A DNA stretch of 64,000 nt from Lama guanicoe (taxonomy: Eukaryota). The position numbers and the translations under genes are program-made. The notes under the pieces were generated by a model. The model was not told the origin of the DNA and ran no database searches. It saw only the letters and a list, made by a program, of their open reading frames with translations. The stretch covers positions 248,001 through 312,000 of the forward strand of contig MU053810.1 of the NCBI GenBank assembly GCA_013239625.1, in the 5' to 3' direction. Below, in pieces: positions 1 to 64,000 of this stretch (within the stretch, counting starts at the first letter, position 1; each line of letters opens with the position of its first letter).

Positions 1-199
1 AAATGCCGGGTGACTATCCAGCCACACATCTCCAGGAGCCCACCATGTCCCAGGCCCAGTACCAGGAATATCAAGAGCCACATCTCGGCCCTCATGGAGG
101 TGACACGGTGGGCATCGGCTGCAGCAATGACACTTCACAGGTGGTCCTTCTTATATTTGTCAGAAATTAGCCTCGTTATAATTAGTATCGACTCCCGGG

Positions 200-1400
200 A
201 GCCACACAGAACCAGCTTACACCCTGTTCTCACATATCCTGCAACTATTCAAGGGATATAATCTCCCTACTTAACTTACTCTTCTTATCTCCCCAGCATG
301 GTTTATGGTCCGCTCATCATGCCGCTGTCACTCTTGTTTGTTCAGACTACAGGACTCTGAACTGAAAGTAATGATCCCAACATAAAATACAGAACTAAGA
401 ACAGGGTACTAAAAACAGAGTAGAGCTATTAACCATCATGAGCTGAATACTATACTTTTGCAAATGAAGTCTAACAATAGGTTCATTGTTTTAGGCAGGT
501 GCACAACCGTTGGCATATAGAGAATATAAGCTCCATGGAGGTAGCGGGTTTTGACTATTTGGTTCACTGCTGTCTCCTCAGTGCTAAGAAAAGTGCACAG
601 CAGGTAGAACTTTCAATACATATTTCCTGAAAGAATGAGTGGATGGATGAGTGGAAGAAGACAAAGTTCAGGGTCCATTAAATAATCAGATCATTTTTAC
701 CTGAACTTCTACCGGACAAGACTTACTCTGGCTTGAGTTTCATGTCTTCACCTTAGCTTCATAAAATTCAGTCTTTTTGGGTTCCATGCAATGCTTCAGA
801 TGATCAGAAATATTCTGAAGTTTGATTCTCCCATCTATTTTATTTACTGCTCCTCTCAAATTTGGGCCATCTGCATATTTTGTTGGTACACATCCATCCC
901 ATACGTTTCCATCCAAATTCCTAGTTCGAGTCTTAAGTGGGAAAGTTATCCGCCAGAGCTCCATGGTACTCCACCAGAGAATCCCATCAAGCAAACCAAG
1001 ACACTAATCAGCTGACTTCAATGGCTGTTGAGTTGCAAACCCAGCAGAACTATAGTCTAGCCCATGGTGCATACTAAACATAAGCAGACAATGTGATTCT
1101 TTGCTGCAATGACATTCCTCAGTTTTGCACACCACATAATACTATCTGCAAGGGAAATGGGATGTTTGGGAAGATCTGTTCTTAGTAAACCCATGGGGAC
1201 TCCTAGCAACCACTACAGTCTTTACTAAATAATTATAAGCCATCTTCTTATAATCATTCCAGAACTTTGCTGGGCACTGGAGTCAAACTTTCCTATCTAC
1301 ACATCTCATATTCTACCTTTTCTGTGTTTGGAAAATTTACCAACATCTCTTATACTGTTTTCTCAAACATTTCAGCTGTGACCCTTTTGCGATAAGTGCA
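200..1400 (-). mobile_element. Ancient L3/CR1 LINE fragment including RT core, interrupted by an L2 3' end at ~520-660
   Basis: Minus-strand translation NLDG..TKYADGPNLRGAVNKIDGRIKLQNISDHL..KTEFYEAKVK resembles CR1/L3 RT (NDLD..KFADDTKLGG..IQNDLDRL..KMKFN..KCK). Another frame gives SGGVPWSS (~SSGVPQGS). Flanks at 370-440 and 1170-1340 also resemble L3. Confidence 0.75.
520..660 (+). mobile_element. L2 3' end fragment
   Basis: taagctccatggaggtag...ttcactgctgtctcctcagtgct...caatacatatt...gaatgagtggatgga, the typical L2 terminal pattern. Confidence 0.6.
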
Positions 1401-1489
1401 GTTTCCTTGGTCTGTTGGCATGTAACACATCTAAATCGAGTGAACTAATTTTGTAACTTTCTTCAGGCCCCACTTACATAGCTGTTTTA

Positions 1490-1665
1490 TATATACCATT
1501 TATTGGGTGTCAACTGTGTGTCAAGACCATACTAAGTATTTTTAAGAATTTCATTTAATACAGCAACTCTACAAAGTGGCTATCGTTCTACCCATTTTTA
1601 AAAGACAAAAACCAAGATCCCAAGAGGCTAAGTAAGTGTTCCAAGGTCATACAACGGATAACTGA
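1490..1665 (-). mobile_element. MIR SINE
   Basis: catttattggg...tgtgtgtcaag...cccatttt...aggctaagtaagtgttccaaggtcatac matches the MIR core. Confidence 0.65.
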
Positions 1666-3052
1666 AATTGCTAAGATTCTCTCAAGTGCACGTTCAAGCA
1701 ATCATGGTATAACTCCATTATTAGCTGTTATAATGAGAATATTAAAGAACTCGTAGGAGTTCAGAGTTATTTGTATAAAACTATAACACTGAAAGTCAAA
1801 GTATTAAATTTCATAACTAACAATAGAATATCCACTTTTGGAGGGTGGGTAGAGATTCGTTGGCCTACCCTGCAATGTACTGGAAGCGCTCAGGGCATGT
1901 GGCTGTAAATATCCTGAAGGATGAAATCCCCCAGGTCAAAGCGAACCAGAGGCAGAGGTACTCAGAAGCAGGGGGAACAGTTAGGAGTCCAGAAACTATA
2001 CCTGGGAAGAGCCTTTCACCAGCTCACACCTGCTGGTGTCATCCGAAGGGGGAATAAAGTGGACAGAAAAGAGGTGGGGAATCTTAGCTACAAGCAAATG
2101 GACAACCAAGGTTCTGCCGACCTTGCATAGCTAAATCCCAGTAGCTCTTTCCAAAACACAGCCAAGGGGATCTTCATACATAAGGAATACTCATGCCCAA
2201 ATAGCAAACCTTTCTAAAATGTGCATAATTCAAAGGAATACTGTCACTAAAAGCAACCTGGCGATGAAAAGAACCTCCCTTAATTTTGATCACTTATCTA
2301 CCAGGTCCAAAGTAAACACTGGCTGGCACATCTCTGTACAGAGGATAAATGGTTAAGGTGGTAATCCACACTAAAATCTCCATAATCTCCAACAGTGGAC
2401 AGAAGAGGTGGGCCCAGGCAGAGAGAGGGAGAGAAAAGCTGAATGGGAAAACAGCATGTGGGCACTGATGCAGACTTCTGCCTGCATGGTAACTGACAGC
2501 CACGCAAGAAAACCCCAGAACGAGCCAGGAAAACGTTTTAAAGTTAATTCATGCGAAAAACCGTGCCAAATGCACAAGCAGGCCCCATTCCAAAGCCCCC
2601 GAGCTGGAGGGACATCAGGATCCAAAGGACAGGTGTTCTACTGAACACACACACTTCTCTGAAACAACAGTAGTGTCGTTTCCCCTTCCGCTTTAATTCT
2701 CCACAGTTTAAGGAGCCACAAATTTGAACTCCGTGTAAAACAAAGAAAATTAGAAAAACACAAAAGGGAAGAGAAAGTCCAACATATTTTGCTTTTTTTC
2801 ACCCTATCACGGTTAACTGATCTGGAGTGGGGAAGAAGCCATGGCAGCATTTATAAGCATCAGGAGAATTATCAGAAGGAAAAGGCAAGAAAACACTTTT
2901 CCTTTGTGTGCTCATTGGCAAAGGTTGCCTCCTGCTCAAGTTAAGAGGCCCCAGGAGGGTAAGAGATGGACAGAAGTATAATTAGAAGTGGCAGACAGGA
3001 GACAAGGTGATTAGCAGCGAAGACAGAACAAAGATGGTGGAGGAACGGACCT

Positions 3053-3105
3053 CGGCGCAGGGGCGCAGGGGTGCAGGGGGGCAGGGGTGCAGGGGCGCAA
3101 GGCGG
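3053..3105 (+). repeat. G-rich ~9-bp tandem minisatellite (variants of GCGCAGGGG)
   Basis: ggcgcaggggcgcagggggtgcaggggggcaggggtgcaggggcgcaaggcgg read directly. Confidence 0.85.
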
Positions 3106-3699
3106 AAGTTATGTCAATGAGCCGTGACCAGCCTCTTGTCTGCCTCTGCCAAGCACTTGCGGGTTAACCATCCAGTCTGGAAAAGTTCTCTCTCGGGGAA
3201 ACACAGTCCCTCTGAAGCAAAGACCATAAAGGACTAGATCTTTCACCACCTACCACTATTTTTTTCAAAACAGCCCAGAAACTTGAAACTTCATTCACAC
3301 AAAAAAAGACACTGTGGGTCTCTGGCATGACAAGTGGCCTCAGAAATATTTGAAGAATATTCTGATGTCTTGGCAAACACTCTTGCTTGTCTAAGTAAAG
3401 GCTATGTTTTCTTTTTCTGAAATAAACAAAATCATTTCCTCCTTTCTTGGGTCAGATTTTTTTCCCTCCCAGTATAAGCAGTACAGGAAAGCATGCCGAG
3501 AAAATCAGGATATTGTCAGTCACAAGGGAAAGTGATAGAGCTGAAATATTTGCCAGATGGTGTTTAAAATAATAATACCTTTCCTTTTTATAACTTAACA
3601 GGCGCGTTCACAGATGTTACCGCATTTCAGTCCCACAACCACTCTGCAAAGCAGGCATTATCATTCCTATTTTATAGACGATCGCTCCTAGTTTATAAT

Positions 3700-4160
3700 T
3701 ACTTAATTGTCCTCCCTTCCTCCCTCTGGTCTTGCTGTTTCTAGTCATGCTCCATGCTGTTTCCTGAGCCATCATTCAAAATATAGACTCGATCAAACGT
3801 CTTATCTTGAAATCCTTTGCTGGCTCCCCGTAGCCCGGAATAAAGGTCAAATGACTTGACATGACCTACAACGTCCCACGTTGCTTGGTCCTCACCTGCC
3901 CGTTCCATCCTATCTTCCGCTGCCACTTCACACCAAACCTTTACTGGACCCGGGCAGCTCTCGCACACCTGTGCCCACCTTCCCTGACCGTATAGGTGTA
4001 CTCATCCCTCTCCTGTCTTCTCACTCACCCACTCATCCTCTGAGACCCATTCTCTCCATCACCTCCACTGAGATCCCCTTTCTATTCCTTACCTCTTGCA
4101 GGACTGATCCCCTCTCCTCTGGGCTTTTATCACCTTGTTGTACACACTGCATTGCATCCA
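3700..4160. mobile_element. Degraded L2 LINE
   Basis: Pyrimidine-rich L2-like motifs (gctccccgtagcccggaataaaggtcaaatgacttgacatgacctacaacgtccc). Confidence 0.5.
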
Positions 4161-4917
4161 TCTGTTTGTATGCATATGTGTGTACATATGCAAATGGTTT
4201 TAGATGCAGAGAATAAAAGTCTAGAAGGATACATGTCAAACTGGTAACTAGTACCTCAAAACGGGTGCTAGGATGGGAGGAACGTTTTTACCTTCTATTT
4301 TTTTTAACAGAGTTTCTTCATGTGAACCATAGAACAGAGAAAAATGATTCGAGTGACTATTTTCTCAATTCTCTCAAGGACAGCACCATACTGATTGCCT
4401 GGGAGAGAAAGTTAATTCAGTATATACAATGAATGCCTTAGGGCATTAGAGCCTGATTCTCTCACTGAACCCAAGTACAGAAAGGCTGATGGACTGTTGT
4501 GATGCCAGACTTTTACAAAGAGGTACTTTTTAAAAGATTCTTGACCAAAATAACCAACACCTGGTTCAGCAAAATGTATCCATAATGCTGGACACAAGAG
4601 ACATAAACTGATTAGTTTAACTGCTCAAGCAATCAAGAGATGGACAGGCTGGGTCTCAGCTGTGATGAATCTAAATGCAAGATTTTGGACAAGTCATTAA
4701 CTACTTTGACTTGATTTCCTCATTTGTTAAATGAACATTAAATTACGAGGACTCATTATCTATATAGAGACACATATATCCATGTGTAGAGGTAAAAATG
4801 TTATACATATACACATATATGTATCACATCACATATAGAGAGAGATCTTGTCTGTTTAGAATATAGGCTACTCCAGGGAAGACCAGAATTCAAAATCCAA
4901 AGTGTCAATTTTTCTCT

Positions 4918-4938
4918 GCTGCCAGCAGATGGAGCTGT
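4918..4938 (+). promoter_or_regulatory. Candidate CTCF-binding motif
   Basis: GCTGCCAGCAGATGGAGCTGT; core CCAGCAGATGGAGC is one mismatch from CCASYAGRKGGCRS. Confidence 0.4.
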
Positions 4939-5943
4939 AATCAATAGGAAACTAAGGAGCAAAAGGCAGGTACCTAAATCAGCTACATCTTAAGCATGCA
5001 AGCCAGTTTTGTTGCTTAAGGCTTAAGCACCACATGTCATATTCTCTCATTGTGAAATGAGTTTTGCGTTGAATCCTTAAAAACAAACAAACAAACAACA
5101 AAATTAAAACCCTGGGCACAGCTGATGATAGTTTCAAAAAAGCATCCCAGGCATCCTTAGTGCAACGCAGGGTGCACGGGGTGGAGGCCTGGCCAGCATT
5201 TGTACGTAAGGAGGCAGGGCTGGAGCCTGGGATGGTACCATGGGAGGGGCACCAACAAGGCTGGCGTCATCTCTAAGGGACCGTATGTCGGTCACATCAC
5301 TTTCCAGAGTCTTAAGTTCCCTCATCGAGAAATTACCCAAACAGGATACTCCCTCAGGTCCTTTCCAACTCGAGCAATCAATGAACCTAAAATTATAATG
5401 AGGCAAGTATCCTGAGGTGTATATGATCCCACCGCGCTTGATTCTTAGCCAACATTTAGTCTTCTCCAGGATGCTGCCTGCTACACAGAAACCTGGATTA
5501 CAACTCATGCTTCAACAGGCTCTTCTGCGTGGGTAAGTCTGTCAGTTAGGCATGAAATAGAATTTCTTGAGATAAGAATCCATTTTCATGGAAAAGACCT
5601 TTTCCCTGTCTCATAGTCAGCCTTTACAATGCCCTGAGCAGACAGAAGAACGATCAAGCGATTTGTTCCATGTCTGTTCCAGAAGTTCCAACCAAGGCCT
5701 GGTTGTCTTCAGCCCAAAAGAGAAGTAGGTTAGGTCCAAATCAGTGTGAAAAACCCAGTGCTTAGCACAGACCAACCTCAGTGGACGCTGTGGAAGAATG
5801 AATCAATGAATGAACAATTAACTCAGGCCTTCCTAAAGTCTTACGGACCAAAGACACTCAAAAGCTGGACACCTGAATCAAAAAAGACTAGAAGATTTGA
5901 CTTTATTTCTTTCCTCCTCCTATGGCCACTCGTGATAAATTAC

Positions 5944-6125
5944 CAGTGGGTCTCAAAACTGGCTGCACGTTAGAATTACCTGCGGAGTTTTCACATAGAC
6001 TGATATCTGGTCCATCCCTGGAGATAACGATTTAATTAGCCTGAGATGTGGCTGAGGCATCAGAATTTTTTTAAAAAAACATCCAAGTGATTCGAATGCA
6101 AAGTCTGATACGCACCGGTAAGTTA
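5944..6125. mobile_element. MER5-family hAT-Charlie DNA transposon
   Basis: cagtgggtctcaaaactggctgcacgttagaattacctg...ccaagtgattcgaatgc. Confidence 0.7.
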
Positions 6126-8394
6126 CTGAGTTCGTGACAGCCTTAGGTGGCGAAAAAGGATTCACCTTCAAATACCTGGCCGAGCACATTTCCTTCACAG
6201 TCGATCTGATTTAAAGGTAAGATGCAGGTTGTCCTGAAGATAAACGTTCAAGACTACTTGGCCAACACAATAATCCTCTCAGAAAAAGAATGTGAAAAAT
6301 TAACAAATTTCAACTGGTTACCTGCAAGGTTTCTAGTATTTCTTAGCAAAGCTATGAAACACTAACCCATTTAAGAGAGTGTTGTGATTTCCTTCTCTGG
6401 GGCTTTTGGTAACTTGCCGTGGAAGGGTAATACACACTTCTCTGGATGTTTTAACATGAGAATAGGTGCCACTCACCTGTCTGGGAACAGAGGTGAAGTC
6501 TGGTGACTTTTATTGACCAGTTCCACTGATGTGCAAATCCAGCCTCCAAAGGCACCTTTAGAAGGGGAATCTCAGAGAGCTTGTTCCAGGTTCACGGCAG
6601 GTCATCACAAGGCAGATTTAGCAGCCATGCCTACGCAGAACACTGCTGACGACAGACAACTAGGCGCCAACGGCCTGGTTCATCACACACACACGCCCTG
6701 TGCCCCTGACTGAAGATGCTGGGCTTGACTTCAAAATGCATCCTAGAGGCTTCCAGCTCTGAACACGTGCACTCACGTGAGTATAAGGCAACGGGGACCA
6801 AAATAATGCACTGGAATTCTGGGGAAAAGCATCATTTCCTTTTCCTTTCCTACCACAAAAGCCCTGTGCTTTTCCTGTGCCGATACCCACAGTGAGGTCC
6901 TGTATTTCACAACATGAATGCAGGGCTCTGCCAAGCCGGGAGGTGCCCAGAATGGCTCAGCAGCATGGCCCTGGCACCGACCCAGCCCTCACACTAACCC
7001 AGAGACCCTGGGAAGGTGCAGGGCAGCTGCCTGCGCTTCCTCTAGACAACAAAGGATCGGGGCCAGGTGAGCACGGCCTGGGGCAGCTCACTAAATCTGC
7101 TGGAATATTAGGCCATTTCTTGGCAAAGTGAGAGGCAAATTATTATTATTTTTTAAAAGATGAAAAAGAGTAAGCAGGGAAAACAGAGATGAAGAGAAGT
7201 CTGCTTCGGACAACTGTCTCCCGCCAGCTCCATTTCCGACTTAGGAGGGTGGAACTTGCACTGTAAAATGTTCCCCGCTGTTGGAGGAACATGCCCACGT
7301 TTGGAGGTAGTGGCACCGAATTGAGCGTTCCTTTGCTTTTTTGCATCAGTAACTGACACCGTGACACAGCCCGCTGGGGTCAGTCACAGGCTTCAGAAAA
7401 TCAAATGCATTCAACAGAAGAAAACAGTGTTCAAGCACTTACATGGTGGGGACTCATAAGGGGGTCTGTGTTCAGTAGTGTTCTTTACATATATTGTATA
7501 TGTAACTGAAAAAAACACAGAGATAATCTCTTTGAGGGTGCAATAAGGGCAACTCTGTATTCTTTCTTGAGAAACCAAGAGCGAGTTTCTTCAAATCTGA
7601 GATTAGATTCATGATTAGAAACAACAGCATGTTTTGCTTTGTCGGTAATTTTTTTCAGGAGGACGTGTTTATGTGCATCGCCCCTCCAAACCACAGTTTT
7701 ATGGCCGATGGGTGTGAAATGCTGAGGCACTTCTGAGTTCACAGTTTTACGATGTCCTGCTAGTAAAAGAGGATGATAACCCAAGGGGGCTGAGCGCCAG
7801 GGCTGTGAGCATGCTCTCAGGAAGGCTACTGCCCACAGCTGGTAGCTCAGAAATGCGTGCTATTCGCCCAATTGCCTATTCAGAGTTTAGAAGGGAATCA
7901 GAAGAGCAACTGTGCTGAGAGGGATAAGGGGATGGGAGCAGTCCAGCCACACAGACTGTCCCTGATGATGACACGAGGGTAGCTGGGGAGGGGACAGTGG
8001 TAACCCCTATGCTCCCGCGCTCAGGTGGAGACACTGATGTGCCCTGGCGGTGGCCACAGTCTGAAGCCAAAGGTGGAGGAGGCAGGCCAGGCTGAGAGCA
8101 CAGACAGCTCACGCGGTGCCGTTTGGGTGACTGTGTTTCTCGGCAAAGGCAAGGAGATTTTTTCCTCCAAATATCAAAGCACGTTAGTCCAATGGCCGGA
8201 CTTCACTGAGGTCACTATGGACTCATGCTTTCCAATCTGGTTTCCCCGAAATCCTCCTGGTTCTCAATAAATATTTTAGAAACCATCATGAAACACAACG
8301 TCTATCTGTTAGACCCACCTCTAACAGATACCACATGTGAACACAGGGCAAACTGCCAACACGTTCACTTGTGCTCCCCTTGACAGCACTTGTA

Positions 8395-8520
8395 ATAAAT
8401 AAAGTTATAAAACTGAACCTAAAGGAATATATATTATGTATATGCATGACTGGGACATTGTGCTGCACACCAGAGATCGACACACTGTAACTGACTGTAC
8501 TTCAATCAAATCAATCAAAC
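8395..8520 (+). mobile_element. Short 5'-truncated L1 3' end (camelid L1_Vpa-like)
   Basis: atgtatatgcatgactgggacattgtgctgcacaccagagatcgacacactgtaactgactgtacttcaat. Confidence 0.7.
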
Positions 8521-9769
8521 CTATACATTTACACTGATAAAATACTACATTTCTTATCTGTTTGTGTACAGGGGCTTTATATGTATAAGAATTTATTTTT
8601 AAAAGGGTTCTGCTACTAAAAAAAGGAAAAGAAGTAAAATATAGGGAAAAGGAAACCAGTGCAATAAATAATTTAAAAGTGAATTTAAAAGTTTCTTCCC
8701 TACTCTAGAGGAGACTAGCATTATGCATGTATTTCAGATACAAAGGGAAGATGTGTCCTCAGAAAGTTATTCCCTACGATGCTAATGTTCTTCTTCTTCC
8801 TGAATCTTTAGCCTCTTTAGAATTTTTTCTTTTAAGTTATGTTAAAATCAGAAAGAAGCCAACAATGTTACAACATGTTGAGACAGGGAAGGGAATGAGG
8901 AGAAGCATGCACACACGTATACACATACACATATGCATGTATACACATGCACACACATGCACGTACACACACCTACATACAATTTGGGGACCCCCTCCTT
9001 AGGCCCAGTCTAAAGTCACATAGCGCTGGGTGCACTGTGTTGGAGCTGCCATTTCCCCAGAGGCGCGGGGGGGTGGTGGCAGCCAGCACCGTGGCACACA
9101 CTCTGCGGGGAGAGAGCCTGGCAGAATGATTTATCTCAGGGAGAGGATGCCAAGAACATTTGAGGGGTAAAGGAACAGAAAGAAAAAGGGCCTGGGTGGA
9201 GGAAGGTGCAAAGCGGAGCCTCTTGCAAAGCACACCGCTAACTGTGTCAGGATGATTTCCAGTCTGGGGCAGCCGAAGCCCCGGTGTGGACGTGCGCTGC
9301 TGGATTCAGGAGCCTTGCGGCGAGCAAACGCTAACGTGGGAATGAAGCCTGGCAGTTCTAGGATCTTGCAATAAGGAGTCAGATGAGCCATCTGGTAGTT
9401 TTTCCTCTTCCATCTTTTTTTTCTCTCTCTTTTTTCTTAGGGGTGGGGGTGAGAGATGGGGCTGGTGGTGGACCAAGCATCTGAAGGTCTCATGTGGTTT
9501 GACGGCAAATAAGCACATAGAAGCTCGGTTTACAAAGACAGCCCAGCAGATGTCACGATGAACGCCGCCCAAGAACGCCCCCGGGGCACCGCGGACTAAA
9601 GCGGGTGGGGGAGCAGGGGAAGGGACGGAAAGCACTACCTCTTAACTGTCCCCGACGCTCCTCTTCCAAGTTCACTGCCTACAAGAACCCTCAGAGGAGC
9701 ATCAGGGCACATTATTTTCAGGAGGCTGGTGTAAAACTCACAGACATAGACTTCATCAAACATCGAGAG

Positions 9770-10260
9770 AGGGAGTACCTATGAGTGCCAGACCTGAGGC
9801 CAAGCAGTGGGGATAGAAAGATAAATAAAACACAGTCCCTGAAACCAGGCGGCTCCCCGGCCAGTGTGGGAAGCCAGATGTGAGGGTAAACATCCTGATA
9901 CGGCACCACCAGCCTCCTGCCAGGGAGCCAGAGCCCGGGCGATGGAAGCGCAGCTGCTCCCACGTCTTCCTCTGCTGGGGCCCTCGGCAGGGCTGCACCC
10001 CGGGAGCTGACATGCGCTCTGGGTGTTGGCAGGTTTGCCAAGCATGGAAAGACAAGGAAAAGAGCTCGCCAGAGAGAGGGAACGGCATGTGCAAAGACAC
10101 AGAACGGTGGGGTGCACTGTGCCGGAACGGAGGGATACTCAGGTAGATGGGGGTGTGGAAGAGAAGTCCATGAAGGCAGATGAGGCACTATTATGAGAGG
10201 CCTGCTTGCCAAGTTCAGTGGAGGAGGTCTTATGCTAAAGGCACTAGGGAGCAATAAGCG
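9770..10260. mobile_element. Degraded L2 LINE
   Basis: gagtacctatgagtgccagacc...ccagagagagggaacggcatgtgcaaagacacaga...ttatgctaaaggcactagggagc. Confidence 0.6.
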
Positions 10261-10359
10261 AGGGTCAACCTCTGGCTCTGAAAAAAGTAAATGTAGTGTT
10301 TTGTTTGGCAGGAAAATTTAAACATAGCCAATATTTTATAAATGGAGTATAAATGAAAA

Positions 10360-10433
10360 TTATGAATTGATATGTTGTATGCCTGAAATATATATTATTG
10401 TAAATCAACTGACCTCACTTTAAAAAAAAAAAA
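10360..10433 (+). mobile_element. Short L1 3' end with poly(A)
   Basis: tgttgtatgcctgaaa...attgtaaatcaactgacctcac followed by an A run. Confidence 0.6.
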
Positions 10434-10879
10434 GAGCAATACCAGAAAGTAATTATTAATTAAGCTACGTGAAGGAGTTCCTTATAAGCCATGCCTGAAA
10501 TCCTAACCCTCTCTCCTGCCGATGGGGGAACTTTAAACGTGAAATTTCACTTTACTCCATGTTTAATTTCCCAAGTGGAAGGTTCATACAAACTTTTCTC
10601 TTTTCATCATAAACAAATAGAAAAAGTCAATTTGACCAGAGTGCACAAGTCTAGATTTCTCTGGAGGACCAAGGTCAATGCAGGCACTCAATGCAGGGAG
10701 TGATGGAAAGGCTGGAGTCTGCAAAATGTCAAGTTCATGACTCTTTTCGCTGATAAGTTTTTGTTTTCCCCTAAAGGAAAAGGGAATTGTGAGAAAGAAA
10801 ACAACGTCTGTCATGATCTAGGGTTTTGTTCTCCGGAGTCTTCCTCCATCTCTAGAATCGGGTTACCACAGGCTATTTC

Positions 10880-11050
10880 TTGTCTTCACAAACTAGTGTA
10901 GATGTTGGAAAGCCCTTTTCCTCTTCATCAACCAGCCAACACTTGGAACAAAGTGGCAGCTTCTTGATAGCATTTCTGATAATGGAGAGACCCATCTGAA
11001 GTTTCCATGGGCTCCAATACACAGCCTTTCATCCTTTTAGAGACGTATTT
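10880..11050 (-). mobile_element. Probable L3/CR1 3' end
   Basis: Minus strand ttatcagaaatgctat...ctggttgatgaagagg...ctttccaac resembles the L3 terminus. Confidence 0.4.
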
Positions 11051-12129
11051 ATCTGCCCCTTTCTTCTTCTTAACTGTTATTCAAGCTTGGTACCCAATCA
11101 TAGCAGAGTGAACGTCAAGGCGGTGGACCAGCAGCCTGTCTGTCTTAGTGGGAGCTCAGACTTGGCCAAGCACAGACCCTAAGAAATACTGAATAGGCAC
11201 AGGGTCTCTCAGTGGACACTGGCCCCTCACCTCCAGATACACAGGACAAGACTCTGCAGTGGAGACTAAACACTGAAGTTTGTCCAGGAGAGCAGTATGG
11301 ATGTCAGGATCGCCCTACATGGTACTTAAAGCATGCACATCTCCAGCTCTCACCCAGCCCCGTGAAACCACCACCAGCGAGGCCCGTGGAGCCTGGGAAC
11401 CATGTAAATTTTTTTAAAGTTTCTAGCAATTCTGATGATTAGCCAAATTCGGGAACCAAATGTTCTAGCCAGGCCTCCCTTTCCAGATGAGAAAATTAAG
11501 TGACCTCCGCACAGATGCTCAGCCAGTTTTGATGACAATACGTCCTGGAGGGTAATTTCTTTAGATTCTGTGAAGAAACAACTTTTGTTATAAATGAAGT
11601 TACAAAGCAAAACAACAAACTCCAAGATAAAACAGGTTCTACCTCCTGTCAGGTTTGAATTTTGAATTTTGGGGGCTCCTTCCATGGTGGTGGCATGAGG
11701 AGGGCTTCTGGGGTCAGAGCGGAGGGCATGCACTCTGGGTGGAACATCTCCTTGGCCATGTGTCCCTGATCCTGCAGACACCTCACCCCGTGCAAAGGGC
11801 ACAGGACCACACTGGAATCTGGTGAACCAGGGAGCAACTTCTGCCTCGGTTCAGAATGCACCTGGCTGTGGAGAGCAGAACCTGCCCCAGAGGAAGTCAG
11901 CCCCCTTCCCTCTCCGCATATGCATACATTCATGTATGTAAATATGTCTACATTTTCACAGAGATGGATTTTCTACTAAGCACTGCCATACAGAAACTTT
12001 TAAAGGAAACCGCTATATGTTTCTAAAGTACAATACAGCATGACAAAGGATAAAGAATTTCTAAAGTCTTAAAGTGATAATTTCCTACAATTCAGTTGGA
12101 TTTCGATTTTTTTTTTCTTGTTCAGCTTC

Positions 12130-12380
12130 ACACTTGTTTCAAGAACTATCATTTACTTAGAGCTCTCCATGTGCAGGACACTGGGCTGATCACATTTCAT
12201 CTCAATAACTTATGTGAATAACTGAAAACACCAGGGGAGGGACCGATTATCCTTATTTTACAAGGAAGGAAATTAAGATTCAAGGGGATTAGGTAATTGG
12301 CCCCAAATTAGTTAAGTGGCACAGCCTGAATTCAAACCCATGACTCTCTCATTCCTAAGCTCCGTATTTTCTGCGACAGC
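12130..12380 (-). mobile_element. MIR SINE
   Basis: catttacttagagc...attatccttattttacaagg...ttaagtggcacagcctgaattcaaaccca. Confidence 0.7.
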
Positions 12381-12815
12381 AACTGCCTTTGAAAGGAAAG
12401 GATGGATGTGTTCCTTCACATATCTTTAAGAAACTAAATTTTTCCAGAGAAAGAGAAATCTTACTATTTCTGTAACATCATCACATTAGTTACATAACAA
12501 GATTTTTTTTTTCAAATTTCTACTTTATCTGTAATGGTGGTCTGAGAGGGTTCTTGAGAGCTACAGAAGTCAGACAGAAAGAAGTTCTGAACATTCAAAT
12601 AAAAGAATATTAAAACTTCTCACTGGTATTTCAGGAAATTACTATCCTAAGACCCTGGGGAATAAAAATCTTTTAAAATCAATTACAAGAATGCTCGACA
12701 CTTTAGAAATCATCCCCCATACTGAGACTTGAGCTTTTAATCCAGTTTCTGGGTAAAAAATAATAGAATCAACCAAAAAGTAAGTAATCCTTCTCATGGA
12801 AATATGTTTTCTGGT

Positions 12816-12940
12816 GGGGACGGGTGTATCTCAAGTGGTAGAGCGCATGTTTAACACACATGAGGTCCTGGGTTCAATCCCCTGCACCTCCTCTAAGAAT
12901 AAAGCAAATAAACCTAATTATCTTCCTTCCCCCAAAAGAG
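12816..12940 (+). mobile_element. tRNA-derived SINE (camelid Vic-1 type)
   Basis: ggggacgggtgtatctcaagtggtagagcgcatg...gaggtcctgggttcaatcccc (A and B boxes); tail aaataaacctaattat...ccccaaaa; degenerate TSD ggaaatatgtttt/ggaatgtatttt. Confidence 0.85.
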
Positions 12941-13199
12941 GAATGTATTTTTTGTTTAGCAGAAGATCCTAAACAGAAGCTATTTACAATGTTTCAATCA
13001 CTTATTAAAATTAAAAAAAAAAACTAGGCATGTATGAGAAAATAGAAATTCTTCAACTAGAAAGAAAAAAATGTAAAAAGTCAGACAGCCTCTTGATGAA
13101 AATGGATAAATTAACGTTTACATTTCCTTGAGAACATTTACGACCTAGGCAGCATGTTTAGATGAACTGGTCATTTGTTGTATTTTAGAAACTCAGATA

Positions 13200-13636
13200 G
13201 TGTGATGGATACCAGGTTGCCTCCCATTAGCCACACAACACTTTCCTTTGTGAAGTTCCTGAGTTTTCATTAGGTCCACATCACTCCCACACCGCTTGTG
13301 ATTTGGGGAAAGTTAACTCTACTCCTGGCTGTAAGATCATGGCATTTGGCTCAGACCTTGAATAAGGAAGCGATGAATCTAGAAGTTGCCGGCAGCCACG
13401 TTGTGGCCACAAGGACTGAACTATCAGATGACACTGTGGAGAAGAGAGCAAAAAAACTGGTAGAAACAAAGGTCTTGATCTCAGAATCGTCTTACTGAAT
13501 CAAACCAATTGTAAGCCAGCCCTGTCTCTGGAGGGTGACACGCATCAGCCAACTTCCCTCCTTGACTGCTTAAGCCAGTTTGCAATTTGATCTATGTTTT
13601 CTGCTGCTGCTGGTCAAATGCATCCTAACTGATACA
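13200..13636 (+). mobile_element. Old MaLR LTR (MLT1K/L-like)
   Basis: ggcagccacgttgtggccacaagg...gcttaagccagttt...ends catcctaactgataca. Confidence 0.65.
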
Positions 13637-15021
13637 GATGGTCCAACAAGAAGTTCACGTATTTCTAACTTATTCCATAAGCGTGAACCAAAAACAAGAG
13701 TCTACTTCCCATCTAAGGGTTAGAAATAAACTTGAAAATGATTGCATTGCCTTAATAACAAATATGCCATTATTCATCCTGACTAAAAACAGCACGGGAT
13801 AAATGGTTGCTCCTGTCAAACGGAGTGTGGGAAAACGGTCACTGCTCCTCACGCGCATCGTGAAAATGTGCATCCACTTAAAATGTGAAAAGAACAAGGC
13901 AGGCAGAGGAGGACACAAACTTTGGAATGATTTTGAAAGATCTGAGACACATGGTAAGGGTGAGAGGCTAAAAAAATGACAGCTTTGCAAAAGAAAAGGA
14001 CTGGATTTAAACAATTTGTGAAGATTATCTAACCTTCGCACCATCCCCCCCACCCCGATTTCTGTGTATTCGAAATCCACCCCTAATGTAGGAAATTTCT
14101 GCACGAGCGATTGGAAACCTATTTCCACTTTCTTCAGAGATAAGGAAGAGACTCACTGAATGCAGCCTGGGAGGGATATTAACATGAAATTAAAATTAAC
14201 TTGTAATGGCTTATGAAAAAATAACGAGGAAAGTCATTTCTCTGAGGAGTTCCACAAGATGTGAATCAGAGCTCGCGCTGCCGGTAAGGAAAATGTATAA
14301 TTTAGCACAAACGGCCTGGAGCCCCTTCAGAACTGGAGAGACGCTACTCCTTGGAAGTTACTAAAATTCCAGGGGATGTGCCAAACCTCGGATGGCTGGG
14401 ACGAGCCAGGAACCCTGAGGAAAAGGTGAGGGAAGCCACACACGAGGAAGCAACAACCAATAGGAAGCAAAGGCCAGCTGGCTTCCAAGAAGGAAGGTCA
14501 TGGGGTTTCCAGTGATGGAGCAAATGTTCTGGGTAAGGAAGTATTAAATCTCATGTCCTGTTAAGATGCTGAGTGATCTGATTTGTCAGAAACATGAAAG
14601 AATGGAGCTTTGGTGTCAAAGGTTTGGTCATTTGGCACAACCCTCTGGTTTGACTTGTATTTATTTTCTGACTCACACTAATGGAAAAAAGAGACATTTG
14701 TTTTTGTTGGGAGAGTCAAAGAGGTAACCCTGTCCTGTTTTACTCAGGCAGCTCAAGTGGAAGAGACAAGTAGGTAAGAGGCCTGGGGGGCACGTCTACA
14801 TCCCAACGAAGGCTAGGTTGCACAGACTGCACGAAACATCTGCATGCATCTTAGGAGAATAAATAAGCTACGCCTAGTTCTTACAGTTACGTGGAAAATA
14901 GAAAAGAAAAGAAACTTACGTAACTTACTCTTCCAAGACTACTTTTGACTTGTTAATTTTTTGTATATTTTACTTCAGATATACTAGGAAAAACTCAAGT
15001 TTCCTTCATAGAAAATTCCCC

Positions 15022-15083
15022 GACATACACCTGAAACTAACATTGTAAATCAACTACACTTCAACAAAAAATAAGAAAAAAAG
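15022..15083 (+). mobile_element. Very short L1 3' end with degenerate TSD
   Basis: tacacctgaaactaacattgtaaatcaactacacttc plus A-rich tail; flanks agaaaattcccc/agaacatcccc. Confidence 0.7.
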
Positions 15084-15269
15084 AGAACATCCCCCTACAC
15101 TCACTGGAAAAGACTATAGAGCATTCTTCTACATTGTCAAGATCCAATCATAGCTGAAAATCCTAAAATAAACTAAAAAGAGTGGGTGGTAAAATTAAAT
15201 TAAAGCATAAAAAATGAAAAAGAAAACAGTATTAGGGTAAATTTAATTTACTGAGTAATTTATTATTGG

Positions 15270-15520
15270 TAGAACTATTTTTGAATCTAGCTTCTGGCCA
15301 TATGTAAATTTAATTAGTATACCTTCCATGTCTTCTTCCAAGCGATTTATTTTTCCAATATTGGAAAGAATATGTTCTGAGCCAGCCCTGGGGGAAGTCC
15401 CCGTAAATTTCCTTTCAGGGATACATTTTCCACTGATCAGCAGCCTTTGGGCACGGCCGTTCAACTGATCATCTGTCCATCTAAACGCAGTATTATTTAG
15501 TTTATCTTTCCCATCTCACC
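15270..15520 (-). mobile_element. L3/CR1 RT fragment
   Basis: Translation LNGRAQRLLISG...NRLEEDMEGILIKFTYGQKL resembles CR1/L3 LNGRTQRVLING...NDLEEDIEGMLIKFADDTKL. Confidence 0.75.
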
Positions 15521-15529
15521 TACAAGGAT

Positions 15530-15760
15530 ATTCATTGATTCACTCAACAAACGTTTATTGAACGCTTATTATGTGCCAGGTCCTACAAGTACTGGGCTAA
15601 ATGACTCTTCACCCTGGCCTTAAGAAAATCACTGTCTAATCCTCCACGGGCTGTTAAAAAAAAAGAAAAAAGAAATCACAATACACTGTGTGTGTTAAGT
15701 CCAGCATCGCCAAGCACATGAGGGTTTATCCATGCCAGAAGTTTCCTGAAGTGATGATTC
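15530..15760. mobile_element. L2 3' end fragment
   Basis: attcattgattcactcaacaaacgtttattgaacgcttattatgtgccagg. Confidence 0.65.
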
Positions 15761-15812
15761 CTGCTTCCTTTCTGAATGCGTTCACAGCCCATCACTTTCA
15801 CAGTATATGTTT

Positions 15813-16011
15813 TTGGTTTTTTAATTACAAAAAAATTTTTTAACTTCTTTTATTTTGAGGGGAGTTTTTTTGTTTTGGTTTGGTTTTTTGTTTGTTTGTC
15901 TTGGGGGGGGTTATTAGGTTTATTTATTTATTATAATGGAGGTACTGGGGATTGAACCCATGACCTCATGCATGCCAGGCATGCACTCTACCACTGAGCT
16001 GTACCCTCCCC
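15813..16011 (-). mobile_element. tRNA-derived SINE (Vic-1 type)
   Basis: Reverse complement ggggagggtacagctcagtggtagagtgcatgcc...gggttcaatccccagtacctcc with a long A-rich tail. Confidence 0.85.
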
Positions 16012-17999
16012 TTCATGGTATGTTTTAGCATCTATCCAGGACCAATTCAGTCCTTACAGTCATAGATTTACATGTTTCAATGATGTAAATATTTACTTAT
16101 TTTTTTTAAGTCAAAATGGTTTCTCAAAACTATTTTAAGCCAAAGAATATCCACAATGATGGATACATTATTCTTTAAAATCAGTTTGGAAGAATTTACC
16201 TAGAATATGCAGTGCAGAGACTCGATCTTTCTCACGTCACCACGTGGTGAAAAAACCATCATACTGGTAGAGCCCTGCAGTAAAGACGGACATTAGGTGA
16301 CTAATATCCTTTTTACCAATTACAAGCAGATGCAAATAGCCTGATTCCATCTCACAAAAAGCAAAATTTTTGTCTGTTTATCTATTTCTCTTATTCACGG
16401 TTTCCACAGAAAAAACAAAGTACCACTTGCTCTCTGAAATTTGGTAGCTGATACGTCCAGCAGGCTTACGAATAATAAAATCACCCCGTAAGGCACAATG
16501 CCACGCATACAACCTGCATTTACTGAGAATCTAATATGTGGAAAGCTCTGTGCTAGCTTCTTGAGGCACCTCATGTGAGGCGGACAGAAGAATTCCTACT
16601 TGTACAGTGAAAGGATCTGGGAACAGAGAGGCACCCTAACCTGCCAAGTATCCTGGAGCTAGGTTTGCCCGATTCTAAAATCCTTTTCCTTTCCACCACC
16701 CCTGCTGGCAAAACCTGCAACTTGGCCATGGCCTTGCCTAGCTGCATGGGGTGATGGCAAGCTGACAGCAAACAAAACCGCAAGTCGGGAGAAACACGCT
16801 CTCGTGCAAAGCAAGTGAAAAGAGCTTTCTAGGAGTTGAATTTGTTGGGTCTAGGAACACAGATTCTTCAGGGAGAGGAGGAGTTGTTCTGCGGAATAAT
16901 AATAAGGACATCTGTCAGTTTCTATCATCCAAAAGGGGAGTTTCACAGGACATGCTATTACAGGTTTTCTTCCCTCTTGTTAAGTCCCAGAGACTGCGGA
17001 ACTAGTGCTATCAGAAACCATCAATTATTTCAGCAGATCGACGAAGAGAGTTTTCATGTAAAATTCCAGGTGTGTAGAAGTCTCCAACCCGAACAGTGGG
17101 AACATGGATAGACTCTCCAAATAAGGAATACATAGCCACAAATCGCGGATTGTTAAATAATCATTCTTTCCAGAGAGCAGTGTAATGAGAAATACCTCGG
17201 GGCTGAAATGATCCAGTAATGTGGATGCAAGAGCATGCAAAGCGATGTAACTAAACAAATAATAAACAGATGGGCACTGGAAAACAAAATGTTAATTCTA
17301 AAGTAAGTAAACATTAGATCTCCTTTATAACAAGTTTTCACGTGAGTGTGTCCTGGAGAAAAATGGCAGATGAAGATTCCGAGGTTTCCTGGGAGTGGGT
17401 GGATGAGCTGGATAATTAACCCTCAGAGCCCTTCCTGGTTCCAGTCTTACCTCTTGAAAAGCATTTTCTCCATATCCATAAGGCAAAAAAGGGAGAGAGG
17501 GCTCTCTCTCTGATGCTGAAAGTCCTCTAGATCACTGTCACCTGAATTAATTACCTCCTACAATTTAGCAGACAGATACTGAACATTTCGTACATCGGGG
17601 GAAGGAGCTTCATATTAGAGCCAAAGAGAGAGCCAGAGGATGAGGTCCCAGTGCTTGTGAAGAGGATGGTTCAGAGAGGGTGAAGAAAGACAGAGGACAG
17701 GCAAGATCATTTATGACTGCAACAAACAGTAGGAGGGAGGAGAGGAGGGGGGACAGTGATGGAGAAGACAGTGCCTGCAGAAGGCATCCCTGAGGATGCT
17801 TTTTCTACTACAGCAGAGGGAAGGTAGAGAACCTCGTCTTCCTCCCTCCCCCACTTCTTCCGCATTTATAGATTTGATGGTACAAAATGAGAGGTGGGTA
17901 TGGAGGGCTGCGCTGCCAGTGTGGGGTGGAGACATTTACTGAGCTCTGACAATATTGCTTTGAATGAACCCTGCAGGTGGTCTGAGGAGTGTCCAGTGA

Positions 18000-18460
18000 G
18001 CAGGCTGTCCTGATGCCACGTGTTACGTGTTAACATGGGACTGTGGGATCACGCCAGAGGGGAGCCTGGCCAGTTGTAGGGGCTCAGAGAAGACTTCCTG
18101 ATGGAAATGAATGTGGGAGATGATGGACAAGTAGAATTCCCCCAAAGAATGTGGCATGGGGTGGGGGATGAGGGGATGGGTTCCCTCAGGCAGAGGGAAG
18201 AGTCTTTGCAAAAGGCCCGAGGTGGCAGAGAGCACAGGGCGCGGCGACTAGCACGGAGTATGGAATGGTCGGATTGGGGGGGGGGCAGGGAGTGATGAGG
18301 ATGGGCAAGGCTGGGTGCATGTGGTGGGGGGTTGGATCCTGGAGAGCAACCAAGCAACCAGACTGGGAGTCTGGACTTTATCCAGATGGCATTGCAAAGC
18401 CATTCAGAGTAGATCTGAGGAGGGTCACAGATGGAGACTCGGATCCAAGAATGGGAAGAA
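18000..18460. mobile_element. Degraded L2 LINE
   Basis: gggctcagagaagacttcctg...ttccctcaggcagagggaagagtctttgcaaaggcccgaggtgg...ctggactttatcc. Confidence 0.6.
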
Positions 18461-18544
18461 CTGAAACACTGGCTAGGATCCTGGTCTTCAACAATCTCCA
18501 CTTTTGCGATGAACTTCCAGTTAATCAATGAAGGAGGTGCTTTT

Positions 18545-18572
18545 GTGTGTGTGTGTGTGTGTGTGCGCGCGC
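18545..18572. repeat. (TG)n/(CG)n microsatellite
   Basis: gtgtgtgtgtgtgtgtgtgtgcgcgcgc read directly. Confidence 0.9.
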
Positions 18573-19812
18573 ACGTGCCAAAGGGGAGTAGGGAGAGGGA
18601 AAGACTGAGATGCAGGAGAGATGGAGAGAGAGACACAGGAGGAAGGAGGGTGGCTCCTGCAAACACAGCAGCACCCACTTCCCCACCCTGAGGTCCTTCT
18701 CACCACGAGCATCTCTGGATCCCCACCCACCACTCCCCACCATTCTTCTGCCTTTGGTCACTGGAGGCACAGGCTGGGAGGAGGGGTGGGACTGGGAAGG
18801 TGGGGAGGGGATATTATGAGGCTGCGGGCGGGGGTGTTGGGTGGCCTTCCTCTGCTCTCTAAGATTAGAAGCCTGCTTGTGCCTCTGTGATGTTTTCCTT
18901 CTTATCTGCATGTCAAACGAGAAGGAGCGAGTTTCTCCCCGTCTTGCACCACATGTTTCGTGTTTTCATCTGAGTGATACCCTTGGATACAGCACCGCAG
19001 CCTCACAGGAGGAAAGGAGCCGAGGACACCTCACCACTCGTTCCTAACCGTGTTCTCTAACAGACTGTTTCTTCCAAGAATAAAAGAGACGGCTAACGTT
19101 TGCACCATTTTACACAGCTGACTTGGTTCCACCCCCAACGAGGGACTTGTATGTCAGCAGGTCCAGTGGCAGCAACATGAGGACCTTCTCTGGACTTCCT
19201 ACAGTATTAACATCTCCACCATCTCCCTCTACACCCAGGCCAGCCAGGGATGAGACTAAGAAGGAAGCTTAGGTCATACGTCCATGTGTTTTCATAAAAG
19301 AAAGACACAAATGCCATCACCCATGGGCAGGAAGGTAATGTAACCATGAGATTCACTTCCTATTAGAGTTAAAAACCAACGCGTGATATTTTAGAGGGGA
19401 GAATATTCTAAATGGAGGTACATAGAGTCACTGAATTTTAGGGATCTGAGTCTCCAAATCCTCTCCAAAAAGGAAGTGTGGTTTTGATTTCCAGCTGTTT
19501 TTTGTTTTTTTTTTTTTCCCGGATGCCTATTGTGCTGGTGCTCATGTGTGCTGATTAGGAAGATCTGAGCACCAAAGAAGCATGCCCAGTATTCTGGGAA
19601 AATGTGACCAGCGCTCTGCTCTGTGCTGAAACAGTGACTGACAGAAGGCAAGATGCCAGAATCAAAATTTTGAACTGAAAAATCACTGTGGAACAGCAGA
19701 GAACACCTTGGCTTTGGAGGAAGCTGGGTTCAAAATGCCATTCCAACATCTACTGAGTATATAACGTTAAACAAAGTACTTGATCTGTTTTCTTATCAGT
19801 AAAAACACAGAA

Positions 19813-20330
19813 CAGGCACCGCGCGGTTTACTGCACGCGACTGAACTCTCCTTCACTGTGCTTCACAGATGCTGCGTTGTTTTTTTGTTTTGTTTTTCAC
19901 AAATAAGCTTTCTGGTAACTTCATCAAGCAAGTCTTTCAGTGCCCCTTCCTCACTTGGCACTTGCTCACTTCATGTCTCTGTGTCACATTTTGGTAATTC
20001 TCAAAATATTTCCAATTTTTCATTGTATTATTATTGTATCTGTTACGATGATCTGTGATCTTTGATGTCATTATTGCAAAAAGATTGCAACTTGCAGAAG
20101 GCTCAGATGATGGTTAACATTTTTTAGCAACAAAGTATTTTTAAATTAAGGTATATACATTTTTTTTAGACATAACACTACTGCACACTGAAGGGTCTAT
20201 GGTACAGTGTTGATGTAACTTTCATGTGCACTGGGAAATCAAGAAATTCATGTGACTCGGTTTATAGTGATACTCACTTTATGGCAGGGGGTCTGAAACC
20301 ACACCTGCAATATCTCCAAGGTTATGTCTG
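19813..20330 (+). mobile_element. Tigger1-like TcMar DNA transposon, internally deleted
   Basis: Termini caggcaccgcgcggtttactgc... and ...tgcaatatctccaaggttatgtctg followed by TA; internal gaaggctcagatgatggttaacattttttagcaacaaagtattttt. Confidence 0.8.
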
Positions 20331-20499
20331 TATGTAATATGCCCCTTATAGGATTATGGTGAGAATTAAATCAAATACAAATTTGATTACATAGCGAATA
20401 TACGTGATACATTTTATGTATGTAAAATACCCAGTAACAGTGCCTTGGCTAAATAAAATATGCATACCGGCAAGAGAAGCTGCAAAACTCCACAGTCTT

Positions 20500-20640
20500 C
20501 TCAGAAAATGAAGAGAGTTCTGTGGATGGATGGCGGTGATGGTTGCACAACAGTGTAATGTAATTAATGCCATTGAATCATACACTTAAAAATGGTTAAG
20601 ATGGTAAATTTTATGTGTGTTTTACCACCATTGAAGAAAA
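20500..20640 (+). mobile_element. Old L1 3' end (L1MB-like)
   Basis: gagttctgtggatggatggcggtgatggttgcacaacagtgtaatgtaattaatgcc...aaatggttaagatggtaaattttatg. Confidence 0.75.
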
Positions 20641-23600
20641 TTTGAAGGACAATTTGGAAAGTGTTTAAAATATCTGGGTAGAGAAACTCACAGAGATCAA
20701 GAAGGAGATTTCTTCCACTTTAAACTGGTTGGTTTTCTTTCCAGCCTAGGGCATTGCTTCTCATCACTGAAACAGGCATTTTAAGGAGTGAATTGTTGCT
20801 AATTAAAATGTTCAGTGGAGCGTAATTTAAATACAAAATGACACACTGGGTTTTTATCATGAATCACATGGTTTAGAAGATGAGGAAGAGAGGAATTATT
20901 CATTATAAAATAAAAGCCTTTGTTCTGAAGATCACTACACCCACTTTTAACTTAGGTTTAACATTTACAAATAAAATCAGCTTTGTGCATTAAAATAGAA
21001 AGGCTTCATTTCCAGTGATGATGGACATTTGCAGGACCATGTACCAACAGATATGAAACATAGAAGGACCTCTTCCATCCCCAGGAAGGTCCTGGAGTCC
21101 TCCTCACCACCGAGGGTGCAAGTATCCTGCTCGCATCCCCAGACTGGAGATCCGTGAGGGCAGGACCTCGTCCCGCTGCTCCTGCCGTGGGCTCGGGGAG
21201 CACTATGTAAACACTTGGTGAGTGAACACAACTTTATATTTAATCTACTCCAAGTTGTAAAGTCTAAACAGTTTTGCGCTAATGCAGATGTTTCATTGAT
21301 TATACGCATTAAAGCAAACAAACAACTGAGAGAGGCCATGAGCTTCCTGAGAGAATAGAAAAGCAAACGCCTGTGCTGGGTCGGAAGTCGCAGAGGATGA
21401 TGCTTCTTGGTGTTCTGCCAGCAAAACTAGATGCACCGTGCCTGGGCGGTCCCGGAGTTGGGACAGCCCGCCTCTCGGTCCACAGTCTATAGAGAGGCCC
21501 CCCAGCCCCCAAACCCTCGCCCTCCCATCATCCTATCTCATATTCTTCACACCCTGTGTCAACTTCTGGGACTACCTGGCTTACTGTCTATGTCCCGTGC
21601 CCCTCCCCCTCCAGGATAACCCCCATCAAAGGGAGACTGTCTTGGTTACTATTGTATCCTCTCTCCTAGAACAGCAGGTGTCACGTGCCAAATGAGAACA
21701 TGAACCAATGAACAGCTGCACAAAACCAGTTCTCATCTCCTGCGCATATTGTCACCCAAGCCCCACTGAACAAGGCCAGAATCCTGGCCACTATCATCAC
21801 CTCAAATTGTCTGGCTGATGTCACCGTAGGGTCCTACCCAGGGAACCTGAGATGCTGCCACTCAACAGCAGGGAAAATGACGGGGAATGAGCTGGTGGGA
21901 AGGACAATGACACCACACTCCAGTTGCAAGGACATGAAACACTGGCAAGAAGTCAAGAATCATGGTGATGCTGAATGGGGAGATGGAGCAGGTGGCTCTG
22001 GAGGGCCAGCCAGACTCTCTCCTGAACAGAATCTACAGAATGGCTCTATTTTCTTCACAGCACATGATCTGAATTGTCCCCTATTCTGATGATGGGTCCT
22101 GAACAATGATGGACAACGTCTGGACTTTTCAAGGCCATACTCAATCGATTGAAAACTTTTTTTTTTTTAAACTAAGATTGACCACGCTCTTGCAAGTATC
22201 TAATCCCAGATCTGGTACCAAGTTCAATGGCAAATAATTCACACACAGAAAAATCACTGTGAGAAGAGCAGTATCTAGCTCCAAAGAATCAGCGCTGATC
22301 TCTGTAGACTTAATTCTGAAATAAAGTCTTGGCTGCAGCCTGAACACAATCCTCTACCTTGTTTCATTTGTTTATGTTGTAAGATGATGAAATCATCAGG
22401 TCCTGGAAGGAATCCTGAGGGTTACAAGGCACGGTTTCTTCTCTCAAGGAGTTTTCCCTTTGATGGAGGCATGCGGGACCCTACTTCACCCTCAGTGATG
22501 CATCTTCCTGGTCCCTCTGTCCCTTGTCTGCTGATCCTGGATGACTCTACTGATTCTCACGCTGAAAAGAGCTTTTATAAAATGCTATCTCATGTCACGC
22601 AGGATGTGGATCAAATGTGATCTCAAAGAAGGGAGGTGTCAGGGAGGCTTAGGGCACTAGGGTAAGCTTCACTGGTGAGATGAAGAAAGGAAATGTCACT
22701 GGGCAGGATGTGAAAAGACAAGACAAGAAGGTTCCCACCCATGGTCATGGTGTATGTACATGTGGGGTGTGGGGGAGGGGAGGGGTGGGGGCCTCATGAG
22801 GAAAAGCAAGAGAGACGGTCCAGAGGCAGAAATGAGCCTGCCAGAGGACAGGATTTTGGGGAGAAGGAGGTGCTACAGTTATGTAAGAGATGAACAGGTG
22901 ACAAATGGCTTCAAGTAGTGAGGTGAGGGACTTGGGCTCCATTTTAGAATCCTCTATCCTCATGGCTGGAAAGAGGTCATTAGTCCAAACTATACCCCAA
23001 AAGGAGGATAAAAGCCCTCTTTGGGAGCTTTAATGCCCTTCTGCCCTGAGGTCCCTCTGAGCTCACTAGGGATCAGCTGATCATACAGAGGGATGCAGCC
23101 CCACCGCTGGCTCCTCTCCTCTCTGCCCACAACACTGAACTCACAACCACCTCAGCAGACATTCACTGCCTTCTGGACCTGAGACCCTCACTTTAGGAGA
23201 TGCCACCAGCCAGCACTGGTTCGAGCCCAGAGAAATGCAACAGCATAACAAAATCGGGAACTTAAAAAAAAAAAAAAGCTGTTCAGATATTGTCAGAGTC
23301 ACCATTCGGCACTTTTCCGCAAGATGTTGAGGAGGCTGAAAGAAAACCAGGAGTAGAGAATGTGTCCCCATCTGTAATGACTATAATCCAGCTCTTCCCA
23401 CACAATGAGCTCTTCACAGCCGCACAGAGGGCCCCGAACTTCGCTGACAGCCTCGACGTGGGAGCCACACAGAGTGTGGAAGGAAGGACAAATCTTTAGC
23501 TCTGTTTCTGGACCAGTTTTACTGTATATGTAAGATGTGTTTATTGTCATCTTGGGCTTCCAATACCTTGGAACAAGATGTTTCCACATCAGTGGAGGAC

Positions 23601-23909
23601 AAAGCTGATTGCATGAAGTTATGGTTTTTGAGATCACAATAAAATAAATCCCCTGGTAAATTAAACAGAAGGGCAATGTTTGTTGTATGCTTTTAAAAAA
23701 CTAACAAGCAAGAACTCAGCATCTAATAAAAACATCCCCTTTCTTTTAAGTGCAGACCATTATCGCTCTGTTGTTTTATCTTTGCTCCTTAGCTTCTTAA
23801 CACTTAATAGAACAAACTGAATGTCAAAGCGCTGTGAGGCCAGGAGAGTCTGTTGCACCTCTGAACACGATGCATAGCACTTATCTCTTCCAAGGTTAAC
23901 TGCACTTCA

Positions 23910-24050
23910 GAGCAGTGTCCTAACCTCAGAAATGCATCAGAATCAAGCTGAGATCTTCTACAAACACAAACCCCCGGACCCCACCCCACGCTTAATGAGT
24001 CAGAATCTCCGAAAGGGTATCACACAGGTTTTCCTTGGTGACACCCACAG
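23910..24050. mobile_element. MER5-like DNA transposon fragment
   Basis: cagtgtcctaacctcagaaatgcatcagaatca...gagtcagaatctc. Confidence 0.55.
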
Positions 24051-24689
24051 ATATGACAATGAAATTACTTTCTAAATGTGAATTTTCACCTTTCATACGC
24101 TCTACTAAGAAAATGCAAAGTATTAAAACACTCTAGTATTCCTGGAAAGAAACTAGCATAGGTTTTTTGTGCATGAATCTCTCTTTTCAGAACAAAAAAG
24201 CTACAGCATTTCACTCCAAAGGGAAAGAAAGAGCCCCAATTCTCAGGAATAAGGTGGGAGACTGTTACCTTTTCACAAGCATCCAGATGCGTCCACACCA
24301 GCTCAGCTGCGTGTGTTTCATTGCTCCCAACAAAAGCTGCTCAGGGCTTGTGCCTCAGTTCGGTTCTTTGACAAGGGGTGGTGAGAACATTCCCCAGTAT
24401 ATCCTGACTAATCCCCTGCACATGCCCTCAACCACACATGCAGGAGGAACACTGAGCTGCCGGACCCATCCTCTAAGTCGGTGTTAAAGGGAAAAGGGGC
24501 TCAAAGGTAGAGAATAAGGCTGTTTTCCTGGATATGAGGGAGAATAAGGTAAATTGGGGAGCAATTCTCAAGGGCTCTGAAGGCTGGGGCACAGCAGCTG
24601 GACATCTCTCAATTATAAGCTCGTAGCTGCCAATGGGTTTTGATCATAAAGAGGCTGAGAACAAACAGCAGAGCACAGGAATGAAGAGC

Positions 24690-24905
24690 TTGGACTCTGG
24701 ACCTCGAAGCCAGACTTCCAAGGTCCGAATCCCAGAGCTACTGACTCCAGCTGTGGGACCTCGAGCATGTGGCTTACCCTCTCTGTGCCTGGGTTTTTTC
24801 GCCTACAAAATGGGGATGATAATAGTACCTTCCCTGCTGGGTTGTTCTGGGGACCAAATGAGTTTGTGTAGGTGAGGAATTTAGACCATAGTATGTGTTG
24901 CACTA
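24690..24905 (+). mobile_element. MIR SINE
   Basis: gagcttggactctgg...ctctgtgcctggg...caaaatggggatgataatagtacct. Confidence 0.7.
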
Positions 24906-25149
24906 AGTAATTCTGGAAGATGCATTCAAAGGAGAAAACACTGGGTGGAGAGAAAACCAGCGGGGAGGATACGGCAGAATCTATTTAAGCGCCTTCGGTT
25001 TTTCACATGGACTGAAGCATCAGCTGCCACAACCCTAATATGTTACATCAAGGAGATGCTTCAGAGGGACTGTGATGACCTCTTGTGATGTGACATTGGG
25101 GGAAAGGCTGTGAGGACAGCCTTGGTCATAGGATGAAGGGGGAAACCGG

Positions 25150-25340
25150 GTGTGAAGGCAAAGAGCTCGGGCTGTGGGTCCAGAGGCCTGGGTCTGAATC
25201 CCAGCTGAGCGTTGCTGGGCAAATGACTTAACCTCTCTGATTCTTACTTTCCTTGACCATAAAAATGGGAGCACTTTCAGGATGCCTCATGGAGCTGCAG
25301 TGAGGACAAAATAAGCAATAAAAAGTTATGTGATATTGTA
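25150..25340 (+). mobile_element. MIR SINE
   Basis: gggtctgaatcccagct...gggcaaatgacttaacctctctg...taaaaatggg. Confidence 0.65.
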
Positions 25341-26047
25341 AGAATTATGTAATAATGATATAATATATATTGTCCATATAATAATAATGATAATAATGCC
25401 AAATACTTATCAGGGATTCTGGCACACAGTGGAAAGTCAGGGACACTGACTCTGAGGTCATTGTGATGAAGATGATGAAAGATAAATGTCCTCATGGTTT
25501 TTAAAAAGTCACAAAAGCTGCAAGGAAGCTAGAGACTTATTTACTGAACACTCACTCTCTAAGTACTGTGACAGGTGCTGGTGACCCAAGTTGGTAAGGA
25601 AGCAAAGGAAAGCCGATCTTTGTATCCACAAGAGAGAGGTGGTGCTCCAGGTGTCACCCCCAGGAAAGCTGGGATTGACCTGGGGGTGGAGAGTCACAGG
25701 GAGAATGTGCAACTTGGGCTCTGAGCCAGCACAGTGGATTTTTCCTCTTACAGACGTTATTTCACTCCTTCCCTACAACCTAATAGACACAGACAAGATG
25801 TCATTATCACTGCTCTACAGGTGGCCTGTCTGATGCTTGAGAATCTGGGTTGCTGTTGGCCACGATGCTAGAAAGCTCTGAGCTGGGCCTGGAACCTGAA
25901 ACCAAGCAGGATCCTGCAGGGTCTTCCTGGACACAGACCCCCACTCCCCCCCCCGAAATGTGCCATGTCCCCTGCCTCTTGTTTGCAGAAAAGCTTTAGC
26001 CTCCCAGGCCTTCCCCGAGTTCCAAAGAGCAAATATAACCACAGAAG

Positions 26048-26526
26048 TGAGAAAACGCAGAAACAAAGGCAAACAGTCAAGCCAGACAAAATAATAAGAG
26101 TTCAGCCAAAATCAAGGACTTTCAGTTCCTCCTCAGCGGCTACAGATAATATCCTGAGCCGTAGCCTTGAGCTGTGTTGCAGATACTGAAGCCCCTACCA
26201 GGCGGAAACAGTTAACTACATGTCGACCACCAGCACGTAGACCCCAGACGGGATGGAGCCAGAAAACTGATAACTGAGATTCCAGAAAGAGCACCCTGTT
26301 ACCTCAGCACCAACCAATCAGAATTGTGCATCAGCTGGTCAGTTACCCTGCAACCCACATCCCTAAGTTTCCCTTGAAAACCCCTTCCTTGAAAGCAATC
26401 AGATAGTTGGGGTGTTTTGAGCATGAGCTGCCGGCTCTCCCTGCTTGGCCCCACACTGGGCGCCTTGCAGTAAACACTGTACTTTCCTTCACCACAAGCT
26501 GGTATCGGTAGGTTCGTTTGGTAGCA
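26048..26526 (+). mobile_element. Solo ERV1-type LTR
   Basis: TG...CA ends; ccaaccaatcagaatt (CCAAT box); AGTAAA poly(A)-like signal; ends gtttggtagca like the LTR at 40478; TSD not resolved. Confidence 0.65.
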
Positions 26527-27334
26527 AACCCAGTCCCTCCGGGGGACCTTCCCGCAGCTCCCCGCCCCTGGCAGGCTCACGGCCACCAGCCCCACTCCGA
26601 CGTCTTCCTCATGCCTCCAACTCTGGGTCAGTGGATTCTCCCCAGGGGCAGTCCCCGTGCACCTTCTGTGCTGGGGGCCTGGAACCAGGTGGCACCTGCA
26701 AGGGCAGGCTTTCCACTGTCCAGAGACGTGAACTTGTGAGTCGCAGGTAGGTTAAAATCAGAAAAGTCAAAATCGGCGACGGAAGGGGTCGCAAAGCTTA
26801 ATAAGATGAGGTTGGGCCCTGTTCACTACGGTCCAGAAAAGAAATGCTTTGAGCCTCTAACGGTCACAGGAACAGAACATTCTGTCCTGAAAGAAAAACA
26901 CACGTCACTCGAATGAACAACACCTGATGTCCTCCTCACCAGGGGAAAGGAGCATGTCCCTGTCGGAGCTCCCGGGGGGCACCGCGGGTGGCCACAGCCC
27001 TCCTGGAGGCCATGACGACCTCGGCTTCAGGGAGGAGTTCGGAGATTGTCCGCACAAGCTCCAGTCAGAGCTACTGGCGCCACGTGGAAAGCCAGACAGG
27101 AAATGTTCCTTTGCCACCCTGAGGAGCCTTTGGTTACATTTTTGTTTTCCCCCTTACTGAAAGAAAAATCCAGCATTCTTATCAAAATGTGCTATTGAAA
27201 AGTAAAGAGTAATCAGCTAATAGCAAATGCTCTGCTGAAAATGATGCAGCAGGCTCGGCCCTCCTGGGACCCTAATTTTCTCACGGAAAGTGAATGGGAC
27301 TCCAGAACCCGGGGGCCTGTAAAGTGCAACCAAC

Positions 27335-27660
27335 TTTTGGAAAATTAATCTGACAATATCTATTAAAATGGAAAACATACACACCTCTGATCCACGGCAC
27401 CCACTTGGGGGAATTCTCTATGGAAATAAAAGGGCCCAGTGAGAAAGCACACTCGGGGGAGGAGGTTTGTCAAAGCATGATGTGCAGAGGCAAAACCTAA
27501 ATGAAGAGAAATAAATATACAGAAAAAGCCGGAAGTCCATCAACAGGGAAGTAGTTCAATATGTTATGATATATTCATATTATAGAACCTGATGCAGATG
27601 TTATTAAGAAGAATGAATGTGGGACTTTTCATTAGGCACAGCAGAAAGATAGAGATTAGG
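27335..27660 (+). mobile_element. Very old L1 (L1ME-like) fragment
   Basis: aacttttggaaaattaatctgacaatatctattaaaatggaaaacatacacacctctgatcc. Confidence 0.55.
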
Positions 27661-28061
27661 AGAAGAAATGATTTATCAGGACAGGTCACTAACCCTGTGA
27701 CAGCAGAGGAGCAGAGGGACAAGCTGTAACTAACCTGACAGATCAGAAGACTTTGCAAAGCCTAAGCCTGAGGGTGGCATGGGGGTGGGGGGTGGAAAGC
27801 AAATAAAAGCCAGGCTGGCTGGCATCACTGAGCCCCACGAGGTTTGGGAACTGCAGATGCTGGAGCTGATCAGACCCCCAGATTCTCTCTCCTGCCCTAG
27901 AGCAAACCCAGGGAGAAAGCCCAGATTCCCGCTCCAGAGAGACTGAGTCGGATGGCGCTGAGGGGCAGCAGAAACGCTTCAGAGAAGACAGGTAACTGAA
28001 CCAAGTCCCTGGAGAGCTCAGTTCCATAACGCTGGCAGCCAGCCTCTGTCCCCACCAAACA

Positions 28062-28980
28062 AAAGACACATGACATTTTATAGCAGCTTGATCCATAATT
28101 GCTAAACCAGGAAGTAACTAAGATGTCCCTCAAACAGATACATGGATAAGCAAACTGTGGGATGTTCAGACAATGCAATGTTATTCCGCACTGACAAGAA
28201 ATGAGCTCTCAAGCCACAAAAAGACATGGAGAAACTTTAACTGCATATTGCTAAGCAAAAAGCAAATCCGAAAAGGTGACATCCTGTATAATTCCAACTC
28301 TATGACATTCTGGAAAAGGCAAAACTATGGAGACAGTAAAAAGATCATTGATTGCTGGGTTAGGGGTGGAGAGGGAAAGGGAGTAAGGAGGGAGGGAGGG
28401 ATGAAAAGGTGGGGAACAGGGGATTTTTAAGGCAGTTAACTATTCTATACGATTCTGTGACGATGGCTACATGTCATTACACATCTGTTAAAATCCACAG
28501 AATGTGCAACACAAAGAGTAAACCCTGACATCAACTATGGACTTCAGCTAATAATAATGCACCAATATCGACTTATCAATTGTAGCAAATATATCACACT
28601 GACACAAGATGTTAGTAATAGAGGAAACTGAGGGTAAGAGTGTATGGGAACGCTCTGTACTTAATTTTTCTGAAAATCTAAAGCAGCTTAAACCAATAAA
28701 TTTGGTTACTTGAAAAAAAACTACAATGAGTCACGCCTACACGTGCACTAAAATGCTTAAATTAAAAAATACTGACACACCAAAGATTGACAAGCAGCTG
28801 AAATTCTCTTACATTACTGGACAGAATGAAAATGGTACAACCACTCTGGAAAACAGTTAAACACACTACCTACCAAGTTACCCAGCAATGCCCCTCTTAG
28901 ATATTTACCCAAGAGAAACAAAGACATACATCTACACAAAGACTTGAATACAAGTGTTGATAACAGCTTTAACGTAATAG
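28062..28980 (+). mobile_element. Old L1 3' regions (L1MC-like to ~28720, then an older L1 fragment)
   Basis: ctatgacattctggaaaaggcaaaactatggagacagtaaaaagatc...aactatggacttcagctaataataatg. Confidence 0.75.
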
Positions 28981-29080
28981 CGAGCACATGTGTGTTTGCA
29001 GGGTTAGACTAAAAAGACCAAATCCTCTAGTTAGTACAACATCAAGAGATGATGTTCTGAAACAAGAAATAGTAGAAACA

Positions 29081-29385
29081 ACAGATTGTGTTTTGAAACC
29101 TCCATCAGAATCACTGCCTGCAGAAATGACCTTTTGAAAGACTATTAATAATCTGAAGTATTGTAAAGCATAGTTGCATTTTAGTTGCTATTCTTTCTTC
29201 CTTTCTTTATTTTACCCTAACCCTAACCCTCTTAGTTGCTATTCTTTAAATTTATATTTAATGATGATTTAATTCTCACCTTAATAAATAGAATTTATAA
29301 TTCACGTTAGCATAGTATAAGCTCTTAAAAGTCCTGTAGTAAAGAAACCTATTAAATTCTGTTTATTCCACCCTCCCCCCAAAAA
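29081..29385 (+). pseudogene. Orphan retroposed 3'UTR-like fragment, source unknown
   Basis: Perfect 17-bp TSD AAGAAATAGTAGAAACA (29064-29080 and 29386-29402); ATTAAA at 29351-29356; short A tail; not recognised as a repeat. Confidence 0.6.
29197..29231 (-). repeat. Interstitial telomeric repeat with A-rich tail and 16-bp TSD
   Basis: Minus strand G-AGGGTTAGGGTTAGGGT-AAAATAAAGAAAGGAAG; TSD TTAGTTGCTATTCTTT at 29181-29196 and 29232-29247. Confidence 0.8.
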
Positions 29386-29423
29386 AAGAAATAGTAGAAA
29401 CATTTTGTTTAGAAACCTGGAGA

Positions 29424-29579
29424 GGAAATATACACAAAATGTTATGATAACTCAGAGAGAAAAAAATGTGACAATGAGTGTGTGTATGTCCATGAATGAC
29501 TGAAAAATTGTGCTGAACACTGGAATTTGACACAACATTGTAAAATGATTATAAATCAATAAAAAATGTTAAAAAAAAA
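29424..29579 (+). mobile_element. Young 5'-truncated L1 3' end (L1_Vpa-like)
   Basis: gaatgactgaaaaattgtgctgaacactggaatttgacacaacattgtaaaatg...aataaa and poly(A); perfect 13-bp TSD AGAAACCTGGAGA (29411-29423 and 29580-29592). Confidence 0.85.
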
Positions 29580-30094
29580 AGAAACCTGGAGATAAATACC
29601 AGAAGAAATAGTTTAAAATCTATCCCCTTGGGGAGAGAAAATCAAAAGAAAGGGAGGAAAATGACAAATTACTATGATTATTCATTTTAAATCTAGTCTT
29701 ACTATTTGATTTTTTCTTACCATTTCATTTTTAAAGCTATGTATCCTGCTTTGATAAAAGTAACATTAAATTCAAAAATAATGTAAAGACACACACAAAC
29801 ATTCATTTTGTACTGTGAAGTGCAGAAAGCTACTTTTGGTTTAATATGAATATGACGTAGCTTTCACTTAAAATGGAATAAAAACAAAAAATAACAGATA
29901 TATATATGAATTTATGCTTAGAAGAAAGGTAAACAGCAAAATTTTAATATGTGCTATCTCAGAGTGGAGAAATTAAAGATTATTAAGGTAGTGTCATAAA
30001 TTACTAGCTTTTTCCATATGTTTCTCTGTCACTTGACCAGATACAATGAATACATATTAATTTCCTACTAAAATCAAGAAGAAGAGCAAAGGTT

Positions 30095-31583
30095 GAATAC
30101 AAGGGATTAGATCAATGGAGAAAAGAGAATGCAAAAATAAATTCACCTATCTATGCCCAACAGATTTCTGGACAAAGGTGCAAAGCAATTCAATGGAGAA
30201 AGACAGTCATCTAAACACAAGGTACTGGAGTAATTAAAGCAAAAGGCAAAAAAAGAAAAAAAAAAAAGCAAAAGGCAACAACAACGAAGTGAATCTCAAC
30301 CTGGGTCTCAACCTTGTATAAAAATTAACTCAGAATGGATCCTGCAGTTAAATGTAAAAGTTAAAATTATCAAACTTTAAGGGGAAAAAAGAGAAAATCT
30401 TCAGGATCTAAAAAGAGGCAAAGAGTTATTAGATGGGACACCAAAAGCACACTCTTTAAACAAACAAAAAAATAAATTAGACTTTATCAAAATTTTAAAT
30501 TTTGCTCCATGACAGACCTGTTAAGAGGATGAAAAGACAAAAAGAGTGGGATAAAATATTTGCAACCCACTTACCCAGCAAAGGATTACTATTGGAACTA
30601 TATTGAATTTTCAAAACTTAGCAGTAAAAAAGCTACCAATCCAAATAGAACATGGGAAAAAGACATAAAGAAACATTTCACCAAAGAAGCTAACAGATGG
30701 CAAATAAGCACATGAAGAGATGTTTCACATTATTGGTCGTTAGGGAAATGCAAATTAAAACTACAATAAGACACAGCTACACATCTATCAGAATGGCTAA
30801 AATAAAAAACAGTGACAACACTGAATGCTGGCAGTAATGTGGAGAAACTCATTTGTTGCTGGTGGGAATGTAAAATGGTAGCTTCTCTGGAAAACAGTTT
30901 GACAGGTTCTCAAAAAACTAAGTGGATAATCATCATACAATCTAGCAATTGAACTCATGGGCATTTATCTCAGAGAAATAAAAATCTATGTCTACTCAAA
31001 AACCTGCTCATGGACATTCAAGCAGCTTTATTTTTAATAGGTTAAAAACTGAAAACAACCCAAATGTCCTTCAACTGTAATGATTAAACAAACTCTGGTA
31101 CACCCATACCATGGGATACACAGCAATAAAACAGAAAGGACTCCTGGTACACGTGACAACCTGGAAGAACTTCCAGGGAATGTTGAGTGACTGTGAAAAT
31201 CCCCAAAGGTAACATATGTATAACATTATGATGTTATTTTACATGTATAAGTACATGTTAATTACAGGTATAATTTATATAACATCCTTGACATGATAAA
31301 ACCATGGAAATGGGGAACAGATAACAGGTTGCCAGGAGTCAAGGAAGAGGTGGGAGCAGAGGGAAGAGGATGAGTTACAAAAGGGCAGCAGAAGGGATCC
31401 CGGAACCCTTCCATATCTTGACTGTATCAATGTTAATACCCTGGCTATGATATGTTACTACACTTTTGCAAGATGTTACCACTAGGGGGAAAGTGGGTAA
31501 AGGACATGTGGTATCTCTTTGTATCATTTCCTACAATTGCATATGAATCTATAATCATTTCAAAAAAAAAAGTTTAATTTTTT
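30095..31583 (+). mobile_element. Old L1 (L1MD-like): degenerate ORF2 3' part and 3'UTR
   Basis: gacaaaggtgcaaagcaattcaatggagaaag...agggaaatgcaaattaaaac...tatcttgactgtatcaatg...ttttgcaagatgttacc. Confidence 0.8.
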
Positions 31584-31869
31584 AAACATCCAGCTCTGTG
31601 TGGATTTGGTCAAGTTACTCATCCTCTCTACACCTTAGTCTCCTTGGGAGCAAAAGAGGAACTACAATGCCAACCTCATAAGATTATTGTGAGGTTGAAG
31701 AGTTTACTAGACATTAGGCACTCAGACACAGTTCAGCAGATATTACTGAAACAAAAGTAGTCATTATTATTTCAATCAATAGTTCCGAAGTATTTATGGA
31801 GTACCTGCTATATGCCAAGACTCCATGGCTTCTTTAAAAATCAACATCTCATCTAAGGAGGGAGTACCA

Positions 31870-32060
31870 CCCAGGCGTGAGAGCACAGACTTTGCACTAA
31901 GAGAGAGACCGGGATTTAAACCCCAGCGCCGCCACCATCCATGAGTGCGTCCTTGGGTAATTTAGTTAACCACTCACAGCCACAGGGCTAGGAGGACTAT
32001 GAGGATCTGTGGAAGGGCCTGGCATGCAGCAAATGATGATAAGTGATAACTGTTCTTATT
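31870..32060 (+). mobile_element. MIR SINE
   Basis: gagcacagactttgc...tttaaaccccagc...ccttgggtaatttagttaacc. Confidence 0.55.
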
Positions 32061-32424
32061 ACTACTTACATGTCCTTTTATCATTACTTTCTTAGCACAT
32101 GAATTTTAAACTTCTTAACAGAATGCCCTGTTTCTCCTGCATGAATCCCCTTTCAACACCAACAGAATGATACACACACAGGAAGTGCTCAGTAAGTACT
32201 CACTAAAAAATATAATCATCAGGCAGAACTTAATGAAATTAAATATCTGTGTGTCTTCTTCTAAATATCAGGACCCAGGAAATGTCCCCCAACTCAACAA
32301 AGGGACATGAAGAAGGGCGTGTATTGTGAAACCCTTTATGGAGGCAGGAAAGCAGGACCCCAGACATCCATCGCCAGAGAGATGGAGAGTAGAATGGGGC
32401 AGAAGCAGCTGAAAACAATGGTCT

Positions 32425-34470
32425 AGACATACAGACGGCCAACAGGCACATGGAAAGAGGCTCAGTATCACTAATTATCAGAGAAATGCCAATCAAAATT
32501 ACAATAAGGTGTATCACCTCACACTGCTCAGAATGGCCATCATTCAAAAGTCCACAAACAATAAATACTAGAGAAGGTGTGGAGAAAAGGGAATCCTCCT
32601 ACATTGCTGATGAGAATGTAATTTGGTGCAGCCACTATGGAGAACAGTATGGAGATTCCTTAAAAACTAAAAATAGACTTTAACATATGATCCAGCAATG
32701 CCACTGCTGGGCATGTATCTGGAGAATGCTCCAATTCAAAAAGATACATGCACCCAATGTTCATAGCAGTGCTATTTACAATAGTCAAGAAATGGAAGCA
32801 ACTTAAATGTCCATCGACAGATGACTGGATAAAGAGAATTATTTCATCCCTCTTGAATCTCCCCTCATCCTAGAGCCCGAGACTCTCTGCTGACTTTTCT
32901 TTTGTTTCTGAGCACATTTTCCCAGGTTCTCCAAGATTGCCTTCCCCCACTGGGCCCTGAAATGTTGGTGTTCCCACAGTTCTCTCCCTGGTCATTGCAG
33001 TGTGCCCTGTAAGATCACTGCTTCCTCCAGGAAGACTTCCCTAACTGTGCCCATTTCTAGAATACCTCCATCCTCTCCTCCACCACAGATGAATGTCTGT
33101 CTACTTGTGTGACCCCTCTGCTATAGGGTAAGGACCTGGAAGACTAGGACTTGGAACTGCAACAATGACATTAATGACAATAATGACAGACAGCTGTTAC
33201 TGGCACTCGCGCTCCACCAGGCACCATCCCCAGTGCTTTGCAAAGATCGTTCCATTTGCTCTTTACACCAACCCTATGATTTCTCCCATGAGACAATGGA
33301 AATTTATAGAGTTGAAATAACTTGCTGATGATTACACAGACTGATGCGAACCTTGAAGGGCAGGCGTTGAAGCCAATGACCTTAACCATGGCCCCACAGG
33401 AGCTCTTCCCATTGACCCAGCCCAAGAATTTGATTCAACATATATATGAAGGTAAAAGAGAGGAACAGAGAGGCAGGGGATCTTGTAAAAGTAAATGTCC
33501 TGTAATTTCAACACAACTTCTTGTTCATAACACTGTTGAATAAATGAAACAGTTCCCAATTCCAATGTACTTAGTTCTTTACAACTGCCGTTTTTTCACG
33601 CTGATGGGGCTGGATTTTTGCAGAGTAAAACGCAACCTATGGTTCCTTCTCACCATCAGCCTAATGAAAGTATCAATGCAGCATAGAAGAAGGAAAAAAT
33701 GCTACTTAAAAATGCAACAATCTTAAATCTCTCCATGCAAACAGCAAAACATTGTACACCATGTAAATCTGCTATGAATTCCATTGGTCCATGGGTATCT
33801 ATACAGTTTCTCAAGTGGGTCTGTTTTGTTATTGAATCTCAGGTTCCCCCCTCCACCAAAAAAAATTAAAAGTGTCTTCTGGGTTTGAACTCGTTAGCTT
33901 TAAATGTAAAAGCATCCTTGTGACATGCATATGTGTGCGCGTGCACAAAGCAACTTAAATGTCCATCGACAGATGACTGGATAAAGAGGTTGTGGTAAAA
34001 ATACACAATGGAATACTATTCGGCCATAAAAAAGATGAAATAATGCCATTTGTAGCCACATGGATGGTCCTAGAGAATATTAAACTAAGTGAAGTAAACA
34101 GAGAAAGACAAATATCACATGAAATTTAAAAAATGACACAAATAAACTTATTTATTTCTTATAAACATAAAGAGACCCAAAGACATAGAAAACAGACTTA
34201 CAGTTACCAAAGGGGAAGGTGGAGGGGGAAGGATAAATAGGGACTTTGAGATTAGCAGACAAACTACTATATACAGACTAGCTAAACAAGGTCCTACAGT
34301 AGAGCACAGGGAACTATATTTGATAACCTGTAATAACCTATAATGGAAAAGAACATGAAAAAGAATATACATGTTTGACTGAATCACTATGCTGTACACC
34401 AGAAGCTAACACAACATTGTAAATCAGCTATACTTCAAGTAAAAAGAAGATAAATAAATAAAAAAAACAA
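32425..34470 (+). mobile_element. L1 (ORF2 C-terminal region and 3'UTR) split by a 1.1-kb non-L1 insertion at 32837-33947
   Basis: ORF 32450-32683 (SLIIREMPIKITIR..GVEKRES) resembles the L1 ORF2 C-terminus; L1 resumes at 33948 and ends with poly(A) at ~34440-34470. Confidence 0.85.
32837..33946 (+). repeat. 1,110-bp direct duplication, derived copy
   Basis: Matches 36150-37259 at constant offset 3313; only two substitutions noticed (33246 A/36559 G; 33632 G/36945 A); the ORF track repeats the same peptides. Confidence 0.95.
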
Positions 34471-36149
34471 AAACAATGAATTAGAATGAAATATAGCAGC
34501 ATGGCCAGGTGTTTGAAACATTGTGAACTACAAATGGTAAAAAAAAAAAAAGGACTCTATAGACAAATACCATTCACATAAATTAAAAACAAAACCTCAC
34601 ACACCCACACACGTGCTACAAAATGACAAATTCTAGGAGGCGCCCATAATATTGAAAGAGATACATCAAATCTGTTAGGGTCCAATAGTCTGCCCTAGAC
34701 CTTGTTGGAGAGGCAGGAGTCGAAAAGTTTGAATTGTCATTTCAAAATAAATATAGATCAACTGCTCTCATCTAATGATTGATGTTACACAACAAAATCA
34801 ATGGTTTGAAAAACACACATTCCAGTCCGTTCCATTTCCAAAAGGCACAATCAGGATTTCAAGGATTTTGCCAGTGGGAAACATTTCAGCATCACTAGTA
34901 TTTTTGTCTCTTGTGTCTTTTGGGAACGTTCAACATTTTGATCACTGGTGAATCAGAGACACCCAGACGGGAGAAATAAAATGCCACAGCAGATAGCTAA
35001 GCAGCGCAGGAAGGCTGAAGCAAGGGTGTGCTAGCCCCTTGGGGCTCCTGACATGTGGTCTCCAGGGTCAGAACCCAGATGCAGGTGGGACAGAAAATCA
35101 CTTCTTTCCTTGAGGCTAATAAACAGCTTTTGCAAGAGCAGGAAACACAGATGGCTGTGCCGGGGGAGTTCCTCATCTTCGGTCATCTCAGCACCCGTGT
35201 CCGCCTGCCATGATGCTTCTCCCACTCCAGCAGATGCTAATTAATATATTCAGGAGGGAAAAAAGGATAATATTTCACATAAATGATGCCAACGTAAACA
35301 CTGGGGATTTCTGGACAGGTGGGACTGGGAGTGTGTTTCCTCTTTTTTGCTTACGCTTTTCCTACTTTGCCTTCTATGAGCACAGACTGCTTTGGCCATT
35401 ATGAAAAAATAAAACATTTCCAAAAAATAATAGCACCAGGCTTAGTCAGAAGGCTTTAAAAATCATGCTTTCTTTGGTGCACTAATAACTTCACTGCAAA
35501 GTAGAAATGTATTTTCAACTAATACGTTTATTCCAAAGCCATCTGGCTACACGTTGTCCTTGAGGAAAACTACCAGTCACCTCGCTTCCGAGAGGCTCGC
35601 GGTGCAATGCCTAGGTGACTAGTGCATGGCGTGAACTCCTGTGACCAAACAGGGAAGATATGGAGAAAACAATAATCCCAAAGCTACATTTCCAGCCACC
35701 CCCACCCCTAAACACCCATTCCCTTTACTTAATTAGAGGATTAAATGAGCTAAAGTGAGTACAGGGTTTAGACACTTCCAGTGCCCTGTATTAAAACATC
35801 AGGTCAATTGGACTGCATATTTTCATTTAAGTAAGAAAAGTCTACTTGAGAAACCAGGTTAAGATCAAAAGGTTGCTTTCTGAGCCCAAGGTCATCCATC
35901 TAAATGGTCAAGTAGAGAAAGACCTTAGGGTGGTGGCTTTCCATCAGCCATGTTGGGAGTATTCACACCAGAGAAATGGGTAGAAGCTACAGGAGAGCCA
36001 GCTGTTAAACACTGGCTCACGTACCACTGGGCTGCTTCCCCACCGGTGCTGAAATGGACCTTATGGAAGCCAAATGGCGTTGTTGTCCCTAAATCCAATG
36101 GACACTGTCTAGTTGTATTTTTCTTGAACTCTCCAATGTGTTGACAGTC

Positions 36150-37259
36150 AATTATTTCATCCCTCTTGAATCTCCCCTCATCCTAGAGCCCGAGACTCTC
36201 TGCTGACTTTTCTTTTGTTTCTGAGCACATTTTCCCAGGTTCTCCAAGATTGCCTTCCCCCACTGGGCCCTGAAATGTTGGTGTTCCCACAGTTCTCTCC
36301 CTGGTCATTGCAGTGTGCCCTGTAAGATCACTGCTTCCTCCAGGAAGACTTCCCTAACTGTGCCCATTTCTAGAATACCTCCATCCTCTCCTCCACCACA
36401 GATGAATGTCTGTCTACTTGTGTGACCCCTCTGCTATAGGGTAAGGACCTGGAAGACTAGGACTTGGAACTGCAACAATGACATTAATGACAATAATGAC
36501 AGACAGCTGTTACTGGCACTCGCGCTCCACCAGGCACCATCCCCAGTGCTTTGCAAAGGTCGTTCCATTTGCTCTTTACACCAACCCTATGATTTCTCCC
36601 ATGAGACAATGGAAATTTATAGAGTTGAAATAACTTGCTGATGATTACACAGACTGATGCGAACCTTGAAGGGCAGGCGTTGAAGCCAATGACCTTAACC
36701 ATGGCCCCACAGGAGCTCTTCCCATTGACCCAGCCCAAGAATTTGATTCAACATATATATGAAGGTAAAAGAGAGGAACAGAGAGGCAGGGGATCTTGTA
36801 AAAGTAAATGTCCTGTAATTTCAACACAACTTCTTGTTCATAACACTGTTGAATAAATGAAACAGTTCCCAATTCCAATGTACTTAGTTCTTTACAACTG
36901 CCGTTTTTTCACGCTGATGGGGCTGGATTTTTGCAGAGTAAAACACAACCTATGGTTCCTTCTCACCATCAGCCTAATGAAAGTATCAATGCAGCATAGA
37001 AGAAGGAAAAAATGCTACTTAAAAATGCAACAATCTTAAATCTCTCCATGCAAACAGCAAAACATTGTACACCATGTAAATCTGCTATGAATTCCATTGG
37101 TCCATGGGTATCTATACAGTTTCTCAAGTGGGTCTGTTTTGTTATTGAATCTCAGGTTCCCCCCTCCACCAAAAAAAATTAAAAGTGTCTTCTGGGTTTG
37201 AACTCGTTAGCTTTAAATGTAAAAGCATCCTTGTGACATGCATATGTGTGCGCGTGCAC
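36150..37259 (+). repeat. 1,110-bp direct duplication, probable donor copy (L2, MIR and unique sequence)
   Basis: L2-like sequence from ~36080 runs continuously across its left edge; its right edge lies within the 5' end of the next L1. Confidence 0.9.
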
Positions 37260-37755
37260 GCACGCGCACGTGCGCGCACACACGCACTGGAATATTACTC
37301 AGCCACAAAAAAGAATGAAATAATGCCATGTGCAGCAACATGGATGGACCTAGAAATTATCATATTGAGTGAAGTAAGTCAGAGAAAGACAAATATCATA
37401 TGATAGCCACTTGTATGTGGAATCTGAAAAAAAAAGATACACGTTCTACTTATAAACCAAAAACAGACTCTCAGACATAGAAAACAAACTATGGTTACCA
37501 AAGAGGAAAAGGTGGAAAGGGATAAATTAGGGGTTGGGGGTTAACAGACACACATGACTATATACAAAATAGATAAACCATAAGAACCTACTGTGTAGCA
37601 CAGGGAATTATATTCAATATCATATAATAACCTATAATGGAAAAGAATCTGAAAAGAAAATATATATATATGTATATGTATAACTGAATCGTTTTACTGT
37701 ACACCTGAAACTAACATTGTAAATCAACTGCACTTCAAAAAAAATTTTTTTTAAA
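37236..37755 (+). mobile_element. 5'-truncated L1 3' end
   Basis: tggaatattactcagccacaaaaaagaatgaaataatgcc...aacattgtaaatcaactgcacttc; TSD GTAAAAGCAT(CC/TT)TTGTG at 37219-37235 and 37756-37772. Confidence 0.85.
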
Positions 37756-38172
37756 GTAAAAGCATTTTTGTGTTTGGGTACGGAAGTGCCACCGGATCAA
37801 TTTGCAAAGCTGGGACTTACTGCAGATCCTCGCAGTAAGGAAAGGGTGCTAGATGCTTGCTTGAAGGGTCGTGCCATGTGTCTGTGACTAAGGCGGCGCG
37901 TGCCCAGGGATGCTAAGAGAACTCAAGTAGTCCAGGGAGCTGTTCCTGGGAAATTAACACACCACTAAATGGCCCAGGAGGCTTTCCAAACCCCTCTCAT
38001 TACAAACCCCACAACACCTCTCAAGAGCAATTTTCCCTTTACAGGGATGCTGCGGGAAAGTTATTAGAATGTGTACAGGCAGCCCCAGAGTCTCCTCACT
38101 AGTGGAGGGAAAGGGACATGCAGGGGATAGGTTTTCCTGGAAAACCTTTAAGCTTTAAAGCCCAGGAAGAAA

Positions 38173-38358
38173 AGGGGGGTGGGGAGGAAGGGAAGGAGGG
38201 AAGAAAGAGGGACAGATAGAGACAGGGAGGGAAGAAAGGAAGGGAGGGAGGGAGGGAGGAAGGAAGAGAAGAAGGAAGGGAGGAAAGGAAGGAAAGAAAA
38301 GAAGGAAGGAAGGACGGAAGGAAGGAGGGAAGGAGGGAAGGAGGGAAGGAAGGAAGGA
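38173..38358. repeat. GA-rich (GGAA/GGGA)n low-complexity tract
   Basis: Direct reading; explains ORFs 38099-38416 and 38179-38466. Confidence 0.9.
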
Positions 38359-40477
38359 ATCCCACTTCTGGGTATGTACCCCAGAACCTCTGTGCAGGCT
38401 CAGCCAAGCCTGTCAAGGGAAGCGGGCAGGGTCAGGCAGGGAAAAGAGAAGCCGGTTTATTTGTAAATTAGCCGGCATCCTGGTCTCTCTGAGATCCAGA
38501 CTCTCTGCCCCTGGAGGCTGTTCTATCCGTGAGGGATCCAAGGAGCAGAGAGAAAGCAATGCATGGGTCAGAGCGCCTGGTGTTCGAGGTCGAGTGGTCC
38601 CTCCCCTGAAGGACCTTGGTTTAGTCACAACCTCTCTGCTCAGCTTGGAAATGAGGATAGAGTACCTGCTTTCACTCAAAGTAAAGAGCTATTCTGGTGA
38701 CTTTCCACTCCAAGTTGCTTGGCTGAGAAACAAACAGACAAAGAGCATCTCAGTTTGCCCTTTTCTACGAACTCGTTCTGCCTCTGGCAGTCAGGACTCC
38801 GGCTGCCCTGCAGTCCCAGCCCCTGCACCGGCCCAGAGCCTCGCAGACTGAGCCCGGCTGCTGGCACCAGCCCCTCTGGTCCTGGGCCCAAGGGAGAGGC
38901 TGGGCTGTTTACTTTTGGTTTCCCAGTAACTCCTGTTTCCAAGAGTTCCCTGCCAAAGGGAGAATGAGGGAGGTGGCCACAAACGGCCACATCCAAGGGC
39001 AGTCCAGGGTGGAGGTAGACCCAGGGGCCACCCAGGCCACGTGCTCTGTGCCTCTGCCCCAGGAGAGACCCCCACCCTCACGCTCTGCCTTCATCAGTTC
39101 ACTCCTGAGAACCCCTCATCTGAATTATTCCTTGGGAAGTTCTTGGGCCACAGAACAGGGGATAGAGAAGAGACACTGGGGGTCAGAGTGGGCCCCTGAA
39201 TGGCCTAGACTCACCAGGCACTGGGAAGGGAATTGCAGCCGGGGGCAAAATGATGCTGACCTGGGGGCAGGGTGAGAAGATACTGAAGCAAACACTGCCT
39301 GCTGCCCAGGGCCGGTTCTGAACAAGGTGTGTGTGTCTGATTGTCTCCGTCTAACACACACACACGTGCACACACACACAGCTTCTTCCCACTTTCTCAC
39401 CCTGCATTAGAAGCCATGTGGTTCACAGGAAGGGGCCCCAACTAGGAGCCAGGAGACCTGGGTTCTGTCCTAGCTCCATTGCGTCCTACCCTCATGGCCT
39501 TCACCTGTCCAGGCCTAAGTTATTCCTCTGTAAAATAAGAAGCGGCACTGGAGCAGTATCCCATAGCGGGGCCCTACGTACACTGCGTCCAGGGAAAAGG
39601 ATGCTGTGATCAACTAAGTTTGCCAGCGCCTCACACTACGGCACCGGCACCCCACGCCCCACCTCTGTCTCATTCCAGGACACTCACACTGCAACTGGCA
39701 ATCACACCCCTCACTTCCCTGCACCCCTGGGCACATAGTAGATGAAGATACATTCTGACAATTAATTGGAATCTGAATCCCTAGACATGCTCAAAATATC
39801 ACTCACCAGTTACAGGTGGCAAACCATGACTATTCTCAGGAACGAGTCAACTGGAGATAATTAAGACGGACCCTCAAACTCCTGACGCCCTCTGAATGGC
39901 ATCCAACAAGCGCTTCTGGAAAGTTCTCCCGGGAAGCTAAGTGCACTGATGACAGAAATGGGTGGGGCAGAAATTCAGTTTCCCGTGTGCCAACCGCCAA
40001 GCACTTAGCTAATTAGTCAAATACTGACTGCATGTTACGGATTTTATCCAATTACTTATTAATGTCCGTCAAAGATGCTGGTTGGTATCTGTACTACTTC
40101 CAGCCCAATCTCCACCAGCCTTGGGGTTTTTACCTGAATTGTTTGCTTAGCATCTATCTCATCACATCTGTGTTGTAACATTTGTTTGCCCTTGGAAATG
40201 ATTCTGTAGCAGACACTGGCTTGGCTGGGTGGGGAGAATTCAAAGATACCTGAGAAAGGGTCCCAGGCCTCAGGAGGTGCTCCTTCCACCTGCGAAGGCA
40301 GATGGGCGACAAGTACTTAATGACAGATCAGGGTCAGCGCAGGGGCCCACTAGCAGGTATGCGACGCACACCAGGTGAGCGGAAATGACTTAACAAGGTC
40401 AGGGATCCTGTTGGGGGAAGAAAGCCCTTCTAATGCTGGAGAGTCGTGTTTGCACCCTGTATCTTTGAGGACGAGCC

Positions 40478-40984
40478 TGTAAAAGGGAAGAACAAATCTG
40501 ACTCCGTATTACGTCTGTTCCTTTGGCTCTAACCCTGTGCTGTTCCCTGCGCTTGGTCACGCTGCTTCTGCACCTTTCGTAAAAGAATGTTGCCTAGAAC
40601 CTGGAATATACAGGAGAGCCCATCCTCAAGGCTCTGCCCTTTAAGGGTATTAACACTTTCCCATTCACACAGAGACTAAAAGTTGCAGGACAGGGAAAAA
40701 CATTTGTCCTGTTGGAGGCTTACAGGAACATCATGACCTGACCTAGGGGGACAGCTGCAAGAGCAAAGGATTCAGACACCAAGAAGTCTGCAACAACCAA
40801 CCCCATCCCCTTTTTAGTATAAACAGAGCCGAAATTCTGACTTGGCAAAGATGGTTCTCCATGACATTAGTCCCCCATCTTCTTGGTCTGCTGGCTTTCT
40901 GAATAAAATTGTTATTCCTTGCCCAATACCTCGTCTCCCAATTTATTGGCCTGTCATGTGGCAAGCAGAGTAAGTTTGGTAACA
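40478..40984 (+). mobile_element. Solo ERV1-type LTR, 507 bp
   Basis: TGTAA...TAACA ends; perfect 4-bp TSD AGCC (40474-40477 and 40985-40988); TATAAA at ~40818; AATAAA at ~40902. Confidence 0.85.
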
Positions 40985-43900
40985 AGCCCTCAGATGAGGA
41001 ACAGCCAGAACAGAATGGGACAAAACTTGTCCTAAAAAGAAAAACTTGCTCACACTATTTACAGGACACAGAATGCTTAAGGGCAGAAGTTCAGGGCACA
41101 AACGACCGATAAAGGACTTAAAGATCTTGGAGCAAACAGCTTGTGTGGTTAAGTAAATGAGAGGGAAAATTCTCATTATCGGGCACGAGGGGGAGAAGGC
41201 CGCCTTCACCAGATCCACATTTGCTAAACAAAGGAGCCTGGAATTTCCTCGGAATCAAACCCCACGTTTGTGACCCCTCTGTAGTCTGTTCAACAAAAAC
41301 CAAAATGGGAGTGGGCTGCAGGGTGGAGGCTCTTTCCAGGTCTTGCCTGGCATGACACAAAGCCTTTCCAGTAAAATGCAGAGTCCGCTGTTTTGTTTGG
41401 TAGTTTCTGAAGCCACCCTCGAGCGGAGCAGGGCTCAGAGGGAGCACTTAATCTGAACCGGGGACACCCACCCACCTTCCCACGTAAGCAGCAGGGAACT
41501 GGAGTCAAATCTACTTTCATACTGAGTGTCCCTCCCCCTTTTTCCTTCTAGATTGGGTATTTTCACAAACTTCTATTGTTCTGTTTGTTGCAAAATAAGG
41601 CCACTTGTTGAAAGCAGGCTTTTAGCCTTAATGCCTGCGATGAAGCATCCTCTAGTTGGTACCCAGGGATTTATACAATTTTGGAATTCTCGTCTCCAGA
41701 GGCTACAATGGGGAAGCCCCTGGTCCTCCCCCGAGAGCCCGTCTGGAAACTGTGTTAATACTTCCAGGCGGGGTGGGGGTGGGGGGCACATGTCAACGCC
41801 AAGAGCTCACAAGTGCTCATAAAAACACCAGCATCTCTCAACTGGAGAGACGAGGCCAAAGGGGCAGGGTAGCTCCCAGATCACTTCTGATCGTGTTCCT
41901 GCCTCTACCATGTAACAGGGTTGTCGTGACAGGGGCTCAGTGTGAGGGAACAGAGGAGCAGCAAAGAGCAAAAAGGTTCAGTCCTTTCTTCCTCCATCAC
42001 GCAAGTCTTGGTTAAAAAGATCTCTCCTCTGAAGCACTGCATTGCCTATTCCCGGGATGCCAGCCGTGTACAATGGAGTCCTGAACTCTCCAGGGCCCAG
42101 TAAGAGCTTCTGTCTTCTCTCCCACACCCCAGCACCCCCTCCAGGCTCCATGAGTGCACAGTGATTAAATAAGAACCTAGAGGCTTCAGCACTTTGCCTC
42201 CCCAAACTGACTGCATCTCCCCTGCATCAACTCTCAAAACGGGGTGGGCGCAGGGAGGCCTTTCTGTGTCTGACTCTCTCACCCAAAACTTGACCCGCAA
42301 TTTTACAACTCAAGCAAATAGAATGACTGATCCCAGAAACCCCGCAAAGATAAGAAGTCACTATTAGTGCACAACTAACAATGATGGTAAACACTCACTG
42401 CTGACCATAGGGCCACGTGAACCCAGACAACCCAGACACATCTGTGGCCTTCCCTGACTTATGGAGAACTTGTATCCACTCTATCAATTCTATTAATATC
42501 CACACATTCTTCTGAAAGACTAAACAGTAACTGTGTCCGTTTTTGCTGATTCTAAAGTGGCTGTTTTCTCCATCCTCACCCCACTCAACTCCCCCCAACA
42601 AATGCAGAGATTACATCACATCACACGTACTGAGATATTTTGGACGGTGCAGACCTAATGAAATTAGATTTGCTATATCCAGGCATCGCACATACAGCAG
42701 ATAGCATGTCGTTCACAAGCCACACGTGAAAAGGTGAAACTGCCTCGGTTCATTTTGCTCCCATCCAGGGGCGGGCTCAGGGCTACAGAGGATCCATCAG
42801 TAACCTACACACAAAGGCAGTTTCAGGAACCCATGAGCACAGATCCCTTCTCCTCCCTGCAGACCTTCCGTCTTGCCTTCAGCCTACGGCCCAGGCAATC
42901 TTACACAGATCATTTGCATTCAGCATTGCTCTCCCACAACAAGCATTTAGTAGACTAGAGCAAATTCAAAACAGGGCACCCAGGGATGCAACTTCACAGT
43001 AGGTTGTTCTTAATCTTCAGGAGGTAGACTTTCCCCAAACATATTCCATTTCCCTTTGAAAATGAATTCACTTCCTGAGATTTGGACAAGGGTGCCTGGT
43101 ACATAGTAGGTACTCGATAAATACTAGTTCGAACTACTCTGAATCTCAGGGTTTTCTTTGGTCCCCTCTCTGGATAAGGCATACATTAATATATCTTGGG
43201 AGCTTTTTACAGTCAAAATATCTGCCTCATTCAACCATCATCCTGCTGGAGAGCAGCTGGAGGAAATGAAACAAACGGGCTGAAGTGGGAGCCACACGTA
43301 ATCACGTGCTCCGAGCAGATGCACTACCGCCGACGGTCTGCCGCAGACGCACATGAATAATGGAGAAGCAATCGAACATCCTTCAGTATTTTCATTTTCA
43401 CAGCAGGCACCCAGGTTCAGCTATTGCTTTCGTGTGGCGACACTGAGAATCAAGGCATGAATGAGGTCTTTCTGAAGCTAATAAGCGATTATCCCTCACC
43501 AAAAAATGTGATTAGAGTGTCCGCATAGGAAGACGTAGTGTAACTTGCAAATGCATGTGTTTTACAGCATCGTCTCTCTTGATGGGAGCCCTTCAGTAAC
43601 CAGACCACTCAGTGTTTCTCCTCTGTAGCATCTCACAGAGTGACATACGCACTTGGCCCTAGCAAGTATTTGTTGCCGTTGTTGGATAAAGATGCCCAAC
43701 ACTGGCATTATGTCCAGGAAACTGTCCCAGGTGTTCTGATCACAGAGTAGACCTCCCAGAGGATCTGGTTCGAGCACAAATAAAGCTACCCAGCTCATGT
43801 CTGCAAATATCAAGCTTTCTTTATCTTTGGAGAGAGAATGAAGAGCTGATGGTAGATGGTGAACATAGTCCTATGGGCAGCCCAGGAGAAGAGGCAAGTT

Positions 43901-44859
43901 GGCAGTAAAGAACTGGCCAAGGACATGAATGAAGCAATGAACCTAAAGTCGGAATGGCTACAATTTACAGAACGATCTGGCTCTCTCCAAACAAACCCCA
44001 CTGATTGGGGACATCGGAGCCCTTGATGTGCCACCCTGTCAGAAGAAAGCTACCCATTTCTGCTTACAGTCTAGGTCACAGCCACCCCCTTCTGGGGTAG
44101 CCACCCCCTCACTTCCTGAAATCCTGTTTGCTCCAGATGGTAAATACATCTGGGGGAGGAAATTTTCAACCCAGAAGGCCAGCGACCTTGAGTTCGCAGA
44201 GACGTGAACTTCAGGACACGGCCTCGAGAAAGCCTTGGCCTCCATTCCTGGAAGTTCAAAGTGACATTTCCACAGCTGTAATGGAGCTGGGACACCACAG
44301 CTGGGTTCTGTTCTCAAGGCAGGGGTGGGGGTCGATAGATGTTCCCCCAAACACGGAGGGCATGACCAACTCAGCTTAACACCTTGTGTTCAGGAGATCA
44401 AAGAGCAGTCACCACAGAACCCAAGTGTGATCTGCAAGAGTGGATGTTCTGCTGGTTTTTTGCCAAACAGAAGCTGTGCGCCCACCTGCTGGAACCCTAG
44501 TGAAGACAGGTGCTCAGCTTCCCTGAGAAGCTGTGAACTACAGGGCAGGGGGCTGTGTATTCATCGTTCAGTACCCCTGCCAATGGGCACACTGCAGGGG
44601 CTCAATAAATGTTGAATGGATTCCACCCCGAACTCCACAGATGACTTAATAGCCTCATCTTAACATAGCTCATATCTTCAACATCCTAGGTTCACCAGAG
44701 GACTCACAGGAAAGAAAATACTCTGCCTTCAGTCCCTTGACCAATGAGACAGTTAACAAAGACAGATCCAACAGTCACCAGAAAAAAAAAAAAAAACCCA
44801 AAAGGAAAACAAATAGGCCAGGTCTGAAAAAAACGTGGGTGGGACAGGTGGCCCAGAGG

Positions 44860-45045
44860 GCACAGAAGACGGGATACTAGTGATTGATCTGAAACACATC
44901 TCAGGGTCTCCAGAGAACCCCCTGCCACTTAGGTTCTGGGTCTCACCATAGGATTTCGGCATCAGAATCTTTGAGGGTAAAAATCCACACAGCTTCATTT
45001 TCAAACATGCTTGCCTACTGCTGTCTAAGTTTGAGCCACGCTGGT
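44860..45045. mobile_element. MER5-like DNA transposon fragment
   Basis: catcagaatctttgaggg...cttcattttcaaacatgc...aagtttgagccacgctg. Confidence 0.45.
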
Positions 45046-45398
45046 CTACACACCACAGAGAGAAGCTGTACCCAGGAACAGGTGGGCACCTAGGAGTAGC
45101 TCAAACCAGGAGCTTTGGGGACAAATTCAACCCCTGCCCCAAATTTCTCCACACCCTCTTCACTCCCTGTTCCCCTTTTCCTGGGTCTTCCTGGGGCATC
45201 TCCCTTTTTAGGACCGCTGGATCCCTCATCTCCATTCCTTCACAGGCTGCTGTATGCCCACCCAGGGATGGAGCCCTCCAGACTACATTTCCCAGACTCC
45301 CCCATGGCTGGTTCTCCTCCAGCAGGTGCTGAGAAGAGCAGGGGAAACCAAAGTGAGGCAGGGGCTGCTACAGAGAGTCATGGAGGTATTAGATTTAT

Positions 45399-45800
45399 CC
45401 AGGGCAAGCTACATAATTTGCAGAGTCCAGTGCAAATTAAAAAATGCACGGCCCCTTGTTCAGAACACAGAGAGGAAGGTTTTCCTCTTGCTTCCACAAT
45501 CTCTTTCTGAATGTGCCATGGCATTTTTAAATTTGCTATTTCATGTCTCTCTTCCTCGGGCACAAAGAGTCAAAGTCAGCGCCCCACACTACCTGCTCCA
45601 CAGGGTGGAAACCCACCCTGGAGAGGCGATCATATAGTGGGGGCAGAACCTCCCACGAGCCGAGGCACCAAGTCCCCAGAGCACGTTCATTGGACTTGGC
45701 CTGTGAAACACAAATGCAAAGACAGAATGATTCAGAATTTCAAGATGGCCTGGATTTATCACCCAACAAGGTGGCATAAGTCCCAGGGAGCAGGCCCTAG
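45399..45800. mobile_element. hAT-Tip100 (MER45-like) DNA transposon
   Basis: cagggcaagctacataatttgcagagtccagtgcaaattaaaaaatgcacggccccttgttc...agaatttcaagatggc...gcaggccct. Confidence 0.55.
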
Positions 45801-45983
45801 TTTGGGAATTTAGAGTTGGGAGGAAGGGCTGGTCCCACAGCCGGCAGCATCCTAGTGACCACCCCCCCCAGGTCCTGATAATCCTCTGCGTTCCTGATCC
45901 TTCTCTGCCTCCTGATCCTGGCAAAGGGGAAATCCTCCTGGAATCGTTTTGAGAATCGTTCCTGGCAGCCCTTCCAATATCTC

Positions 45984-46351
45984 TGCTCTGGGCTTTGTCT
46001 GTCTCCCTCCAAATTCACATGTTGAAGCCTAAACCTGTGATGTGATGGTGTTTAGAGGCGAGGCCTTTGGGACGTGATTAGGTTTAGATCAGGACACGAG
46101 ATTGGGGCCCTCATGATGGGGTTACTGCCCTTAAAAGAAGAGGAAGAGAGACACGAGCTCTCTCTCCACACAGGAGGACACGGTGAGAAGGTGGCCGTCT
46201 GCAGGACAGGAAGAGCCCTCACCAGACACCAACTCTTCTGGCCCCTGGATCTTGGACTTCCAGGCCTCCAGAACCAGGAGAAATAAATGTCTGTTGTTTA
46301 AGCCACTCAGTCCAGGGTGTTTTGTTACAGCAGCCCCAGCTGACAACGACA
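45984..46351 (+). mobile_element. MaLR LTR (MLT1A-like)
   Basis: ccaaattcacatgttgaagcc...atcttggacttccaggcctccagaacc...aataaatgtctgttgtttaagccac...ttgttacagcagcccc. Confidence 0.85.
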
Positions 46352-47459
46352 CCCTGTGTTACTGACTTTGTACTTTGACAGGAGTTCCTGCTTTCTGAGG
46401 CTGGACTGTGACCAGTAAAATCTATTGTCCTCCCTGGCCCTGGTTCCCGGGCCCCTGGGCAAGGCTACACGTGGCTTCCCTGCCTCAGTCAGCCTCCCAG
46501 GACCTCAACACTAGCAGGATAGAGCTGACGAGAAACACAGGTTCAACCTCCTGGAAATAGGTTTTTTACCAGGAAAGCAAGTGTCTGGGAAAAAAAAAAA
46601 GCATTTTCCCAGTAGATACCACATGCTTGTAACCTAAACTAGCTTTTAACTTCCCGAACGTGAGAAACATTTCTACATCGGAGACATTGAGAAATGCCTG
46701 GGTTCACTGACTCCCCAAAGATCTACTGCAGGAAGTCAGCAGGACAGAAGATTCAGAGTCTGCCGGCAGCGGCTCCGCTGGTGGGTGGTTCCACTTTCCC
46801 CGCGAAGCCTTGGCTCTGTGGACTCTGAGGAGTGCTGACAGCCTCGACTGCAAAGCATTATTAAGGCAAGAAAAATACAGCTGGGATTAGCACATCCCAA
46901 AATGTCACTTTGAAATTAGACGCCTATAACAATAAGGCTCACACCTATAGACTTAAGGGTGGCTGAGCAAAACAAACTTGTTTGGTAAAAAAGAAATTAC
47001 TACAGCCTGAAATGCTTGGGGTAGGGTTGCTAGGTGGTGGCTGGTTTGTTTGTTGTTTTTCCTTCTCCCAAATCACATTCATGACAATTCGACATGGCCA
47101 AGTGTTCCTCCCTGTAATACGAATGCCATCAGGCTCTAATGATGAGCTCACCACTCATAATGACACACACGTAACTTCACTCCCATGTTTTAATTAGAGA
47201 AGAAGGGATTGCAAATTCCCATCTGGCACAACAGCTGTCCAGCCAAATTACCAGTTGACTGGCCCCAGCTTGGGAAGACAGGTATGTCCAGAAGGATCTA
47301 GATGTGGGAGGAGAGGAGAGGATAAAGGCCAAAGACCACTGAGGGTTTTATTTTAAAGAAATATTCAGAACTAGAAGATAAACAAAAGTTTTGGCAAACA
47401 GACTGAGAAGTAGAAGGCAGGAAGCAGTGGTAGAGGGCTCAAAGCCTTCTGCATCGCCA

Positions 47460-48060
47460 CCTCATTTGTTCATTCATTCATTCATTCAGTAAACACTTAT
47501 TAAGTGCCTGTTATATGCCCAGCACTGTGCCTGCCATACAGAGGCAGAAATAAACACCAATGAGGCTTTGTATTTACCAAGCTGCAGTTCAGAGAAAGAG
47601 AAACAATCACATGATCACACTGCAGAAAATCTACAGCATAATCTAAAGCAGGGATCAGTAAACCACAGCCACAGGCCCACCCCTTGTTTCTGTAAATAAA
47701 GTTTTATTGGGAGGCATCGCGCCCACTCATTTACACACGGGCGATAGCTGCCTCTGCATGACGACTAAAGTCTTGAGTAGTCACCTGCAGAGCTGCAAAG
47801 TCTAAAACATTTACTACTGGACCTTTTTAAAAAAATGTTTACTGACTCCTGGTCTGAGAGGATAAAATGGGAACCCTGATTTAGACTGGAGTTCAGGAAG
47901 GCTTCCTGGAGGAAGTGACATCTAAGAGGCATCTGAAAGATGAGGAGGAAGGAGGTAGGCAGAAATGAGAGGGAGGGGTCTCAAGCAGAGGGGGCTGTGT
48001 GGGTGAAGGAAGAGGCAGAAGAGAGCTTGGCAAGTTCAAGGACTGGAAGGGGTGACGTGA
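47460..48060. mobile_element. L2 LINE interrupted by MER58A
   Basis: cattcattcattcattcagtaaacacttattaagtgcctg...caggaaggcttcctggaggaagtgacatctaag. Confidence 0.7.
47649..47851. mobile_element. MER58A hAT-Charlie DNA transposon
   Basis: cagggatcagtaaac...gtaaataaagttttattgg...gtttactgactcctg; degenerate 8-bp TSD atctaaag/gtctgaga. Confidence 0.8.
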
Positions 48061-48909
48061 TCTTGATGAAGAGATTGTAGCAGCTCCATGAATTCCGCCT
48101 GAGAGCAGCAGCCTCAGTGGCCACTGCAGAGGTGACAGCACCAGCCGACAGACACTGAATGAGAACCATGGGCCAGGCTGTGTTTTCAGCACTTTACTCA
48201 CATTAGCCCTTTATTCCTTAAGGGCTTATGGGTTCAGTATAATTAGAAATGAGGGGGCTTACCATTATATTTGCCCTTCACTTAATGTTGGTTAATGTCA
48301 ATTGCTCAGATAATGGGGGTGGGGTGGGTGTGAGCTGATTGACAGACACTGGGAAGAACTAAATCCCTGTCCCCCCACCTCTTCAAATGCCACCTTGGCA
48401 GTGTCACTGTGCAGAGGGAAGTGACATACAGGTAGTCTCTAAAACAAGTTAATTTCATCCCTTAAATTCTGACATTCAGAAGAACGAGATCCATGACTGG
48501 TAAATTACCAACTTTACTTGTGATTTCAGACCTTTAATTTGTACCAAGAAATCCTGGGGAACAAGAAAAATTCTGATTTTCAAAATGAAAGAAAAGGATG
48601 GAGTCCAGAAAAGAATAGATGATGCCTGGCATCATCTTCCTAGCGAAATTCCAGAGAGATTATGAAATGGAAATCTTATTAACACTCCAGAAAACAGTGA
48701 GGTGAGGACTCAGAGCCACGCCCACCTTGTGCCCTGTCTGGGCAGGGTTACTGGGTGATGGGTCAGAAGAATCCCAGAGACAGTATGGTGATTTCAACAA
48801 TCAACCAAGATTTTCCCTACATTCTTTTGGTAAAGGAAACACAAATAGGCTTTTAAAAACCCTATTATGAAGAGGGATCACTGGTGCACGATCATAAGGA
48901 GAGAGAACA

Positions 48910-49395
48910 GTGAAGTAGGCAGGACCGGTCTTTGTGGGTCTTCCTCCGTGAGAGTGAGACCAGGCGAACACTATTTATTCAGCACCTGCGGGCGCCGGGG
49001 AGTCACTCACCATCACGTGCATTTGGTAGAGACTCGGAGCAGGCAGGGAGGTGGGAAAGCTGATAGTGAAAAAAGTGAAGGCTTCAGGCATGCCCTGCCT
49101 GGGGCTGTGCACCTGGAGAAGCCAGGGCGGGGGGGGGGAGCGCTCTAACTCGAGGGGGGGCATCCTCTGTGACTGGTCTGGGGAATGTAATGGGCTTTCT
49201 CAGCCTGCTCCTAAATTGGAAACATGATAGAAATTAGAGATGATTGCATCAGTGACTGGTTAAGTCCTGGCCATTCAGGGCCAACTGCACAGAGGGGCTG
49301 TTTGGCTCCCTGGGCTGGCTGTTTCAGATCAGAGGTCAAAGTTCTCTTGTTGTATGTGGTCTGGTCACTTCCTGTTTACATAATGTCTCCCCTCT
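48910..49395 (-). mobile_element. Old ERV-type LTR (family uncertain)
   Basis: tttatt (AATAAA on the minus strand); gaaggcttcaggcatgccctg...ggggcatcctctgtgactgg...aagtcctggccatt. Confidence 0.5.
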
Positions 49396-52109
49396 TCCTT
49401 CCTCTCCCCCCACTTCTTTGTCCAACATGGGCAAAACAGACAAACCGTTTAGGTCAGTTTCCTTGTAAGCGCCATGAAGAAATTTTAGAAAGTAGACAGA
49501 GAAACCAAAGGAGTTAGTTAGCCCCAAATTCAGAAGAGATAAAACTAAAAATCAATTGAATATCTTCCCCAAGGGGAATCAGGGGCATACAGAATGATGA
49601 AATTTAAATGTACTGTAATAGGGTAGCTAAAGCAATTGTCAGCGATGTCAGTTTCTACGTGGTTTATCAATGGGTGAGTGAGATGAACGGCTGATTCATC
49701 CCCTGCTAGCTCGGCAACCCTGGGCAAGTCCCTTGATCTCTATCAGCTGTGACTGCTCATGTGTAAAACAAATAGGTTGAATTAAAAATCTCCCAGGTCC
49801 TTTATGGCTATAAAATTTTATGGTTCTATGATTCTGGTCACTTGGAGTGTTCTTTGATTCTACGGGCGGCAGCTTTATGTCTGCCCAGCCAGATATATTC
49901 ATTCATTAGGAGCTGAACTGGAAAAACAAAACAAAAAAATCGTGTCCATGTTTTGTAAAAGTGCACTCATTGAACAATAATTGCGGAACAGTAACTATGC
50001 GTAGAGCACTCTCCCAGGAGCCATGGGAGAAACAAAGAGCAGAGACAGAGACCCAGCACTAAGGGACTCTGGTTGAGAAGTGAAAATACATGCATAATTA
50101 ACTCTAAATAAACAAAGTATTCAGTGCCCTAAAATGACACAGAAAGTGCTACAGAAAATGAGAAATAGTCTGTACACTCTGAACCGCTTCCCTAAAGGTT
50201 GCAAAAAGAAAATGATCAGCTAAGTGGTTGTATTTTTTGGTGCACACTGTAATTTGCAAATAATTTTTGTTTGCTTTAAATTTCACTTGCACCCATTCCT
50301 TTAACCCTGGACTCAGGGGTTTGGCACACCAGAGTTATACTAGCTGGTTTCTACTACAAAAAGCATTTAAAAGGAGGGTTTATGCTAGAATGTTGGCAAC
50401 TCTACATTTTATAGGATATTCTGGCCAGAGAAAAACCAGTCTCAAAAATGACTAAGTAACTGCAATGAAGGGGCAATAAAATGTTCCCATGAGGCTGGTT
50501 TTCTTCAAAGTCCTCTTCCTAGGAAGTGGTAAATACTGAAGATTATTGTTTCCTGCTGCCTTTCACCCCTGTCTGAAGTTACTGCTGGTGGTGGTGGGGG
50601 ATGGGGTGAGTAGTTTAAAGATGCAGTTTCATAACATTAGAACGTCGTACATTTTCACTGGCAAGGGAGGGCCTGGGGAAGATTTTTTTCACTTGCCCCT
50701 TTCTGCCTGGGAAGCCTGATCTTTAATGTCTACAGCTTTGTTGCTGCCATCCAAAGATTCTACAGTTTTCCCCAACTTAAAAGAAACATGCAAATCACAA
50801 GATGAAAAGTGCTCTCTGCCCAGGAAGCACAGCCACTGCCTGCAGGCATGCTTTTCAAACTGCCTCCAGCCACAGTAAACAAGTCAAGCCTCTCTGACAC
50901 ACAAAACAATTCTCAGTTGCACTTAGCAGTCTGTTCCCCATGGGGGGAAAAAACTGATACAAAAAGAGACACTTTAAATTGACACAGCTCTCTTGGGTTC
51001 AATGCAGAGCATAAATTACTTTCTTGAATAGCAGTTGAGAATCGCAAATAAGTTGTCTTTATTTATTTATTTTTTTGGATAGCCAGTTCAATGGAAAAAC
51101 TTTCTTGCTCTCTAACATTCTCTTCACAGTGAGAACAGGCTGAGCAGGTGCACCGCAGTGGGGAGAGAGATCACTGTGCACGAAACAGGAAGTTCTTGGA
51201 GACCAACAGCCCCTGGTTTGTCAATTACCAAAAGCAAGCTCCCAAACACTGACTCAATATTTACTAGATTTGATGAGGGATTTGAGGTCCTGCCTGATGC
51301 TGACTGCATTTACTGCAAATCCCCAAACAATTAGCAGGCACTTTTTGAGAGCAGGGTTTCTCTTTGTTTCCCTGGAAATTCTCAAGGGTGTGCCTCCTAT
51401 TTAAATTCTGTGACTAAAAGCCCTTAGGGATGCAGCTAAGTCTGCAGTCAACGTGTCTAATCATTACTATTAACAAGTTCAGGGGGCCAGACCAGCCATG
51501 GGATTCTCCCTCACCCCGTCACCACGGCACATATCTGGCCAAGCTCTATGCCTTGCAAGCAGTCAACCCCACGTGAGACACAAAGGGACAAGAAGCAGCA
51601 GTGGTCCCCAGATGCCCTGCCATGGCAGTAAGTACTGAATGGCCCAAGCTTTTCCCCACCCTCTTGAGAATATTCCCTTCAGATTTGCTGTAAACTAACT
51701 CCTTTCAACACTCCATAGATGTGAACTCCCTTCCTGAATATTCATACTCTCCTGCAAAGCTGCATGTAAATACAGCCTTCAAAAAACAACAAAAATGTCA
51801 CCGTTAATAGGAGCTTGAAGGCAAAAATCTTGGCTAACTCATCCTTTATACGGCCCAGCCGTTCCCTCATTTATCTCTGGGGTTTACTGGTGACAGACTC
51901 ATACATCTAGAAAAACTTACAGAGGTGCTAAGGCAAACCCAAGTATTCATTCTTGAGCATCGAATAAGAAAAGGAGGGCAAACATATTTTTCTAAAATGA
52001 TACGTAAAGACGAATCATTTCTCACAGAAGCCATCTCACCTGCGCTTCCTACAGAACCCTCGCTGCCCTATCCTCCCTGCTGGGTGTGTTATTCTGGTCC
52101 GAGGAGATT

Positions 52110-52265
52110 TCAACCATGGCTCCGCACTAAAGCCACCTGGGAGATTCATTTTCAAATACTCATGTCCAGACCCTACTGCGGACCCCAGAGATTCTGATTT
52201 AATTGACCCAGAATGGGCTCCCATGGTTTTAATATGCAGCCAGAGTCCAGGACCACAGGCTGTAA
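52110..52265. mobile_element. MER5-like DNA transposon
   Basis: ccacctgggagatt...ccccagagattctgatttaattg...aatatgcagccag. Confidence 0.6.
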
Positions 52266-55200
52266 CCAAAGACGATGTCACTGTGTTCCGTCACTAACCC
52301 TGAATAAACGGAGACAACTAGAAAGTCAGTAGGCTGCAAGCTCCAAATCTCCCGGAATTTTATATACATGATATTATTACAGGGACTCCAAACTGGTGTT
52401 TGCCCTGGCTTATTTTGAAAATTAGAGTGTATTTTAGGAAAGCGGTCATGGGCTGGCTACACCCCAGTTGTTGTTTATCAGTCTTGGGTTATTGTACTGC
52501 CACAACCTCTCCCAACGTTGCAGAGGTCTGTTTTCCTCTAAAAGGAAAGGAAACCATAAAATCAGAGCATGGGACTCAGAGCTTGTTTCCAACTGGACAA
52601 TTAACAGAGGAGGAAAGTGAAACCAAGAGTGAATAAAATGAAAACCACTAACAGAAAGATGCCCTACGTGAGAGGGAGCCAAAAAAACAAGACCAGAGTC
52701 CAAACTTTCCGGTAGGCAGTTGGGTGAAGACCAGTCTTTGCTGCTGGGGACCCCTGTTCGTTGTCAGAAAAAGAGGAGAACCCCCAGGGAACAGCCCTTC
52801 TCAAAAGCTGCTCTCAGTACCAGGGTCAGAGAACCCTGGTTCTCACCTGTCAGTGACAGAATCAGAAAAATAATACAGGAGAGGAAGCGTTTGGGGGGTT
52901 CTGGCTTTATTTTTTACTTAAAAGACTGTTCTTCCTTCTGAGATGATGCCTCCCTGTGTGTTTTATGATGTTAACTTCACTTCTTTTATGAAATGATTTT
53001 CATGATAGATTTCGTTGGTTCAGATGTACGTATACAAAGTAGCTGCTAAATTAACATTTCCAGAACAAGTGAACTGGAAGCTTGTGGGCACACAAGGAAC
53101 TGCCGACTGTGTGAGGCTCTGAGTACCATTTTTTCAATCTAGCAAGAGGGTGGATAATGCCTTTTGGCAAATACTTCAAAGAAGAGAGAGGTACCTTTGC
53201 TTGAGCCACAGTCTATTTCAGTGGTTACATCAGAACAAAAAGCCAGCCTCAGGCAGTCATGAGGGTGAGCCAGGGGGAAACACTTTTCCTACCATGAGCG
53301 CACCTCTCTCTCTCTCTCTCTCGTGTCACTGCTGTTGCTCCCATTTATGTTTGGAAACAAACAAGTCTACTGGAGACCACGCGAAAGTGGGCAGAGGGAC
53401 AAGTGAGGTCTTGCCTGAAAAGCGTGGTTGTCTTTGGTGCCAATCCCCTGGGGTGCAGGATGGCACCCTCCAGAGCCATGGACGTGAGATCATGGATGCG
53501 ATGGAGGGAACGCAGAGGGGAAACAGGACCTTTCTCTCTTGGACTAGTTGCTCATGTCCAGCATCTTCCTTCCACCTGGCAGGTGAGAGATGGTGGAAGC
53601 AACCTAAAAACTAGGAAGGCAGACCCCCAGGAGGGACCCACACGGACTGGACAGAAGCCCTGGGCTCTGGAGAGCAAAATACTGTGTATCCCTTGAAGGA
53701 CCTGGATTCATGGAACTCGCCACGTAGATTTCTGCCTTTGTGAGAGCCTAGTGCTGGGCAATCTCAGCAGTGCCAGCTGTAACCAAAGGAAGAGACACCC
53801 AGGAAAGCTTGTTTGCCTGTGTCTAGGCCCGGGTTTAAAGGGGCAGAAACAGGTGGTCACGATCCTCAGCATGAAACACTGAGCAGAACGTGACTCTGGG
53901 GCTGCAGAGGAGGCTGGGGCTCAGGCCTGTCTGTGCGGGGTCTTCTCTGGAACTCGCTTGGAGAGCAGGTGTTGTTTTCAGTCAAGGGGGTCAGATTTCC
54001 TACCCATGCAAAGTGCACCTTGACTGCATTCCTTCCTTAGTAGATTTCACTGGTATCTTACAAAAACATCCTGACGTCTTGAACATAGAGTCGGTCTTAT
54101 TTTAATTCTCTCGGGCTCTTTCTTTGACCACTTGGAGTCCTGGAAGATGGCAGCCATCATGGCCACCCCTAGCCTCCCCAGGCCCCGTCCTGCTACTTCC
54201 TTCCCAAGTTACACAGGCCCTGGATGACAGCTTTCTACCCAGCTGGCCCCAGACAATTCTGGTAGGACCAGGCTTCAAGAGGAAGTGTTAAGGCCAGCAC
54301 ATTCAGGCCATGTGACTGTCAGTCATTTACGTGTATGGATTCAAAACCATCCAGGCATTTCACAAAGGGTGAAAAACAGTTACAAATGAAAACAAATCTT
54401 TCTTGCTAAAAGTCACCCCCCAGAATGCACTGCATCTCTCTCTGGGGGCTGAGACCCTCCTTACAAGGCACCCTGTAAGGTAACAGTGTGTTGAGAATTT
54501 AAAGTCCACACAGGGCAAATTCTGGACGCCTCTGCTGTGTAAGAGAAATTCTCCTTTTCCAAGGCTTAAGACTATACATTTTTAATCCCCTGACTCACAT
54601 TTAAGTGTGAACATACCTCTGAGAAGCCTATAGGGCAGACAACTTCGGGTGGAGTCGGGTGCTAGGATCACAGAGGACGCCCCCTTTTCTGGGCACAGCT
54701 CCTGAAACACCAAGATGGCACCCCAAGGGTCACGTTTCTACCATGTCAGTCTGACCATGTCTGCTTGACCCAAGGACAACTCTTGACCCAAGACAGGCCT
54801 CTGCTGTCCCTGGAATCTGATATTTGGAAAAGAGAAGGGAAAGACGGAGTGAGGGAGGGAAGGAAGGAGGGAGAGATGGAGAGACAGACAGACAGACATG
54901 GAGGTGTGGGGGGTGAGACCTGAGGTTGGGTTATACCAATGGTCACACCCTAGAAAGATGATCTTGAAAACCTAGGATGACATTCCAGGAACGGACCTGA
55001 TTGTCTCTCCAGGAGAATCTTGGTTGTTCACTTTTCCCTTGGGTTAGCTCAGATAAACCAGGGTTCTCATAATAAACACCTTTCACTTAAGCCAACTGGA
55101 GCTGGTTTTCTTTAAACTCATACAGAAACGTTCCAGGTCTGTGCTAGGCTGCTATTACAGAAAAACGGAGTAGAAGCAATTTAAGGCTATTTAAAATATT

Positions 55201-55679
55201 TTTCAAAATGTTGGGCTAGATTTTCATATTGGTTTGGTGGGAGGAACCCGCTGAGTTCTTCATCCACATGGACCATGCACGAGTCCTGGGGGTGATGGAG
55301 ACTCACGAACGCTCCTGTCTGAAGTGCTGTCTCCAGGAGACCACGTGGCAGAGAGTGGACCCTCGCCAAACTCCTCTTGTTTCAAAAGGCTGAAGGGAGC
55401 TGATGGAGGCTGATCCACCACAGCTGATCCTCAGGGCAAACTCGCGCCAGCCCTGCTTCAGAGCACCCTGCCCGAGGGAGGAGACACTCTCTTGAGCAGG
55501 ACAGACGCTGCTGCCCTGAAATCTCCAGTGAGGCCTCAGGATGGCCCAGAGGGCAGGTCACTGGTGACCGGCCACGCGGCCCAGGCTAACCTCAGTGCCC
55601 ACACAGGCTCTGCACTTGGTCACCATGTTAGAGAAGCCACGGCAAGGCCAGGATGGAGCGTTCAGCCTGAGACCACCAA

Positions 55680-55850
55680 GTCAGCGCTTTTCAAAGCATG
55701 GCCTCTGGTCCAGCGGGACCAGCACCACTGGGGTAACAGAAATTCAAATCTGGGGCCCTAGTATCTGGGCTGGACCCCAAAGTATGTGTTTACTTTTAGG
55801 GTTAGGCCCCTAGCTAATTCTGATGCCTCTTAAATTTTAGGAACTGCCAG
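55680..55850. mobile_element. MER5A-like DNA transposon
   Basis: cagcgcttttcaaagcatggcc...gaccagcacc...agaaattcaaatctgggg...taattctgatgc. Confidence 0.6.
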
Positions 55851-56321
55851 CTTAAATGTCCAGTTAGTTCCAAGAAAGACTGGCTAAGCTGTGAAGAGTT
55901 CATCAGCAAAAGTTTATCCTCATTTGCCCTCCGCGTAGGGAAAGGGCATATTTGGTCTGAATATCAGCTCCCAGCCTGATGACCAAACCGAGCTGACCAA
56001 GAGTCCCCAAAATTTACTGGTAGTCTTTTCAAGTTATGTGTGATTTTCTTTATTTCAGTTGGTTAGTTTTCTTTCTTTTTTTTTAATCCAGAAACTGTAA
56101 CACATGTTTGTATTAGGAGGCAATATGATACACCAAAAAAAGGCCTAGATTCTAGAGAAACCTAGATTTTAATCTCAGCTTGGGCAAGCTACTGAAACTT
56201 TCTGAGTCTCAGTTTCCTCATCAGTCAAACAAAGATTCAATACCTGCCTTGTGCTGTGGTTGTAGAGTCAGGAGATAAATATGCACAGCAACAGGAGTAT
56301 GTATGCTCAACAGTGGATACG

Positions 56322-56558
56322 CCACCATGATCATCACCACCACCACCACCATCACCACCATCAACTTCATCATCACCACTACCAACATCAGCATCACCAC
56401 CACCACCCTCACCATCATCAGCAGCACCACACCATCATCACCATCCTTATCATCATCACCACCACCACCATCATCACCACCATCATCATCATCACCACCA
56501 TCTTCATCACCACTACCATCCTCATCATCACCAGCACAATCATCACTATCATCCTCAT
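56322..56558. repeat. (CAC/CAT)n imperfect trinucleotide tract following a MIR (~56110-56300)
   Basis: Direct reading; source of the poly-His/Thr/Asp ORFs. Confidence 0.9.
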
Positions 56559-57493
56559 CTCCAAGTCCTTTCATATGTATGCTTACTTCTTGAACAACAG
56601 CCTCTATGGCTTTGGGTGAAGGAAATCCATTTTTTTCTTCCCGGAGATGCTACATATTACTTATCCTTCATAATTACTTAAAATGTATTGCCACTTTTCC
56701 AAATAAGAGCCATATACCTAGTAGGAGCCTCTTCCCCTTGTTACCTTTTTATTTACTTACATAAATCATAGGGTTCAGTATTGTTTTAAGAATCTACACT
56801 ACCAAGGTAGTAACCCGAACCTGAGCTATCCGAGTCCAGCTTTCCACTCTCCAAGCATGCAAAGACAAGAAGGAAAACAGGTGCTCCCGGGAGTGCAGAA
56901 ATTGTTTCCACAGAAATCACGTGGACACTGCCTGCGTGCTGACAGCTACTTTGCCATCATAATGTTCTGATTACTGTAAATCTGCTTAGTACAATCACAC
57001 TCATGCAGTCCTCAAAAAAATAAAAACTCGAAGTGGAAATGCTATCTGAATGCGAAAGACCTGGAACATAGTATAGTAGGAGTATGGAGTCTAGTAGGAA
57101 TCCAAAGAGACTCAAATTGAATCAGTCATTGACAACATCAGATAAAAATCTAAGGATTTTATTGAGAAACACCATCATCTTTGCTGTTGATCTTCAAACA
57201 CATCTGGAAATGGGATAAGCTGTTTTAACAAAGGCAAGTACCAAACTGTATGTTTGCCAGAACAATTTCTTGTATGATGCCAAGGGAAAAACAACTCAGA
57301 TAATTAGAGCCATCAAATTAAAGAGCCACTGAGATATCAGCTCATCTGTTCCCCCTCCAGGTAGAGCTGTCACTGTCCCAGTATAGGCAATATTTTCTAA
57401 GATCTCCAAATAACATACTGTATTCCAGTATTAGATAATCTTCCCCTAGCAAGACATTGTTTTTCATCCAACTTAAATTTCCTTTATGACTTC

Positions 57494-57993
57494 TGAAGGA
57501 GTTCAGGAACATGCTGCCCCAAAATATGTCTCTTAAGCATATTGAAAATTGAGTTAAAAACAGCAAATATAAGAAAACCACACTGAACCACCTTATTTTT
57601 CTTAGGAGCAGGAGATGAATTTCCCATTATGAAAGATGTCTCCTTCCTGTACTGGAAAGAAAACTATTTTTATCATTAAGGACTAGAAGCGGAGACTAAG
57701 AGAACACTACACAGGGAGACTTTGTTAAAATAATGATTACCTTCCTTTTAGTTTCCCCACATAGTTTCATCACTTTTCAAGGACTGCCTTTCTTTGTTCA
57801 ACCTGAACAACAGCCATTCATTTTTGCCATATCTATAGGACTTCACTCCTTGGGAAGGTTCTTGTGTGGCGTAAAGCTTTTATTAAATAAATCTGTATAC
57901 TTTTGTCCTCTTGATCCATCTGATGTCATTTTAATTCTTAGGTCCAGCCCCAAAAAGCCCTAAGGGGGTAAAAGTCCGCCTGCCTCCCCTACA
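57494..57993 (+). mobile_element. Solo ERV1 LTR (MER34/MER39-like), 500 bp
   Basis: tgaaggagttcaggaacatgctgccccaaaatatg...ttattaaataaa...cctcccctaca; 4-bp TSD CTTC/CCTC. Confidence 0.75.
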
Positions 57994-58674
57994 CCTCTGT
58001 GTCCTCACGTCCCACGTCCTGATCTTTCTCAGCCATTGAGTAGGGAGCTGTGGTTGTTAATTTCTCTGGGACTCATTATCTTCACTATAAAAATAAAAGA
58101 GATGGATTGCTAGGGCTAGTAATGTTAGGATTCTAAATATTCAAGGACTTAGAAACAGCACAGTGCCCTCACAGAGTGCTGGCCACTCAAATACAATAAT
58201 ATACGTTAACGGATGCCAATTGTCACATTTCTCCAGGTAAAATAATACCAGTTCCTTCTGGCTCTCCTCCCAGAACCTAATTTCCAGGCTCTGGCCATTT
58301 CTGCGGCTCTTGGTGGCATCTTCCCGAGCACCCCCACCTCCTTCTCGGGCTGGTACCCGGATAATGTGACACATATTCCATGACACCTGTTTTCCTCTCT
58401 TCCTAGTGGGGCTTATATGACAGTCGTTTTGCTGGGATTTTCATTCTAGTACCAAGTGAAACTGAGCTGACTAACAAGCCCTGTTTGAACAGTAAGGCTT
58501 TTGCCTGACAGTACTTTTCCCACTGTCATCTGAATCCAAGTTCCCAGAAAACTTAACTGCAGCTACTTTCAACATGTGCAGAGTCACTAGCTTTTCCACC
58601 AAATACTGCAACCCAGGGTGGGCCTCAGCAGGCGCCAGTCTTTTACTGATGTGATATACATATTCCTACATATT

Positions 58675-59715
58675 TTTGTTTTATGTTTTTTATGTTTATT
58701 TTTTACTAAAGTGTAATTGATTTATAGTGTTAGTTTCAGGTGTACAGTGAGCAATTCAGTTATACATATACATACAGATACATTTTTTTCTTTTCAGATT
58801 CTTTTCCATTATATGTTATTATAAGAAATTAAATATAATTCTCTGTGCCCTGCAGTAGGTCCTTGTGGTTTATCTATTTTATATGTGGTAGTGTGTATCT
58901 GTTAATCCCAAACTCCTAATTTATCCCTCTGCTACCCATCCATGTTGCTGTAAATGGCATTATTTCATTCTTTTTTATGGCTGAGTAATAGTCCATTGTG
59001 TATATATACCACATCTTCTTTATCTAGCCATCTGTCGATGGACATATAGGTTGTTCCATGTCTTGGCTATTGTAAATAGTGCTGCTGTGAACATTGGGGT
59101 GCAGGTGTCCTTTTGAAGTAGGGTTCCTTCTGGATATATGCCCAGGGCCGGGATTCCTGGGTCACATGGTAAGTCTATTCCTAGTCTTTTGAGGAATCTC
59201 CATACTGTTTTCCAAAGTGGCTGCACCAAACTACATTCCCACCAGCAGTGTAGGAGGGTTCCCTTTTCTCCACATCCTTTCCAGCATTTATTATTTGTAG
59301 ACTTTTTAATGATATTCATTCTGACTGGTGTGAGGTGTTATCTCATAGTTTTCATTTGCATTTCTCTGATAATTAGCGATATTGAGCATCTTTTCTTATG
59401 CCTGTTGGCCATCTGGATGTCTTCTTTGGAGAAATGTCTATATAGGTCTTCTGCCTATTTTTTTGACTGGGTTGTTTGGGTTTTTGTTTTTTTTTATATT
59501 AAGCTATATGAGCTGTTTGTATATTTTGGAGATGAGTCCTTTGTCAGTCGTGTCATCTTCAAATATTTTCTCCCATTCTGTAGGTTGCCTTGTGGTTTTG
59601 TTCATGGTTTCCTTTGCTGTGTAAAAACTTTTAAGCTTAATTGGGTCCCATTTGTTTATTTTTGCTTTTATTTCCATTACTTTAGGAGCTGGTTCAAAAA
59701 GAACACTGCTGCAGT
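58675..59715 (-). mobile_element. L1 3' ~1 kb including the ORF2 Cys-rich C-terminus, frameshifted and with an internal deletion near 58935
   Basis: ORFs 59504-59797 ([25 protein letters not shown]) and 59020-59319 ([36 protein letters not shown]). Confidence 0.9.
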
Positions 59716-59866
59716 TGAAATATATATAAATATGTATTTTTAATGTATATTTTAGTCTAACTGCATTGGTACAACTAGATTTCCAATTCAGAAACATCTG
59801 TTAGTTAAATTACCTACAGATCACGTTGATGAGCAAATTGTAGCCTTAAGAATTATCTAGAGACAG

Positions 59867-60014
59867 TGTATAGCACAGGGAAACATGCTCAATAACCCGT
59901 AATAACCTATAATGAAAAAGAATATACATATGCATGTAGAACTGAATCACTATGCTGTACACCAGAAACTAACACAACATTGTAAGTCAACTATACGCCA
60001 ATTAAAAAAAAAAA
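59867..60014 (+). mobile_element. Short L1 3' end
   Basis: gtatagcacagggaa...gaatcactatgctgtacaccagaaactaacacaacattgta with poly(A); 16-bp TSD AATTATCTAGAGACAG (59851-59866 and 60017-60032). Confidence 0.85.
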
Positions 60015-60249
60015 GCAATTATCTAGAGACAGGAGCCATCTGGTTCATAGTCAGGTTTGGATGACTAACCCTTCAGGATACCCCTCTCTGGGGAATTCTG
60101 GCTCTGCCTGAAGACCCTTTGTGGTTTCACAGGGCAACCTTTGCCTCCAGAGAAGAGATGGGACCACTGGATCCTCTGCTTAAGGAAAAAATGCCCAAGA
60201 AAGACACAGGAGAAACGCTCAGAGTAGATACTTTTTAAAATGACCACAC

Positions 60250-60397
60250 CAAGTGAGAACACAGCAAAAAGGTGCCGTCTGTGAACCGGGAAGCAGCATC
60301 TTGATCTTGCATTTCCAGCCTCCAGAACTGTAAGAAATGAATTTCTGTACACTACCCCTGCTACTCTGGTGTTACAGCAGCTGAGCGGACTGAGACA
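60250..60397 (+). mobile_element. MaLR LTR 3' fragment (MLT1A-like)
   Basis: cttgatcttgcatttccagcctccagaactgtaagaaatgaatttctg...ttacagcagc...gactgagaca. Confidence 0.7.
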
Positions 60398-61199
60398 GCA
60401 GGCAAAGGTACTCAAAACATGCCATCATTAAGCCATGTATTTTAAGAAGAGAATGTTGGTCAACAACAGGGTCTAGTGTTCCAGACAAATCAAGGCGATC
60501 TATGCTCTGAAAAGGCTATGACATTTGCCAACTCAAAATTAATGGGGGCTCTTTGAGGAAACCACACCAGTACCACCACTGGGCTGTTAAGTGACTTGAA
60601 GATACAGGACATACAGCAGTTGATGAAGAAATAGTTTAAAGATGTCTGGTAGGAAAAGAAGGCAAGAGGAAGGAAAGAAAAGAAAAGTGAGGAAGGATGG
60701 AGAAAACAAGGGGGCATTCTGAAGCCATCAGAAACTACGGGTGAAACCACCGTTTGAGAAGTCAGAACTTCAGAGAAGCACTCCTCCCACTGCATGCTGT
60801 CAATAACATTAAGTGTTGGCATCCTTTGGTCCATCCTAAAAGCCCAGACTAATTAGGACCCACCTTAGGGGCTGGAATTTTTGTCCTAATGAGTGTAATG
60901 CATCCGGGCGGCACTAACCAGAACACACCATCATGACAGCCAGTCTCTTCATCCATGAGAACAGATGCATTCTCTGCATCAGGGTGAAAACAGCCTATCA
61001 CGCCCTCCCTCTCTCCTACCCCGCCCCAGCCACAGGCACCACTCACTGAAACAAGCAACTTTCTTTTGCATAAATGCTGCAGGCCCATGGCCTCGTGTGT
61101 CTCGGGCCTCGGGGGTCATATTAGTTAATTCTGTCACGAGATATCCTGTTGGAAGGAAAGAGAGATGTCCAATAAACAGCACTGTGTCCTGCCCTTTTT

Positions 61200-61950
61200 C
61201 TTCACCGCTGTACCTCTGCTAACGCTCCCAGCACTTTTCCCATCACTCAGGCTTGCAAACTGGCGTCTGTCATCCCTCACTTCCCGTTACTAGCAGAGTT
61301 CCATTGATTCTTTTTCCTTAGTGTCTCAGGTGAGGTCCGTGTGGTTGTTGAGGGCTCCTCCCCTCCAGCCAAGACTTTCACAACCACATCTCAGGTGGTC
61401 CTCAGTCTCTCTTCTGACACGGCTCTAACCCACCTTCATACTGAGCACCGTCCCAGGAGTCCCCCTCCGTCTTCCCAACGTTCCCTCCCAACCCTCCTCT
61501 ATGCAAAACTCTTCGGTTGCCCCACTGCCTAGCAGATGAAGCACAAACCCTTTAATCTCACAGGTAAGCATCGCTGTGCTCTGAGCTATCATCGCTGCTC
61601 CTTTTTACCTGCATCTTCTCAAATGCTCCAGCCACACTTCCAGGCTCAGCCCCACTTCATCTCTTTCTGTCCATAACTGTTCTAGCTGTTCCATCTGCTG
61701 AAATGTTTCCCCTTCCCCCTGCTTCCACCCACGAAAAGCCTACCCGTCCTTCAAGGTCACCCAAATACCACCTTCTTCTGACTCCCCCAGTGGCTATGAT
61801 CAGTCCCGCCTCTGAACCTCTCTGCCCACCATCTGTGCGGCTCCTACAGAACACTGGGCCACTCGTACGCACACTGGTTGGGTCCTCTGGGAAGCCACCA
61901 TCAGCTCCTTGAGGCATGGACTGGATTTTGTTAATTATTGAAAGCATGTA
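61200..61950. mobile_element. Degraded L2 LINE
   Basis: gctgttccatctgctgaaatg...cccgtccttcaaggtcac...agctccttgaggc. Confidence 0.5.
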
Positions 61951-62633
61951 TACAGTGATGCTCAGACTCAAGAAATGCAATCTATTAATTCAGCTCAAAA
62001 TTAGTGCCAGTTTCTTTACAGGGGGTAGTTAAGTCATCGAAATTTCAGAGCCATTGACAGCATCTTTTCATTTTTTAAATTCTGGAAAAGCTATAAACAA
62101 GAGAGGAAAATCTCAACCAGAGCTATTTTAAACAACAGGGGTATGTCTTTGGTATGCCATTCAAACATCTCCCTCTGTGGTCTCCATTTTAAGAGAGTGT
62201 CAGGTGTCCCATCTGATAAGAACCACCCACAAAACTGACAATTCTGTCCCAGTTCTGTGAGGGATTTAATGTATTCTATCAAAAAAAATTTTTTAATTTT
62301 CAGTTCTTTAGTGCTGACTTCCAACCTTGAAATGGATACAAATGTGTCACTCAACATTTCTTGTTAGGATACACGTGCTTGTGTTTTCAAAATACTTGAA
62401 GATTCTGTTCACTCAAGGAAATAAAGCATTTTGATTTTATCTTTTAGAGGGAAGAGAATACACATTGTCTTCCTCAATCTTTCCTCTTGTGACACTGGTG
62501 TAATTCAAGTCAACAAAAACATATGAATCACCTACTCTGTGGCAGGATCTTGTCAGGCACTAGAAACACACATGGATCTCAGCCATCATCCCTGCCTCCA
62601 GAAGCTTTTGACACAGTGGGAAAGAAAGACAAG

Positions 62634-62715
62634 GAGGGGGTGTGGTTGTAGCTCAGCATGCGGGAGGTCCTGGGTTCAATCCCCAGTACCTCCATTAAAA
62701 AATATTTTTTTAAAG
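62634..62715 (+). mobile_element. Vic-1-type SINE with internal deletion
   Basis: gtagctcagcatgcgggaggtcctgggttcaatccccagtacctccattaaaa; flanks aagaaagacaa/aagaaaaggacaa. Confidence 0.8.
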
Positions 62716-62829
62716 AAAAGGACAATTACTCCAAATTGTGACAAGCAGTACAAGGGAGGAGAATGTTCGACGTTACTGGAGCACACAGGAGGGGCAGCTA
62801 AATGCTTTCTGAAGAAGAGTTTCCTAGAT

Positions 62830-62975
62830 CAGTGTTTCTCAAAGGTAAATGTGCAGATACATCACCTGGGATCCAGCTACATGGCACATTCTAATACACT
62901 AGGCCTGGGCTGGGCCTGAGAGTCTGCATTTCCAACAAGCTCCCTGGACTTGCCGCTGATCTGCGGACCACATGC
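62830..62975. mobile_element. MER5A-like DNA transposon
   Basis: cagtgtttctcaaagg...atcacctggg...gagagtctgcatttccaacaagctccc. Confidence 0.7.
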
Positions 62976-64000
62976 TGGGTGTAAGGGTGCGCGGAAGACA
63001 GACCCCAGCCAGTCCAGATCAGTCCTGGGAAGTGCATTCCAGGCAGAGGAGATGATGTGAACACAGCCAGAGGCGAGACCATAGCACTAACATCTCAAAG
63101 AGGCAAATGAAAGGGGTTGATGGTTGGGGGGGGAGCAAATCAAAGACCGGAAAGATACTGATAACCTTGGGAGCGCCCTGTCACCTTCTTAAAAAGATTT
63201 AAAAGCTTTCCAACTCAGAGTAATTATATGAGGACAAATCTAAATGATTTAGAAGTCTGAGCTATAAAATATCTTTAAAAGGAGTTATTTCAAGTACTTG
63301 TAGAATCTTGAACTCACAGCTACCCAGGATCACCGTCCCATCTCTTTAGGTGACAAGGTAATTACTGACACTGGGATCAAGAACTCAAAAATATTCACTT
63401 TCCTGGCAGATTTTATAATAACTTCATAAGAGTTTCTTATTCTTTCAGATGCTCATCACACAATTTTTAAGAGTAGTAGAAAAGAGAAATTTCATCTGAA
63501 CTTGTATCCTGAGTAAACCACGTTCAAAATAGCAAAACTTTACATAAAAAATGTAGTACATGGTATCATTCAAAAAAAGATGCAATGAAAATTTTTGAGT
63601 GATATACTGATATTAGGGGTTATTTCGCTGAGAAATTACGGTTTCTGCAAGTGAGGGAATGAGGCTTGTTACTGCAAAAGAAGAGTGCACGCACATGCCG
63701 ACTGAACTCCCCCTCAGGAGAAGACAGGAATCTGAAATCTCTACTCTTCAGAGTGTCACTGCCATCTGTTCCTCTGACTCACCAACAATATTGTGAAAAT
63801 ATTCGGGCACATTTCTTGTGCCAGTAGTTTCTTCAGAACAAGTCTCCACTTGGAAGTTTGTAATATGCTTCTCGACACGATGATCTTTATAAAGAAAAAA
63901 GCCACCTGTTCTAAAGGGTTTCTTAAAAGAGGAATATCATCTTTTGGGAGAAGTTATATTGACTGAAGAAGAATGGGCTGAATAGTAAGAGTAACAAACA

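Follow-up and report, generated by a model that had tools for sequence, protein, structure and literature searches.

The closest described counterparts of this locus are the repair-mediated duplications (RDs) surveyed by Pace, Sen, Batzer and Feschotte in 2009, with 824 of 1,136 duplicons lying within 5 kb (PMC2671141). A tail was present in 0 of its 39 proximal cases and flanking duplications in 6, the inserts reaching 619 bp at most and the flanking duplications measuring 4–21 nt. RDs were also recognized in cow, dog, mouse and rat, with no camelids among the 10 species covered, and the filters required the halves of the transposable element to lie within 30 bp of consensus and removed annotated segmental duplications (>1 kb). 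Related processes include the PCAWG cycles of templated insertion, 1,467 in number, and local n-jumps (PMC7025897), as well as templated sequence insertion polymorphisms (PMC5110952), in which an insert is templated from a distant site. In the latter scheme, class 1 requires a tail, a signal (AATAAA 10–30 nt ahead of the tail), an endonuclease site and a target-site duplication, and class 2 is tail-less, with untemplated bases and without a flanking duplication. A limited literature search found no camelid report of repair-mediated duplication or templated insertion.

The window analyzed here is a 64-kb stretch of guanaco DNA, and its features lie on the plus strand, except for a skipped interval and a palindrome, to which no strand applies. 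A 1110-bp segment (X) occurs twice in the same orientation, as an acceptor copy at 32837–33946 and as a donor copy at 36150–37259, with 2 of 1110 positions differing (33246 A versus 36559 G, and 33632 G versus 36945 A). The acceptor copy and a single additional A at 33947 are flanked by identical 41-bp sequences (T; 32796–32836 and 33948–33988), and sequence comparison places the single-copy interval R (2161 bp, 33989–36149) between the second T and the donor. Acceptor end and donor start are thus 2203 bp apart. The donor copy, in its ancestral position, consists of the remains of old repeats and of unique non-coding sequence, with no Rfam family. The duplication had been noted in the initial annotation as a 1110-bp match with two substitutions, an extra A and perfect 41-mers, and proved exact on recomputation. 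The self-comparison that the annotation had called for, carried out by self-BLAST over the 64-kb window, returned the acceptor and donor as the sole long near-identical pair, leaving one donor for the insert; the remaining long matches are L1 pieces of 70–91% identity. As also stated there, no poly(A) occurs at either end of the insert, nor does poly(T). There is no N in the whole window, and neither joint has a gap or an N.

The joints show 0–1 bp of microhomology and none of 2 bp or more. The repair mark at the joint is either a 1-nt untemplated filler or, if the additional A is an altered G, a 1-bp homology. Indeed, donor position 37260 and recipient position 32795 are both G, and the A may be a templated G that was deaminated at a CpG.

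The recipient is a LINE-1 (L1a), consisting of a dead, 5′-truncated ORF2 end. Its left part (32425–32836), recognized by L1 alignment, matches ORF2p residues 1196–1221 (E = 3e-05), and its right part (33948–34475, right end approximate), with the ORF2 end, the 3′ UTR and an A-rich tail, matches residues 1210–1236 (E = 1.3e-07). The reconstructed empty site aligns unbroken across the 41-mer with another L1 of the window at about 58660–59422 (610 of 738 aligned columns), which agrees with the earlier identification of the recipient as an L1. No target-site duplication of L1a was found, the best candidate having 9 matches and random pairs reaching 12, and Pfam returned no family in five of five frames of the L1 and L2-like pieces.

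Excising the upstream copy restores a continuous LINE-1 ORF2 end. Furthermore, of the target-site duplication belonging to a second LINE-1, this copy holds just the 5′ half, an orphan at 33906–33922 that was brought along in the insert. For these two reasons the upstream copy is the insert and the downstream copy the donor, as had been proposed earlier on the ground that an L2 continues across the left edge of the donor. The L2 label itself found no confirmation. The putative L2-like remnant spanning that edge (36085–36310, limits approximate) gave no Pfam family in three of three frames, and when other L2-like or MIR-like copies were sought in the window to polarize the two substitutions, none scored below E 0.5 besides the acceptor and the donor.

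At its right edge, the donor runs into the second LINE-1 (L1b; 37236–37755), a 5′-truncated element that predates the duplication and matches ORF2p residues 1229–1262 (E = 4.4e-05). Its 5′ and 3′ target-site duplications (37219–37235 and 37756–37772) agree at 15 of 17 bases, a match reached by 0 of 300 random region pairs. L1b starts at about ORF2p residue 1229, and its 5′ end carries a 52-bp alternating purine-pyrimidine microsatellite (37236–37287), in which the copied stretch stops, 24 bp into L1b. The initial annotation was correct in placing the end there and in regarding the bases that follow as homologous to L1a, since TGGAATA at 37288 corresponds to 34009. In addition, the donor right break, 37259/37260, is located at the spacer edge of a perfect palindrome with 10-bp arms and a 2-nt spacer (37248–37269). 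Of 62,848 positions, 12 are palindrome-loop boundaries, and the break falls on one of these, giving a post hoc probability of 0.0008 for any of the four breakpoints; the post hoc probability of a break inside the alternating tract is 0.016. The palindrome loop at the donor break, the RD class and the possible deaminated G are all absent from the initial annotation.

Judged by its sequence, the duplication fits a proximal RD larger than the human cases. As in that class, an insert of at least 50 bp interrupts a transposon, the donor lies at a distance between 50 bp and 5 kb, no poly(A/T) of 5 bp or more is present and the joints bear at least one repair mark; a filler base, a short-range flanking duplication and near identity of young copies are likewise shared (PMC2671141). 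The 1110-bp insert is beyond the survey's 619 bp and the 41-bp duplication beyond its 4–21 nt, limits that are a property of the survey and not of the mechanism. Indeed, the guanaco case would have been filtered out because of the 30-bp and >1-kb filters. Unlike proximal RDs, it shows no microhomology of at least 2 bp, and the combination seen here, a filler and a flanking duplication without microhomology, occurs in 0 of the 39 proximal cases of the survey. The PCAWG cycles and n-jumps are similar in that a segment is copied in, the path returns and part of the host sequence is replicated again (PMC7025897); however, the cycles are somatic and from human cancer, whereas this would be a germline event with a single local insert and re-replication of only 41 bp. 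Templated sequence insertion polymorphisms also have a templated insert with the donor left intact, and class 2 resembles the present case in lacking a tail and containing untemplated bases, but the template here is local and, in contrast to class 2, a 41-bp flanking duplication is present (PMC5110952).

Collectively, the duplication is probably a real, young germline RD that arose in a single event, the template being switched twice. The ancestral order L-T-R-X-M would have become the present L-T-X-a-T-R-X-M. Leaving the chromosome at one boundary of T, with R skipped by the first switch, DNA synthesis may then have copied X at a distance of 2.2 kb, the template being the same chromatid, its sister or the homologue. 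Template distances of tens of bases and of a few kb were reportedly found at human deletion breakpoints by Abyzov et al. in 2015. Synthesis would have rejoined at the opposite end of T, and T would therefore have been copied twice, both joints forming with 0–1 bp of homology. The hairpin- or Z-DNA-prone microsatellite may have determined where the copied tract stops on the right. Two routes would give the same sequence outcome: a staggered break with strand invasion and end joining (SDSA-like), or a stalled fork with template switching (FoSTeS/MMBIR-like). That the path returned within 41 bp of its departure point supports a single event, the chance being about 1–3% for two independent events. 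Counting against this explanation are the departures from the survey in size and joint features, the absence of an evident carrier among public runs and, for SDSA, the left joint, where the microhomology predicted for an invading end is not seen. The locus has the appearance of an ordinary DNA-break repair scar, somewhat larger than usual. DNA-templated repair or template switching had already been preferred over retrotransposition, and the absence of poly(A), the absence of an L1 endonuclease site and the 0–1 bp of microhomology support that choice; the suggestions that the duplication is probably recent and may be polymorphic are upheld as well. A firm date from the two differences (0.04–3.25 Myr under three rates) was rejected because they may come from an allele of a homologous template.

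The most serious competitor, though an unlikely one, is an assembly artefact, in which a second haplotype of X was set between contigs with a 41-base overlap; the two differences, or three if the A is counted, would then be heterozygous sites. Of the 20 public sequencing runs that contain the stretch, 0 show a share above 0.85 of the 124 sampled words (range 0.77–0.85), and no carrier is therefore evident, in a comparison that is weak and shows presence rather than absence, as the sampled words are unlisted and contigs lose joint or variant words even in carriers. Twelve of the 20, from 5 organism labels and 6 studies, fall at 0.84–0.85 without a step up. Since 123 of 1230 distinct words are insert-specific, a non-carrier could reach at most 0.90, and the best share lies below that value. 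This favors the artefact, but a rare real allele predicts equal shares, and the values, which fit either, are compatible with empty alleles in all 20 runs without demonstrating them. The divergence of 0.18% is within the span of heterozygosity seen in mammals, an assembler could plausibly use words of length 41, and contigs built from short reads often break off at microsatellites and L1s; one end of X is in a microsatellite. On the other side, the 64 kb contain no N or gap. A de Bruijn assembler given two SNPs 386 bp apart would form short bubbles and not a second 1110-bp copy, and the haplotype duplicates of long-read assemblies are usually many kb long and are not known to sit inside an L1 with a flanking duplication. 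Heterotype false duplications may share one scaffold and are most often gap-separated (PMC9516828). The close, near-identical pair on one scaffold with few substitutions resembles them, whereas the absence of a gap (a later-closed one would not show), the clean 41-bp duplication and the interrupted L1 do not. The initial annotation proposed that segregation of the two differences as alleles would expose an artefact; this test is ambiguous because the template may have been the homologous chromosome, and alleles at the donor site could then occur even if the duplication is real.

As for the single-event explanation, the initial annotation suggested guidance by L1-L1 homology, for which we find no support. 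L1a and L1b are 79.6% identical (344 of 432 columns), and the joint shares 0–1 bp. The distance to the shared TGGAATA is 61 versus 28 bp, putting the joint at least 33 bp out of register, so that the in-register joint within shared sequence expected of homologous recombination between L1 copies is absent. A run of 23 bp is the longest they share, no more than chance would give (P = 0.36), and hence there is no conversion tract. Short words common to the recipient and donor flanks (AGTCAA, 6 bp; TTAAATGT, 8 bp) were also considered as guides and rejected, being out of register and at chance level by a rough expectation. A variant of the single-event explanation that we consider doubtful has a broken end that bears T together with the 3′ portion of L1a pair loosely with L1b, which holds the unpaired end next to the microsatellite, where it primes leftward synthesis of X. 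It would account for the copied tract ending inside L1b and for the retained orientation of the copy, L1b being the only same-strand homologue of the recipient right flank within 5 kb; the low identity, the register and the chance-level run speak against it, and the palindrome at the same spot accounts for the end point without homology. Extended further, to the speculative idea that a real event belongs to an undercounted part of the RDs, with kilobase inserts and flanking duplications of >30 bp, its donor picked by loose same-strand pairing of old L1s and its tract starting at a nicked hairpin or Z-DNA microsatellite, this would mean that pairs of dead L1s steer local copy-and-paste repair and leave no in-register junction.

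It is very unlikely that two events were involved, namely that the 3312-bp unit T-R-X was first duplicated in tandem, perhaps after a fork broke at the palindrome, and that the first copy then lost R by deletion. The product would be identical in sequence, the break in the palindrome loop would be explained directly and the 41-bp repeat would need no special mechanism, but the deletion must begin within 41 bp of the unit start, which has a 1.2% chance if random (3% for ±50 bp). Reverse transcription of a local RNA into the site by the LINE-1 machinery, either target-primed or as an endonuclease-independent patch, is the least credible alternative: a flanking duplication is present (41 bp), ATTAAA occurs at 37178, 81 bp upstream of the 3′ end, and tail-less RNA-derived patches have been described (PMC5110952), but there is no poly(A) after a signal, the only AATAAA is at 36852, the endonuclease consensus is missing at both ends (neither strand of AAATGG/AAGCAA or AAAGAG/GTTGTG gives 5′-TTTT/A-3′), and a donor 2.2 kb away would be expected for a DNA template rather than for a diffusing RNA.

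If real, the duplication cleanly exemplifies a mutational route already described, its two joints can both be read and it may serve as a presence/absence marker; it also points to a blind spot of the 2009 survey, which could not count flanking duplications of >30 bp or lengths of >1 kb (PMC2671141); if not, the assembly contains a minor error here. From the sequence, it would be a neutral scar with no evident function. Since no gene or RNA family was found to be touched, with Pfam applied to five L1 and L2-like frames and Rfam giving 0 matches in 32600–38200, no phenotype is expected. The observed/expected CpG ratio is at most 0.51 in each kb of the window.

The upstream and downstream copies (32837–33946 and 36150–37259) are each 1110 bp long and, in a self-comparison of the window, differ at two positions: 33246 A versus 36559 G, and 33632 G versus 36945 A, the upstream base of the latter pair being part of a CpG. 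The upstream copy and a single additional A (33947) lie between identical 41-mers (32796–32836 and 33948–33988); recomputation reproduced exactly the coordinates of the initial annotation for the copies, the 41-mers, and the extra A. No further long near-identical pair is present within the window, and chance cannot be the origin of this one. The window DNA is mammalian and rich in repeats, with no CpG island across the window and no Rfam match in 32600–38200; the inserted copy has no evident function. Three copies of a tRNA-derived SINE, which we take to resemble the camelid SINE, are located at 12817–12922, 15905–16015, and 62646–62705; ARAGORN's calls of tRNA-Val and tRNA-Ala for two of these are probably false. 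At 56322–56559, about 240 bp of degenerate (CAT/CAC)n repeat give open frames rich in His, Asp, and Thr.

The insert interrupts a dead LINE-1 (L1), both flanks of which match the end of ORF2p (residues 1196–1221 on the left and 1210–1236 on the right); since these matches overlap, residues 1210–1221 are present twice. Once 32837–33988 is excised, the alignment to another of the window's L1s runs through the 41-mer without interruption (610/738 columns). A second L1, L1b, starts just inside the right end of the downstream copy, at about ORF2p residue 1229, with a target-site duplication at 37219–37235 and 37756–37772. Its halves are alike at 15 of 17 bases, a match reached by none of 300 random region pairs. 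The insert contains the 5′ half of this duplication (33906–33922) together with the initial 24 bases of L1b, but lacks the L1b body; therefore, the downstream copy served as donor, and L1b predates the event. The restored L1 alignment and the orphan duplication half bear out the initial annotation, which had considered the downstream copy ancestral. The donor's left edge presumably resembles L2, a label supported neither by Pfam nor by a search for further copies in the window, and the direction of copying is established without it. The copied DNA includes what we take to be a MIR-like remnant (36480–36650, copied near 33170–33340), within which one of the two substitutions falls; the window search found no second MIR-like copy elsewhere. 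Further L1 sequences include a longer dead element on the minus strand (about 58660–59800), without the approximately 150 bp of ORF2 end and 3′ UTR kept in the other two L1s; a short 3′ end on the plus strand (59868–60011), adjoining it in the opposite orientation; and a very short 3′-end fragment (15026–15082) that shares 43 of 45 bases with the L1b end.

The ancestral order was L-T-R-X-M, where T is the 41-bp sequence, R the 2161-bp interval between T and the donor, and X the copied 1110 bp. The present order, L-T-X-a-T-R-X-M (a, the extra A), corresponds to a 2161-bp jump forward followed by a 3312-bp jump back, which probably occurred in one event with two template switches. As written, microhomology is 0 at each joint. 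A G follows the donor break (37260) and another precedes T (32795), and 37259–37260 is a CpG; thus, a G common to both sites could have become the extra A by later deamination. With so few other changes, one untemplated base is probably the simpler reading.

At its right end, the donor is broken (37259|37260) at the spacer of a perfect palindrome (37248–37269; 10-bp arms), within a 52-bp alternating purine-pyrimidine tract. Palindrome-loop boundaries occupy only 12 of 62,848 positions, giving a post hoc probability of 0.0008 for any of the four breakpoints; for the tracts alone, it is 0.016, also post hoc. Such palindromes and tracts favor breaks, but short-read contigs also tend to end there, so the break's position counts both for a real event and for an artefact. 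Alternating tracts at 8905–8972, 18544–18578, and 39354–39380 show no sign of rearrangement. A (GGAA/GGGA)n tract made up of purines alone (38183–38359, about 175 bp) lies 900 bp right of the donor end and may be prone to triplex formation close to the event.

An assembly error is unlikely, though by no means negligible, as the source of the copy pair. For 32760–34030, 24 sequencing runs were listed: the stretch is present in 20 (8 studies), next to absent from two, and two were not indexed. The 20 holders contain 0.77–0.85 of 124 sampled words, and 12 of them, spanning five organism labels and six studies, reach 0.84–0.85. Insert-specific words (123 of 1230) set a ceiling of about 0.90 for a non-carrier; a share of 0.85 fits a non-carrier with about two further differences, versus about six in a carrier with all words kept. 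The likeliest reading, a tentative one as contigs may drop joint or variant words even in carriers, is that none of the runs carries the insert, which is as compatible with a rare allele as with an assembly error. Against an error, the window has no gap (N count, 0), and such errors do not usually take the form of a second 1110-bp copy that interrupts an L1 and is bounded by a clean duplication (PMC9516828).

The initial annotation had also suggested that L1–L1 homology possibly guided the switch. The right part of the recipient L1 and L1b are 79.6% alike, but the joint is out of register, with the shared TGGAATA 61 bp away on one side and 28 bp on the other, and their longest common run (23 bp) is at chance level (P = 0.36). 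L1–L1 homology did not set the joint's position; this element of the earlier interpretation is not supported, whereas the downstream donor and the non-retrotransposed origin stand. That such homology kept the two sites together, a variant counted within the best explanation, is rather improbable. An identical sequence would result if T-R-X had been duplicated in tandem and one copy had then lost R, but the deletion would have to begin no more than 41 bp from where the unit starts (1–3%); the single two-switch event is the favored explanation. Retrotransposition is very unlikely, as the insert has neither a poly(A/T) tail nor an L1 endonuclease site at either end, criteria taken from the accessible part of PMC5110952.

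In the available text of PMC2671141, proximal repair-mediated duplications (RDs) are inserts interrupting an old transposon with a donor within 5 kb, numbering 824 in human, 202 in cow, and 192 in dog; of 39 inspected cases, none had a tail and six had a flanking duplication. The guanaco insert shows the features of the class that can be read from the window, but is larger (1110 versus 619 bp), with a longer duplication (41 versus 4–21 nt), although Table S1 of that paper may hold more cases. The survey's method accounts in part for these ranges, because it required transposon halves meeting within 30 bp and discarded annotated segmental duplications. Provided that the insert is real and its donor unique, its sequence features make it a likely member of the RD class, at the large end. 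In the terms of PMC7025897, the event corresponds to a cycle that draws on a single local template; it behaves like both of these described kinds of event.

Depending on which of three assumed rates is used, the two differences correspond to 0.04–3.25 Myr. The insert is unlikely to be fixed across species, because 10–15 differences are expected at 3 Myr (P of three or fewer, at most 0.01). The available text of PMC2671141 suggests that the homologous chromosome may be preferred as a template; if so here, the differences could be older and allelic, and the event very recent.
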